From: Promethearchaeum syntrophicum | GTDB lineage: Archaea; Asgardarchaeota; Lokiarchaeia; Sigyniarchaeales; Promethearchaeaceae | Assembly (NCBI RefSeq): GCF_008000775.2 | Contig: NZ_CP042905.2 | Span: 1,350,001-1,382,000 of the forward strand | Reading direction: 5' to 3' | DNA length: 32,000 bases | Shown: one piece after another, positions 1 through 32,000 of the stretch | Layout of the letters: each line of letters starts with the position of its first letter | How positions within the stretch are numbered: the first letter of the stretch is position 1 | Notes under the pieces: generated by a model | Seen by the model: only the letters and a program-made list of their open reading frames with translations | Databases searched by the model: none | What the model was told of the DNA's origin: nothing | Translations under genes and position numbers: made by a program

Positions 1-593
1 TCCGCTTCCAACATATCGTGAGTTAAGAGTATGATTGTATTTCCTTTTCCTTTTAATTCTCGAATAAAATCCCATACTATCCGTCTTGCTTGTGGATCTA
101 AACCTGCTGTAGGTTCATCAAGAATAAGAATTTTCGGTTCATGAATTATACTCATAGCGAGGTTCAATCTTTTTTTCATACCCCCGCTAAATTTTTTAGC
201 CCATCTTTTCTTTCCTGCAATACCTAATTTTTGAAGTAATGCATTAGTTCTTTGTTGTGATTCTTTTAATGGAATTCCATGCATTTGAGCTACAAAAATG
301 ACATTTTCTTCAGCAGTTAATTCATTATAAAAAATATTATCTTGTGGACAGACTCCAATTAATTTAACGATCTCATTTTTTTGAGTTTTAATTGAAAAAT
401 TATTTAATTTTGCATCACCAGATGATGGAGTCAAGGTTGTAGTAAGCATTCGAATTAAAGTGGTTTTTCCTGCACCATTTGGTCCTAAAAGTCCAAATAA
501 TTCTCCTTCTTCTACATTCAAAGTGAGATTATTTACCGCTTTCACATCTTTAAAATTTTTACTAATATTTTTAATTTCGATACAATTTGAAAT
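1..593 (-). CDS. ABC transporter ATP-binding protein (ABC-2/DrrA-like exporter ATPase); C-terminal part lies beyond the window edge
   Basis: My own minus-strand translation gives ISNCIEIKNISKNFKDVKAVNNLTLNVEEGELFGLLGPNGAGKTT (Walker A), then FSGGMKKRLNLAMSIIHEPKILILDEPTAGLD (signature plus Walker B), then LLTHDMLEA (H-loop). The ORF is absent from the track because it runs off position 1. There is an in-frame TAA at 596-594. The first canonical start is GTG at 545-543, so the 5' end is uncertain (see findings). Confidence 0.85.
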   Translation of the reverse strand, partial: MSNCIEIKNISKNFKDVKAVNNLTLNVEEGELFGLLGPNGAGKTTLIRMLTTTLTPSSGDAKLNNFSIKTQKNEIVKLIGVCPQDNIFYNELTAEENVIFVAQMHGIPLKESQQRTNALLQKLGIAGKKRWAKKFSGGMKKRLNLAMSIIHEPKILILDEPTAGLDPQARRIVWDFIRELKGKGNTIILLTHDMLEA

Positions 594-771
594 TTAAATT
601 TACACCCCTATATCCTAATATTCCTTTGTTGGATATCTAATTCAACTCTCATTTTAATTTTTTATTAATTTTTATGATGCCATGTACTATCATGTGTTAT
701 TTAATTTCCTAAATTGTTAATTTAAGGATTATTTATGAAATCATGAAAAAAATTTATATATTGAAAAATTA

Positions 772-1539
772 TCAATTGTAATTTTTTAGCCAATTAATTG
801 AATTTTCAATAAAAAGATCAAGGTGATCATCCTTAAAGTCATGACCTGCTCCCAAAATTTTTACAAATTTATAATCTTCAGTTTGGGGAAAATATTGAAA
901 AGCTTCAAAGTTCCAATCATAAAGTATTCTTTCATCTTTATCCCCTTGGATTAATAAACTTGGGGTTAAATAATTCGCTAAAGCTCCTTCAACATCGAAA
1001 TTTCTTCCTTCTTTCAAAAAATCATATTGAATCATTAGGGGTTCATTATTTAGTGAAGGCATCAATCGAGGTTTGTTTGAAAATTTCGATATTAAAAAAG
1101 CCATAATAAAATGAAATTTCTTAACGTGTCGTGTAAAATAAAAAGCGGGTGCCCAAAAAATGGTTGCTCTTATGTTATCCAGATTTGCAGCTAAAGTGGT
1201 TAATCCTCCAAAACTTAAGCCCAATACGTTTATCTTATTATATCCTTTAGATTTTACCCATTCATGAACATCTTTTAAATCTTGAACTTGCTTTGACAGT
1301 GTTATTGGTTCGCGAGGATTTTTTCCCGATCCAGAAAAATCGAAGGTCACAGCGTCAAATCCTGCTTTGTTGAAATTCAGCGCGGTTTTTGTAAATCGCC
1401 CCCATTCTGTTTGATCTCCACCGAAACCATGACATATGATTACAACAACTGTTTTTTCATATGGTTGACCCGTTTCAAAATGAAGTCCATTTAAATTTCC
1501 CTTTGTGCTTCTGGGGATACTAATAATTTTTTGAGACAT
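772..1539 (-). CDS. alpha/beta-fold hydrolase (dienelactone hydrolase / esterase-like)
   Basis: 255 aa. HGFGG oxyanion region, nucleophile elbow GLSFGG, then GDKDE and GAGHDF, giving the Ser-Asp-His order typical of alpha/beta hydrolases. Confidence 0.75.
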   Translation of the reverse strand: MSQKIISIPRSTKGNLNGLHFETGQPYEKTVVVIICHGFGGDQTEWGRFTKTALNFNKAGFDAVTFDFSGSGKNPREPITLSKQVQDLKDVHEWVKSKGYNKINVLGLSFGGLTTLAANLDNIRATIFWAPAFYFTRHVKKFHFIMAFLISKFSNKPRLMPSLNNEPLMIQYDFLKEGRNFDVEGALANYLTPSLLIQGDKDERILYDWNFEAFQYFPQTEDYKFVKILGAGHDFKDDHLDLFIENSINWLKNYN

Positions 1540-1583
1540 TAATTCTAATTGTAGATTTCTTATCTTAAATCTTTAGAAGACTT

Positions 1584-3194
1584 TTAAGATTGTATGTAAG
1601 ACATCCCTAATTTTAGGGCTAATTCAGCTTTTATTAGTTCTTTTCCTAAATATGCTGCATGATCAAGCTTTGACACTAAATTGGATTTAATTATCATTTT
1701 ATAAAGAGATTCAGCGTTATCACCTACAAGAGTTAGAGTGGCATCTTTAAAATTTACAGAATTATTAAAATGTGTGATCATGATTTGTTTCTTTTTCTCA
1801 TCTATGTAAATCTTAAAATATCCTTTAGGATCCATAATAGCTGGTTGGTCAATAAAATCAATTTGTTTAATAGGTTCATTAAATGAAATATACTTGGGAA
1901 AATCTTGTTTTGACTTAAATTGGAACGCAGTAATTCCTAAATTCAAAGGAGGCACATGCAATTGATTTGCATAATAAGCTAATTTTATGCTTTCGCTCAA
2001 TTCTTTGAGATTATTTCGACATTTATTTGAAAATTCTGTGCTTAAAATTCCACTAACACCTAATTCTACTGCAATTATTGATAATAAAGTATTAATGCCT
2101 GAGGAATCCCCATCAATAAGTTCTGTAACATTTCCAAATCCCATGAAAAGTTCTGGTTTATGAATATATTCCTGATTTTTTAACTCATTATATGTTTGAT
2201 CTATTCTTAATTTTAGAGATGATAAAATTTCAATACTTGAAGTAAATCCCGGTGAAATTGGAACTCCAGTTATCGGATCCATTAGTATCTTAGTAAAACC
2301 ATTTTTTATCAGCACTTTCCATAAATGAATTAGTCTTTCAATCTTTTTTTGGGATGTTAGTGGATTGTGTTCTTTTTGTGAGGTGGGAATGATTACTAAA
2401 GCTGTGTCTTTGTTTAAATCCAACAAATCTGAATAATTTTCAACAGTTATACTAAGCACCATCTGAGCTCCTGCATTAATAGCAGAATGTATTTCGTCAG
2501 AATTTATGCTATCGATGCTAAAAGGAATTTGGAATTTCTTTTTTAACTGTGATATCATCTCAAAAATTACATCACTATGGTTTTCATTTGCAATGCATCC
2601 AAAATCTATTACATTTACCCCATTTTTTATATAACTTTCAACTTTAAAGGATATATCATCAAATGAAAGTTTAGGCGCATCAACAATTTCTCCTATCAGT
2701 ACGGGAGGTAAATTTGGATTGAAAAAAATATTATTTTTCTTATTTTTTAAGATAAATCCATTTGGATGTGGTTGATTTCTAAAATCTTGTCGATTTTTTT
2801 CAATTATTAACTCCAAATTCTCTTTTTTTGTAATTCTATATAACTTATCTGCTGGTGTTTCTGGAGAAAAATTAAATGGATCAAAATTTTTAATTAATTC
2901 GGGTAAATTTACTAAAAATCTTGGGCCTTTTTTTATTTTAGATGAAAATGGTGATTTTATCACTTTTAAATTCCAAGGAATTAAACCTGAAGTAATTACT
3001 AAATCGAAATCATTAGCATCAAATTCAGATAAAGTAGCGGTTAATATTTTTGGAGAGATTAGTGAAATTATTGGGATTTGTGCTTGAATAATTGTTATTT
3101 CGTATATTGATTGTAGATCGCTCCAATCCAGTAATTTTATGTCATTAAATGCGTCTCTTCCTGTAATTAGAAGGATCCGTGTTTTTCTATTCAT
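1584..3194 (-). CDS. long archaeal dihydropteroate-synthase-like (pterin-binding) protein; candidate pterin-condensing enzyme of H4MPT biosynthesis
   Basis: 536 aa. The central region looks like a TIM-barrel pterin-binding domain (VNVIDFGC..., SIDS..., MVLSI...). The size matches the long archaeal DHPS-like proteins. The gene sits in a cluster with mptG, an mptD-like gene and an AfpA-like gene. This call is a recollection of the family, not a search result. Confidence 0.5.
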   Translation of the reverse strand: MNRKTRILLITGRDAFNDIKLLDWSDLQSIYEITIIQAQIPIISLISPKILTATLSEFDANDFDLVITSGLIPWNLKVIKSPFSSKIKKGPRFLVNLPELIKNFDPFNFSPETPADKLYRITKKENLELIIEKNRQDFRNQPHPNGFILKNKKNNIFFNPNLPPVLIGEIVDAPKLSFDDISFKVESYIKNGVNVIDFGCIANENHSDVIFEMISQLKKKFQIPFSIDSINSDEIHSAINAGAQMVLSITVENYSDLLDLNKDTALVIIPTSQKEHNPLTSQKKIERLIHLWKVLIKNGFTKILMDPITGVPISPGFTSSIEILSSLKLRIDQTYNELKNQEYIHKPELFMGFGNVTELIDGDSSGINTLLSIIAVELGVSGILSTEFSNKCRNNLKELSESIKLAYYANQLHVPPLNLGITAFQFKSKQDFPKYISFNEPIKQIDFIDQPAIMDPKGYFKIYIDEKKKQIMITHFNNSVNFKDATLTLVGDNAESLYKMIIKSNLVSKLDHAAYLGKELIKAELALKLGMSYIQS

Positions 3195-3767
3195 TCAAAT
3201 ATCAACATTCTCTAATTCAATTAAATCTTGAATTATTTCTTTTGGATGTTTAAAGAGAGAAACATTTGGAAATTTTTTTAGGTTTAAAGCATTTTGACAG
3301 TTAAATTCATCAATATGTATCATAATTTTCTCACCATTAGGGATCTCTGTTTCAATTTCTCCACAAACTATATCGCAAGGAACGAGTAATATTTTTCCAG
3401 AACCTTTTATCATCTGTGAAAATATATTTGTTATTAGAGTGTCCGCGATACCTATACTCATTTTTGCAACTGAATTGGAAGTAACTGGGCTAATAATTAA
3501 TGCTCTATATTTATTTAGATTAAAACGGGCGCTCACAACATATCCTGGAGATTGACCGCTATCGTAAAAGATAGAATTTAAATGCTCTTTATTTTTTTCA
3601 TGAAGATCTTGAATTTTTTTAAGCACTCCATACATTTTTGCAACCGTTTTTCCCGCTTCTGAGAAAAATATATCGATTTTCCACTTCTTTTCTACTAATT
3701 GCTTCAATACTTCATAACTATCCCGAATATAATGACCTGCGCCAGTAATTCCCCAAGCTAACCTCAT
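3195..3767 (-). CDS. archaeoflavoprotein AfpA/DmrB-like FMN protein; candidate dihydromethanopterin reductase
   Basis: 190 aa. The N-terminus MRLAWGITGAGHYIRDSYEVLKQL matches the AWxITGAGH flavin-binding start of AfpA/HFCD-type flavoproteins. Its stop codon directly abuts the start of the DHPS-like gene. Confidence 0.6.
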   Translation of the reverse strand: MRLAWGITGAGHYIRDSYEVLKQLVEKKWKIDIFFSEAGKTVAKMYGVLKKIQDLHEKNKEHLNSIFYDSGQSPGYVVSARFNLNKYRALIISPVTSNSVAKMSIGIADTLITNIFSQMIKGSGKILLVPCDIVCGEIETEIPNGEKIMIHIDEFNCQNALNLKKFPNVSLFKHPKEIIQDLIELENVDI

Positions 3768-3788
3768 AAAATAATCCTTAGTTTTTAA

Positions 3789-4886
3789 TTATTTAACTTT
3801 ATTGCTCTTATTGTTCGATTTAATTGGGAGGTAGATAAAATCTAATATATTTCCTTCTGCTGCTTCAAGTTGAAGATTTTTTATAATAGGTTGTATATTG
3901 CCTCCAATTAAGCCTTCTGCTATGAACGCTGCACCTTGAGCGGCTCTTTTTGCAATATTACTATAAGTTTTCATAACTCTTACCGGTGCAATGGTTCTTA
4001 ATTTCTCGTCAAATATCCTTTCAATGAATTTCTCATTAGCTAAACGACCTGATAATAGAATAAAATTTGGAGGGGTGGCTTGGTTAAACACTGAACTTAT
4101 TGCAAAAACACCTTTCACAATGTCATCAACATATGACTGGATTGCAATTTTTGCTTGGGGCTCATCTTTTGTACGGAAAAACAATTCTTCAGGAGTGTTA
4201 TTTTCATTTCCCCCAATTGAAATCGCACCTCCTTTATAAATTTCAGTTTTTGTCAGAGGATTCATTAAATATGCTAATTCTGCATCCAGAGAACCACTTG
4301 CTTTAAAACCCATGACGTTGGAGCCACCAATTCCATCAATAATTTGTCCCCTTTCAATCGCTATAATTGCTGAAAAAGCCGCGCCTAACTCGATCATAAT
4401 ATAATTCACATCTGAGCATTGAATTTTGCACATTTCCATAATATCGCGTATTCCAACTACAACAGAGCATACTTTATCTGCAGTCCCCAGATCAATTCGG
4501 TTTATTTTGCGAAATTTTTTTACTGTCGGTAAATGTTTGATTCCAGGTATAACATAAGCTTCTCCTCTTTTCCATTTCATTTGTTTTAATTTATGTAATA
4601 TTTTCTTTAAACCGACAATTTGTGATGTTTTTTCAGTGCTAAGTGCCATATAATATATATCTTCATTCGTTAATTCTTGCACTTTTTTTATAGGATGTCC
4701 AAATCCGCTTGGTGCTATCATGAGATCAAAGGGTTCTATTTCTTCTAATGATAAAAATAATAAATCTGGATTTTTCATTATTAATTTTGATTCAATTGAA
4801 GTATCTATGCAGATTTCATTAGTACCCACATCGTAACCAAAAATGTCCCAAGATGACGTTCCAGGGTCAATTCCAACAACACGCAT
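3789..4886 (-). CDS. ASKHA-fold (sugar kinase/Hsp70/actin superfamily) protein, DUF1464-like; function unknown
   Basis: 365 aa. N-terminal phosphate-1-like motif VVGIDPGTSS. Later DLGTADK and ELGAAFS segments resemble the ASKHA phosphate-2 and adenosine regions. The gene is embedded in the H4MPT cluster. Confidence 0.5.
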   Translation of the reverse strand: MRVVGIDPGTSSWDIFGYDVGTNEICIDTSIESKLIMKNPDLLFLSLEEIEPFDLMIAPSGFGHPIKKVQELTNEDIYYMALSTEKTSQIVGLKKILHKLKQMKWKRGEAYVIPGIKHLPTVKKFRKINRIDLGTADKVCSVVVGIRDIMEMCKIQCSDVNYIMIELGAAFSAIIAIERGQIIDGIGGSNVMGFKASGSLDAELAYLMNPLTKTEIYKGGAISIGGNENNTPEELFFRTKDEPQAKIAIQSYVDDIVKGVFAISSVFNQATPPNFILLSGRLANEKFIERIFDEKLRTIAPVRVMKTYSNIAKRAAQGAAFIAEGLIGGNIQPIIKNLQLEAAEGNILDFIYLPIKSNNKSNKVK

Positions 4887-4918
4887 TAAAATTAATAGGA
4901 GTGAATTACAAATAAATA

Positions 4919-5611
4919 ATGATTATGAATTCAGAGTTAGAATTTGAACCTTTCATTAATTATGAATCTATTGTTTGTAGTTTTTTTCCAGATGCTAAAG
5001 ATAAGGTAAATGCTGCTTGCATGGGTGTTCATTTTACACCTACGAATGAGGTATATCTACATGTCTATGAAGATACACATACGAAATCTATTTTAACTCC
5101 TGGAACTATGTTTTCAATTAATTTTTCAGAAAATTTTTATGAATATGTCATAGCTGCTTTAAGAAGAGAAAATCATGAAGAATTGATTGATGAATTACCC
5201 AGAAATTCTTTTAAGAGTTTAGATCCTGTACCTATTTTAAAATCTGCTTGGTGTGCAGTAAAATGTCAAGTAATTGAAATGCCTCCTGCATTAAAATCTA
5301 CGCCAAAATGTAGAAGAAGAGAATCTCCGAATATAAGGTCAAAGATTCTTTCTATTGAAGTATATAGATTACCTAAAATTTTCAATAATCGTTCCATGAA
5401 TTTAGCCATTGAGGCTTTAATAATCTCAACCAGAATTCCATTATATGATCCAATTTCTAAAGAATATAGTGAAAATATAAAAAACTATATAAATATAAAG
5501 AAAAAATTGATAGAATGGCAAGACATGGATCGATTTCACGATTCATTTGAAGTAATGGACAATTATCTTCTAAATCATAAAGTAAAACCTCAAGATCTAT
5601 TTGATTTTTAA
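4919..5611 (+). CDS. DUF447-like protein (split-barrel flavin-binding-like), a family linked to H4MPT gene clusters
   Basis: 230 aa. The VNAACMGVHF segment resembles the N(A)APMG motif of the DUF447/flavin-reductase-like fold. Context is the H4MPT cluster. This is a low-certainty recollection. Confidence 0.4.
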   Translation: MIMNSELEFEPFINYESIVCSFFPDAKDKVNAACMGVHFTPTNEVYLHVYEDTHTKSILTPGTMFSINFSENFYEYVIAALRRENHEELIDELPRNSFKSLDPVPILKSAWCAVKCQVIEMPPALKSTPKCRRRESPNIRSKILSIEVYRLPKIFNNRSMNLAIEALIISTRIPLYDPISKEYSENIKNYINIKKKLIEWQDMDRFHDSFEVMDNYLLNHKVKPQDLFDF

Positions 5612-5638
5612 AAGAAATGGGCTTTAGCTGTGAAATTA

Positions 5639-6040
5639 TTAAACCTGTCTCACTTCGCGTACATACATCAAGGGGTAGTTAAGATCAGAAATCCATTCGA
5701 CTTTTCCGATTGCAATCCAATCTTCGTATTGTACTTCTACTTCTGCAACTAAATTTCTTCCTTGGATATATGTATAATCAAATTCATGCTGCTTTGTGTA
5801 TGTTTGTGTCATTCCTTCTTTAATCTTTTTGATTTCACAATCTACTCTTTTTACAAATGGTTGGCAAGATATTGATTCTTTAAGCCCATCTGCAATTTTT
5901 TTCATCACTTCATCATCATTTTTAATAGGTGCTCCAATTAATTGATGAAATAATGCAGCAAGTTTAATCCCGACTTCAAATATGGCATGTTCTCGGTTGG
6001 TCATGCCAGAAAAACTAAAATTCTCAGCGAGTTTTTCCAT
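5639..6040 (-). CDS. mptD: archaeal-type dihydroneopterin aldolase (MptD-like)
   Basis: 133 aa, the size of MptD. The motif FEVGIKLAALFHQLIGAPI resembles the conserved GIKLGALYHQF region of the archaeal DHNA family. The gene is adjacent to mptG. Confidence 0.5.
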   Translation of the reverse strand: MEKLAENFSFSGMTNREHAIFEVGIKLAALFHQLIGAPIKNDDEVMKKIADGLKESISCQPFVKRVDCEIKKIKEGMTQTYTKQHEFDYTYIQGRNLVAEVEVQYEDWIAIGKVEWISDLNYPLMYVREVRQV

Positions 6041-6077
6041 GAATTCAAATAATTACATAAACATAAAACTCTTTTTA

Positions 6078-7100
6078 TTAAAAAATTTTCAAAGAAAAAC
6101 CTGAGTTATTGGGTTTTGTTTGAATTATTTTTCCTCCCGGAGATATTGAAGAATCTTCTAATCTGGAACTAATATATTTATAAATTTCCTTTGATTTTTC
6201 TTCTGAATCGGTAATGACAAATACTCCGGGACCAAAAGAAGAAATTCCGACTGGAACTTTAAATGTGGAATAAATATCTCTTAATAAATTAGAAATACAT
6301 TCATGCTGAAGCCCAATTTCAATTTTTTTGAAACCATGGTTATTGATAAACCAAAGAGCCTCAGCAAAATTGTCTAAATCTTTGTTAATAATGGATGGAA
6401 CTATTTGCATTAAAATTCTATGGGATATTTTCTCCACTTCTTCAAGAGGAATTGGAGTAAAATCTTGGAAAATGTTTTGCTCTTCAACATTATTGGCACC
6501 TTGCTTTATTTTTGGAATTAAAAGGAGGATGTTCCAATTTTCAGGCATTACATGGTGAAAAAATGCCATAGCTGGTTGTGCTTTGGATGCTGAAGAAGGT
6601 AAAAATGAGGTTTTTTCTCCATTTTTTCCATAAGAATGCCCTAAATCAAGTATAAACCCGCCTTTTTCGAATATTTGATACCCAATCCCTGATGTTCCTC
6701 CTCGTTCTACTAATGATGCCATTTCTTTAATAGTTAGATTAATTTTCTTTAGATAACATAGACCTTTTACAATTGAAAGGAGAAATTGAGTTTTTGAACC
6801 TAAGCCAACATGAGGAAGGATTGATTTTTTCACCGTAATTTTAATATTCTCATATTTAATATTAAGTTTGGATTCCAATTTGGATATAATGAGATGAACA
6901 TGCTTTAAATATTCATCTGGACCAAAAAATGTGAATTTTTCTCCTCTATTTACTATAGAATCATCATTATCATTAAATTCGATTATAAAATTAGGATTTT
7001 CTAACGCAAATCCAAAACCACCGTCGATTCTTCCTAAGGATCCATTAAGATCGATTAAAGAAAGATGAAGTCGTGATGGAGATCGGATTTGAAACCTCAT
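6078..7100 (-). CDS. mptG: beta-ribofuranosylaminobenzene 5'-phosphate (beta-RFAP) synthase, GHMP-kinase fold
   Basis: RFQIRSPSRLHLSLIDLNGSLGRIDGGFGFALENPN closely matches the N-terminus of the MJ1427-type enzyme (TPSRIHxGLIDLNGxxGRVDGGxGxAL). GLGSKTQ is the GHMP glycine-rich loop. I placed the start at the internal ATG (7100) rather than the track start (7154), which would overlap the divergent gene. Confidence 0.85.
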   Translation of the reverse strand: MRFQIRSPSRLHLSLIDLNGSLGRIDGGFGFALENPNFIIEFNDNDDSIVNRGEKFTFFGPDEYLKHVHLIISKLESKLNIKYENIKITVKKSILPHVGLGSKTQFLLSIVKGLCYLKKINLTIKEMASLVERGGTSGIGYQIFEKGGFILDLGHSYGKNGEKTSFLPSSASKAQPAMAFFHHVMPENWNILLLIPKIKQGANNVEEQNIFQDFTPIPLEEVEKISHRILMQIVPSIINKDLDNFAEALWFINNHGFKKIEIGLQHECISNLLRDIYSTFKVPVGISSFGPGVFVITDSEEKSKEIYKYISSRLEDSSISPGGKIIQTKPNNSGFSLKIF

Positions 7101-7168
7101 AAAACGAATAATATAATTTCTGATATATTTAGAAATTTTTGAATTTGATAACAAACTATAAAGATGTA

Positions 7169-8536
7169 ATGACAGACCTCGAAGGTATTTCGAAAAAATT
7201 ACTAGAAAAAAAAACTCCCAATCATATCATTATTGAACGGTTGATTCAAGAGTATAAAACCTTCAAAGAGTTACCAAAAGATAATCTCACCAGTATGGCC
7301 AATGCTATATTGAAAGAAAGTCAAAACTCCATGATTTCAATTGAAGAAAATTCAATTTTGAAAAACATAATTCAAATTCCAGAATCACATGTCACGATGG
7401 GAGAAGGTGGAGTTGGTTGTCGTGGGAGGGGGGATTTCTTTGTACATGAATTGTTAACAAAAATTTCAGAAACGCAAATTCATCCTTTTATTCCTCCCAG
7501 TTCACTAGATGATACGGGAGCTGTCAAATGGTATAATAATGAGGATCAAGATCCAATTATTATTTTATCAAAGATGGAAGGAATGCATAGTCGATTGAGC
7601 GATTTCCCTTTTTTAGCAGGATTTCATGTTACGCGCGCTGCTTTACGTGATATTTATGTTAAAGGAGGAATACCAATTTCATTAATGGTCGATGTTCATC
7701 TTGCTGATGATGGAGATATCGGAAAACTTTTTGATTTTCAAGCGGGGATTGCTGTAGTTGCTGAATTATCTGGAGTACCTATTACTGCTGGCTCTACCTT
7801 AAGAATTGGTGGAGATATGGTGATCGGAGAGAGGCTTACTGGGGGAATAGCAGGGATTGGGATAATGAAATATCCGTTTTTCCGTAAAAACATCCAAATT
7901 TCCGATGATATTCTAATGATTGAAGGAGCAGGTGGTGGAACTATTGCTACAACTGCACTCTATTCAAACAATCCGGAATATTTGATGGAAACAATTAACA
8001 TAAATTTTCTTAAAGCGAGTAAATGTTTACTAAATTCTCCTAATTTATGCAACTCTATTCATTCAATGAGCGATATAACTAATGGTGGGTTAAGAGGGGA
8101 TTTATATGAAATTTGTAATGAAGCTAACTGCGGTTTTCAAATTGATTTAACTAAGGTAAAAGCTCTGGTAAATCCTAAAATATTGGAATTATTGGAAACA
8201 AATGGTGTTGATTATCTTGGTGTATCGCTTGATTCTCTAATGATATTTTGTGATCCAAAGATTTCTCTTGATATAATTAACAAATTAACAAGCGAAAATA
8301 TTAAGATCAGTAAAATTGGTCATTGTATCGAAGAAAAAGAAATATTTTTTGAATCTGGAACTAATAAGAGAAAAATTTTACCACGATTTCGTGAATCTGC
8401 TTATACTGAAATAAAAAAAGTAGTAGATTTACATCAAATAAATGAAGACAAGATAAAAAACCAAATTAAATCTACTTTTGAGAAATCCATGCAAAAAAGA
8501 AATGAAATCATACAATACATCAAGAATCTTGAATAA
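7169..8536 (+). CDS. AIR-synthase-related (PurM/ThiL/HypE superfamily) ATP-binding protein
   Basis: The LDDTGAV motif is the DDxA(V) N-domain motif of the PurM superfamily. GGIPISLMVDVHL and SDITNGGLRGDL are typical AIRS N- and C-domain segments. The track start at 7139 is TTG. The ATG at 7169 avoids overlap with mptG. Confidence 0.7.
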   Translation: MTDLEGISKKLLEKKTPNHIIIERLIQEYKTFKELPKDNLTSMANAILKESQNSMISIEENSILKNIIQIPESHVTMGEGGVGCRGRGDFFVHELLTKISETQIHPFIPPSSLDDTGAVKWYNNEDQDPIIILSKMEGMHSRLSDFPFLAGFHVTRAALRDIYVKGGIPISLMVDVHLADDGDIGKLFDFQAGIAVVAELSGVPITAGSTLRIGGDMVIGERLTGGIAGIGIMKYPFFRKNIQISDDILMIEGAGGGTIATTALYSNNPEYLMETININFLKASKCLLNSPNLCNSIHSMSDITNGGLRGDLYEICNEANCGFQIDLTKVKALVNPKILELLETNGVDYLGVSLDSLMIFCDPKISLDIINKLTSENIKISKIGHCIEEKEIFFESGTNKRKILPRFRESAYTEIKKVVDLHQINEDKIKNQIKSTFEKSMQKRNEIIQYIKNLE

Positions 8537-8539
8537 TTA

Positions 8540-9067
8540 TTAAATATGTAGATCTTCCATTTTTTTTATCATATGCACTAAATAACTGGTAATTTGATCC
8601 ATTATAATTTTATATGACTGATATTCTTTGATCATAGCCGGATCTTGAATATTCACTTCTTTATTGGATATTCCTAAAGTTGAGAGAAAAATGGCTTTAT
8701 CTCGATATCTTAGAGGCAATTGAATATCTCTAATGCCCTCTGTCATTACAATCAGTGCAGTTGCATTAATTAAGTCCTCTTTATACTTACGCATTCGTCT
8801 GGGGAAATGTTGATCGATTCTATCTTTTAGAATTCTTTCTTCTAAAAGTGCTTTTTCTGTAAACGGATGAATTCTAACATCTTTTTGATTAATAAATCCA
8901 CCACTTTGGATAATAAATTTTTCCTTATTTTTTATTTTAGAATCGGCTAACAATTGTTCAAATTTCATCTCTGCAAAAGGACTTCGACAAATATTACCCC
9001 CACAAAGGAAAATAATATGGATTTTATCATTATTACTAATCAGATTCCAAAATTCGTCTGGTTTCAT
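8540..9067 (-). CDS. low-molecular-weight protein-tyrosine phosphatase / arsenate-reductase-fold phosphatase
   Basis: The P-loop CGGNICRSP fits CX5R(S/T) near the N-terminus, and a DP loop (IQDPAM) lies near the C-terminus. The start is taken at ATG 9067; the track uses TTG 9076. Confidence 0.8.
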   Translation of the reverse strand: MKPDEFWNLISNNDKIHIIFLCGGNICRSPFAEMKFEQLLADSKIKNKEKFIIQSGGFINQKDVRIHPFTEKALLEERILKDRIDQHFPRRMRKYKEDLINATALIVMTEGIRDIQLPLRYRDKAIFLSTLGISNKEVNIQDPAMIKEYQSYKIIMDQITSYLVHMIKKMEDLHI

Positions 9068-9120
9068 AGAAAGCAATATCCTATTACCTACTATATCAAA
9101 AGTTATAAAAAAAAATGATT

Positions 9121-9846
9121 TTAAGCTTCTGGCTCAGGCCGAGAAATTTTTGATTCAAAATCATTAACAGTTAAATCAATATCGCCATCGGGAGGAATTT
9201 TTCCTCTCTCTCTCATAATTTGTCTTGCTAATAGCCATAACATACGGCATAAACTTTTACGGCCCCGATTATTAGCCGGAATTGCTAAATCTATATCATA
9301 AAGATAGTCATCAGTATCAATGAAAGATACAACTGGAATTCTAGCTAATTTAGCTTCAGAAAGTGCTTGTTTATCCGCATGTGGATCAATCATTAAAAGC
9401 ACATCTGCTTCATGAAATTGGTCAATTAAAGGATTTGTTAGCGTCCCTGGTATAAATCTATCTGCAAATGCAGTAGCTCCAGTAACTTCACAAAACTTTC
9501 TCACAGGGTTTCGACCATAGCGTCTTACACTACAAACCATAATTCTTTCTGGTTCAAAGGAAGCTAAAAATTTACCCGCAATTCGAATTCGACGATCTGT
9601 TTCTAATAAATTCAGAACATATAAACCATAACTGGTTGTTCTGTAAATCCATTTTTCAGAATGTTTAGTTTTTAACTTGGTTCCTATGTGACAACCTGAC
9701 GCAAGATAATCGTCCCGGGGAATCAGTAGGTTTTCTTCCTTTTCTTCTTGCAAAACTACAGAAGCCTCAAGACTAGCGTTATCGAGATCTGCGTCTTCAT
9801 CAGCATCTGCTTTTTTCTTTTTTTCTTTTTTACTCAAATAAGTCAC
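9121..9846 (-). CDS. rps2: 30S ribosomal protein uS2 (S2/SA family)
   Basis: LLIPRDDYLASGCHIGTK...YVLNLLETDRRIRIAGKFL and IPVVSFIDTD...IPANNRGRKSL are archaeal uS2 hallmarks. The gene has a GTG start and a Lys/Asp/Glu-rich N-terminal extension of about 40 aa. Confidence 0.95.
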   Translation of the reverse strand: MTYLSKKEKKKKADADEDADLDNASLEASVVLQEEKEENLLIPRDDYLASGCHIGTKLKTKHSEKWIYRTTSYGLYVLNLLETDRRIRIAGKFLASFEPERIMVCSVRRYGRNPVRKFCEVTGATAFADRFIPGTLTNPLIDQFHEADVLLMIDPHADKQALSEAKLARIPVVSFIDTDDYLYDIDLAIPANNRGRKSLCRMLWLLARQIMRERGKIPPDGDIDLTVNDFESKISRPEPEA

Positions 9847-10049
9847 CTATTATGTCGTTTCATCGAAATCCTCATCTTCAGAGAACTCCTCGCGAACATT
9901 GTGCGTTTTTTTCCAAATATTTTTTTTAAAATATTCTTTACACAATGATTTGAGTTTTTAAGCGTTTCATGAATTAAGAAATTTTTCTTTTAATTCTTTT
10001 AATTTTTTGGTCTTAAATTTATTAAGGAAATAAATCAAAATATAAAATA

Positions 10050-10604
10050 ATGCAAGTTAAAAAGAACCACATTCAAATTGTGTTATCTGTTATTATTGGT
10101 CTTATTTTTGCGTGTTTTGGTGTATTTCTTTTTAGTAATTTTCAGTATCGCGGGTTAACCATAAAGGATAATGTATATCCATCAATTTCTGCTGGTAATT
10201 TTAATTCATTCATGTACGGGATTTGGGTTTTACTAGGTTCAGGTTTTATGGCTGATTGGTTCCTTGAATTTTCGGCAGCGAATATTGCAAATTCATCTAT
10301 AGGTGCCATTCTATTTGGAGACACAATTTTACCTGCAATACTTACATGGTTTACAGTGGGATTTTCTATCAGTATTATTGTGAAAGGGTTTAAAAGAGGA
10401 TTGATTGTAAGTTTGATTATATTTCTATCAGTTTTCTTTTTGTGGCTCATTACTGGAATATTTGCTGGTGCCGATATTACCGCGATTTTTATAACAAATA
10501 TATTAAATACCCTAAGTGAAATTTTCACTATTCTTATTTCACTAATACCGGGTAGTGTAATTGGTGGACTGATAAGAACTAGATTAGTCAGTTTGAAAAA
10601 ATGA
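10050..10604 (+). CDS. polytopic membrane protein, unknown function
   Basis: 184 aa with about five hydrophobic helices. The stop overlaps the start of the GH127 gene (ATGA at 10601-10604). Confidence 0.6.
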   Translation: MQVKKNHIQIVLSVIIGLIFACFGVFLFSNFQYRGLTIKDNVYPSISAGNFNSFMYGIWVLLGSGFMADWFLEFSAANIANSSIGAILFGDTILPAILTWFTVGFSISIIVKGFKRGLIVSLIIFLSVFFLWLITGIFAGADITAIFITNILNTLSEIFTILISLIPGSVIGGLIRTRLVSLKK

Positions 10605-12625
10605 GATCTTCAAATAAAAATCTTAAAATCTTGAAAGAAATTCCCATTTCAAGCATTCAAATTCAAGATAAGTTCTGGACCCCTCGATTGCAAAGAAATC
10701 AGGAAGATTTGTTAATCTATCAATACAGCCAATTAGAGAGAACAGGTTGTATTGATAATTTTCGAATATTAGCGGGCAAAAAGGATGGGATTAGGAAAGG
10801 TTTTTTCTTTTCCGATTCAGATGCTTATAAATGGGCTGAAGCTGCTGCGATAAGCTTAAACCTGACAAAAAATCAACATTTATTAGATAAATTAGATGAA
10901 TTTATAGAAATTATTGAAAAAGCCCAACATAATGATGGGTATCTCTATACGTATAATCAAATTAATTTTAAAAATCGCAGATGGTCAAATTTACCTATGG
11001 AACATGAATTATATTGCATGGGTCATTTAATAGAAGCTGGAATTGCTCATTTTATCGCCACTAATTCGAAAAAATTTCTAAATGTTGCAATAAAAAGTGC
11101 TGATTTAATTGTGAGAGAATTTCTTAATAAATCGCCCGAAAAAACATCTGGACATGAAGAAATTGAATTGGCATTATTACGTCTTTATAAAATAACCAAG
11201 AATTTGAATTATTTAAATTTATCACAACAATTTCTTGAACAAAGAGGTAAAATAGAACATTTTATTCCAATATTAATTAGAAGTGTATTAAATCAAAGGA
11301 AAGCTGAAAAAGAAATTAAAAAAGGGCTTAAAAAACAACTAAAAAATAAAAAAAAAGTAAGATCTCATGATCTTAGCGAAAATATTAACAACAAGGAGAA
11401 TTTCCTATTTTTGATTAGAATGTTAAGTTCTGCACTTTCGGGAACTTATTTCCAACAAGATATTCCTTTCAATAAAATGTATAAAGCTGATGGGCACTCT
11501 GTAAGGTGGGGTTACTATATGATTGGACACACCTTACTTTCTCAAGAAACAAAAGATTACTCAAAAATAATACAACTTAACAATATTTGGGAAAATACCA
11601 TTACAAAACGTATGTATCTTACAGGTGGTCTGGGTTCAATTCCGATTATTGAGGGTTTTGGGAGAGATTATGAACTTTCAAATAAACATGCTTATTGTGA
11701 GACTTGTGCCGCAATATCAGGAATATTTTGGAATTGGGAGATGTTAAAGTGTACTGGAGAAGCAAAATTTGCAGACCTCTTGGAATGGCAATTATATAAT
11801 GCTTCCTTAGTTGGAATTTCTAGCATGGATAATTTATATTTTTATAGAAATGTGTTAGAATCTGATGGTAATTTCTATAGAAGTCCATGGTTCGATACTG
11901 CTTGTTGCCCTTCCAACCTCTCACGTTTATGGGGAATGGTTGGGAAATATATTTATACAGTGTCTTCTGAAATTCTTTGGATTCATCAATATATTGGAAA
12001 TAAATCTAATTTATCAGTTCCTCTAAGGAAAAAAGGGGAAGCTATTTCATTATCGGTCCAACTTAATTCCTCTTTTCCTTGGGAAGGAGAATGTGAAGTT
12101 ACCATAAATTTGGATAAGCCTACATTCTTTTCTTTAAATCTAAGAATTCCTAGTTGGGTCGAAGAGTATTCAATTTTCATAAATGATCAGCCTTTTTCTT
12201 CATCGGAAATTGATAAAATTCCTGAAAACATAAGTACTGCAAGTGGTTATTCTCCCTATAGATCAAAATACATTACCATAAAACGCGAATGGAATCTTAA
12301 TGATAAAATCAGGATTAATTTTCCGATGATAATTAAAATTCACCGTTCTCATCCAAAAGTGAGAACGAATAGAAATAAAATTGCTCTCTCACGGGGGCCT
12401 ATAGTATATTGTTTGGAAGATCTTGATAACCCTAAGGCAAATATCCCAAAGGCGTGTATTAATTTAAACGAACCATTAAAAGCAAGTTTCTTAAATAAAT
12501 TACTTAACGGGGTTCATATTTTAGAAGGAAAAGACTGTTTTGATAATTCATTGGTATTTATTCCATATTTCTTATGGGCTAATCGTGAAATTTCTAAAAT
12601 GCAAGTCTATGTAAGTGAAAAATAG
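10601..12625 (+). CDS. glycoside hydrolase family 127 (DUF1680; beta-L-arabinofuranosidase-like cysteine glycosidase)
   Basis: DKFWTPRLQRNQ at the N-terminus, plus HELYCMGHLIEAG, GHEEIELALLRLY, GHSVRWGY, the ETCA motif (CETCAAISG) and the ACCPSNLSR motif. The last two contain the Glu/Cys Zn ligands and the Cys nucleophile known from HypBA1-type GH127 enzymes. Confidence 0.85.
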   Translation: MRSSNKNLKILKEIPISSIQIQDKFWTPRLQRNQEDLLIYQYSQLERTGCIDNFRILAGKKDGIRKGFFFSDSDAYKWAEAAAISLNLTKNQHLLDKLDEFIEIIEKAQHNDGYLYTYNQINFKNRRWSNLPMEHELYCMGHLIEAGIAHFIATNSKKFLNVAIKSADLIVREFLNKSPEKTSGHEEIELALLRLYKITKNLNYLNLSQQFLEQRGKIEHFIPILIRSVLNQRKAEKEIKKGLKKQLKNKKKVRSHDLSENINNKENFLFLIRMLSSALSGTYFQQDIPFNKMYKADGHSVRWGYYMIGHTLLSQETKDYSKIIQLNNIWENTITKRMYLTGGLGSIPIIEGFGRDYELSNKHAYCETCAAISGIFWNWEMLKCTGEAKFADLLEWQLYNASLVGISSMDNLYFYRNVLESDGNFYRSPWFDTACCPSNLSRLWGMVGKYIYTVSSEILWIHQYIGNKSNLSVPLRKKGEAISLSVQLNSSFPWEGECEVTINLDKPTFFSLNLRIPSWVEEYSIFINDQPFSSSEIDKIPENISTASGYSPYRSKYITIKREWNLNDKIRINFPMIIKIHRSHPKVRTNRNKIALSRGPIVYCLEDLDNPKANIPKACINLNEPLKASFLNKLLNGVHILEGKDCFDNSLVFIPYFLWANREISKMQVYVSEK

Positions 12626-12647
12626 GATATTTTATCTATTGCTATTC

Positions 12648-12655
12648 TTTTTTTT
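12648..12655 (+). terminator. oligo-T tract downstream of the GH127 gene (possible archaeal terminator)
   Basis: A T8 run lies 23 nt after the stop at 12625. Archaeal RNA polymerase terminates at oligo-T stretches. Confidence 0.3.
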
Positions 12656-12684
12656 AATGGGGAATTAAAATTCGAAGAAAAGGA

Positions 12685-13062
12685 TTGTCAATTTTTTGGC
12701 CACAATATTTCGATAAAAATCGACCAATTAGATTGGGTCGCAGAGTGTCTAAAGAAAATGCCACTGATAAACCATTGGTTGAAGATGTTCTAACAGCTGC
12801 AAAAAATCTAAAATATGTAGCAGAAATTGATACTCAAAGTAAATATCCACGAAGTCCATTTGATGCGAATGGTTTAGTTATGATTGATATAATGGGTCAA
12901 AAGAAAAATTGGGTTTTAAAAAAAATGGCTCCAGAAGTAAAACTCGCGAAGGAAAATCGCATTTCCTCAGCTAAATTAGATAGAGTTAAAAAGAATCGTA
13001 AAAAACATAAAGCTAAAACAGAATTATTAAAAAGCAAAATTGAAAAACGTAAAAAAAAGTAA
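12685..13062 (+). CDS. srp19: signal recognition particle protein SRP19
   Basis: IFWPQYFDKNRPIRLGRRVSKENA matches the SRP19 N-terminus (iWPxYxDxxxsRxeGRrvp). The gene has a TTG start and a Lys-rich C-terminal tail. Confidence 0.9.
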   Translation: MSIFWPQYFDKNRPIRLGRRVSKENATDKPLVEDVLTAAKNLKYVAEIDTQSKYPRSPFDANGLVMIDIMGQKKNWVLKKMAPEVKLAKENRISSAKLDRVKKNRKKHKAKTELLKSKIEKRKKK

Positions 13063-13271
13063 ATTTCTTGACTTAATCTAATGTTCTGAACTACATTTTT
13101 TTCATATTCTTCCAAGATTTTTTTAAAGCTATGCCTTAAAATCCACGGGATAAGAAATAATCATTTTCTATTAAAAGTTTTTCAAAAAGGGATATTAGAA
13201 TTAAGGATTGAAATGATAGGGGTAATTAAGATAAAAATTATGTAGAAAAATAAAAATAATTAAAAGATTAA

Positions 13272-13655
13272 TTATTTCTCGAGTAATTTACCATTAATTT
13301 GCCCGGTTTGACCTGGTCTACTCGTAATTTGTACTGATCCCAATTTCGTTTTAACAATAGCGCCTTTTGTGAGAATATTTCTACGGTTATAATCAACTGA
13401 AGCTTTATTTTCTTCTAATCCCTCAATTTTTACCCGAATTGTTTTTTTTTTCTTTACATCAGAGACATTTATCATATCTGCTGAATAAGCTTTAATCTTG
13501 ATATTTCCTCCACGTGTACGGATGATTTTCTTTCGTTCATCGTCTATTTTTGTTTCAATTGCATTTCGTCCTAATCTAGATTTCCGTTTTTTGTGGGCCG
13601 AATGTATTTTATTTCCTGTTGCGCCTCTTCGGCTGCGTTCTTGGTATTTTACCAC
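13272..13655 (-). CDS. rps8e: 30S ribosomal protein eS8 (S8e)
   Basis: QERSRRGATGNKIHSAHKKRKSRLGR...RTRGGNIKIK...NRRNILTKGAIV is typical S8e. GTG is the first possible start after the in-frame stop at 13727-13725. Confidence 0.95.
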   Translation of the reverse strand: MVKYQERSRRGATGNKIHSAHKKRKSRLGRNAIETKIDDERKKIIRTRGGNIKIKAYSADMINVSDVKKKKTIRVKIEGLEENKASVDYNRRNILTKGAIVKTKLGSVQITSRPGQTGQINGKLLEK

Positions 13656-13727
13656 AGTAAATTCACAAGATATTGAATTTTTCGCTAATATTAAATTTTT
13701 CGATTTATTAAAAATATAAAAGATTTA

Positions 13728-14954
13728 CTATTCTCCCAAATCTATTTTATCTCCGATCTTCTGATCAAGCGATATTATTGCATTAAATATTAATTCAGAT
13801 ACATCTCTCATTTTATTTTGATCTATCTTATCAGTATTATCTTCAGCAGTATGTAAATATGGTTTATTAGGACTGGTTAAAGAACAAATTTCAAAGCTTT
13901 TCTGATTAAGTGGTAGAAAAATCTTATTGATATAAAAGTTTGGATGAATTTTTTGAACGTGAATCTTCTCCCGATATGCCAGATGCTCAATCAATTTCAC
14001 TAATGAATTTTCTTTTTTTTTGTAACTAAAGATCCCACTTTTCTCGTTAATTGCAATTTTTGCTCCAATTCTATTAATATTTATCAAATAAACATCTTTA
14101 TATTGTCCAAAATTCTCTGAACTTTCCTTCAAAAATGAATTTATTCCCCATGCGCCTATTTCTTTTGCTCCAGAAAATAGAAATTGCAAATCCATCCAAT
14201 CTAATTTAATATTTCCTTCATTCAATCTTTGAATTAGATTAAATAAAACTGCACACCCTGAAGCATTATCTACTGCTCCTTTAGAAGAATTATCAATCCG
14301 ATTTAAAAAATAAATAATTGAAGTAAAAATTGAAACCGATAATCCAATCATAGTAAATATTTTGGAAACTTGAATAAAATTCGCATGTAATTTTCTAATT
14401 CCAATGAATGAAGTGAAGAATGATATGATGAACGAAAATCCCCCTATAATTAAAAGAGCTTTTTGTTGATTAGAATGTTTAAAACCACGAATTTTTCTCC
14501 CAATCGAATCATAATTAGCGTTTATAATAATCAAACCCATTTTAACTTTGAATTCTCTGTGTTTTTCAGAATTCACAGTATAAATCATATTTTTTGATGA
14601 ATGTTGTTTACCAAACTTGAAGTTATTGAGGTTAGTGAGTAAAATAATCAAAATAATTGATAATATTAAGAGTAAAAAAGAAAATGTCATAGCAATTACG
14701 AAAGCATTAAATAAAATTAGGAAAAACTGTGTTGCAAAAAAAATCATAGCGAAAAATGCTATTCCTTTCTCAATAATAACTAAATTATAATAATAATTGA
14801 AATTCTTTACAATAGGATTACAGCCCAACTTTTTAAGCTTGGAAAATATATATATTTGAGCATCTTTTTCTCCTTTTGAACCCATCATTCGAGGAAAACT
14901 TAATTCTTTAGCAATTTCCAAAATTTTGACAGATTCTTTTTCAAAACTTTTCAT
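13728..14954 (-). CDS. M28-family peptidase homolog with inserted transmembrane hairpins; metal ligands partly substituted (possibly inactive)
   Basis: The M28 signature order is recognisable: SFPRMMGSKGEKDA, INANYDS, GAVDNASG, FSGAKEIGAWG, LININRIG, LHTAEDN. Two hydrophobic hairpins interrupt the domain. Confidence 0.65.
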   Translation of the reverse strand: MKSFEKESVKILEIAKELSFPRMMGSKGEKDAQIYIFSKLKKLGCNPIVKNFNYYYNLVIIEKGIAFFAMIFFATQFFLILFNAFVIAMTFSFLLLILSIILIILLTNLNNFKFGKQHSSKNMIYTVNSEKHREFKVKMGLIIINANYDSIGRKIRGFKHSNQQKALLIIGGFSFIISFFTSFIGIRKLHANFIQVSKIFTMIGLSVSIFTSIIYFLNRIDNSSKGAVDNASGCAVLFNLIQRLNEGNIKLDWMDLQFLFSGAKEIGAWGINSFLKESSENFGQYKDVYLININRIGAKIAINEKSGIFSYKKKENSLVKLIEHLAYREKIHVQKIHPNFYINKIFLPLNQKSFEICSLTSPNKPYLHTAEDNTDKIDQNKMRDVSELIFNAIISLDQKIGDKIDLGE

Positions 14955-15052
14955 TCGTGAAAAGAGATTATTTCTACACCTAAAAAAAATTTTTCCAAGA
15001 TTTCCAAATTTTCAATAATTTTGTTTCATTTAAAGTATTCAGTGGAAAACCA

Positions 15053-15508
15053 ATGGTAATTTCTCTAAAAATTAAAATGAATTTATATCCGACTGAGGAA
15101 AAAGAGAATTTAGTCAAATTATTTAATTTCTTTTATCCGGTTGAAACAATCACAACCTCACAACCAGATAGTTCAGGTGTTTCAGAAATGTCCGTAGAGA
15201 TAGAAGGTAATAACGCGCTAAATTTCATATATAAACAAGTGCGAAAGCAAAGAACTGTTGAAGCTCTAAGACATTTTATTCTTCCAAGAATTATTTTTAA
15301 TACTAATTCGTGTAAATTCTTAATCCATAAACAAGCTCTTAGTATGGGGAAAATAGTCTTATGCAAAACCAAAGAAGAATCACCACTAGGTCCCGTTTAT
15401 TTGGAATTTAAAGCAAATAAAATTGAAAATGTGATTGAATACCTCTTTCCTCCAACAGAAAGAGGGCGAGTTATAGAAACTGGTTTTACTCCAGAAGATT
15501 TAGATTGA
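15053..15508 (+). CDS. UPF0201/COG1931-like small archaeal protein (predicted RNA-binding fold)
   Basis: 151 aa. The N-terminus (ISLKIKMNLYPTEEKENLVKLFNFF) resembles the conserved V-x-V-x-A-x-V-x-PTED-x-x-KV start of the family. This is recollection only. Confidence 0.4.
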   Translation: MVISLKIKMNLYPTEEKENLVKLFNFFYPVETITTSQPDSSGVSEMSVEIEGNNALNFIYKQVRKQRTVEALRHFILPRIIFNTNSCKFLIHKQALSMGKIVLCKTKEESPLGPVYLEFKANKIENVIEYLFPPTERGRVIETGFTPEDLD

Positions 15509-15513
15509 AATAT

Positions 15514-16428
15514 CTAAGGAGATTTTGAATGAATTGCTTTTGAAATCACTTCAGCAATTGAGACCTGCATAAAAGCTGAATCTATTGTATCAGTACCAAT
15601 AATATCAGTTACTCCCGCTTTCATTAGATTAAAAACTGCATTTTTTAACATCAACGGATGTGTCCCTACTGAATAAATTGATTTAGCTCCCGCTGTTTTA
15701 ACGATCTTTATTGCTTTTGCCATAGTTCCCCCTGAAGCGATAATATCATCAGCGATAATTACATCTTTTCCTTGTATTGGGAGATCGCCTTCCATTGTGA
15801 TCTTACCCGTTTTTACATCCCGTTTTTTAATAAATTGAATAACCTGAACATTTTTACCTAAATATCCTGCAAATTTTCGGGAACGTTCATAAGCTCCCTT
15901 ATCTGGACATATCACTATTGGATCTTCACATTTTTTTGCTAGTTCTTTTGCTAAAATTTCCATTGGATCTAAGTTGTATGCAGGAATCTTCAATATTTCA
16001 AAAATTTTTTCTGCATGAACATCAATAGTATAAAATTCGGTTGCTCCTGCTATTTCTATCCATTTCAAAATTTCTTCTGCAAAAATACATTCACCAGGTC
16101 TAAACGCTTTATCTTGGCGTGAATATGCAAAATATGGTACTACAACTCGGATTTTTGAGGCTTTCATACGTTTAGCTGCTCCTATCATCATAATTAACTC
16201 CATTATGTGTAGATTTTGATCACCAGTTGAATTTGCTCCCAATGATTGAATAATAATGATATCTTTACCTTCGAATTCAGCTTCTTCTTCAATATCTATA
16301 CGTAGATAACCCTCTCCGTCAGGAAATACTTTATTTTCGGTTGTAACAACTCGTGTATGCAATAAATTTGCTACTTTCAAACCTAACCTTTGAGAAGTAG
16401 GTCCAGCAATAACGATTTGATTATCCAT
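15514..16428 (-). CDS. prs: ribose-phosphate pyrophosphokinase (PRPP synthetase)
   Basis: VVPYFAYSRQDK, DVHA and the PRPP-binding loop DVIIADDIIASGGTM. Confidence 0.95.
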   Translation of the reverse strand: MDNQIVIAGPTSQRLGLKVANLLHTRVVTTENKVFPDGEGYLRIDIEEEAEFEGKDIIIIQSLGANSTGDQNLHIMELIMMIGAAKRMKASKIRVVVPYFAYSRQDKAFRPGECIFAEEILKWIEIAGATEFYTIDVHAEKIFEILKIPAYNLDPMEILAKELAKKCEDPIVICPDKGAYERSRKFAGYLGKNVQVIQFIKKRDVKTGKITMEGDLPIQGKDVIIADDIIASGGTMAKAIKIVKTAGAKSIYSVGTHPLMLKNAVFNLMKAGVTDIIGTDTIDSAFMQVSIAEVISKAIHSKSP

Positions 16429-16484
16429 AATATGTCACTTGAATAAGTTTAAAATGTAATTTATATTTTCTAATTTCGTAAATA

Positions 16485-16892
16485 ATGAGTCAAACATCAT
16501 TCGAAATTAGTTTTTCATTTATCGGAACAGGAAAAACTGTGAAAGGAGAGATTCAACGAAACAATTGTCCTCAGACATTTGAAGCAATTAGGGATAAAAT
16601 TCGAGAAAAAGGATTCTACACGGTTCGCAGCCGGGGAAATATTGGTTCCACGAGAACTTATTGGATGCTCTTAATTGGTCTAAGAAAAGGGGGAGAAAAA
16701 GATGAGTATAAAAAATATAAAACTGGGGATATTGTATACTGTCCAAGACAGGATGCCTTGTTTTTAATTATAGATAATCCAAAAATTCAATATCCTGCAT
16801 ATTTTATTGGAAAAGTTACCGAAGGCTTAGAATTATTATCAAGTTTACAAAACGGGGTTATGTGTAAAATCGAATTAAAAGACATCACCTAA
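16485..16892 (+). CDS. cyclophilin-like (TM1367-type) small protein, function unknown
   Basis: 135 aa. The C-terminal FIGKVTEGLELLSSLQNGVMCKIEL and GDIVYCPRQDALFLI resemble the cyclophilin-like family as I remember it. This is tentative. Confidence 0.35.
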   Translation: MSQTSFEISFSFIGTGKTVKGEIQRNNCPQTFEAIRDKIREKGFYTVRSRGNIGSTRTYWMLLIGLRKGGEKDEYKKYKTGDIVYCPRQDALFLIIDNPKIQYPAYFIGKVTEGLELLSSLQNGVMCKIELKDIT

Positions 16893-16908
16893 TAAAAAAA
16901 TTATTAAT

Positions 16909-19809
16909 TTAGAAGGAAATATGTTTTTTTCTTGCAATTTTTCTTATATATTCAAATCCAAATAAAGCGGGTAGACATGCTATTAAGCAAATCACCCAAT
17001 CTCTAATATCTAAGAACATAAAATTAAAATTAAACATGGTTCCCAAATTTTGCCCTATAATCTCTTGGATACTAAGACTATAAATTCCTACTATTAAAAT
17101 TAAGAATGATGGAATATAGAATAAGAATTCCTTTTTATAATTAATATCGTGTAAAGAATCTTTTAGAGAATGATTGATGCGTCGGATTTGCAATGGCATT
17201 AATATAGATTCCAAAATAAAAAGTATAACAAATCCCATAGTTCTTGCTTTTATTTGAAATTGAGGAACATCGTTTGGAGATCCATTGTATCCAATTCCAG
17301 ATAAATTGAATTCACTTAATCCAATCGTTCCGTTTAAACATAAGTAATATACTATTATAATTGCTAATCCGATTAACAGCATTTGAACTAACATTATTTT
17401 TATTATATCCTTTGTAATTATCTCAGCAGAATCTCTTGGTTTTTCGTCCATAATAGTTTTTGATATATTTCCAAATGTAAAACCTAAAGATGGAAACAGA
17501 TGAGCGGTGACATACAAGATATTTAACTGCCCATAATCCCACATCTCGAAAAATGGATCATTAATATTTAATGTGGCGGAAAATAGAATAATAGCTTCCA
17601 TTACAGATACACAAACGAAGAAATATATAATGGTTCTAATTTTCATAAATAAGCTTCTTCCTTCTCTTATACCAGTTACGATTGTGCTGAAAGAGTCGTC
17701 AGTAATGACCATATCTGCAGCTTCTTTTGCAACTTCTGTTCCTTGAATTCCCATTGCTAAACCACAATCTGCCATGGATAGAGCCAGAGCATCATTTACT
17801 CCATCTCCGCTCATGGAAACAACTTTACCCATTTTTTGATAACGTTGTACAATTATTTGTTTATGTTCAGGAGAAACTCTTCCATAAACAGAAATTTTTG
17901 GAAATTCTTTCTCAGAAATACCTTCCAATTGATTTCCTTCTATTGCTAAATTTATTCCTTCATTATAAATGTCTAGTTTCTCCGCAATTGCTTTTCCTGT
18001 AGAGATACTATCACCGGTGATCATTATTACATTTATTCCTGCTTTTTTACAATCGGTAATAGCCTGGAAAACATCGTCGCGAGGTGGATCCAATATTACA
18101 ACAAATCCTAAAAATATTAGATCGGATTCAAATGTCTGTCTAGCGGTTTCACTCTCTAGATCTTGTTCAATCAGTGTTTCGTCAATAAGTCTATTTGTAA
18201 TAGTCAGAATCCTATATCCCTGTCCAGCATATAAATTCATATTTTCTAAGATTTTCGTTCTAATTTCTTCATTTATTGGTAAATTTTTACCTTCCAATTG
18301 ATATCGTGAACATAACGGTAGGATCCATTCTGTCGCTCCTTTGGTAAATAGGATTTTATTTCCATCTTTACTAAATAATTTACTCATTCTCTTTATAGAT
18401 GAATCAAAACTAAATTCGTGAATAAATTCATAAACTTTAATTTTATCATCAATATCGGATTTGTATTTTTTACCTAATACTTTCAAAGATGCTTCAGTGG
18501 GAAGTCCTATAATCGACCAAGATGTTTTTGTCTTGCTTTTTCCTAGAGTTCCTACAATTTTCTGATTTAACACGCAATTATTGTTTAAATATCCTGAAGA
18601 AATTAACATATCTAATTCGAAATTTTCAACTGGATTTGCTCTATTCCATGAATAATGCACAATTCCTTCTGGATCATAACCATAACCGGAGACCTCATAT
18701 TCTTTGGAAGCGGTCCAAATTTTTGTAATCGTCATCTCATTTTTTGTTAATGTTCCCGTTTTATCCGAACATACAACCGAAACCCTACCTAAACTTTCCG
18801 TACGAGATAATTCACGAACAATAACTCCCTTTTGGGCCATAACCAATACTCCCGTTAATAGGACAATTGTGGTTAATAAAGGTAAATTTATTGGCATAAC
18901 TTTCATACCTAAATCGATTGAAAGTATCATAGCATCGCGGAAACTATCCCAACTTAAACTTTCTAGACTTGATAATACAAAACTTTTCCAAATTATCGAG
19001 AATATCAATAAGATTAAGACACCGATTCCCAGATACTTTGCAACATGATTCATTTTATTACGTAAAGGAATTTCCCCTGTACTGCTCTCTTCAAGCATAG
19101 TCGAAATTTTCCCAATTTCGGTATGAGCCCCAGTATGTACAACAATTGCACTGCACTGTCCTAAAGCAACAAAAGTCCCAAAAAACATCATGTTTTTTTG
19201 ATCTTGTAAAGGAAGTTCTTCTTCATGATTTGGATTTAAATCTTGTGTCTTTTTTACTGGTTCTGATTCTCCTGTTAAACTTGATTCATCAATCGATAAA
19301 TTCATACACTCTAATATTCTACAATCTGCAGGAATTTTATCACCTGTTTTAACTTTTATTATATCTCCAACCACAACTTCATTTGTTGGTAAAACAGTTT
19401 CTTTTCCATCCCTAATTACAGTTGCGGAAGCTTCACTTAATTTTTTTAAGGCTTCCAATTGTTTTTCAGCTCGAAGTTGTTGAACAATAGCAACAATAGC
19501 ATTAAATCCCACAATAATAAAAGTTGGAACAGTTCTTTGAACTTCTCCTAACGCCCACATTGCCACTGCACTAAGAAGATAGATAATTATAAGTAAATTA
19601 ATAATTGGAGCTAAAATGACCTTAATTAATGATTTCTTGACTTTTTTTAATTCATTTGGACCATTTAATTCTAAAGATTTCAATGCTTGCTCTGAACTTA
19701 ATCCACGTTTTGGATCAATTGAAAATTCATTAAAGATTTCTTCTATCGGATAGTTATAATAAAAAATATTCTCTGGTTTTGGGATTGTAGGTTCTAGTGT
19801 GTTAGTCAT
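16909..19809 (-). CDS. P2-type (SERCA/PMCA-like) P-type ATPase with a non-canonical transport site
   Basis: 966 aa. Cation_ATPase_N-like start (GLSSEQALKSLELNGPNEL), LTGESEPV, CSDKTGTLT, KGATE, MITGDS, GDGVNDALAL, GTEVAKEAADMVITDDSFSTIV, and about 10 TM helices. Confidence 0.95.
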   Translation of the reverse strand: MTNTLEPTIPKPENIFYYNYPIEEIFNEFSIDPKRGLSSEQALKSLELNGPNELKKVKKSLIKVILAPIINLLIIIYLLSAVAMWALGEVQRTVPTFIIVGFNAIVAIVQQLRAEKQLEALKKLSEASATVIRDGKETVLPTNEVVVGDIIKVKTGDKIPADCRILECMNLSIDESSLTGESEPVKKTQDLNPNHEEELPLQDQKNMMFFGTFVALGQCSAIVVHTGAHTEIGKISTMLEESSTGEIPLRNKMNHVAKYLGIGVLILLIFSIIWKSFVLSSLESLSWDSFRDAMILSIDLGMKVMPINLPLLTTIVLLTGVLVMAQKGVIVRELSRTESLGRVSVVCSDKTGTLTKNEMTITKIWTASKEYEVSGYGYDPEGIVHYSWNRANPVENFELDMLISSGYLNNNCVLNQKIVGTLGKSKTKTSWSIIGLPTEASLKVLGKKYKSDIDDKIKVYEFIHEFSFDSSIKRMSKLFSKDGNKILFTKGATEWILPLCSRYQLEGKNLPINEEIRTKILENMNLYAGQGYRILTITNRLIDETLIEQDLESETARQTFESDLIFLGFVVILDPPRDDVFQAITDCKKAGINVIMITGDSISTGKAIAEKLDIYNEGINLAIEGNQLEGISEKEFPKISVYGRVSPEHKQIIVQRYQKMGKVVSMSGDGVNDALALSMADCGLAMGIQGTEVAKEAADMVITDDSFSTIVTGIREGRSLFMKIRTIIYFFVCVSVMEAIILFSATLNINDPFFEMWDYGQLNILYVTAHLFPSLGFTFGNISKTIMDEKPRDSAEIITKDIIKIMLVQMLLIGLAIIIVYYLCLNGTIGLSEFNLSGIGYNGSPNDVPQFQIKARTMGFVILFILESILMPLQIRRINHSLKDSLHDINYKKEFLFYIPSFLILIVGIYSLSIQEIIGQNLGTMFNFNFMFLDIRDWVICLIACLPALFGFEYIRKIARKKHISF

Positions 19810-19856
19810 TGAAGATCATCCATTTCTTTCCTTATCAGATCTTTTCGAATTATAAC

Positions 19857-20312
19857 TTAAGTTCTTTTATTTTTTTTCTTGGATTGATTTTTAATTTTCT
19901 CTTTAATTGCCGATGAGCTATGTAATTCGAATTTATCATATAATTTATCAAGCCTTCTCACTTGCACATGTTCGGAATTATATTTTTCTAATCCTTTTTT
20001 CAAATATTTAACACTAGTTCGTTGATTAGGTCCAAGAAATATAATATCTGGTTTTAAAGTTAAAGCAAATTGTAAATATCCATGATCTCCATTTCCCTCA
20101 CTTCCCAAAAAAGCATCAGTTACATATTTTATGGATTTGATTACTTCTAGTCTTTGTTGTTCAGGAATGATTGGTCTCTCATTTTTATATCTCTCAATAG
20201 TTGAATCACGAGCGATAATCACAATAACATCTCCTATTTCTGCAGCTTCTTTTAGGAGATGGATATGTCCTGGGTGAATTATATCAAAACAACCGGATAC
20301 TATTATTCTCAT
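19857..20312 (-). CDS. ribL: archaeal FAD synthase RibL-like cytidylyltransferase-family nucleotidyltransferase
   Basis: MRIIVSGCFDIIHPGHIHLLKEAAEIGD..VIIARDSTIERYK..RPIIPEQQRLEVIKSIKYV parallels the MJ1179 RibL pattern (GTFDILHPGH ... IVARD ... PIIPEEQR). About 150 aa with a Lys-rich tail. Confidence 0.7.
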   Translation of the reverse strand: MRIIVSGCFDIIHPGHIHLLKEAAEIGDVIVIIARDSTIERYKNERPIIPEQQRLEVIKSIKYVTDAFLGSEGNGDHGYLQFALTLKPDIIFLGPNQRTSVKYLKKGLEKYNSEHVQVRRLDKLYDKFELHSSSAIKEKIKNQSKKKNKRT

Positions 20313-20335
20313 TTAAATCTTCTCTCTTCATTTAT

Positions 20336-21427
20336 TTAGTTAAAAAATAGACTTCTATTTACTTCTACCCATTTTGTTAATTTCTTAATGCCAAGTTCTG
20401 GATTGATATTTGGTTTCCATCCTATATCAGAGTAAATCTTCGAAATTTCTGAAATGTATAATTTTTGATCTCCTAAACGCCAATTTGAAAATTCTGTTTT
20501 AAGTTTTTTTCCTAAAATCAATTCAAATTCTCTGACCAATTCAAGGAGCGAAATTGTATTATTAATTCCTCCTCCTATATTATAAACTCTTGACTTCTGA
20601 TTAAAGAGTTCGGGATTTAAATTTGAAGTTGATGATAGATATTTTTCAATTAAATTTGCTAAATCATCAATATATAAGATATCTCTAACTTGTTTTCCAT
20701 TTCCATATATTTGAATTGGCTTTCCACTAATAGCATTTAGAAACATGTAGGATATAAAACCTTGACCATGGATCCCAAACTGTTGATCTCCATAAATACA
20801 AGAAAGCCGAAAAACAGTGTTTTTCATATTATAAATCTGGCCAAATTCTTGTACATATAAATCTCCTGTTAATTTTGAGATACCATAGGGAGTATGGATA
20901 GAATGATCAATGGATAAAGTTTCGGTAAAACCATTGAAATTTTTTTCTTCTGGAATATAACGTGATTTTCCTTCAACTAAAGGAATTTTGCCCACATTAT
21001 TTCCATACACTTTGTTAGTTGAAAAATAAATAAAATCTGTTGCATTTTGACTTTCTTTAGCAGAATTTAATATATTAAACAATCCATCTACATTATTTTC
21101 AAAATCAACACGTGGATTTCTAATTGAATCAATCGCAGAAGTTTGACCTGCAGCATGAATTATTATTTCCGGCTGGAAAAATTGGAAGATCTTTACAATT
21201 TCCTCCCTGTTACGTATATCTTTTAAATATTTTTCAATTTTCGGATAATATTTATCTAAATAATCCCAATTGTAGTTTTTATCTGGTCTTTTTAAGGAAT
21301 TACCTGTAGTTGTATAAGGTCTTGATAGATTATCTAAAACTGCGATTTTATGGCCTTTTTGGGATAATTTTATCGCAAGATGATGACCAATAAAACCCAA
21401 ACCACCGGTAATTAATATTTTAGACAT
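20336..21427 (-). CDS. NAD-dependent nucleotide-sugar epimerase/dehydratase (extended SDR)
   Basis: Rossmann motif ILITGGLGFIGHHL and catalytic YGISK (YxxxK). Its length of 363 aa is similar to CDP-paratose-2-epimerase-like enzymes. Confidence 0.85.
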   Translation of the reverse strand: MSKILITGGLGFIGHHLAIKLSQKGHKIAVLDNLSRPYTTTGNSLKRPDKNYNWDYLDKYYPKIEKYLKDIRNREEIVKIFQFFQPEIIIHAAGQTSAIDSIRNPRVDFENNVDGLFNILNSAKESQNATDFIYFSTNKVYGNNVGKIPLVEGKSRYIPEEKNFNGFTETLSIDHSIHTPYGISKLTGDLYVQEFGQIYNMKNTVFRLSCIYGDQQFGIHGQGFISYMFLNAISGKPIQIYGNGKQVRDILYIDDLANLIEKYLSSTSNLNPELFNQKSRVYNIGGGINNTISLLELVREFELILGKKLKTEFSNWRLGDQKLYISEISKIYSDIGWKPNINPELGIKKLTKWVEVNRSLFFN

Positions 21428-21432
21428 TTTAA

Positions 21433-22083
<651 letters not shown>

Positions 22084-22160
22084 GAGAAATATAAATGCAG
22101 ACTAACAAAAAATTTTTGTTAAATTATATTTGTTTTCAAAGGTTATTCTTATTTAGAAAA

Positions 22161-22808
22161 ATGAAAGTTGCCCCATCAATTTTATCTGCAGATTTTAGTC
22201 GATTAGGTGAAGAAATTAATGCCATTGAAAATGGCGGCGCTGATTGGCTTCATCTAGATGTTATGGATGGAAATTTCGTTCCAAACCTCACATTTGGTCC
22301 TCCTGTAATCAAATGTCTACGTCCAAATACTTCATTGTTCTTTGATGTGCACTTAATGATATCTACACCAGAGACATTACTACAGGATTTCCTTGACGTT
22401 GGGGCCGATCTAATTACTATTCACTATGAAGCAACCCAAAAAATAGATGAGATTATTGAGATTATTAAAAAATCCGGTAAAAAAATTGGAATTTCGATTA
22501 AACCGAATACTCCAATTGGCACAATTAAGAATTTATTAGATAAAATCGATCTTATTCTTGTTATGTCTGTAGAACCCGGTTGGGGTGGACAGAAATTTAT
22601 GCCCGAAATGTTGGAAAAAGTCAAAAAATTAAAAGCTTGGAGAGATAACAATCCAGAAAATTATCATTATCTTATCGAAATTGATGGTGGAATTAATAAT
22701 GAAAATATTTTAGAAGTAAAAAAAGCTGGTGTTGATGTAGTAGTTGCTGGTTCTTATATATTTAAAAGAAGTAACTATAAAGCCGCAATTTCATCATTAC
22801 ATCAATGA
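22161..22808 (+). CDS. rpe: ribulose-phosphate 3-epimerase
   Basis: MKVAPSILSADFSRLGEEI, HLDVMDGNFVPNLTFG, MSVEPGWGGQKF and EIDGGIN. I placed the start at ATG 22161. The track start at 22095 adds 22 non-conserved residues. Confidence 0.95.
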   Translation: MKVAPSILSADFSRLGEEINAIENGGADWLHLDVMDGNFVPNLTFGPPVIKCLRPNTSLFFDVHLMISTPETLLQDFLDVGADLITIHYEATQKIDEIIEIIKKSGKKIGISIKPNTPIGTIKNLLDKIDLILVMSVEPGWGGQKFMPEMLEKVKKLKAWRDNNPENYHYLIEIDGGINNENILEVKKAGVDVVVAGSYIFKRSNYKAAISSLHQ

Positions 22809-22826
22809 AAAATTTTATTTAACCCC

Positions 22827-23378
22827 CTAAATCTCATTATTTTCGATTTTAAGCGCATTTTCATAACATCGTTTGGCTATTTCCATAAACATTTCTTCAA
22901 CGTTTAAACCTTCTTTTGCAGAGGTTTCTATATGAAATGCATCCAACCTTTCCGCTAAATCCTCTGCGTCTTCATAGGATACTCGCCTTTGGTCTTCAAG
23001 ATCTTTTTTGTTCCCAATAATTATCAATGGAATCGTGCCTGTTGCTTTCTTCAAAGAACTAATCCAACCTGGAAGTCGCAATAATGATTCGGGTTTTGTA
23101 ATGTCATAAACTCCTATTGCACCTTGGCTCCCTTTGAAATAAATGTTTCGCATACTGCTAAATTGTGCCTGCCCCCCAATATCCCAAAGCAATAACCTAA
23201 GTAGAACACCTTCCATTTCTATATCTTTTATAAGGAAATTTGTTCCTATTGTTTGTTTTAGATCTGTAGAGAAAGTTTTTTTAATGAATCTCAAAATAAG
23301 ACTGGTTTTTCCGACATTTTGGGAGCCGAAAAGGGGAATTTTGAATTTATACTGTTTTTTATTACTTTGATTACTAAT
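22827..23378 (-). CDS. Rab/Ras-like small GTPase; 5' end extended beyond the track ORF to include the P-loop
   Basis: The track ORF (22827..23294) has G2 TIGTNF, G3 WDIGGQ, G4 GNKKDL and G5 ETSAK but lacks G1. My translation upstream in the same frame gives ISNQSNKKQYKFKIPLFGSQNVGKTSLI, where G1 is GSQNVGKT. The frame is open back to the TAG at 23399-23397. There is no ATG/GTG/TTG upstream of the P-loop, so I propose a start at ATT 23378. Confidence 0.85.
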   Translation of the reverse strand: MSNQSNKKQYKFKIPLFGSQNVGKTSLILRFIKKTFSTDLKQTIGTNFLIKDIEMEGVLLRLLLWDIGGQAQFSSMRNIYFKGSQGAIGVYDITKPESLLRLPGWISSLKKATGTIPLIIIGNKKDLEDQRRVSYEDAEDLAERLDAFHIETSAKEGLNVEEMFMEIAKRCYENALKIENNEI

Positions 23379-23384
23379 TGAGAT

Positions 23385-23390
23385 CTCCTC
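23385..23390 (-). promoter_or_regulatory. Shine-Dalgarno-like GAGGAG, 6 nt upstream of the candidate ATT start of the GTPase
   Basis: The minus strand reads GAGGAG ATCTCA ATT. An identical GAGGAG plus 6 nt spacer precedes the ATG of the gelsolin-like gene (26572-26567, then ATG at 26560). Confidence 0.35.
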
Positions 23391-23521
23391 GAGAAGCTAT
23401 TAAAAAATTTAGTCTGAATATACTTTCATTTTTAGTATTATTAATGCTTCTAGTTTGGATAATCACTTTTAATAAAAAATAAATGATTATAAGAGATGCG
23501 GGAGACACATTATTCTTGATA

Positions 23522-23935
23522 ATGAATACTGACGGGAAAAAAAAAAAGGAGTTTTTAGGTCTAATTTTGTTAAATTTAAGTGGAATTTTATGCATAATAT
23601 CCGAGTTTATTCTTTGGACAAATGAGTTTAGTATATTTAACTTATTTCAGCTAGAAATAGCAAATAGTATTATTTATTTAATCCCGTTAGTTGGAGGTTT
23701 TGGAATACTCCTGAGCGCTTTAAATATTGCTATATTCAAACGAAAATCATATAAATTTTGGTATATCTTGTTGGTAATTATTTTAAATTTACTATTTTAC
23801 TTTTTGCTTGAAGTTTTCTCAAATCAAGGGGCATATCTTTGGAGATATATGGGAATCTATACAACAATTTCTGCATTACTATGTCTTCTTTTTGGAATTT
23901 TATTCCAAATTAATGCAAGAGCTGAAAATCCTTAG
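23522..23935 (+). CDS. small four-helix membrane protein, unknown function
   Basis: The protein has hydrophobic helices throughout. The start is uncertain: ATG 23522 is followed by an A11 tract at 23537-23547, while the track start at 23483 adds unlikely residues. Confidence 0.5.
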   Translation: MNTDGKKKKEFLGLILLNLSGILCIISEFILWTNEFSIFNLFQLEIANSIIYLIPLVGGFGILLSALNIAIFKRKSYKFWYILLVIILNLLFYFLLEVFSNQGAYLWRYMGIYTTISALLCLLFGILFQINARAENP

Positions 23936-23966
23936 AATTATTATGAAATATTTGTATGTGTAAAAA

Positions 23967-24896
23967 ATGATGGAAAATAAAGAAAATAAAAAATCCAATT
24001 TAAATTCAAATAATATAAAGAAAGAGGATAAAGATATACCACTAGATATTACTGAAGATCAATTCTATGTTGCTTTAGGTCATGAAATAAGAAGAAAAAT
24101 ATTAAAAATTATTGGTGATAATGGTATTTCAAGCTTTTCCACTTTTAAAAAACAAATCCAATCCAGTACAGGAACTATATATCATCATTTAGAAGTAATG
24201 AAAGAATTAATTATTCAAGATAAGAAAAAAAAATATCATCTAACTAATTTAGGAGAGCATGCTTATCAGATTTTAAGTAATAATATTGAATCTATTGAAA
24301 TTGTGGCCAAACAAGATGAAAAAACTGAGTTTAACAAAGAAAATAGGTTATATGATTATTTTTTACTTAAAAAGTTATTTGATTATTTCTCAAGTAATAC
24401 GAATAAAACCTTTTTAATTTCATTCGGGATTTTACTATTAATTGGTGTGTTAAGCGGAATAAATAACTTGCAAATATTTTTATTCTTTATTCGACAAGCC
24501 CAAGTTGGAGAACCATTATATTATTATTTTATTATGGATGCAATTACGATTTTTATCAGCTATTTTATTCTTATAACCACAACGGAGATTTTGAGTTATT
24601 TTATCTTTAACAACCATAATAACTGGAAAAAATTTCTCAATATCCTTTCAATTCCGTATATACCAATTCTTATTTACCTCGGAATTTATGCAATTTCAAA
24701 TTTGGTCTTCCCTACAATTAATCCTTTGTTCTTTGATATTTTATTGCTCCTTTTCCAGGTTTGGTCAATGATTTTATTAGCAAAAGCTATTTCAATTGTA
24801 AAACTTGTTAAATTTGAAAGAGGGTTATTATTGGCAATTTTAATTGATTATGGAACCTTTATGATTATGTTAATTATGAACAATCCATATCGATAA
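23967..24896 (+). CDS. ArsR-type winged-helix protein fused to a C-terminal polytopic membrane domain
   Basis: ALGHEIRRKILKIIGDNGISSFSTFKKQIQSSTGTIYHHLEVMKELIIQD...YHLTNLG is a typical ArsR/SmtB wHTH. Residues from about 150 to 309 form about five hydrophobic helices. Confidence 0.7.
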   Translation: MMENKENKKSNLNSNNIKKEDKDIPLDITEDQFYVALGHEIRRKILKIIGDNGISSFSTFKKQIQSSTGTIYHHLEVMKELIIQDKKKKYHLTNLGEHAYQILSNNIESIEIVAKQDEKTEFNKENRLYDYFLLKKLFDYFSSNTNKTFLISFGILLLIGVLSGINNLQIFLFFIRQAQVGEPLYYYFIMDAITIFISYFILITTTEILSYFIFNNHNNWKKFLNILSIPYIPILIYLGIYAISNLVFPTINPLFFDILLLLFQVWSMILLAKAISIVKLVKFERGLLLAILIDYGTFMIMLIMNNPYR

Positions 24897-24916
24897 GGGA
24901 ACTAAAATCATTAAAC

Positions 24917-24927
24917 AAAAAAAAAAA
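24917..24927 (-). terminator. oligo-T (T11 on the minus strand) just downstream of the longin-like gene
   Basis: The A11 run on the plus strand equals T11 on the minus strand. It lies 8-18 nt after the stop at 24935. Confidence 0.35.
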
Positions 24928-24934
24928 TAATATT

Positions 24935-25810
24935 TCAAGTTAAACTGATATGGACTATCTTTATTTCTTCTACATTATTAATTTCTTCTAATTTAGCTTT
25001 AGTTTCTGAAAAATCCGTTTTATCTAAGGGATTAAAATAGCCTTCGTAGATACACTGTCCTTTTTGTTGGCAAATTCCTGAAGTATAAAGAAATGGGAGC
25101 CCCATCTCTTGGAAAACTACACTGATCCTTTTTAATGTGTCTGGAGAAAGAGAACCATTAAAAATAACTGATATTTTTAAAACTTGCTTTTTTTCATAAG
25201 GCATAATATCGATTTTAAAATTTTCTTTTCGTTTTTGAAAGACTATAAAGAAATTTTTTCGTTTTTCAAGAAATACTTCTAAATCCCTTAGAATATTCTG
25301 TGGTAAGGCTAGTGATTTTTTTCGCCTCAAATCTTTAAATGGTAAAATTATTCCGTGGGTTTGGGCTTGAGTTATTTCAAAAAACTCTGAAAGTTCAAGA
25401 ATATTATTTGTAAGAAAATCGAATTCCTCATTAATTTCTGCTTCATAATTCAAAGGAGGATTGTTGATATATAACGCTTTATAAATCATTTTTCTTTCTT
25501 TTATAATTTGGATAAATTTTTTGAATTCAGTTTCATAGGCTGATAAATTTGGAGACTCTTCTTCAATAATCTTTGTTATCATTGCCATTTCTTGTTTTCC
25601 TCTTGCCCAAGCCGAGGGAAGCATAAAAAAATAATTGGCCGTATTTAATTCATTAGAAAATGCGTGTGTAAAGAAACCTGGTGTCGCGGCATCCATCAAT
25701 CGTTTAATTTGAGCTATATCATCTTCCGATATTATATCCTCAATATGTTGTGGGACACTATACAAAATGTCGGGACCTATTATTGGATTAAAATAAATAA
25801 ATAAGAGCAT
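24935..25810 (-). CDS. hypothetical protein: N-terminal longin-like (FLCN/DENN-type) domain plus C-terminal ACT-like domain (inferred)
   Basis: The beta-beta-alpha-beta-beta-beta-alpha pattern is read from the sequence: LLFIYF / DILYSV / EDDIAQIKRLMDA / GFFTHAF / ANYFFMLPS / EMAMITKII. The segment FFMLPSAWARGKQEMAMI resembles the F-x-F-x-D-S-x-ARG motif of folliculin/DENN longin domains. The C-terminus has a beta-alpha-beta-beta-alpha-beta pattern. The start is taken at ATG 25810; the track uses TTG 25822. The CDS is likely real, but the domain calls are tentative. Confidence 0.45.
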   Translation of the reverse strand: MLLFIYFNPIIGPDILYSVPQHIEDIISEDDIAQIKRLMDAATPGFFTHAFSNELNTANYFFMLPSAWARGKQEMAMITKIIEEESPNLSAYETEFKKFIQIIKERKMIYKALYINNPPLNYEAEINEEFDFLTNNILELSEFFEITQAQTHGIILPFKDLRRKKSLALPQNILRDLEVFLEKRKNFFIVFQKRKENFKIDIMPYEKKQVLKISVIFNGSLSPDTLKRISVVFQEMGLPFLYTSGICQQKGQCIYEGYFNPLDKTDFSETKAKLEEINNVEEIKIVHISLT

Positions 25811-25858
25811 TTTCTGAACCAAGCAATGATATTATGATAATAATTTGTTTTTTTTTCT

Positions 25859-26560
25859 TTAAATGTTTGTTATCTTTTTTTTGGAATTCAAGAATAATGT
25901 CGGAATCAATATTAAACTCGCCATTCCAAGGATTATAATTGATCCCTGAAAATTCCATTTCCATATAATATGATATATTAAAAGAATTATAGACATATTT
26001 GTACATATTATATTCAGTACAGATTTTGAGAGTAAATATAATATTTCTAGAGAAATCAATAAAATCAGTGAAATTATATTTAGGATCAGATTAATCTGCA
26101 TGAATCTGGAATAGTCTGAATCAAAAAGAAATAATTCATTTAACTGAGCTGAAATACTAAATTCGTTAAAATTTAATGTGATAGATAAGCGAATCACGGC
26201 GAATAACAATAATAAAAATATGAATAGAGCTAAGATTTTTTGCAGTAAATCTAATTTCGCAATTTTGTTATATTCAGCTAATTCCTCCTTCTCAGATTTG
26301 TTAATGATTGAGGTTAGCATCTCTTTTATATGATCAGGGCTCTCGTTCTTTATTAAATGCACTTTATAAAATGGATATTCTGCTTTTTTTCTTGATAAAG
26401 CTTCTTTTGCCATCATTGAGATTTTAGGTGAAATATATTTACCTTCCCAAACATACATTATCTTTTCATCTTTATCAATCAACAAGCCCATATCTTTTTC
26501 AGTCAAATTCTCTGCTTCAATCCATATTGCATTAACAAATTTAAAGATAATCATTACCAT
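25859..26560 (-). CDS. membrane-anchored protein with an N-terminal gelsolin-repeat-like domain (inferred)
   Basis: AIWIEAENLTEKDMGLLIDKDEKIMYVWEGKYISPKISMMAKEALSRKKAEYPFYKVHLIKNESPDHIKEML follows the gelsolin-repeat pattern (w-x-ie ... D-x-y-l-l-D ... k-I-y-v-W-x-G-k ... e ... A ... v ... E-x-x-P). Four hydrophobic helices follow. ATG 26560 is preceded by GAGGAG. Confidence 0.45.
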   Translation of the reverse strand: MVMIIFKFVNAIWIEAENLTEKDMGLLIDKDEKIMYVWEGKYISPKISMMAKEALSRKKAEYPFYKVHLIKNESPDHIKEMLTSIINKSEKEELAEYNKIAKLDLLQKILALFIFLLLLFAVIRLSITLNFNEFSISAQLNELFLFDSDYSRFMQINLILNIISLILLISLEILYLLSKSVLNIICTNMSIILLIYHIIWKWNFQGSIIILGMASLILIPTLFLNSKKKITNI

Positions 26561-26658
26561 TCTCAACTCCTCAACTACTTCTTTTCAATAACAAAACCAA
26601 AACTTATTAATTATTTATCCAATTTCCATTATATAATTATCGCATTATATGATTCACC

Positions 26659-26910
26659 ATGAAATTCCGATTAGTTTTTGAAACAACAACAAAAAATGGG
26701 AAAAAAGTACTTTTAAAATTTAAAGTACCCCCATCAAAGCACCTTGGGCTAATAAATTTTCTCAAAATTGCTATGGAGCACGGAGAAGAAGTCAATTTTG
26801 CTGTTGAAAAAATATCTGAAGATAAAAAGGAATTTAGCAAAATCAAAGGTAAATTTTTATTAACAGATGAAGAAGTAAAATCAGAAACTGAAGAAATTAA
26901 AAAGAAATAA
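26659..26910 (+). CDS. small charged hypothetical protein (83 aa)
   Basis: The ORF has an ATG start, lies 16 nt upstream of the same-strand CDP-alcohol phosphatidyltransferase gene, and has a Lys/Glu-rich C-terminus. I recognise no family. Confidence 0.4.
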   Translation: MKFRLVFETTTKNGKKVLLKFKVPPSKHLGLINFLKIAMEHGEEVNFAVEKISEDKKEFSKIKGKFLLTDEEVKSETEEIKKK

Positions 26911-26926
26911 CTGAAGTAAGGCAATT

Positions 26927-27571
26927 ATGACTTCAAAATTTAGACTTAGACCAATATTTGCACCCTTAATTAAATTTTTAGCGAAAGGTTTTGTTAAATT
27001 AAGAATAACTCCTAATATTGCGACTCTTATTATGTTATTTTTCTCGATTATCAGCTCTTTATCATTAATTCTTCTAAATAATCTGCTTCTTTTCGGAGTT
27101 TTTATTTTTATTACAGGAATAATGGATGGAATAGATGGTGCTATTGCGAGATTATCCAATAAAAATTCAAAATTTGGAGCGTTCTTTGATTCTTCTATGG
27201 ACCGATTATCAGAAGGAATAATTTTTTTAGCAATTGTGTGGAAATCTTCTGAATTATTTAATAATATTCCGAAATTGGCAATATTTTTTACCTGGTTCTG
27301 TTTAGTCTTTTCTTTTTTAATTAGTTATGTTAGAGTAAAAACGGAGGTAGTAGTTTCTAGTGAAGAAAATAAATTTGATTCAAATATTGGATTATTTGCT
27401 CGCTCTGAACGTTTATTTTATTTGGTTATTTTAAGTATCCTTAGTTATTTCTTAGGAACTAGTGAATTGGTATTTTTTTCATGGGGAATAATGGTATTTT
27501 CAATTTTGATTTTCGGAACCTTCTTGTATAGATTTGATAAATATCGCAAATTTCTAATAAAGAAAAAATAA
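26927..27571 (+). CDS. CDP-alcohol phosphatidyltransferase (archaetidylinositol-phosphate / archaetidylserine synthase class)
   Basis: The full signature D-G-x2-A-R-x8-G-x3-D-x3-D is present in MDGIDGAIARLSNKNSKFGAFFDSSMDRL. The protein has about six TM helices and is 214 aa long. Confidence 0.9.
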   Translation: MTSKFRLRPIFAPLIKFLAKGFVKLRITPNIATLIMLFFSIISSLSLILLNNLLLFGVFIFITGIMDGIDGAIARLSNKNSKFGAFFDSSMDRLSEGIIFLAIVWKSSELFNNIPKLAIFFTWFCLVFSFLISYVRVKTEVVVSSEENKFDSNIGLFARSERLFYLVILSILSYFLGTSELVFFSWGIMVFSILIFGTFLYRFDKYRKFLIKKK

Positions 27572-27676
27572 GTTAATTTTAACATCTCCTTTTAATTAAA
27601 AAAAATCAAACTTTAATAGAGCACTTTGCTAATTGAGAATACATAGGATATTTGATGAAATCTCTTAGGTGATAAA

Positions 27677-28846
27677 ATGACCCAACTAATTTGTGGAAAT
27701 TGTCATAAAGTGTATGATTCTAGTAAACACGGTAGATGTCCCAAATGTAAAAGGACTACAACTCAATTCTATGAATTTTCAAATAGTGATGATTTTCTTC
27801 AGGCACAAATTCCCAAAATAGAGCAATTTAGAAAGGATACGGGATTACAAGGGCTAGTAAAAGGGCTAAATTGTGTGATAATTAACACTGAACCAGAAAA
27901 TCAAAGATTAGCTGTTAAAGAAATTTTAAAAAACACAGGATTTAGTTATGGACATTCTTTCCAAGATACGAATAATATAATAACGGTTTTAAACGCTAAT
28001 AACTCTGCCGATATATTGGTAAAATCTCGAAAAATAGATAAAAATCCCTTTCGTTCATATAATATCAGACCAAAAACACAAAATTTTCCAAATACTAGAC
28101 TTGAATCATTTGTTTTTGAAGTTTTAAATTTGTCTAAATACGTTGAGATTCAAAAAGATCAAGATGTAAAATTTTTAACCGATATTATTGATAGAGATAA
28201 TTATTCATTTATCCAAACAATGCCATCAAAATTTATCGGAACTTCATATGGTTTTATCCAGTGGCATAAGAATAAAGGTGATTATCACCCAGATGAATTT
28301 AAATCTACTTCAAGCGATATTAAGAAACCTGACTTCGAATATCTGAAAAATATCAAAGAATTAGATCACACCGCAACCAGGGTTAAAGCACAAGATAGAG
28401 ACTCTGCAATTATAGAATTTATGAAATTAACTAATTATAAATTCGATTTTGCGATATATGTAAATCATTTAAATTCAATAACGAATGTAGCGCGATTGTC
28501 CGCCAAAGATTTTGCAATGGTTTTTACATCTGGAATAACCAATTACAAGAATCCTGAAGAATCTGGCCCTACCGAAAGATTCACTTATAATTATGGCCCA
28601 AGGGTACATCATATGGCATTTAACACTGATAAAATTGAGGATTCCTTTGAAGGTCTAAAAGCAAATGGAATGGATTTTCTAATTCAATTAGTGGGTTCGG
28701 AAAATGAAGGTTTAAAACAAACATTTTCAGTGCAATCTCCAAACACACTTATTGTTAACGAATATATTCATCGTTATGGTGATTTCGACGGATTTTTTAC
28801 TCGAAGTAATGTGACTGATTTAACAAGATCAACTGATAAACAATAA
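27677..28846 (+). CDS. zinc-ribbon fused to a 4-hydroxyphenylpyruvate-dioxygenase-like (VOC superfamily) domain
   Basis: The N-terminus CGNCHKVYDSSKHGRCPKCK is a CxxC...CxxC ribbon. The C-terminal half has LDHTATRV, HHMAFNTDKIEDSFEGLKANGMDFL and GLKQTFS...NEYIHRYGDFDGFFTRSNVTDL, which parallel the HPPD His/His/Glu iron-ligand segments (DH, QHIA, LLQIFT...EIIQR..GFGxGNF). A strong SD-like AGGTGAT lies at 27667-27673. Confidence 0.6.
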   Translation: MTQLICGNCHKVYDSSKHGRCPKCKRTTTQFYEFSNSDDFLQAQIPKIEQFRKDTGLQGLVKGLNCVIINTEPENQRLAVKEILKNTGFSYGHSFQDTNNIITVLNANNSADILVKSRKIDKNPFRSYNIRPKTQNFPNTRLESFVFEVLNLSKYVEIQKDQDVKFLTDIIDRDNYSFIQTMPSKFIGTSYGFIQWHKNKGDYHPDEFKSTSSDIKKPDFEYLKNIKELDHTATRVKAQDRDSAIIEFMKLTNYKFDFAIYVNHLNSITNVARLSAKDFAMVFTSGITNYKNPEESGPTERFTYNYGPRVHHMAFNTDKIEDSFEGLKANGMDFLIQLVGSENEGLKQTFSVQSPNTLIVNEYIHRYGDFDGFFTRSNVTDLTRSTDKQ

Positions 28847-28877
28847 AAGGAAAAAATTATTATGTAAATTCTCAAGA

Positions 28878-29594
28878 TCAGGAATTTCTATTATATTGCT
28901 TCAAAATTTCCATTGTTTCCTTCCAATCTTTTACAGTAAACACTCTATTTGGAAGTTTTGTTAACTTTTTAGCTATAGCATAATCATTTTCGCCCTCTTT
29001 AGTTTTATCGCCAAAAAAATGAATTGGACCTTTTATATGTTTAATGATTTGTGCTTTATTCATGCCTAAGGCATAAATATCAATACTAATCTGTCCACCT
29101 ACTGTGGCTTCTATTTCAGGAAATTGTTCCATGATTGTTTTACAGAAATATTCGCGCTCTTTAACTTCAGCATCATATAAATTATAATCATTTCTTTGTT
29201 CTCGGGTACAATTTCTTCCAACAATTGAAAAATTTAGCATCCCGATTCGATGTTCAAAATGCCTTCCCGCACGGATTGGATGTTTGCTATTTTCTATAAA
29301 TTGATTTAGTAAATGTATTAAATCTGGGGGAGCACTCCAATCATTTCGGTAAATTACCTTGCCTTTTTTGTAGCAGATGTTTCCTGCTGTGTTGAAACAA
29401 GCAGTAACCGCTTCTAAAATTTCAGGACCAATTTGTTCAACGGATTTTTCATAGTCTGACCCGGTAATCAAATATACTTTCTTATCTTGTATCCATTCTA
29501 AAAAGAAGGTTTTAAATACTGCTTCAATAGGTAATCTGGCTGGTGTTAATGTTCCATCAATATCAAAAACATAATTTATTTCTTGTTTTTCCAC
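28878..29594 (-). CDS. eukaryotic-type phosphomannomutase (HAD superfamily, PMM family)
   Basis: VFDIDGTLTPARLPI, LITGSDYEKSVEQIG, ISIDIYALGMNKAQ and FFGDKTKEGENDYAI parallel human PMM2 segments (FDVDGTLTxxR, GGSDFEKxxEQLG, ISFDVFPxGWDK, FFGDKTxxGGNDxEI). The gene has a GTG start. Confidence 0.85.
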   Translation of the reverse strand: MEKQEINYVFDIDGTLTPARLPIEAVFKTFFLEWIQDKKVYLITGSDYEKSVEQIGPEILEAVTACFNTAGNICYKKGKVIYRNDWSAPPDLIHLLNQFIENSKHPIRAGRHFEHRIGMLNFSIVGRNCTREQRNDYNLYDAEVKEREYFCKTIMEQFPEIEATVGGQISIDIYALGMNKAQIIKHIKGPIHFFGDKTKEGENDYAIAKKLTKLPNRVFTVKDWKETMEILKQYNRNS

Positions 29595-29697
29595 TGTAAT
29601 CTGCCTAAATAGATAAATTAAACTATAAAATCTTATTTCGTTTTAAGAATTTTTAATAACACCAATAAAAAAGACGAATTTCCTAATAAATTTGATT

Positions 29698-30804
29698 TTA
29701 TTTTCCTTGAAGAAAATTTTCATAGACCTTTTCTACCCGATCAGCAACTGCATCCCATGTATAACGCTTTATAAATTCTGTTGCCTTCGTCATCATTTCT
29801 TGATTCTTTTCTGGATGATGAAAGAAATCAATAAAGGCTTTCGCTAAGAGGTCTGGACGTTGGCGTTCTACAAAAATTGCATTGTCCTGCAATATTTCTT
29901 GATAGGCGGGCATTGTTGAGCATATTACAGGTGTTCCGCATGCAATTGATTCAACCGGCGTTATCCCAAACCCTTCTGATGCAAAAGAATAGGTAACAAA
30001 TACATCTCCCATTGAATAATATGTGGACATATCTTCCTCTTTAACTAAACCAACAAAATTAACATCAGGATTTTCTTTTTTCCATTTCTCAACAGTATCT
30101 TTCATTTTTAAAGTGGGTTTTCCTCCAATCACTAAATTCAATTTTGGAATTTCTTTTTTTGCATGATAATATGCTTCTATTATATGATCCACTCCTTTAT
30201 AGAATGCAATTCTTCCCACATAATAAATAACCGGTCCTTCAATACCTAAATTCTGTTTCAATTCTTTTGCTCTTTTAGGTTGAGGTTTAAAACTTGGATC
30301 ATAACCACAATAAACAGTATGGATCTTCTCCTTTGAACCACCCATGATTTCAATAATGCCCGTTTTTGTTATCTCTGAATTTGTAATTATTTGCTTCGCT
30401 TTGTTTGCATTTCTACGCTCTAACCATTTTAAAATTGGAATCTTTGTAAAATCTGCTTCAAATGGTCCCATATCATGGATAAGAGTTATATACGGCTTTT
30501 TAGTAAACATTACTGGAAGACTACCACGAGATCCATTCCCTTGTATAATATCAAAATCGTGTGTTTTTATATATTTCCGAAATTTAAAATAGAATTTTGG
30601 AACCCATAAAATTCTTCGCTTCGGAACATCAACCGTAATAATATTTTTATCATTAAATCCATCTCCCCATTTTGCAGTTAGCATCGTTAGGTCATGACCA
30701 CGGGATTTTAATGCATCGTATAGACCACGAATGTAATTTGCAGAACCATCTTTATGATCAGGAAAAGCACCCGCAGAAATAATACAAATTTTCAATTTCC
30801 GCAT
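29698..30804 (-). CDS. GT4-family (GT-B fold) glycosyltransferase
   Basis: 368 aa. The N-terminus has KICIISAGAFPDHKDGSANY. The C-terminal EX7E region is SEGFGITPVESIACGTPVI. Confidence 0.9.
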   Translation of the reverse strand: MRKLKICIISAGAFPDHKDGSANYIRGLYDALKSRGHDLTMLTAKWGDGFNDKNIITVDVPKRRILWVPKFYFKFRKYIKTHDFDIIQGNGSRGSLPVMFTKKPYITLIHDMGPFEADFTKIPILKWLERRNANKAKQIITNSEITKTGIIEIMGGSKEKIHTVYCGYDPSFKPQPKRAKELKQNLGIEGPVIYYVGRIAFYKGVDHIIEAYYHAKKEIPKLNLVIGGKPTLKMKDTVEKWKKENPDVNFVGLVKEEDMSTYYSMGDVFVTYSFASEGFGITPVESIACGTPVICSTMPAYQEILQDNAIFVERQRPDLLAKAFIDFFHHPEKNQEMMTKATEFIKRYTWDAVADRVEKVYENFLQGK

Positions 30805-30908
30805 ACATTAATGAATGATATGATGTTTATTTTGTTTACGTATAGAATCAAGATTTTTTTTTTTTGACCTCAATCTTTATTATTATTACAAAATTGATTA
30901 TAACCACG

Positions 30909-31925
30909 ATGAAAATTGTTCCGGTAATTCTCGCTGGTGGCAAAGGAGAACGTTTTTGGCCACTTTCAACTCCCGAAAATCCTAAACAATGTTTACCCAT
31001 TGTTTCTGATCAACCCATGATCGTTGATACCTATAATCGATTGAAAGATTTCGATGATTTCTTCATCGTGGCAAATTCATTTTTATGTGATAAATTCAGA
31101 AAATTACTTCCCGAAAATGTAAACTATATTGAAGAACCAATTGCTCGGAACACGGCTCCTGCTATTGGATTAGCTTGTATAACCCTTTTACAAAAATATG
31201 GGGATTGCATTGTATTCTTTGAAACCGCAGATCATTATTATGAAGATATTTCGCATTACATTAAGGATATAAAAAATGCCTGCACTTTTGCTTCTAACCA
31301 CGATAAGATTGTTCTAATTGGAATAACACCCAAAAATCCACACACAGGTTATGGATACATAAAAAGCGGTTCCAATGTAGAAAATGACCTTTTTTTGGTT
31401 GATAGTTTTAAGGAAAAACCGGATTTACCTACTGCACAGAAATATGTAAAAGATGGTAAATATTCCTGGAATTCAGGCATGTTTATTGGAAAAAGCTCAG
31501 TTATATTACACGAAATAGAAAAATCATTACCGTCCTTATTTTCTGGTCTTCAAAATATAAAAGAAGGTGATTTCTCTAAAGAAATATTACATGATGAATT
31601 CAGTAAGTTTGAGAAGATTTCAATTGATTATGGCGTATTAGAAAGATCGAATGAAACAGTTGTGCTACAATCTACAATGCCATGGGATGATATTGGAGAT
31701 TTTAATGCTGTCTCGCGAATATTGAAACCTGATTCTGAAGGAAATTTCTCAAAAAATCCTATTCATTCACTGGATGCCCATGGAAATATCATAATCTCTA
31801 AAAAATTAGTTGCTTTAATTGATGTGGAGGAATTAATAATTGTAGATACTAAAGATGCCTTGTTAATTTGTAAAAGATCTGAGAGTCAAAAAATTAGAGA
31901 TATAATTAGGAAGTATAATAATTAA
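30909..31925 (+). CDS. mannose-1-phosphate guanylyltransferase (GDP-mannose pyrophosphorylase, no PMI domain)
   Basis: MKIVPVILAGGKGERFWPLS (GxGxRxxPLS), EPIARNTAPAI, GYGYI, FKEKPD, WNSGMF, and SIDYGVLE near the C-terminus. The start is taken at ATG 30909; the track start at 30864 is TTG and adds a hydrophobic stretch. Confidence 0.9.
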   Translation: MKIVPVILAGGKGERFWPLSTPENPKQCLPIVSDQPMIVDTYNRLKDFDDFFIVANSFLCDKFRKLLPENVNYIEEPIARNTAPAIGLACITLLQKYGDCIVFFETADHYYEDISHYIKDIKNACTFASNHDKIVLIGITPKNPHTGYGYIKSGSNVENDLFLVDSFKEKPDLPTAQKYVKDGKYSWNSGMFIGKSSVILHEIEKSLPSLFSGLQNIKEGDFSKEILHDEFSKFEKISIDYGVLERSNETVVLQSTMPWDDIGDFNAVSRILKPDSEGNFSKNPIHSLDAHGNIIISKKLVALIDVEELIIVDTKDALLICKRSESQKIRDIIRKYNN

Positions 31926-32000
31926 TTCACAAATCAATATTGAAAATACCACCCAAAGATCTTTCCCCTTAATTTGAGAAATAGTCTAAATATTGGTATT

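Follow-up and report, generated by a model that had tools for sequence, protein, structure and literature searches.

A Rab-like small GTPase gene of Promethearchaeum syntrophicum very probably starts at an AUU codon behind a strong Shine-Dalgarno element

RESULTS

Reading frame and domain content of the GTPase gene

We examined a 32,000-nt window of the Promethearchaeum syntrophicum genome, which is a single contig of 4.32 Mb with 31% G+C. A gene on the minus strand of this window very probably encodes an intact, functional Rab-like small GTPase that is translated from AUU at positions 23378-23376, as judged from the sequence comparisons described below. Read from this ATT (23376 to 23378, minus strand), the full-length coding sequence (22827 to 23378, minus strand) has 183 codons plus the stop TAG, and its second codon is Ser (AGT). 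The frame is open between an in-frame TAG at 23399-23397, with two more in-frame stops (TAA) just beyond it, and the stop TAG at 22829-22827. The first ATG, GTG, or TTG in the frame is the TTG at 23294-23292, and mechanical open reading frame (ORF) calling used this codon. The 34 codons upstream of it encode LLEEISISNQSNKKQYKFKIPLFGSQNVGKTSLI and include neither ATG nor GTG nor TTG. An earlier reading of the window, made from the letters alone (the sequence-only reading), had described this open frame and the 34 codons, and its coordinates hold.

The G1 motif, or P-loop (GSQNVGKT; 23304 to 23327, minus strand), lies upstream of the first canonical start, and the ORF called from TTG 23294 lacks it; both observations had been made in the sequence-only reading and were borne out. 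The product of this shorter ORF has 155 amino acids (aa). We rejected this TTG (23292 to 23294, minus strand) as a start. It is an internal Leu codon, a start there removes strand beta-1 together with G1, and it has no Shine-Dalgarno (SD) element (duplex ΔG, -2.6 kcal/mol).

The 183-aa product matched the Pfam Ras profile (PF00071) over profile positions 1 to 160 of 162 (E value, 1e-46; 158.8 bits compared with a curated cut-off of 21.6), and the match spanned residues 13 to 171 counted from ATT. There are no stops inside the profile match, and motifs G1 to G5 are all intact, among them G3 (DIGGQ; 23169 to 23183), G4 (NKKD; 23001 to 23012), and G5 (SAK; 22914 to 22922), all on the minus strand. 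The best solved relatives of the GTPase were Rab21, Rab14, Rab22A, Rab5, Ypt1, and the Thorarchaeota Rab 7EZB (E values, 1e-38 to 1e-33 overall and 1e-38 to 1e-35 for the first five; residues 8 to 175). The N terminus had been called that of a textbook Rab. This holds insofar as the sequence is Rab-like, with Rab21, Rab14, and Rab5 nearest, but it does not extend to the C terminus, where we found no prenylation Cys motif (CC, CXC, or CAAX); the last ten residues (NALKIENNEI) are without Cys. Because the C-terminal cysteine is absent, we describe the protein as Rab-like and not as a demonstrable Rab.

Selection and the boundary of the coding region

The genus-level comparison included six sequences (the window, three metagenome bins, and two metagenome contigs), and ATT was invariant at the start in all six. 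Across these sequences, the stretch of 21 codons that surrounds the P-loop and precedes the TTG had a pS of 0.56 and a pN of 0.000, and the remainder of the gene had a pN/pS of 0.084. Upstream of the GAGGAG that precedes ATT, close relatives differed by non-triplet indels, in their stop codons, and in their frames, which indicates that this region is non-coding. Downstream of ATT, a single indel was found among close relatives, and it comprised one whole codon. The pattern on both sides thus places the beginning of the coding region between GAGGAG and the codon after ATT.

These data bear on the suggestion, made in the sequence-only reading, that the gene has just lost its start and is an incipient pseudogene whose full GTPase is no longer translated. 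Such a loss would account for the absence of ATG, GTG, and TTG upstream of G1 and for a mechanical ORF of only 155 aa with the P-loop missing. However, ATT is common to all six genus-level sequences and occurs in many genera belonging to three families, no G motif is degraded, and almost all genomes of the order with a match to the ortholog have a single one. Further, the segment upstream of the TTG shows no amino acid change at the pS given above, and the rest of the gene has the low pN/pS given there. Strong purifying selection on the gene therefore excludes the pseudogene reading, and we give it next to no credence.

Even less probable is a sequencing or assembly error, by which the true codon would be ATG or a homopolymer error would mask an upstream start. 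An A6 run does lie 14 nt downstream of ATT, and there is an ATG upstream in the same frame (23429-23427). That ATG, however, is followed by three in-frame stops in the window and falls in other frames in close relatives, although in one of them (P0001) an upstream ATG happens to be in frame and open. Moreover, ATT, ATC, or ATA stands at the start position throughout the assemblies, whether these are metagenome bins, metagenome contigs, or closed genomes, and this agreement of independent assemblies excludes an error.

Start codons of the orthologs

We searched 154 genomes of the order and obtained an ortholog match in 135, with a single match in 134 of these. The relatives included members of the same genus (Promethearchaeum sp.) and, within the same family, Candidatus Harpocratesius repetitus and Candidatus Lokiarchaeum ossiferum. 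For 138 orthologs, we anchored the region around the start on the P-loop. The start calls of five orthologs (L007, L017, L174, L176, and L182) were corrected by eye, and nine were flagged as ambiguous; a canonical codon inside or next to the SD element makes the start ambiguous in L010, L011, L012, L016, L038, and L171.

Nearly all orthologs had an SD-like element (GAGGAG, GAGGT, AGGTG, GGTGA, or AGGAA) with an in-frame start-type codon 6 to 9 nt later. A comparison of orthologs had been suggested in the sequence-only reading, and it shows that the homologous post-SD position in the 138 orthologs is occupied by ATT (37), ATC (8 to 9), ATA (1 to 3), ATG (62 to 64), TTG (23), or GTG (2). For the 136 orthologs that were classified, the counts were 37 ATT, 9 ATC, 1 ATA, 64 ATG, 23 TTG, and 2 GTG. 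The second codon was mostly Ser where the start was ATT, ATC, or ATG. In Harpocratesius, an ATG lies 8 nt after GAGG, at the exact place of the ATT in the window. The arrangement of SD and ATT was found again in dozens of independent assemblies, which is more than chance would produce. The proposal of an ATT start behind an SD element is thus strongly supported by the ortholog census, the selection tests, and the strength of the SD element (see below), and on this comparative evidence we consider it highly likely that ATT 23378-23376 is the start of the GTPase gene.

A start at some other near-cognate codon, either the ATC at 23384-23382 or a CTC or CTT further upstream, appears quite improbable. 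The ATC had been put forward as an alternative start; it is conserved within family f1, and some f3 orthologs have ATC at the homologous start position. Nevertheless, ATC 23384 forms the last part of the SD element GAGGAGATC and has no spacer, whereas the SD register of the genome sets the start 7 to 10 nt after GAGG. Outside family f1 its position is occupied by TTC, TTT, ATA, or ATT, with retention of the ATT that lies two codons further on. Given that it lies within the SD element and varies in the other families, we conclude that ATC 23384 is not the start.

Termination-reinitiation was also considered as a source of initiation at ATT. A 73-codon upstream ORF ends in a TAG that overlaps ATT (ATTAG), but this ORF is AT-rich, its product resembles low-complexity sequence, and the candidate was rejected. 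The bases after ATT differ among orthologs, so the ATTAG overlap is not kept.

Evolution of the start codon

A maximum-likelihood tree was built from 136 orthologs and left unrooted. For ATT, ATC, or ATA (ATH) versus canonical starts, 10 changes were counted on this tree, compared with a mean of 39 for shuffled labels, and the count of 10 was the same when the ambiguous orthologs were removed. ATT was found in family f2, in nearly all of f1, and in early-branching genera of f3. Genera g19 and g23 had ATC; ATG or TTG was present in g9, g11, g18, and part of g15; and the four f4 sequences had an ATG or GTG start.

The third base of the start codon changed 13 times on the tree, compared with 36 to 58 times at the third position of nine invariant fourfold codons. 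Three invariant Ile codons switched 35 to 45 times among ATT, ATC, and ATA on the same tree, and the ratio ATT:ATC:ATA was 37:9:1 at the start versus about 64:23:45 at these interior Ile codons. The rate of turnover and the skew among the three codons set the start codon apart from an ordinary isoleucine codon. Judged by these counts, the identity of the start codon is under selection, with ATA avoided and ATT persisting even though ATG is one transversion away. The slow turnover fits stabilizing selection on each state; it is no proof of regulation.

Shine-Dalgarno element, leader, and neighborhood

The 16S rRNA of the genome ends in ...GGAUCACCUCC, and the ideal SD sequence is therefore GGAGGUGAUCC. 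Of the 9 bases in the SD element of the GTPase gene, GAGGAGATC (23382 to 23390, minus strand), 8 agree with GAGGTGATC, which is complementary to the 16S 3' end GGAUCACCUCC. The GAGGAG of this element (23390-23385) lies 6 bases ahead of ATT, and the distance from the GAGG core to ATT is 8 nt; the SD register of the genome places GAGG 7 to 10 nt ahead of ATG. The ATT at 23378-23376 with its GAGGAG and 6-nt spacer is thus located as the sequence-only reading had stated. The same arrangement that it had noted for a neighboring gene (GAGGAG, TTGAGA, and then ATG) was confirmed at 26572-26558 on the minus strand. This neighbor, a membrane protein (25859-26572, minus strand), is listed from TTG 26566, and GAGGAG with its 6 nt puts the likely start at ATG 26560.

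The duplex of the GTPase leader with the 16S tail has a predicted energy of -11.4 kcal/mol, which is stronger than that of 99.3% of 1,460 confident ATG starts in the genome (top 0.7%). The contiguous SD match is only 4 plus 4 bases around one mismatch, and for this reason a score based on contiguous matches misses the GTPase gene; duplex energy worked better for scoring SD elements. Counts of codons at fixed offsets after every genomic GGAGG, GAGGTG, or GAGGAG were uninformative because these motifs mostly fall within genes, as in-frame Glu codons. The SD element of the GTPase gene is conserved across genera. Only about 10% of the first ATG codons in the genome have an SD element ahead of them, and SD sequences are rare in Lokiarchaea according to a review (PMC12993045).

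Further upstream, the alignment of the six genus-level sequences contains a conserved block, AGAAGCATTAATAATA...AAAGTATATT (23417 to 23449, minus strand). The TATA-like AAAGTATATT (23426-23417) closes this block 38 nt ahead of ATT. The block ending in AAAGTATATT may be a promoter; the 5' untranslated region would then be ∼15 to 20 nt long and hold only the SD element.

Divergently oriented upstream of the GTPase gene is a pair of genes (23483-24896, plus strand) for a four-transmembrane (four-TM) protein and a wHTH (DUF7347)-membrane protein. This pair adjoins the GTPase ortholog in genera g1, g5, g7, g4, and g13. On the minus strand at 21433-22083, an ORF opens with ten Asn codons (MNNNNNNNNNNYELEE...).

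Other candidate ATH starts in the genome

The GTPase gene belongs to a small class of genes in the genome with SD-led ATT, ATC, or ATA starts. Among codons located 20 or more codons ahead of the first canonical start, a strong SD preceded 9 of 512 ATH codons compared with 9 of 3,422 other codons, a 6.8-fold enrichment (Fisher P = 1.6e-4). Apart from ribosomal protein eS19 (see below), further candidate SD-led ATH starts lie 20 to 111 codons before the first canonical codon, at genome positions 856700, 115847, 1478128, 2682642, 2854454, and 3586559 on the plus strand and at 3509246, 260848, and 3449779 on the minus strand. These further candidates include TrmO, a DRG-like GTPase, and a zinc-ribbon/TM2 protein, and in the three that were checked, Pfam domains start at or near ATT.

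The gene for eS19 (G000:C1:3097425-3097859, minus strand) has an SD-led ATT, at which the Pfam S19e domain (positions 2 to 136 of 137) starts. An in-frame TGA lies one codon upstream of this ATT, and the first canonical codon follows 71 codons downstream. Among the loci compared (L189 and L193 to L222), the ATT is common to genera g1, g5, and g6, with ATA in one genome; other genera have ATG there.

The genome contains 48 P-loop GTPase frames, of which two had no canonical start upstream of G1. The second of these frames (G000:C1:335170-336156, minus strand; ...NNIKTLILGKAGVGKT) has no canonical start 5 or more codons ahead of G1, and an ATA- or ATT-type start is possible for it. Coding potential based on codon usage separates poorly at 31% G+C (means, +0.08 versus -0.13; standard deviation, 0.19). 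By this score, about 5% of 502 long pre-start stretches look coding, and most look non-coding. As a rough estimate, about one-tenth of strongly SD-led genes start at ATH, which would amount to well under 1% of all genes.

We searched for tRNAs with ARAGORN, which gave an incomplete tRNA set for this genome, and found no credible initiator with a non-CAU anticodon in that set. The only tRNA(CAU) called (G000:C1:133963-134074) is of the initiator type and contains an intron; it has A1-U72, and its anticodon stem contains three G-C pairs. In total, ARAGORN called 24 tRNAs without introns allowed and 45 with introns, and a tRNA-Sec(TCA) was also called.

DISCUSSION

We propose that the GTPase mRNA has a short leader whose exceptionally strong SD element, GAGGAGAUC, would pair with the 3' end of the 16S rRNA. 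This pairing would bring the AUU, which follows the GAGG core by 8 nt, into the P site, where the ordinary initiator Met-tRNA (anticodon CAU) could read it with a third-position mismatch. The protein would then start with Met-Ser-Asn-Gln... and would include strand beta-1 and the P-loop. A weak codon combined with a strong SD element might give a low or tunable output that is set by the stringency of the proofreading factor aIF1. In an archaeal in vitro system, mRNA with AUU is bound by 30S initiation complexes and is discriminated against by aIF1 (PMC4705826), which suggests that an AUU start is feasible and that it should be weak and sensitive to aIF1. Initiation efficiency at the AUU of the GTPase gene may be low.

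As to the meaning of the weak start, we lean slightly toward the view that ATT is a real start without regulatory significance, where a strong SD element suffices and the codon undergoes near-neutral drift among ATT, ATC, ATG, and TTG. The tree has at least 10 switches between ATH and canonical starts, ATG-type orthologs also retain the SD element, and a ribosomal protein gene also has an ATT start, all of which fit drift; the ribosomal protein gene also argues against ATT being simply a mark of very low expression, and the switches to ATG or TTG call for the same caution. What drift explains less well is that the third base of the start codon turns over 3 to 4 times more slowly than synonymous sites and that ATT persists across families, given how near it is to ATG. 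That the weak AUU codon is instead a regulatory device, and not a tolerated state, seems to us possible but rather unlikely; what speaks for it is the slow turnover of the codon. More doubtful still is the broader idea that the SD-led AUU, AUC, and AUA genes of Lokiarchaeales form a conserved control group whose output follows the stringency of aIF1; the Rab-like GTPase, ribosomal protein eS19, the DRG-like GTPase, and others would be its tentative members. If this were true, it would be an archaeal counterpart of the regulation by near-cognate starts in eukaryotes, in the lineage closest to eukaryotes. Among prokaryotes, this lineage has the start-codon machinery (aIF1 and aIF2) most closely related to that of eukaryotes, and cultured strains of Promethearchaeum and Lokiarchaeum exist.

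The start at ATT also has consequences for annotation. NCBI translation table 11 allows ATT, ATC, and ATA as alternative initiation codons. The ortholog of Lokiarchaeum ossiferum (L008, CP104013; protein P0009, 206 aa, "Rab family GTPase") starts at an ATA directly after the upstream stop, and annotators have thus already accepted a non-canonical start for this gene. In comparison with the SD element and ATT, however, the start of P0009 is probably about 22 codons too early; the call is the longest open frame and extends ∼22 codons beyond the SD-led ATT. Other orthologs in the databases (P0018, P0021, P0023 to P0026, and P0029) are truncated to a GTG, TTG, or ATG that lies within the G domain, and many metagenomic entries are 121 to 167 aa long and start inside the G domain. 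Since the arrangement of SD and ATT is kept across the order, standard gene finders cut off the nucleotide-binding loop. Gene finders limited to ATG, GTG, and TTG thus strip the P-loop from a eukaryote-signature GTPase, and those that accept non-canonical starts over-extend it instead. A correct N terminus matters wherever Asgard small GTPases are counted, expressed, or crystallized.

A literature search for AUU, AUC, or AUA starts in Asgard archaea found no description of them. The GTPase gene contributes an example of a natural archaeal AUU start that is deeply conserved and backed by order-wide comparative statistics, in a setting where SD elements are otherwise uncommon.

At the level of the protein, the GTPase resembles the eukaryotic Rabs and the Thorarchaeota Rab 7EZB, which are its best solved sequence matches, and it has G1 to G5 with a G3 of the WDxxGQ type. 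It differs from these Rabs in its C terminus, which ends in ...NALKIENNEI and offers no Cys for prenylation, and in its unusual P-loop GSQNVGKT, which by alignment has Gln at the position of Ras Gly12.

At the level of initiation, AUU starts are themselves known, and the GTPase gene is very probably a further case, in Asgard archaea. The bacterial gene infC, which encodes IF3, has a conserved AUU start, and IF3 is the proofreading factor that discriminates against it; pcnB of E. coli also has an AUU start codon. The AUU of infC is read by the initiator tRNA, as we propose for the GTPase gene. The GTPase gene shares with infC and pcnB a conserved AUU behind an SD element and the lack of a canonical start. 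As in infC, there is no canonical start upstream of indispensable residues, an in-frame stop bounds the frame, and the SD element is complementary to the organism's own 16S 3' end at its usual spacing. A proofreading factor discriminates against AUU in both settings, the archaeal one being aIF1 in the in vitro system (PMC4705826). Unlike infC, the present case occurs in an Asgard archaeon and concerns a Rab-like GTPase, not the proofreading factor itself. The aIF1 gene of this genome has an ordinary ATG start available, so that an autoregulatory loop like that of infC is not indicated here and none is evident for the GTPase. Finally, the AUU of the GTPase gene differs from that of infC in that it alternates with AUC, AUA, AUG, and UUG among orthologs.

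Follow-up and report, generated by a model that had tools for sequence, protein, structure and literature searches.

Five ORFs lie together in a window of 32,000 nt, the whole stretch that was analysed of the chromosome of Promethearchaeum syntrophicum MK-D1, a cultured Asgard archaeon, and an ORF check found all of them at the positions given by the first-pass annotation. The locus comprises three transcription units: a minus-strand pair encoding a gelsolin-TM protein and a longin-ACT protein, a plus-strand pair encoding a 4-TM protein and an HTH-Yip1 protein, and a single minus-strand gene for a small GTPase. The minus-strand pair had been described as convergent and the plus-strand pair as divergent. 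Both pairs are present, but the minus-strand genes follow each other in tandem, and the plus-strand genes are likewise tandem to each other and divergent only with respect to the GTPase gene. In the minus-strand pair, a gap of 48 nt separates the stop of the gelsolin gene (25859) from the next ATG (25810), and direct reading showed that it contains an A9 run and, as had been noted, no oligo-T run. A T11 run is found 7 nt past the stop of the downstream 291-aa gene (24927-24917, minus strand), and it is likely to be an oligo-T terminator of the archaeal type for the pair. The unit would thus extend from the SD-led ATG at 26560 to the T11 run beyond 24935.

No eukaryote-signature-type domain occurs in the remaining window ORFs for which a scan or recorded Pfam matches were available; the scan left out four upstream ORFs (772-4886). 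These other ORFs are housekeeping genes, including those for ribosomal proteins, SRP19, PRPP synthetase, a P-type ATPase, and sugar-nucleotide and glycosyltransferase enzymes, or are unassigned.

The downstream gene of the minus-strand pair (24935-25810) encodes a protein of 291 aa with a 100% match to DSAG12_01826. It consists of a longin domain (25376-25810) and a C-domain of about 140 aa (24938-25363) with an ACT-like end. Both assignments had been made from the sequence, and both were upheld by structure prediction. In the AF2 model (pLDDT 82.9), the order of strands and helices in the N-domain is that of a longin domain. In a Foldseek search against the PDB, the sole matches other than ACT domains were NPRL2/Npr2 (9o5d_D, 9v0j_A, 9o5a_H, 7t3b_B, and 9h4q_T; E values of 3.6e-4 to 3e-3), and an entry check confirmed that all five structures hold this protein. 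The C-domain has the ACT-like fold beta-alpha-beta-beta-alpha-beta and resembles the C-domain of NikR, PGDH, HSD, and IlvN, with 77-83 residues aligned at about 2.3 Å; the top matches were NikR C-terminal domains. The protein did not match any Pfam family, including NPR2 and Folliculin.

Two motifs of the longin domain were compared with the definitions given in PMC12290439. Strand 2 begins with a GP motif (25772-25777), and the loop joining strands 4 and 5 carries Arg70 (25601-25603) within S-x-W-A-R-G. In a sample of 161 homologous longin domains, the GP motif was present in 151/152 and the arginine in 153/155. According to PMC12290439, only the GAP longins (FLCN, NPRL2, SMCR8, and C9orf72) have the GP motif, and the longin domains of adaptin, TRAPP, and DENND lack it. 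An hhalign comparison of a deep profile with human NPRL2 yielded E=1.6e-4 and a probability of 51% for residues 1-42 versus 9-47, and in global mode R70 was aligned with R78. The alignment of SAWARG with the SLARG of FLCN (R164) was not significant (E=0.1). Sequence similarity to NPRL2 is limited to about 40 residues, which counts against a GAP function. Nevertheless, the N-domain likely belongs to the NPRL2/folliculin/SMCR8 class of GAP longins, making DSAG12_01826 a candidate GTPase-activating protein.

The GTPase gene (22827-23378, minus strand) encodes 183 aa if ATT at 23378 is the start. The ORF, read from the upstream stop, matched Pfam Ras (1.2e-46) across positions 1-160 of the 162-position profile, and the top PDB matches were Rab21, Rab14, Rab22A, Rab5, and Ypt1 (E about 1e-38). 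The motifs G1 (GSQNVGKT, 23327-23304), G3 (WDIGGQ), G4 (GNKKD), and G5 (ETSAK) are present. Judged by its sequence, the GTPase is complete and Rab-like, in agreement with the first-pass annotation. Inspection of the C-terminus did not reveal a cysteine, and a lipidation site is lacking. No ATG, GTG, or TTG occurs between the upstream stop codon TAG (23399-23397) and the P-loop, and therefore gene callers shorten the protein to 155 aa. However, an SD-like GAGGAG (23390-23385) is followed by a 6-nt spacer and ATT (23378-23376), a putative non-canonical start (whole element 23376-23390). The same arrangement, with GAGGCG in one case, is common to 8 of the 10 orthologues examined, and the remaining two (L011 and L013) have an ATG within the same short leader. 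It also precedes the gelsolin-TM gene, where GAGGAG (26572-26567), a 6-nt spacer, and ATG at 26560 were read directly (element 26558-26572, minus strand). These are the only two genes in the window with GAGGAG at -12 to -7. The conserved ATT thus appears to be the start codon, and the GTPase would be made from a near-cognate AUU start.

The upstream gene of the minus-strand pair (25859-26560) encodes 233 aa with a 100% match to DSAG12_01827. A gelsolin/ProGel-like N-domain (about 26297-26548) is followed by a helical linker and, as seen in the hydropathy profile, by four TM helices (25889-26236); the predicted topology is N-in, C-in. The N-domain family profile matched villin (9jus_v, 3.5e-11; 9jvt_v, 1.7e-6) and Asgard ProGel (7c2f_B, 1.5e-4), with gelsolins next. 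The MK-D1 protein had no match to a Pfam family, and its syntenic orthologue in Lokiarchaeum ossiferum matched PF00626 at E=0.0058. The gelsolin fold is based on sequence profiles only, because the AF2 model was poor (pLDDT 51, N-domain <50). The protein had been described as a gelsolin-repeat protein with four TM helices; the gelsolin domain and the helices stand, but there is a single domain, and repeats were rejected. The TM anchor occurs only in the Promethearchaeum clade (MK-D1 and close relatives, identity of 54% or more), whereas in other Lokiarchaeia the orthologues at the syntenic position are soluble, as ProGel is, and 92-146 aa long. The first product of the unit would be one gelsolin/ProGel-type domain anchored to the membrane on its cytoplasmic side, which may bind actin, and cross-talk between gelsolin and the GTPase would also be possible.

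The plus-strand pair starts with a gene for a membrane protein of 150 aa (23483-23935), for which four hydrophobic segments, i.e. four TM helices as annotated, were seen by hydropathy and no Pfam or NCBIfam family was matched. It adjoins the HTH-Yip1 gene also in L003, L005-L007, and L009-L012. The latter gene (23967-24896) encodes 309 aa, with an ArsR-type winged HTH (about 24048-24281) and five TM helices in the C-terminal half (about 24408-24878), so the proposed fusion of the two was correct. The MK-D1 protein matched DUF7347 (6e-6) and SdpR/ArsR NCBIfam models (2e-5 and 7.5e-4), and the match to Yip1 was under the threshold (0.043). Curated cut-offs were passed by orthologues: L011 matched HTH_5 with 28.1 bits (GA 22), and L012 matched Yip1 (PF04893) with 38.3 bits (GA 28.6, E=1.6e-9). 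The five-TM domain is assigned to Yip1 because of the latter match. The product would be a DNA-binding protein tethered to the membrane.

Related genomes retain the order of the five genes where their version of the 291-aa protein is about 50% identical or more. However, the housekeeping flanks (CDP-alcohol phosphatidyltransferase, an 83-aa protein, ribulose-phosphate epimerase, translin, and NAD-epimerase) are equally syntenic in the same genomes, and therefore synteny alone is no proof of a joint function. Adjacency of the gelsolin and longin genes is restricted to one order-level clade, Lokiarchaeales, and the genes for distant longin homologues lack a gelsolin neighbour. The putative link to gelsolin and actin is thus drawn only from gene order within this clade.

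The proposal that the longin protein is a GAP/GEF module for a GTPase gains comparative support, in addition to the near-invariant motifs, from fusions and from three distinct subfamilies in which a GTPase gene adjoins the longin gene. In L. ossiferum and L013 (39% identity), the orthologue of the Rab-like gene comes immediately after the longin gene, and both TM genes of the plus-strand pair are absent. Homologues with 26-29% identity form divergent gene pairs with Gtr1/RagA GTPases (89-98 bits). Longin-GTPase fusions are frequent (about a quarter of the sampled longin homologues); among 92 sampled homologues, Arf-type domains were found with 23, Ras domains with 19, and Gtr1_RagA domains with 11. 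Against the pairing, the MK-D1 GTPase gene forms its own transcription unit, 1.5 kb off and past two opposite-strand genes. A third subfamily (30-38% identity) is mostly devoid of GTPase neighbours; the genes beside it encode a ribbon-helix-helix protein and another protein of 405-420 aa. Eukaryotic GAP longins form working heterodimers with another longin subunit, and none of the NPRL3, FNIP, or C9orf72 type is encoded near DSAG12_01826.

The locus looks like a small-GTPase control set at the cell membrane with DSAG12_01826 as the candidate GAP, a reading to which we assign a probability of about 0.5. As a probable dimer, the longin domain would dock on the neighbouring Rab-like GTPase and supply R70 in trans beside the GTPase's own catalytic Gln (WDIGGQ). 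It would thus serve as the GAP of this GTPase, and a small ligand, a metal, or the redox state would act through the ACT-like domain to gate this function. The Yip1 domain might offer a membrane docking site for the GTPase that lacks a lipidation site.

Gene order might also have been inherited without functional coupling, with genuine eukaryote-signature-type genes each acting in its own pathway on a stable Lokiarchaeales stretch. This is somewhat unlikely, but it would fit the equally conserved flanks, the loss of gelsolin adjacency outside the clade, the three separate transcription units, and the observation that MK-D1 GTPase genes are generally outside operons with roadblock/longin genes (Tran et al., PMC10933270). 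However, it does not account for the independent recurrence of the longin adjacency with another GTPase family (Gtr1/RagA), the common fusions, the retained longin-GTPase adjacency in L. ossiferum and L013 despite the loss of the TM genes, and the 48 nt without a terminator between the gelsolin and longin genes.

Two further explanations concern the longin protein itself. We consider it improbable that it works as a GEF, an effector, or a platform for scaffolding in which the arginine and the GP motif are structural or serve binding. Most platforms of longin and roadblock domains are indeed GEFs (PMC10933270), with TRAPP, Mon1-Ccz1, and Ragulator as examples of such dimers; R70 aligns weakly with catalytic arginines, the second longin subunit is absent, and many homologues fuse the longin domain to PAS and histidine-kinase modules, which would suit a general signalling adaptor. 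Nevertheless, both the GAP-longin-specific motif and the arginine hardly vary, and NPRL2/Npr2 are the closest solved structures. Still less probable is a ligand, metal, or redox sensor with DNA-binding partners, for which the GTPase would be incidental and whose ACT-like C-x5-C domain would correspond to the metal-binding domain of NikR. The NikR-like C-domain would suit such a sensor, as would its C-x5-C motif (25052-25072), which is found in 71-72 of 72 cases (extended motif C-x5-C-x-Y-E invariant), also in proteins of about 145 aa that consist of this domain alone. An ArsR-type regulator is the convergent neighbour in the Lokiarchaeales clade, and a CopG/NikR-type ribbon-helix-helix gene (about 97 aa) lies immediately upstream at 5/6 loci of the 30-38% identity subfamily, but the latter call was made by eye, two cysteines are few for a metal site unless it is shared across a dimer, and the invariant GP/Arg site, the GTPase fusions, and the adjacencies would be left unexplained.

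With the NPRL2/FLCN/SMCR8 GAP longins, the DSAG12_01826 family shares the fold, the positions of both motifs, and fusion or adjacency to Rag-, Arf-, and Rab-like GTPases. Its arginine motif is S-[WL]-A-R-G, compared with SLARG (R164) in FLCN and YSRN (R78) in NPRL2. In contrast to NPRL2, DSAG12_01826 lacks the NPRL2 C-terminal domain and a DENN domain and has the C-x5-C ACT-like domain instead, its neighbour is Rab-like rather than Rag, and its GAP role is predicted. Bacterial MglA/MglB, encoded in one operon, similarly place a small GTPase beside a regulator of the roadblock/longin superfamily. However, MglB is a roadblock-dimer GAP without an arginine finger of this type, whereas DSAG12_01826 is a longin with an arginine at the finger position, and the P. 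syntrophicum GTPase is Rab-like with its own catalytic Gln. The eukaryotic Yip1/YIPF family comprises Rab-interacting five-TM proteins. The HTH-Yip1 protein resembles them (PF04893; arCOG02054) in its five-TM domain and in the proximity of its gene to a Rab-like GTPase gene, but adds the N-terminal ArsR-type HTH; as Yip1 domains are widespread in prokaryotes, the Rab link is a lead.

The claim of novelty held in part. NPRL2-like longins with GP and Arg motifs have already been published for Asgard archaea (Liu et al. 2020/2021, 10.1101/2020.10.19.343400; Traffic 2025, PMC12290439), and gelsolins are catalogued as well. DSAG12_01827 shares with ProGel, 1DGelX, and 2DGel (Akil et al. 2020, PMC7444086; PDB 7c2f) one gelsolin/cofilin-type domain about 85 residues long that has the characteristic core hydrophobic-x-Y-x-W-x-G-K. 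Binding of Thor ProGel to actin is very weak (PMC7444086). The fusion to a linker and four TM helices is outside the three described Asgard mini-gelsolin architectures, and no description of a TM-anchored gelsolin was found in the literature searched. In summary, the parts of the cluster are mostly known already, and together they offer a rare testable pairing of a GTPase and its candidate regulator.

All five ORFs of the cluster at 22827-26572 that the first-pass annotation had described were found again when the window was read for ORFs. The cluster consists of the gene for a Rab-like GTPase on the minus strand, two plus-strand genes for a four-TM protein and an HTH-Yip1 protein, and two minus-strand genes, DSAG12_01826 and DSAG12_01827 of Promethearchaeum syntrophicum MK-D1, the first Asgard archaeon to be brought into culture. 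The 291-aa and 233-aa products of these last two were 100% identical to the two key ORFs, the longin-ACT protein and the gelsolin-TM protein, respectively. Reading of the sequence also confirmed the 48-nt gap without oligo-T between the gelsolin-TM and longin-ACT genes and the T11 run 3' of the 291-aa gene. Hydropathy yielded the proposed numbers of TM segments, i.e., four for the 4-TM protein, five for the HTH-Yip1 protein and four for the gelsolin-TM protein. A scan for sigma-70 promoters gave no more than background in the window (G+C content about 30%), and hairpin terminators, tRNAs and Rfam matches were not found in it. The survey of window ORFs, which excluded four upstream ORFs (772-4886), revealed genes for ribosomal proteins S2 and S8e, SRP19, PRPP synthetase, a P-type ATPase, a GH127 enzyme, and sugar-nucleotide and glycosyltransferase genes. 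As the remaining scanned ORFs were housekeeping genes or had no assignment, the five genes form a conspicuous patch in which eukaryote-signature-type domains are gathered. A literature search with the locus tags DSAG12_01823 to DSAG12_01827 retrieved no paper.

Three further genes near the cluster are mentioned for completeness. A conserved 83-aa protein (MKFRLVFETTTKNGKKV...; 26659-26910, plus strand) has orthologues in loci L001-L011 of related genomes, with 54-91% identity across Lokiarchaeales and no Pfam or NCBIfam match; its gene lies directly 5' of a CDP-alcohol phosphatidyltransferase gene, with which it is probably co-transcribed. A 389-aa protein (27677-28846, plus strand) carries an N-terminal zinc-ribbon-like CxxC...CxxC motif, has no Pfam match and is conserved exclusively in the Promethearchaeum clade. 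The translin-family gene (21433-22083, minus strand) would start with ten Asn codons (MNNNNNNNNNNYELEE...) if GTG is used, and its product has 213 or 216 aa depending on the gene caller, with different upstream ends.

The longin-ACT protein DSAG12_01826 (24935-25810, minus strand) was modeled with AF2 at an overall pLDDT of 82.9, and residues 1-144 formed a block with a pLDDT of 83-95. The predicted elements of this block (E2-8, E12-19, H29-41, E45-50, E56-65, E73-82, H89-105, H109-114, H123-144) follow the longin order b1-b2-a1-b3-b4-b5-a2-a3. For this N-domain, Foldseek against the PDB retrieved NPRL2/Npr2 chains of GATOR1 and SEAC (E values of 3.6e-4 to 3e-3), the identities of which were verified by entry look-up. 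The assignment of a longin-type N-domain therefore held, and, judged from the model, its nearest structural neighbors are GAP longins. No second longin gene was found in the five-gene cluster.

An exhaustive profile search with the DSAG12_01826 family yielded 474 cluster representatives at E values of up to 1e-3. About 35 had the full architecture, many were longins in other contexts, and about 13 consisted of the C-domain alone (about 145 aa). The GP motif is nearly invariant among 161 longin domains (G12 in 151 and P13 in 148 of 152 ungapped sequences). It lies at the start of strand E12-19 and aligns to G20-P21 of NPRL2. R70 is retained in 153 of 155 longin domains; it is a putative arginine finger located in the b4-b5 loop like NPRL2 R78 and FLCN R164, with weak alignments placing it there. 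The deep profile aligned to human NPRL2 by hhalign with E=1.6e-4 and a probability of 51%, covering roughly the first 40 residues. The global alignment paired R70 with R78 (E=0.013), and a local alignment with FLCN placed SAWARG onto SLARG, which contains R164 (E=0.1). These alignments agree in register, at modest significance. A Pfam scan with E values up to 1, which included the NPR2 and Folliculin families, returned nothing for DSAG12_01826 or ten longin-only homologues; scans with NCBIfam and Pfam did not assign DSAG12_01826 or DSAG12_01827, and the profile of the full 291-aa family gave only noise against PDB sequences.

FLCN, NPRL2, SMCR8, C9orf72 and a class of Asgard longins are reported to have in common an arginine finger and a GP motif that precedes strand 2, and the GP motif is reportedly missing from non-GAP longins (PMC12290439). 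NPRL2-like longins are abundant in Asgard archaea, where some are fused to two-component signaling modules, and GTPases of the Rag family that carry a fused longin domain have been described as well (10.1101/2020.10.19.343400). The longin class of DSAG12_01826 is therefore already known, because Liu et al. reported Asgard NPRL2-like longins. In contrast to NPRL2 and FLCN, the C-terminal half of DSAG12_01826 is ACT-like and neither an NPRL2-CTD nor a DENN domain.

The C-domain was predicted to form a ferredoxin-like beta-alpha-beta-beta-alpha-beta fold (E209-218, H223-235, E240-247, E252-259, H268-275, E280-289 in the AF2 model). With the last ~80 residues, Foldseek retrieved the C-domain of NikR and the ACT domains of PGDH, homoserine dehydrogenase (HSD) and IlvN; the best ACT-type match had a TM(target) of up to 0.78 and 2.3 A over 77 residues. 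Fold order and Foldseek matches both favor the proposed ACT-like domain, and the Pfam ACT profiles did not match. This was true for DSAG12_01826 and for ten stand-alone C-domain homologues, for which no Pfam family for the C-domain was found either; the sole, weak match was to NCBIfam PRK08577, a 'hypothetical protein' (E values of 7e-5 to 4e-3). An NPRL2-like C-terminal half was rejected, as long Foldseek alignments had rmsd values of 13-17 A. The hairpin G-[ILV]-C-x5-C-x-[YF]-E-x-Y was present in 71-72 of 72 sequences, including stand-alone proteins. Its C-x5-C comprises residues C247-C253 of DSAG12_01826 (25052-25072, minus strand) and might form a metal or redox site. The domain also occurs as a stand-alone family of about 145 aa; proteins noted for the hairpin include P0080, P0086, P0088, P0092 and P0097. 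The C-x5-C ACT-like module is a domain family without prior description.

The results for the gelsolin-TM protein DSAG12_01827 (25859-26560, minus strand) were of a different kind. The AF2 model, built from a shallow alignment of 16 close sequences, had a pLDDT of 51 overall and below 50 for the N-domain, and no Pfam match was found for the single MK-D1 gelsolin domain; the homology to gelsolins consequently rests on sequence profiles. The family profile searched against the PDB had the Asgard ProGel 7c2f_B as top match. Lokiarchaeum ossiferum encodes a soluble syntenic orthologue of 92 aa with 31% identity over the whole gelsolin domain, which scores 16.9 bits on PF00626, below the GA of 21. 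Once this orthologue was added, the best match of the profile was to villin (3.5e-11), in an alignment that included all six repeats; the scores were 1.7e-6 and 5.2e-4 for other villin chains, 1.5e-4 for 7c2f_B and about 0.06 for gelsolins. On the basis of these profiles, the homology of the N-domain to gelsolin, villin and ProGel can be regarded as settled. Of the gelsolin-repeat protein with four TM helices that had been proposed, the gelsolin homology and the four helices were upheld, and the repeats were not, because a single domain is present.

A homologue search with the gelsolin-domain alignment retrieved close relatives only. Only the Promethearchaeum clade has the TM fusion, which comprises all 16 homologues with at least 54% identity; the positional counterparts in L. 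ossiferum, Harpocratesius and two further MAGs are genes for soluble proteins of 92-146 aa. The charge distribution suggests that both termini are cytoplasmic, and thus, the gelsolin domain would sit on the cytoplasmic side of the membrane. An origin of the TM domain by duplication of the neighboring 4-TM protein was rejected, since the two are unrelated (hhalign E=0.31). The architectures ProGel, 1DGelX and 2DGel, and no TM form, were described by Akil et al. (PMC7444086), and no TM-anchored gelsolin was found in the literature searched.

The GTPase gene (22827-23378, minus strand, if it starts with ATT) was translated from the upstream stop and matched Pfam Ras at 1.2e-46 over the full profile. 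The top ~50 PDB matches were all Rab/Ypt proteins, with Rab21, Rab14, Rab22A, Rab5 and Ypt1 as the nearest, and a Thorarchaeota Rab was also among the PDB matches. The motifs G1-G5 are complete (GSQNVGKT, the T in KQTIGTNF, WDIGGQ, GNKKD and ETSAK), including the catalytic Gln in WDIGGQ, in line with the annotation as a Rab-like GTPase. A C-terminal prenylation Cys was not found; the protein ends with ...ENALKIENNEI. The stretch that runs from the in-frame stop upstream to the P-loop contains neither ATG nor GTG nor TTG. Because a canonical start 5' of the P-loop is lacking, gene callers predict truncated products of 155, 124 or 108 aa that have lost the P-loop.

Of the 10 Lokiarchaeial orthologues inspected, 8 have no canonical start. 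These eight share an SD-like GAGGAG (GAGGCG in one), followed by 6 nt and ATT, and this ATT precedes a conserved YKFK by 7-9 codons. The start region is located at 23376-23399 (minus strand) in the window and at about 7075-7095 in L002, and it was likewise localized in L003, L005-L007, L009 and L012. The orthologues in L011 and L013 have an ATG within the same short leader. The gelsolin-TM gene has the same arrangement, GAGGAG-N6-ATG, and these two genes are the only ones among 34 starts in the window with such SD-like sites. We infer that the GTPase has a near-cognate AUU start that is conserved among orthologues, and it possibly keeps translation of the GTPase low. The explanation that the gene is an N-terminally truncated pseudogene was rejected, because the P-loop region is retained with synonymous changes in ten orthologues.

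The HTH-Yip1 protein (23967-24896, plus strand) of MK-D1 scored weakly on Yip1 PF04893 (14.1 bits, E=0.043), and five TM segments were found by hydropathy. The L012 orthologue reached 38.3 bits (GA 28.6, E=1.6e-9, positions 10-171 of the 173 of the profile). The HTH of the MK-D1 protein also had weak scores, i.e., 7.5e-4 for NF033788, 2.2e-5 for SdpR and 26.9 bits versus a GA of 27.6 for DUF7347, and it matched PH1932 (1uly) at 0.0037; the L011 orthologue scored 28.1 bits on HTH_5 (GA 22). An ArsR wHTH fused to a five-TM domain is thus supported by the TM count and by orthologues above the curated cut-offs, with the MK-D1 copy just below threshold for ArsR-type HTH families and weak on Yip1. 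As a membrane-tethered regulator, such a fusion would be unusual. The occurrence of a Yip1 domain beside a Rab-like GTPase without a lipid anchor is suggestive, and this pairing is treated as a lead, because prokaryotes commonly have Yip1 domains (arCOG02054). No family was detectable for the 4-TM partner protein (23483-23935, plus strand). A recent insertion of the wHTH/4-TM pair in MK-D1 was rejected; the pair is retained down to ~50% identity and is missing only in L. ossiferum and L013.

The genomic neighborhood of the longin gene differs between relatives. In L. ossiferum and L013, the latter a relative with 39% identity, the Rab-like orthologue lies directly 3' of the longin gene on the same strand; in L. 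ossiferum, the two neighbors are a 295-aa protein and a 206-aa call. Most other Lokiarchaeales resemble MK-D1, where the longin and GTPase genes are separated by the 4-TM and HTH-Yip1 genes, which lie on the opposite strand. In a distant subfamily with 26-29% identity, which includes Sigynarchaeum, the divergent neighbor is a Gtr1/RagA GTPase (402-431 aa, 89-98 bits) in all five loci with enough flanking sequence, two of which have a further Ras-like gene downstream. Additional domains in 92 sampled longin homologues were Arf (23), Ras (19), Gtr1_RagA (11), PAS (~16) and histidine-kinase ATPase (7). A third subfamily with 30-38% identity mostly has no GTPase neighbor.

The third subfamily is flanked by an upstream ~97-aa gene and a downstream gene of 405-420 aa, the product of which is conserved (MEWGII.KENF...). 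The ~97-aa protein begins with MKIVTVNVPESY...SRSELIRCAVR and resembles, by eye only, a CopG/NikR-type ribbon-helix-helix protein; its gene is found at 3451-3741 in L024, 2307-2597 in L028, 2414-2707 in L032 and 3512-3808 in L033, and in the antisense region at ~3381-3686 in L026. Downstream of a distant longin-ACT homologue, L014 encodes a 185-aa Ras-family protein (7252-7809, minus strand) with a degenerate P-loop (GNSDAAKAEF versus GxxxxGK[ST]), which may be a pseudo-GTPase. In Harpocratesius repetitus (L010), an insertion of ~2.2 kb separates the longin-ACT gene from the HTH-Yip1 gene (6962-8945) and carries four small opposite-strand ORFs of unknown function, and a GTPase orthologue was not found within the 12.9-kb locus.

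The main rival explanation is that the five genes represent inherited synteny without functional coupling. It fits with the observations that the flanking housekeeping genes keep their order in the same genomes and that the gelsolin adjacency stops at this clade. The association of the longin family with GTPases is frequent and independently recurrent and is not universal. The best-supported reading of the sequences is that DSAG12_01826 would be a GAP-class longin regulator of the neighboring Rab-like GTPase with an ACT-like sensor domain, the gene of which would be co-transcribed with that of a membrane-anchored gelsolin and faces a membrane-tethered HTH-Yip1 regulator. Domain identities, motifs and gene order are shown by the data, and GAP activity, a specific longin-GTPase pairing, sensing, actin binding and any gelsolin-GTPase coupling are inferred.

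In its most extended form, the locus would represent an archaeal precursor of GATOR1 and folliculin, the longin-GAP switches for nutrients and stress in eukaryotes, an unlikely proposal to which we assign a probability of roughly 12%. The C-x5-C ACT-like sensor would respond to a metal, the redox state or a metabolite and set the activity of the GP/Arg longin GAP, which would control the Rab-like GTPase. The Yip1 domain would recruit this GTPase to the membrane, and, being fused to a transcription factor, it would allow the nucleotide state of the GTPase to govern release or activity of the tethered regulator. Through the co-transcribed anchored gelsolin, the switch would also be connected with lokiactin, either at the membrane or in cell protrusions.

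Small GTPases number in the dozens in Asgard genomes, and so do longin and roadblock proteins. In MK-D1, GTPase genes generally do not share operons with genes for roadblock or longin proteins, so that regulators are hard to match with GTPases and the genome layout is of little help (PMC10933270). The locus is an exception to this rule, with a candidate GAP-class longin that has conserved catalytic-site motifs, and it is useful because, where matching is otherwise hard, two cultured species provide a concrete pair that can be tested. With its membrane anchor, the gelsolin protein would be the first candidate for a connection between lokiactin and the membrane, and the candidate longin-GTPase pair bears on the pre-eukaryotic origin of GATOR1/folliculin-type GTPase control.

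Follow-up and report, generated by a model that had tools for sequence, protein, structure and literature searches.

A longin protein with a cysteine-bearing ACT-like module in Promethearchaeum syntrophicum, a candidate arginine-finger regulator of a small GTPase

NPRL2, like Npr2 in yeast, is the catalytic subunit of GATOR1/SEACIT and the GAP for RagA/Gtr1. Eukaryotic GAP longins work in pairs, the partner longin subunit (FNIP, NPRL3, or C9orf72) being non-catalytic. A prokaryotic precedent is MglB, a roadblock/longin-superfamily GAP for the Ras-like GTPase MglA of bacteria. Dozens of small GTPases are encoded in Asgard archaea, as are dozens of longin and roadblock proteins, and to our knowledge no Asgard GAP-GTPase pair has been demonstrated.

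The combination of a GP motif and an arginine finger is the signature of FLCN, NPRL2, and SMCR8; it is missing in non-GAP longins and occurs in some Asgard longins (PMC12290439). Asgard longins of the "NPRL2-like" or "Folliculin/SMCR8-type" are already known (Liu et al., preprint 10.1101/2020.10.19.343400; PMC12290439), and genome layout rarely tells which regulator acts on which GTPase (Tran et al., PMC10933270). The 291-aa protein described here is a member of this population, with which it shares the domain class, the GP and arginine motifs, and the fusions to GTPases and two-component/sensor domains. It differs in two respects that are not mentioned for these longins (10.1101/2020.10.19.343400; PMC12290439): the fusion to a Cys-bearing ACT-like module, and a gene block with gelsolin, Yip1, and Rab-like members. 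While the longin class is known in Asgard archaea, its combination with this module and this gene block appears not to have been described.

The window, that is, the whole stretch of 32,000 nt that was analyzed, holds the gene and the parts of its product as follows:

24935..25810, minus strand: gene for the longin plus ACT-like protein, 291 aa, stop codon at 24935-24937 (open reading frame list and homologues)
25373..25810, minus strand: predicted longin domain of the FLCN/NPRL2 GAP type, residues 1-146 (AlphaFold2 model and Foldseek)
25772..25777, minus strand: G12-P13, the "GP motif," in the loop before strand 2 (translation, alignment, and hhalign to NPRL2)
25598..25609, minus strand: W68-A69-R70-G71 in the beta4-beta5 loop, R70 being the candidate arginine finger (translation and alignment)
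25196..25369, minus strand: middle segment, residues 148-205 (QTHG...LxLP-helix-hairpin...IP), with an AbrB/SpoVT-like pattern, unproven (conservation)
24938..25195, minus strand: ACT/NikR_C-like domain, residues 206-291 (model topology, Foldseek, and a weak PRK08577 match)
25037..25072, minus strand: Cys pair C247-QQKGQ-C253-IYEGY258 on the beta2-beta3 hairpin of the ACT-like domain (alignment)

This open reading frame is a real conserved gene of the Promethearchaeota (Lokiarchaeia) and not a chance one, since it has 27 full-length homologues (48-91% identity, sizes of about 291-305 aa) and a whole-library profile search returned 429 proteins at E<=1e-3. The start is the ATG at 25810, which fits the N-terminus MLL(F/L)IYFNP common to all homologues; an in-frame TTG at 25822 is also listed. 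The protein is annotated as hypothetical in every source and has no match in Pfam, and searches of Pfam, NCBIfam, and PDB sequences with the whole protein, as a single sequence and as a profile, gave nothing significant. The sole signal came from the C-half, whose matches to NCBIfam PRK08577 were weak but consistent; PRK08577 is in turn a family of "hypothetical protein" status, and a literature search on it returned no papers. The full-length AlphaFold2 model had a pTM of 0.52, with residues 147-200 at low confidence.

Modelled alone, the N-domain (residues 1-146) reached a pLDDT of 96.7 and a pTM of 0.90. The predicted strands span residues 2-8, 12-19, 45-50, 56-65, and 73-82, and the helices 29-41, about 89-105, 109-114, and about 123-145, which gives the topology beta-beta-alpha-beta-beta-beta-alpha-alpha(-alpha), the longin order. 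An earlier note, made from the letters alone, had called a longin fold and had named this topology beforehand as its test; the model agrees with it element by element, with LLFIYF as strand 2-8, DILYSV as strand 12-19, EDDIAQIKRLMDA as helix 29-41, GFFTHAF as strand 45-50, ANYFFML as strand 56-65, and EMAMITKII as strand 73-82. Helices do follow the last strand as that note had said, although the model has three (89-105, 109-114, and 123-144) and not two.

Foldseek comparison of the N-domain model with the PDB placed chains of GATOR1/SEAC or folliculin GAP complexes at all of ranks 1-11 (E 5e-5 to 2e-2; query-normalised TM 0.44-0.60). NPRL2/Npr2 chains, the best structural matches, were accompanied by FLCN and by one chain of an FLCN-FNIP2 complex, probably FNIP2. 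PAS/LOV, DENND10, AP-2, and DENND1A ranked below them, the last three at E >= 0.04, and SMCR8/C9orf72 were absent from the top 50 matches. MglB was not among the matches either; unlike the modelled domain it has the roadblock topology, and it supplies no arginine finger. These structural results support placing the predicted N-domain in the FLCN/NPRL2/SMCR8 "GAP" class of longins. The earlier label of a "folliculin/DENN-type longin" is thereby kept in its first half only: residues 148-291 form another module with an ACT-like fold, there is no DENN match in Pfam, and the DENN-type reading was rejected because the DENN module is absent. In FLCN and SMCR8 the longin is followed by a DENN domain, unlike in the archaeal protein, which also has no FNIP or C9orf72-type gene nearby; a search of the 32,000 nt with the family HMM found no second longin gene.

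No sequence-based method puts the N-domain in the NPR2 or Folliculin families. When the query and 44 diverse N-domains were scanned against Pfam at E<=10, none of the NPR2, Folliculin, or longin families recurred. The N-domain profile matched only NPRL2 among the PDB sequences, on the GP region and without significance (E 1.3), and a word-index homologue search with it gave few matches, phylum names being the only gain. By hhalign, the similarity to NPRL2 is local, covering 24 columns of the GP region (E 2e-4 to 1e-3, probability 18%-46%, with a shallow, metazoan-only NPRL2 profile of 16 sequences); it sets FSEFHPTLGPKITYQVPE against IYFNPIIGPDILYSVPQ, and the comparison with the G20-P21 region of human NPRL2 has an E of 2e-4. 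The hhalign comparison with FLCN was not significant (E 0.13).

In an alignment of 44 diverse N-domains, only 25%-40% identical to the query, G12 and R70 are the invariant columns and there are no others. Across 141 N-domains, position 70 is Arg in 139, position 12 is Gly in 140, and position 13 is Pro in 135, in a set retrieved with a profile that itself contains the GP and Arg motifs; nearly invariant G71 and E74 follow R70 in the same set. The AlphaFold2 model puts R70 in loop 66-72, between strands 56-65 and 73-82. In hhalign this residue pairs with FLCN R164 (FFIKDSLARGFQR in FLCN against FFMLPSAWARGKQE here) and, in global mode, with R78 in the corresponding beta4-beta5 loop of NPRL2, neither alignment being significant. 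It was this arginine-bearing segment that the earlier note had likened to folliculin, and the stretch quoted there, FFIKDSLARGFQRWYSII, is genuinely present in human folliculin. The likeness to NPRL2 covers the fold, the GP motif before strand 2, and the loop arginine. It does not extend further, as the archaeal protein has no Pfam NPR2 match and no NPRL2 C-terminal domain but an ACT-like module, no NPRL3 or DEPDC5 partners were seen, and the neighbouring GTPase is Rab/Ras-like and not Rag-like.

The C-half (residues 148-291) is a separate, independent module, because it has its own conserved middle segment (148-205) and an invariant Cys pair, and it also occurs in Asgard archaea as stand-alone proteins of about 145 aa that begin at the middle segment. 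Here the earlier proposal of a fused C-terminal domain stands for the ACT-like fold, while it had overlooked the middle segment and the cysteines. In the middle segment T151, G153, P170, F188, V190, and P204 are conserved; its pLDDT in the monomer model is 39-59. For the last 85 residues or so, the predicted elements (strand 209-218, helix 223-235, strands 240-247 and 252-259, helix 268-275, and strand 280-289; pLDDT 75-93 for residues 210-290) have the order beta-alpha-beta-beta-alpha-beta, and Foldseek matched them to NikR_C, IlvN, the PGDH/Ser33 ACT domain, and the Rel ACT domain (E 3e-5 to 1.5e-3, target-normalised TM 0.65-0.81, rmsd 2-2.5 A), both in agreement with the ACT-like call made before. 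The C-half shares the fold of these structural counterparts and shows no significant sequence similarity to NikR_C or ACT domains. The query matched no Pfam ACT or NikR_C family; among 29 C-half members scanned against Pfam there was one NikR_C match (9e-4) and one ACT_AHAS_ss match (0.065), and the C-half profile found nothing among the PDB sequences. PRK08577 is matched weakly and over the full length by both the C-half and its stand-alone relatives. In fused and stand-alone members alike, G245, C247, and C253 are invariant (a G-x-C-x5-C motif) and E256 and Y258 nearly so; these residues point to a candidate ligand or metal site.

Around the longin gene, the window holds a block of genes that recurs in related genomes:

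25859..26566, minus strand: gelsolin/villin-type domain (about 95 aa) with a hydrophobic C-terminal tail; upstream and co-directional, 48-nt gap
23967..24896, plus strand: ArsR-type winged-helix domain fused to a Yip1-family membrane domain; convergent neighbour (Pfam)
23483..23935, plus strand: conserved membrane protein of 150 aa, same block (orthologues in other loci)
22827..23378, minus strand: Rab/Ras-like small GTPase, the candidate substrate (Pfam Ras 1.1e-46); 1.56 kb downstream, on the strand of the longin gene

The gelsolin-domain gene lies directly upstream in 13 of the 13 Loki-clade locus records with upstream sequence. A profile of its orthologues matched villin (2.7e-11) and a 94-aa gelsolin-like domain protein (7c2f_B, 2.4e-5), and about four membrane helices can be predicted in the tail of the protein from the translation, as judged by eye. 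The winged-helix-Yip1 protein has Pfam DUF7347/HTH and a weak Yip1 match; one of its orthologues is above the Yip1 cut-off (38.3 bits) and two are sub-threshold. In most loci this gene sits between those for the longin protein and the GTPase.

In all Loki-clade loci the strand of the longin gene also carries, downstream of it, the gene for an orthologous Rab-like GTPase (phmmer E 1e-85 to 1e-114), and the linkage persists to 50% target identity although the genes outside the block differ. In L. ossiferum the two genes are directly adjacent, 142 bp apart; in Harpocratesius the GTPase gene is 10 kb away, and in the relative P0034 no GTPase gene was found within 6 kb. Two convergent genes separate the pair in the present genome, so they are not co-transcribed here. 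The GTPase gene probably starts at an ATT (23376-23378) behind a GAGGAG, according to a start-codon analysis. Part of the linkage may be plain synteny within one class, and the scan of the genome collection gave 8 close loci only, so that no broad neighbourhood statistics are possible. A second, independent clade has the same two-domain architecture (Hodarchaeota P0044 and Promethearchaeota P0046), and there the longin gene is head-to-head with a gene for an Arf/Gtr1_RagA GTPase of 402/403 aa, a pairing with a Rag-like GTPase that recalls NPRL2.

GTPase domains also occur within the polypeptides of relatives. Eighty relatives have the N-domain without the C-half; an Arf domain was found in 30 of the 80 and a Ras domain in 23, these Pfam matches overlapping on the same G domains. 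PAS is present in 17 of the 80, and HATPase, V4R, CBS, or GAF in others. Several of the fused Arf-like domains also match Pfam SRPRB, and where the P-loop comes after the N-domain, 15 of 27 relatives have the catalytic Gln (DxxGQ). From the fusions and the gene neighbourhood we infer that the longin plus ACT-like protein is linked to a GTPase.

The best explanation of the two modules, to which we give a probability of about 0.55, is a signal-gated arginine-finger regulator of a small GTPase, probably a GAP. By analogy with the eukaryotic FLCN/NPRL2/SMCR8 GAPs, the longin module would bind a Ras-superfamily GTPase at its nucleotide pocket, R70 would be inserted from the beta4-beta5 loop with the G12-P13 loop in support, and GTP hydrolysis would be stimulated. 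The C-half probably dimerises the protein, and the dimer would then form a paired-longin platform of the kind that eukaryotic complexes build from two subunits. The invariant Cys-x5-Cys hairpin probably senses a signal (metal, Fe-S, or redox) that would gate the longin domain. In this genome the most likely substrate would be the Rab-like GTPase at 22827-23378, since its orthologue accompanies the longin gene throughout the Lokiarchaeia.

The domain might instead serve as a GTPase-binding platform, an exchange factor, or an effector or co-regulator, with R70 serving structure or binding. Among longin and roadblock regulators, GEFs and platforms outnumber GAPs, which counts against the GAP reading; DENN, Mon1-Ccz1, and TRAPP are precedents for exchange factors, and the SRX longin of SR-alpha, which binds the Arf-like SR-beta, for effectors. 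It is unusual for a GAP domain to be fused to its GTPase in one chain, and the many relatives fused in cis to Arf-like GTPases, several of them with an SRPRB match, fit a built-in platform better than a GAP that acts in trans. Eukaryotic GAP longins do not share the nearly invariant G71 and E74 that follow R70, and this makes a structural role for R70 possible. We nevertheless regard this alternative as unlikely, given that the nearest solved structures are longins of GAP complexes, ahead of DENND10, DENND1A, and AP-2, and that both motifs reported to be specific to GAPs fall on the two invariant positions (PMC12290439).

Two other readings start from the C-half. That the protein is a ligand-responsive transcription factor of the NikR type, its C-half being a DNA-binding AbrB/SpoVT-like swapped hairpin plus a metal- or ligand-binding ACT-like domain and the longin an accessory domain for input or interaction, seems to us quite improbable. 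Full-length NikR chains do top the Foldseek list of the whole model, with about 150 aligned columns, yet these alignments have an rmsd of 11-15 A, and the middle segment is modelled at low confidence. Residues 166-205 show the AbrB pattern (h)LP-helix-hairpin-(h)P, and hhalign lays LALPQNILRDL over VVIPIELRRTL of Bacillus subtilis AbrB in the expected register, but at E 0.08 and a probability below 1%; there is no AbrB-type Pfam match in the C-half, and the AbrB pattern is an unproven, pattern-level lead. The nickel ligands of NikR are H76', H87, H89, and C95 (E. coli numbering). As mapped from secondary structure, the conserved candidate ligands here would lie on the same beta2-beta3 hairpin as H87/H89/C95, and the i/i+6 spacing of the Cys pair equals that of H89/C95; the histidines are missing, however, a Cys-x5-Cys pair taking their place, and the preceding segment is no ribbon-helix-helix. 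One family member matches Pfam NikR_C (9e-4), whereas hhalign of the C-half with E. coli NikR gave no significant alignment (E values for AbrB and NikR together 0.08, 0.37, and 0.59). The C-half does occur as stand-alone proteins of about 145 aa, but the neighbourhoods of two of their genes show no recurring partner and no consistent target operon, and a transcription factor would leave unexplained why the longin has invariant GP and Arg motifs. Near one of these genes, as an anecdotal observation, is a glutaredoxin/pyridine-nucleotide oxidoreductase, and near the other a CbiA/ParA-like ATPase. We also consider improbable the proposal of the earlier note, in which the protein would be a nutrient sensor, conceptually akin to FLCN/GATOR1-Rag signalling, and its ACT-like domain would take an amino acid or a related metabolite as ligand. 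ACT domains usually bind their ligand at the beta1-alpha1 loop, where the protein has a conserved glycine (F217-x-G219), and the structural matches include the valine-binding IlvN and serine-binding PGDH domains. The second clade has its Rag-like GTPase, and a link of NPRL2-like longins to Asgard starvation signalling has been proposed (Liu et al., preprint 10.1101/2020.10.19.343400). Against this, the wider C-half family does not conserve G219, whereas it keeps the Cys pair, which lies on another surface, without exception; this suggests that the signal would be metal or redox and not an amino acid. No Pfam ACT family matched the query, no metabolic genes are consistently linked, and nothing favoured amino-acid sensing as such.

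Read as a probable GAP, the longin family offers a candidate pairing in which FLCN/NPRL2/SMCR8-type motifs go with one orthologous Rab-like GTPase throughout the Lokiarchaeia, and which extends to the cultured Ca. L. ossiferum, where the genes are adjacent, and, with a Rag-like GTPase, to the sister clade. With such a pairing, whether longin-type GAP catalysis arose before eukaryotes can be put to a direct test on two small soluble proteins. What the switch might sense and control is suggested by the fused Cys-bearing ACT-like module and by the gelsolin and Yip1-like neighbours. A more speculative extension, which we think doubtful, is that the whole Lokiarchaeal block (gelsolin, longin-ACT, winged-helix-Yip1, and the Rab-like GTPase with its probable conserved AUU start) is one functional module. 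In response to redox or metal signalling at the membrane, the longin GAP would then turn the Rab-like GTPase off and couple this switching to actin remodelling; the gelsolin-domain protein would in this genome be membrane-anchored. If true, the block would be an archaeal precursor both of FLCN/GATOR1-type nutrient sensing and of the eukaryotic connection of small-GTPase signalling with membranes and cytoskeleton. The membrane protein of 150 aa belongs to no Pfam family, and its orthologues adjoin the HTH-Yip1 gene in nine other loci.

The gene under study lies on the minus strand of a window with a G+C content of about 30%:

24935..25810, minus strand, target open reading frame in the ORF list

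An in-frame TTG is found at 25822, upstream of the ATG of this gene. All homologues begin with the N-terminus MLL(F/L)IYFNP, which is encoded from the ATG and not from the TTG, so the coordinates proposed in the earlier note are correct. A word-index search recovered 27 homologues of 291–305 amino acids with 48–91% identity, and none of these 27 had a Pfam domain. Every named homologue is a "hypothetical protein" of Promethearchaeota or Lokiarchaeia. The homologue of Ca. Lokiarchaeum ossiferum is 72% identical to the target, that of Ca. Harpocratesius 62%, and the nearest genomes are Promethearchaeum MAGs (~92%). An exhaustive search with a profile yielded 429 proteins at E ≤ 1e-3. Both sets of homologues argue for a real gene that is under selection.

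Residues 1–146, modeled alone with AlphaFold2 from a diverse alignment, gave a pLDDT of 96.7, a pTM of 0.90, and the element order β-β-α-β-β-β-α-α-α. The earlier note had read a longin domain here, and each element that it listed falls on a strand or helix predicted in the AlphaFold2 models. Foldseek against the PDB placed only chains of longin-GAP complexes at ranks 1–11 (E 4.6e-5 to 2e-2, query-normalized TM 0.44–0.60):

9o5d_D, 9v0j_A, 9o5a_H, 7t3b_B, 7t3a_B: human NPRL2 in GATOR1
8adl_S, 9h4q_T: yeast Npr2
6nzd_H, 6ulg_L: folliculin; 8dhb_J, probably folliculin too
6ulg_N: other chain of the FLCN–FNIP2 complex

PAS/LOV domains, DENND10, AP-2, and DENND1A appeared only after rank 11 (E ≥ 0.02). 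Chain identities were established by PDB searches with the human NPRL2 and FLCN sequences; NPRL2 was 100% identical to 6ces_N and FLCN to 6ulg_L, and 8adl_S was Npr2. Sequence-to-profile methods did not detect the relationship of the N-domain to GAP-type longins. On the basis of fold and motifs, and not of significant sequence homology, the N-domain very probably belongs to the longins with GAP-type fold and motifs.

When 44 N-domains sharing only 25–40% identity with the query were aligned, the only invariant columns were G12 and R70, and F7, P13, F46, F47, N59, S66, G71, and E74 were nearly invariant. Among 141 N-domains, collected with a profile that itself contains the motif, R70 was Arg in 139, G12 was Gly in 140, and P13 was Pro in 135. 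The model puts R70 in the strand 4–strand 5 loop. With hhalign, R70 aligned to FLCN R164 (E 0.13) and, in global mode, to NPRL2 R78; the region of the GP motif (G12–P13) matched NPRL2 residues 10–33 locally (E 2e-4), and a shallow NPRL2 profile likewise (E 1.3e-3). FLCN R164 and NPRL2 R78 are established arginine fingers, as also summarized in PMC12290439. Both the GP motif and the arginine finger are missing from non-GAP longins and occur in a class of Asgard longins (PMC12290439).

The partners of the N-domain elsewhere were surveyed in 80 relatives of at least 190 amino acids that have the N-domain and lack the C-terminal half of the target. An Arf-family GTPase domain was present in 30 and a Ras domain in 23, with Pfam matches overlapping on the same G domains; 17 had PAS domains and seven a histidine-kinase ATPase domain, and fusions to V4R, CBS, GAF, TIR, and TPR also occurred. 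A P-loop follows the N-domain in 27 relatives, all of which keep the arginine, and 15 of them have the DxxGQ catalytic Gln. These fusions to Arf/Ras and sensor domains mark the N-domain as a GTPase-associated module that is repeatedly joined to small-molecule sensors. The target fits this scheme with a sensor of another kind.

Residues 148–291 act as a separate unit. Among the matches listed, 18 stand-alone proteins (99–169 amino acids, all "hypothetical") from Promethearchaeota and Kariarchaeaceae span exactly these residues. The C-half had no Pfam and no PDB profile matches; its matches to NCBIfam PRK08577, an uncharacterized family, were weak, consistent, and full-length. In the AlphaFold2 model the last ~85 residues have the order β-α-β-β-α-β, and Foldseek found them similar to the NikR C-terminal nickel-binding domain, IlvN, PGDH/Ser33 ACT, and Rel ACT (target-normalized TM 0.65–0.81, rmsd 2–2.5 Å). 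Because of this topology and these matches, the proposed ACT-like domain was right at the level of the fold.

Across fused and stand-alone members, P204, G245, C247, and C253 are invariant, and E256 and Y258 nearly so. C247 and C253 flank the turn of the β2-β3 hairpin, which, by secondary-structure mapping, we take to correspond to the NikR H87/H89/C95 site; under this mapping, NikR H89/C95 have the same i/i+6 spacing as C247/C253. Sequence alignments to NikR gave no support for this correspondence. A function of the Cys pair as metal or redox sensor is a tentative proposal. One stand-alone C-half protein (P0113) is encoded near a glutaredoxin/pyridine-nucleotide-disulfide oxidoreductase gene and another (P0125) next to a CbiA/ParA-type ATPase gene (loci L006/L007), anecdotal neighbors that would fit a redox or metal role.

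Residues 148–205 had a pLDDT of 39–59 in the monomer model and conserve T151, G153, P170, F188, V190, and P204. They follow the pattern G-h-h-h..., h-x-LP, helix, and a hairpin that ends in IP, which is similar to the AbrB/SpoVT swapped hairpin, and hhalign of the C-half with AbrB found the expected register at a nonsignificant E of 0.08. We treat an AbrB/SpoVT-like hairpin as a lead. Such domains are obligate dimers, which, if the likeness is true, would explain the low monomer confidence.

The target belongs to a gene block:

25859–26566, minus strand, gelsolin-domain membrane protein, 48 nt before the target gene
23967–24896, plus strand, wHTH-Yip1 membrane protein, convergent with the target
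23483–23935, plus strand, conserved 150-amino-acid membrane protein, convergent with the target
22827–23378, minus strand, Rab/Ras-like GTPase (Pfam Ras 1e-46)

The block recurs in all loci of the Lokiarchaeial orthologues, with a same-strand GTPase orthologue downstream (phmmer E 1e-85 to 1e-114), and target and GTPase stay linked even where target identity has fallen to 50%. Beyond the GTPase the genes vary: a ribulose-phosphate epimerase in the window, an NTP-transferase in locus L004, and a MaoC dehydratase in L005. The wHTH-Yip1 and 150-amino-acid protein genes lie between the longin and GTPase genes in most of these genomes. The Ca. L. ossiferum locus lacks both, and its gelsolin-like gene, target, and GTPase follow one another in the same direction, with 176 bp and then 142 bp between them. 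The GTPase of Harpocratesius lies 10 kb from the target homologue. A translin-family ORF (21433–22083, minus strand; Pfam Translin 8e-10; listed start GTG) has an N-terminal run of ten asparagines, MNNNNNNNNNNYELEE.

The 25859–26566 protein has a gelsolin/villin-type domain of ~95 amino acids followed by about four hydrophobic helices, and its orthologue profile matched villin (2.7e-11) and the 94-amino-acid gelsolin-like 7c2f_B (2.4e-5). This architecture suggests a single-domain gelsolin anchored in the membrane. In 13 of 13 Lokiarchaeial locus records that reach upstream, a gelsolin-domain gene directly precedes the target in the same direction; only Promethearchaeum loci and L004 have the membrane tail, and the L. 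ossiferum protein has just 92 amino acids. The 23967–24896 product combines an ArsR-type winged helix with a multi-pass Yip1-family membrane domain, which scored only 14 bits in the window and 38.3 bits, above the Pfam cut-off, in the orthologue of locus L021. Eukaryotic Yip1 proteins are Rab-interacting membrane proteins. An 83-amino-acid protein without a family (26659–26910, plus strand) is the conserved divergent neighbor of the gelsolin gene in all Lokiarchaeial loci, between that gene and a CDP-alcohol phosphatidyltransferase gene (26927–27571).

More divergent proteins of the two-domain family were examined as well. For P0036 a related GTPase gene lies on the same strand, 2.5 kb upstream. 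P0044 (Hodarchaeota) and P0046 (Promethearchaeota), which form a sister clade sharing the longin + ACT-like architecture, each lie head-to-head, at about 250 bp, with a 402/403-amino-acid Arf/Gtr1_RagA GTPase that, by eye, is extended at its N-terminus and roadblock-like at its C-terminus (loci L010/L011, L024/L025); a large TrmB-domain protein is encoded downstream. P0034 had no GTPase within 6 kb. Since two clades are tied to different GTPase types, residual synteny alone is hard to invoke as the cause, in what is a small sample.

We consider the target a GTPase regulator, with a probability of about 0.7. By analogy with FLCN R164 and NPRL2 R78, R70 would be supplied as an arginine finger to a small GTPase, making the protein a GAP, and the C-half would provide dimerization and signal input via the Cys pair. 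A GEF or platform for the GTPase is the main rival; R70 and the GP motif tip the balance, by a little, to a GAP. A NikR-like transcription factor and an amino-acid sensor are less likely alternatives. For the regulator, the neighboring Rab-like GTPase is a tentative substrate.

GAP-type longins and their motifs have been reported from Asgard archaea before (PMC12290439; Liu et al., 10.1101/2020.10.19.343400), so the N-domain adds a member to a known class. The C-half family, its fusion to a GAP-type longin, and the gelsolin/longin-ACT/Yip1/Rab-like block appear undescribed in the literature found; the Liu et al. preprint mentions neither an ACT domain nor AbrB. GTPase genes of MK-D1 are generally outside operons with longin/roadblock genes, so that partners are difficult to predict (Tran et al., PMC10933270), and the target family is a helpful departure from this pattern.

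In the Rab-like GTPase ORF, ATG, GTG, and TTG are all missing upstream of the P-loop, and translation from the first canonical start codon, the TTG at 23294, would lose the P-loop. At 23376–23390 (minus strand) there is a Shine-Dalgarno-like GAGGAG followed, after 6 nt, by ATT, and GAGG(A/C)GAT-NNN-ATT is kept in eight of ten orthologous GTPase loci, Ca. L. ossiferum included. The arrangement points to AUU as a conserved initiation codon and possibly to translational control of the GTPase.
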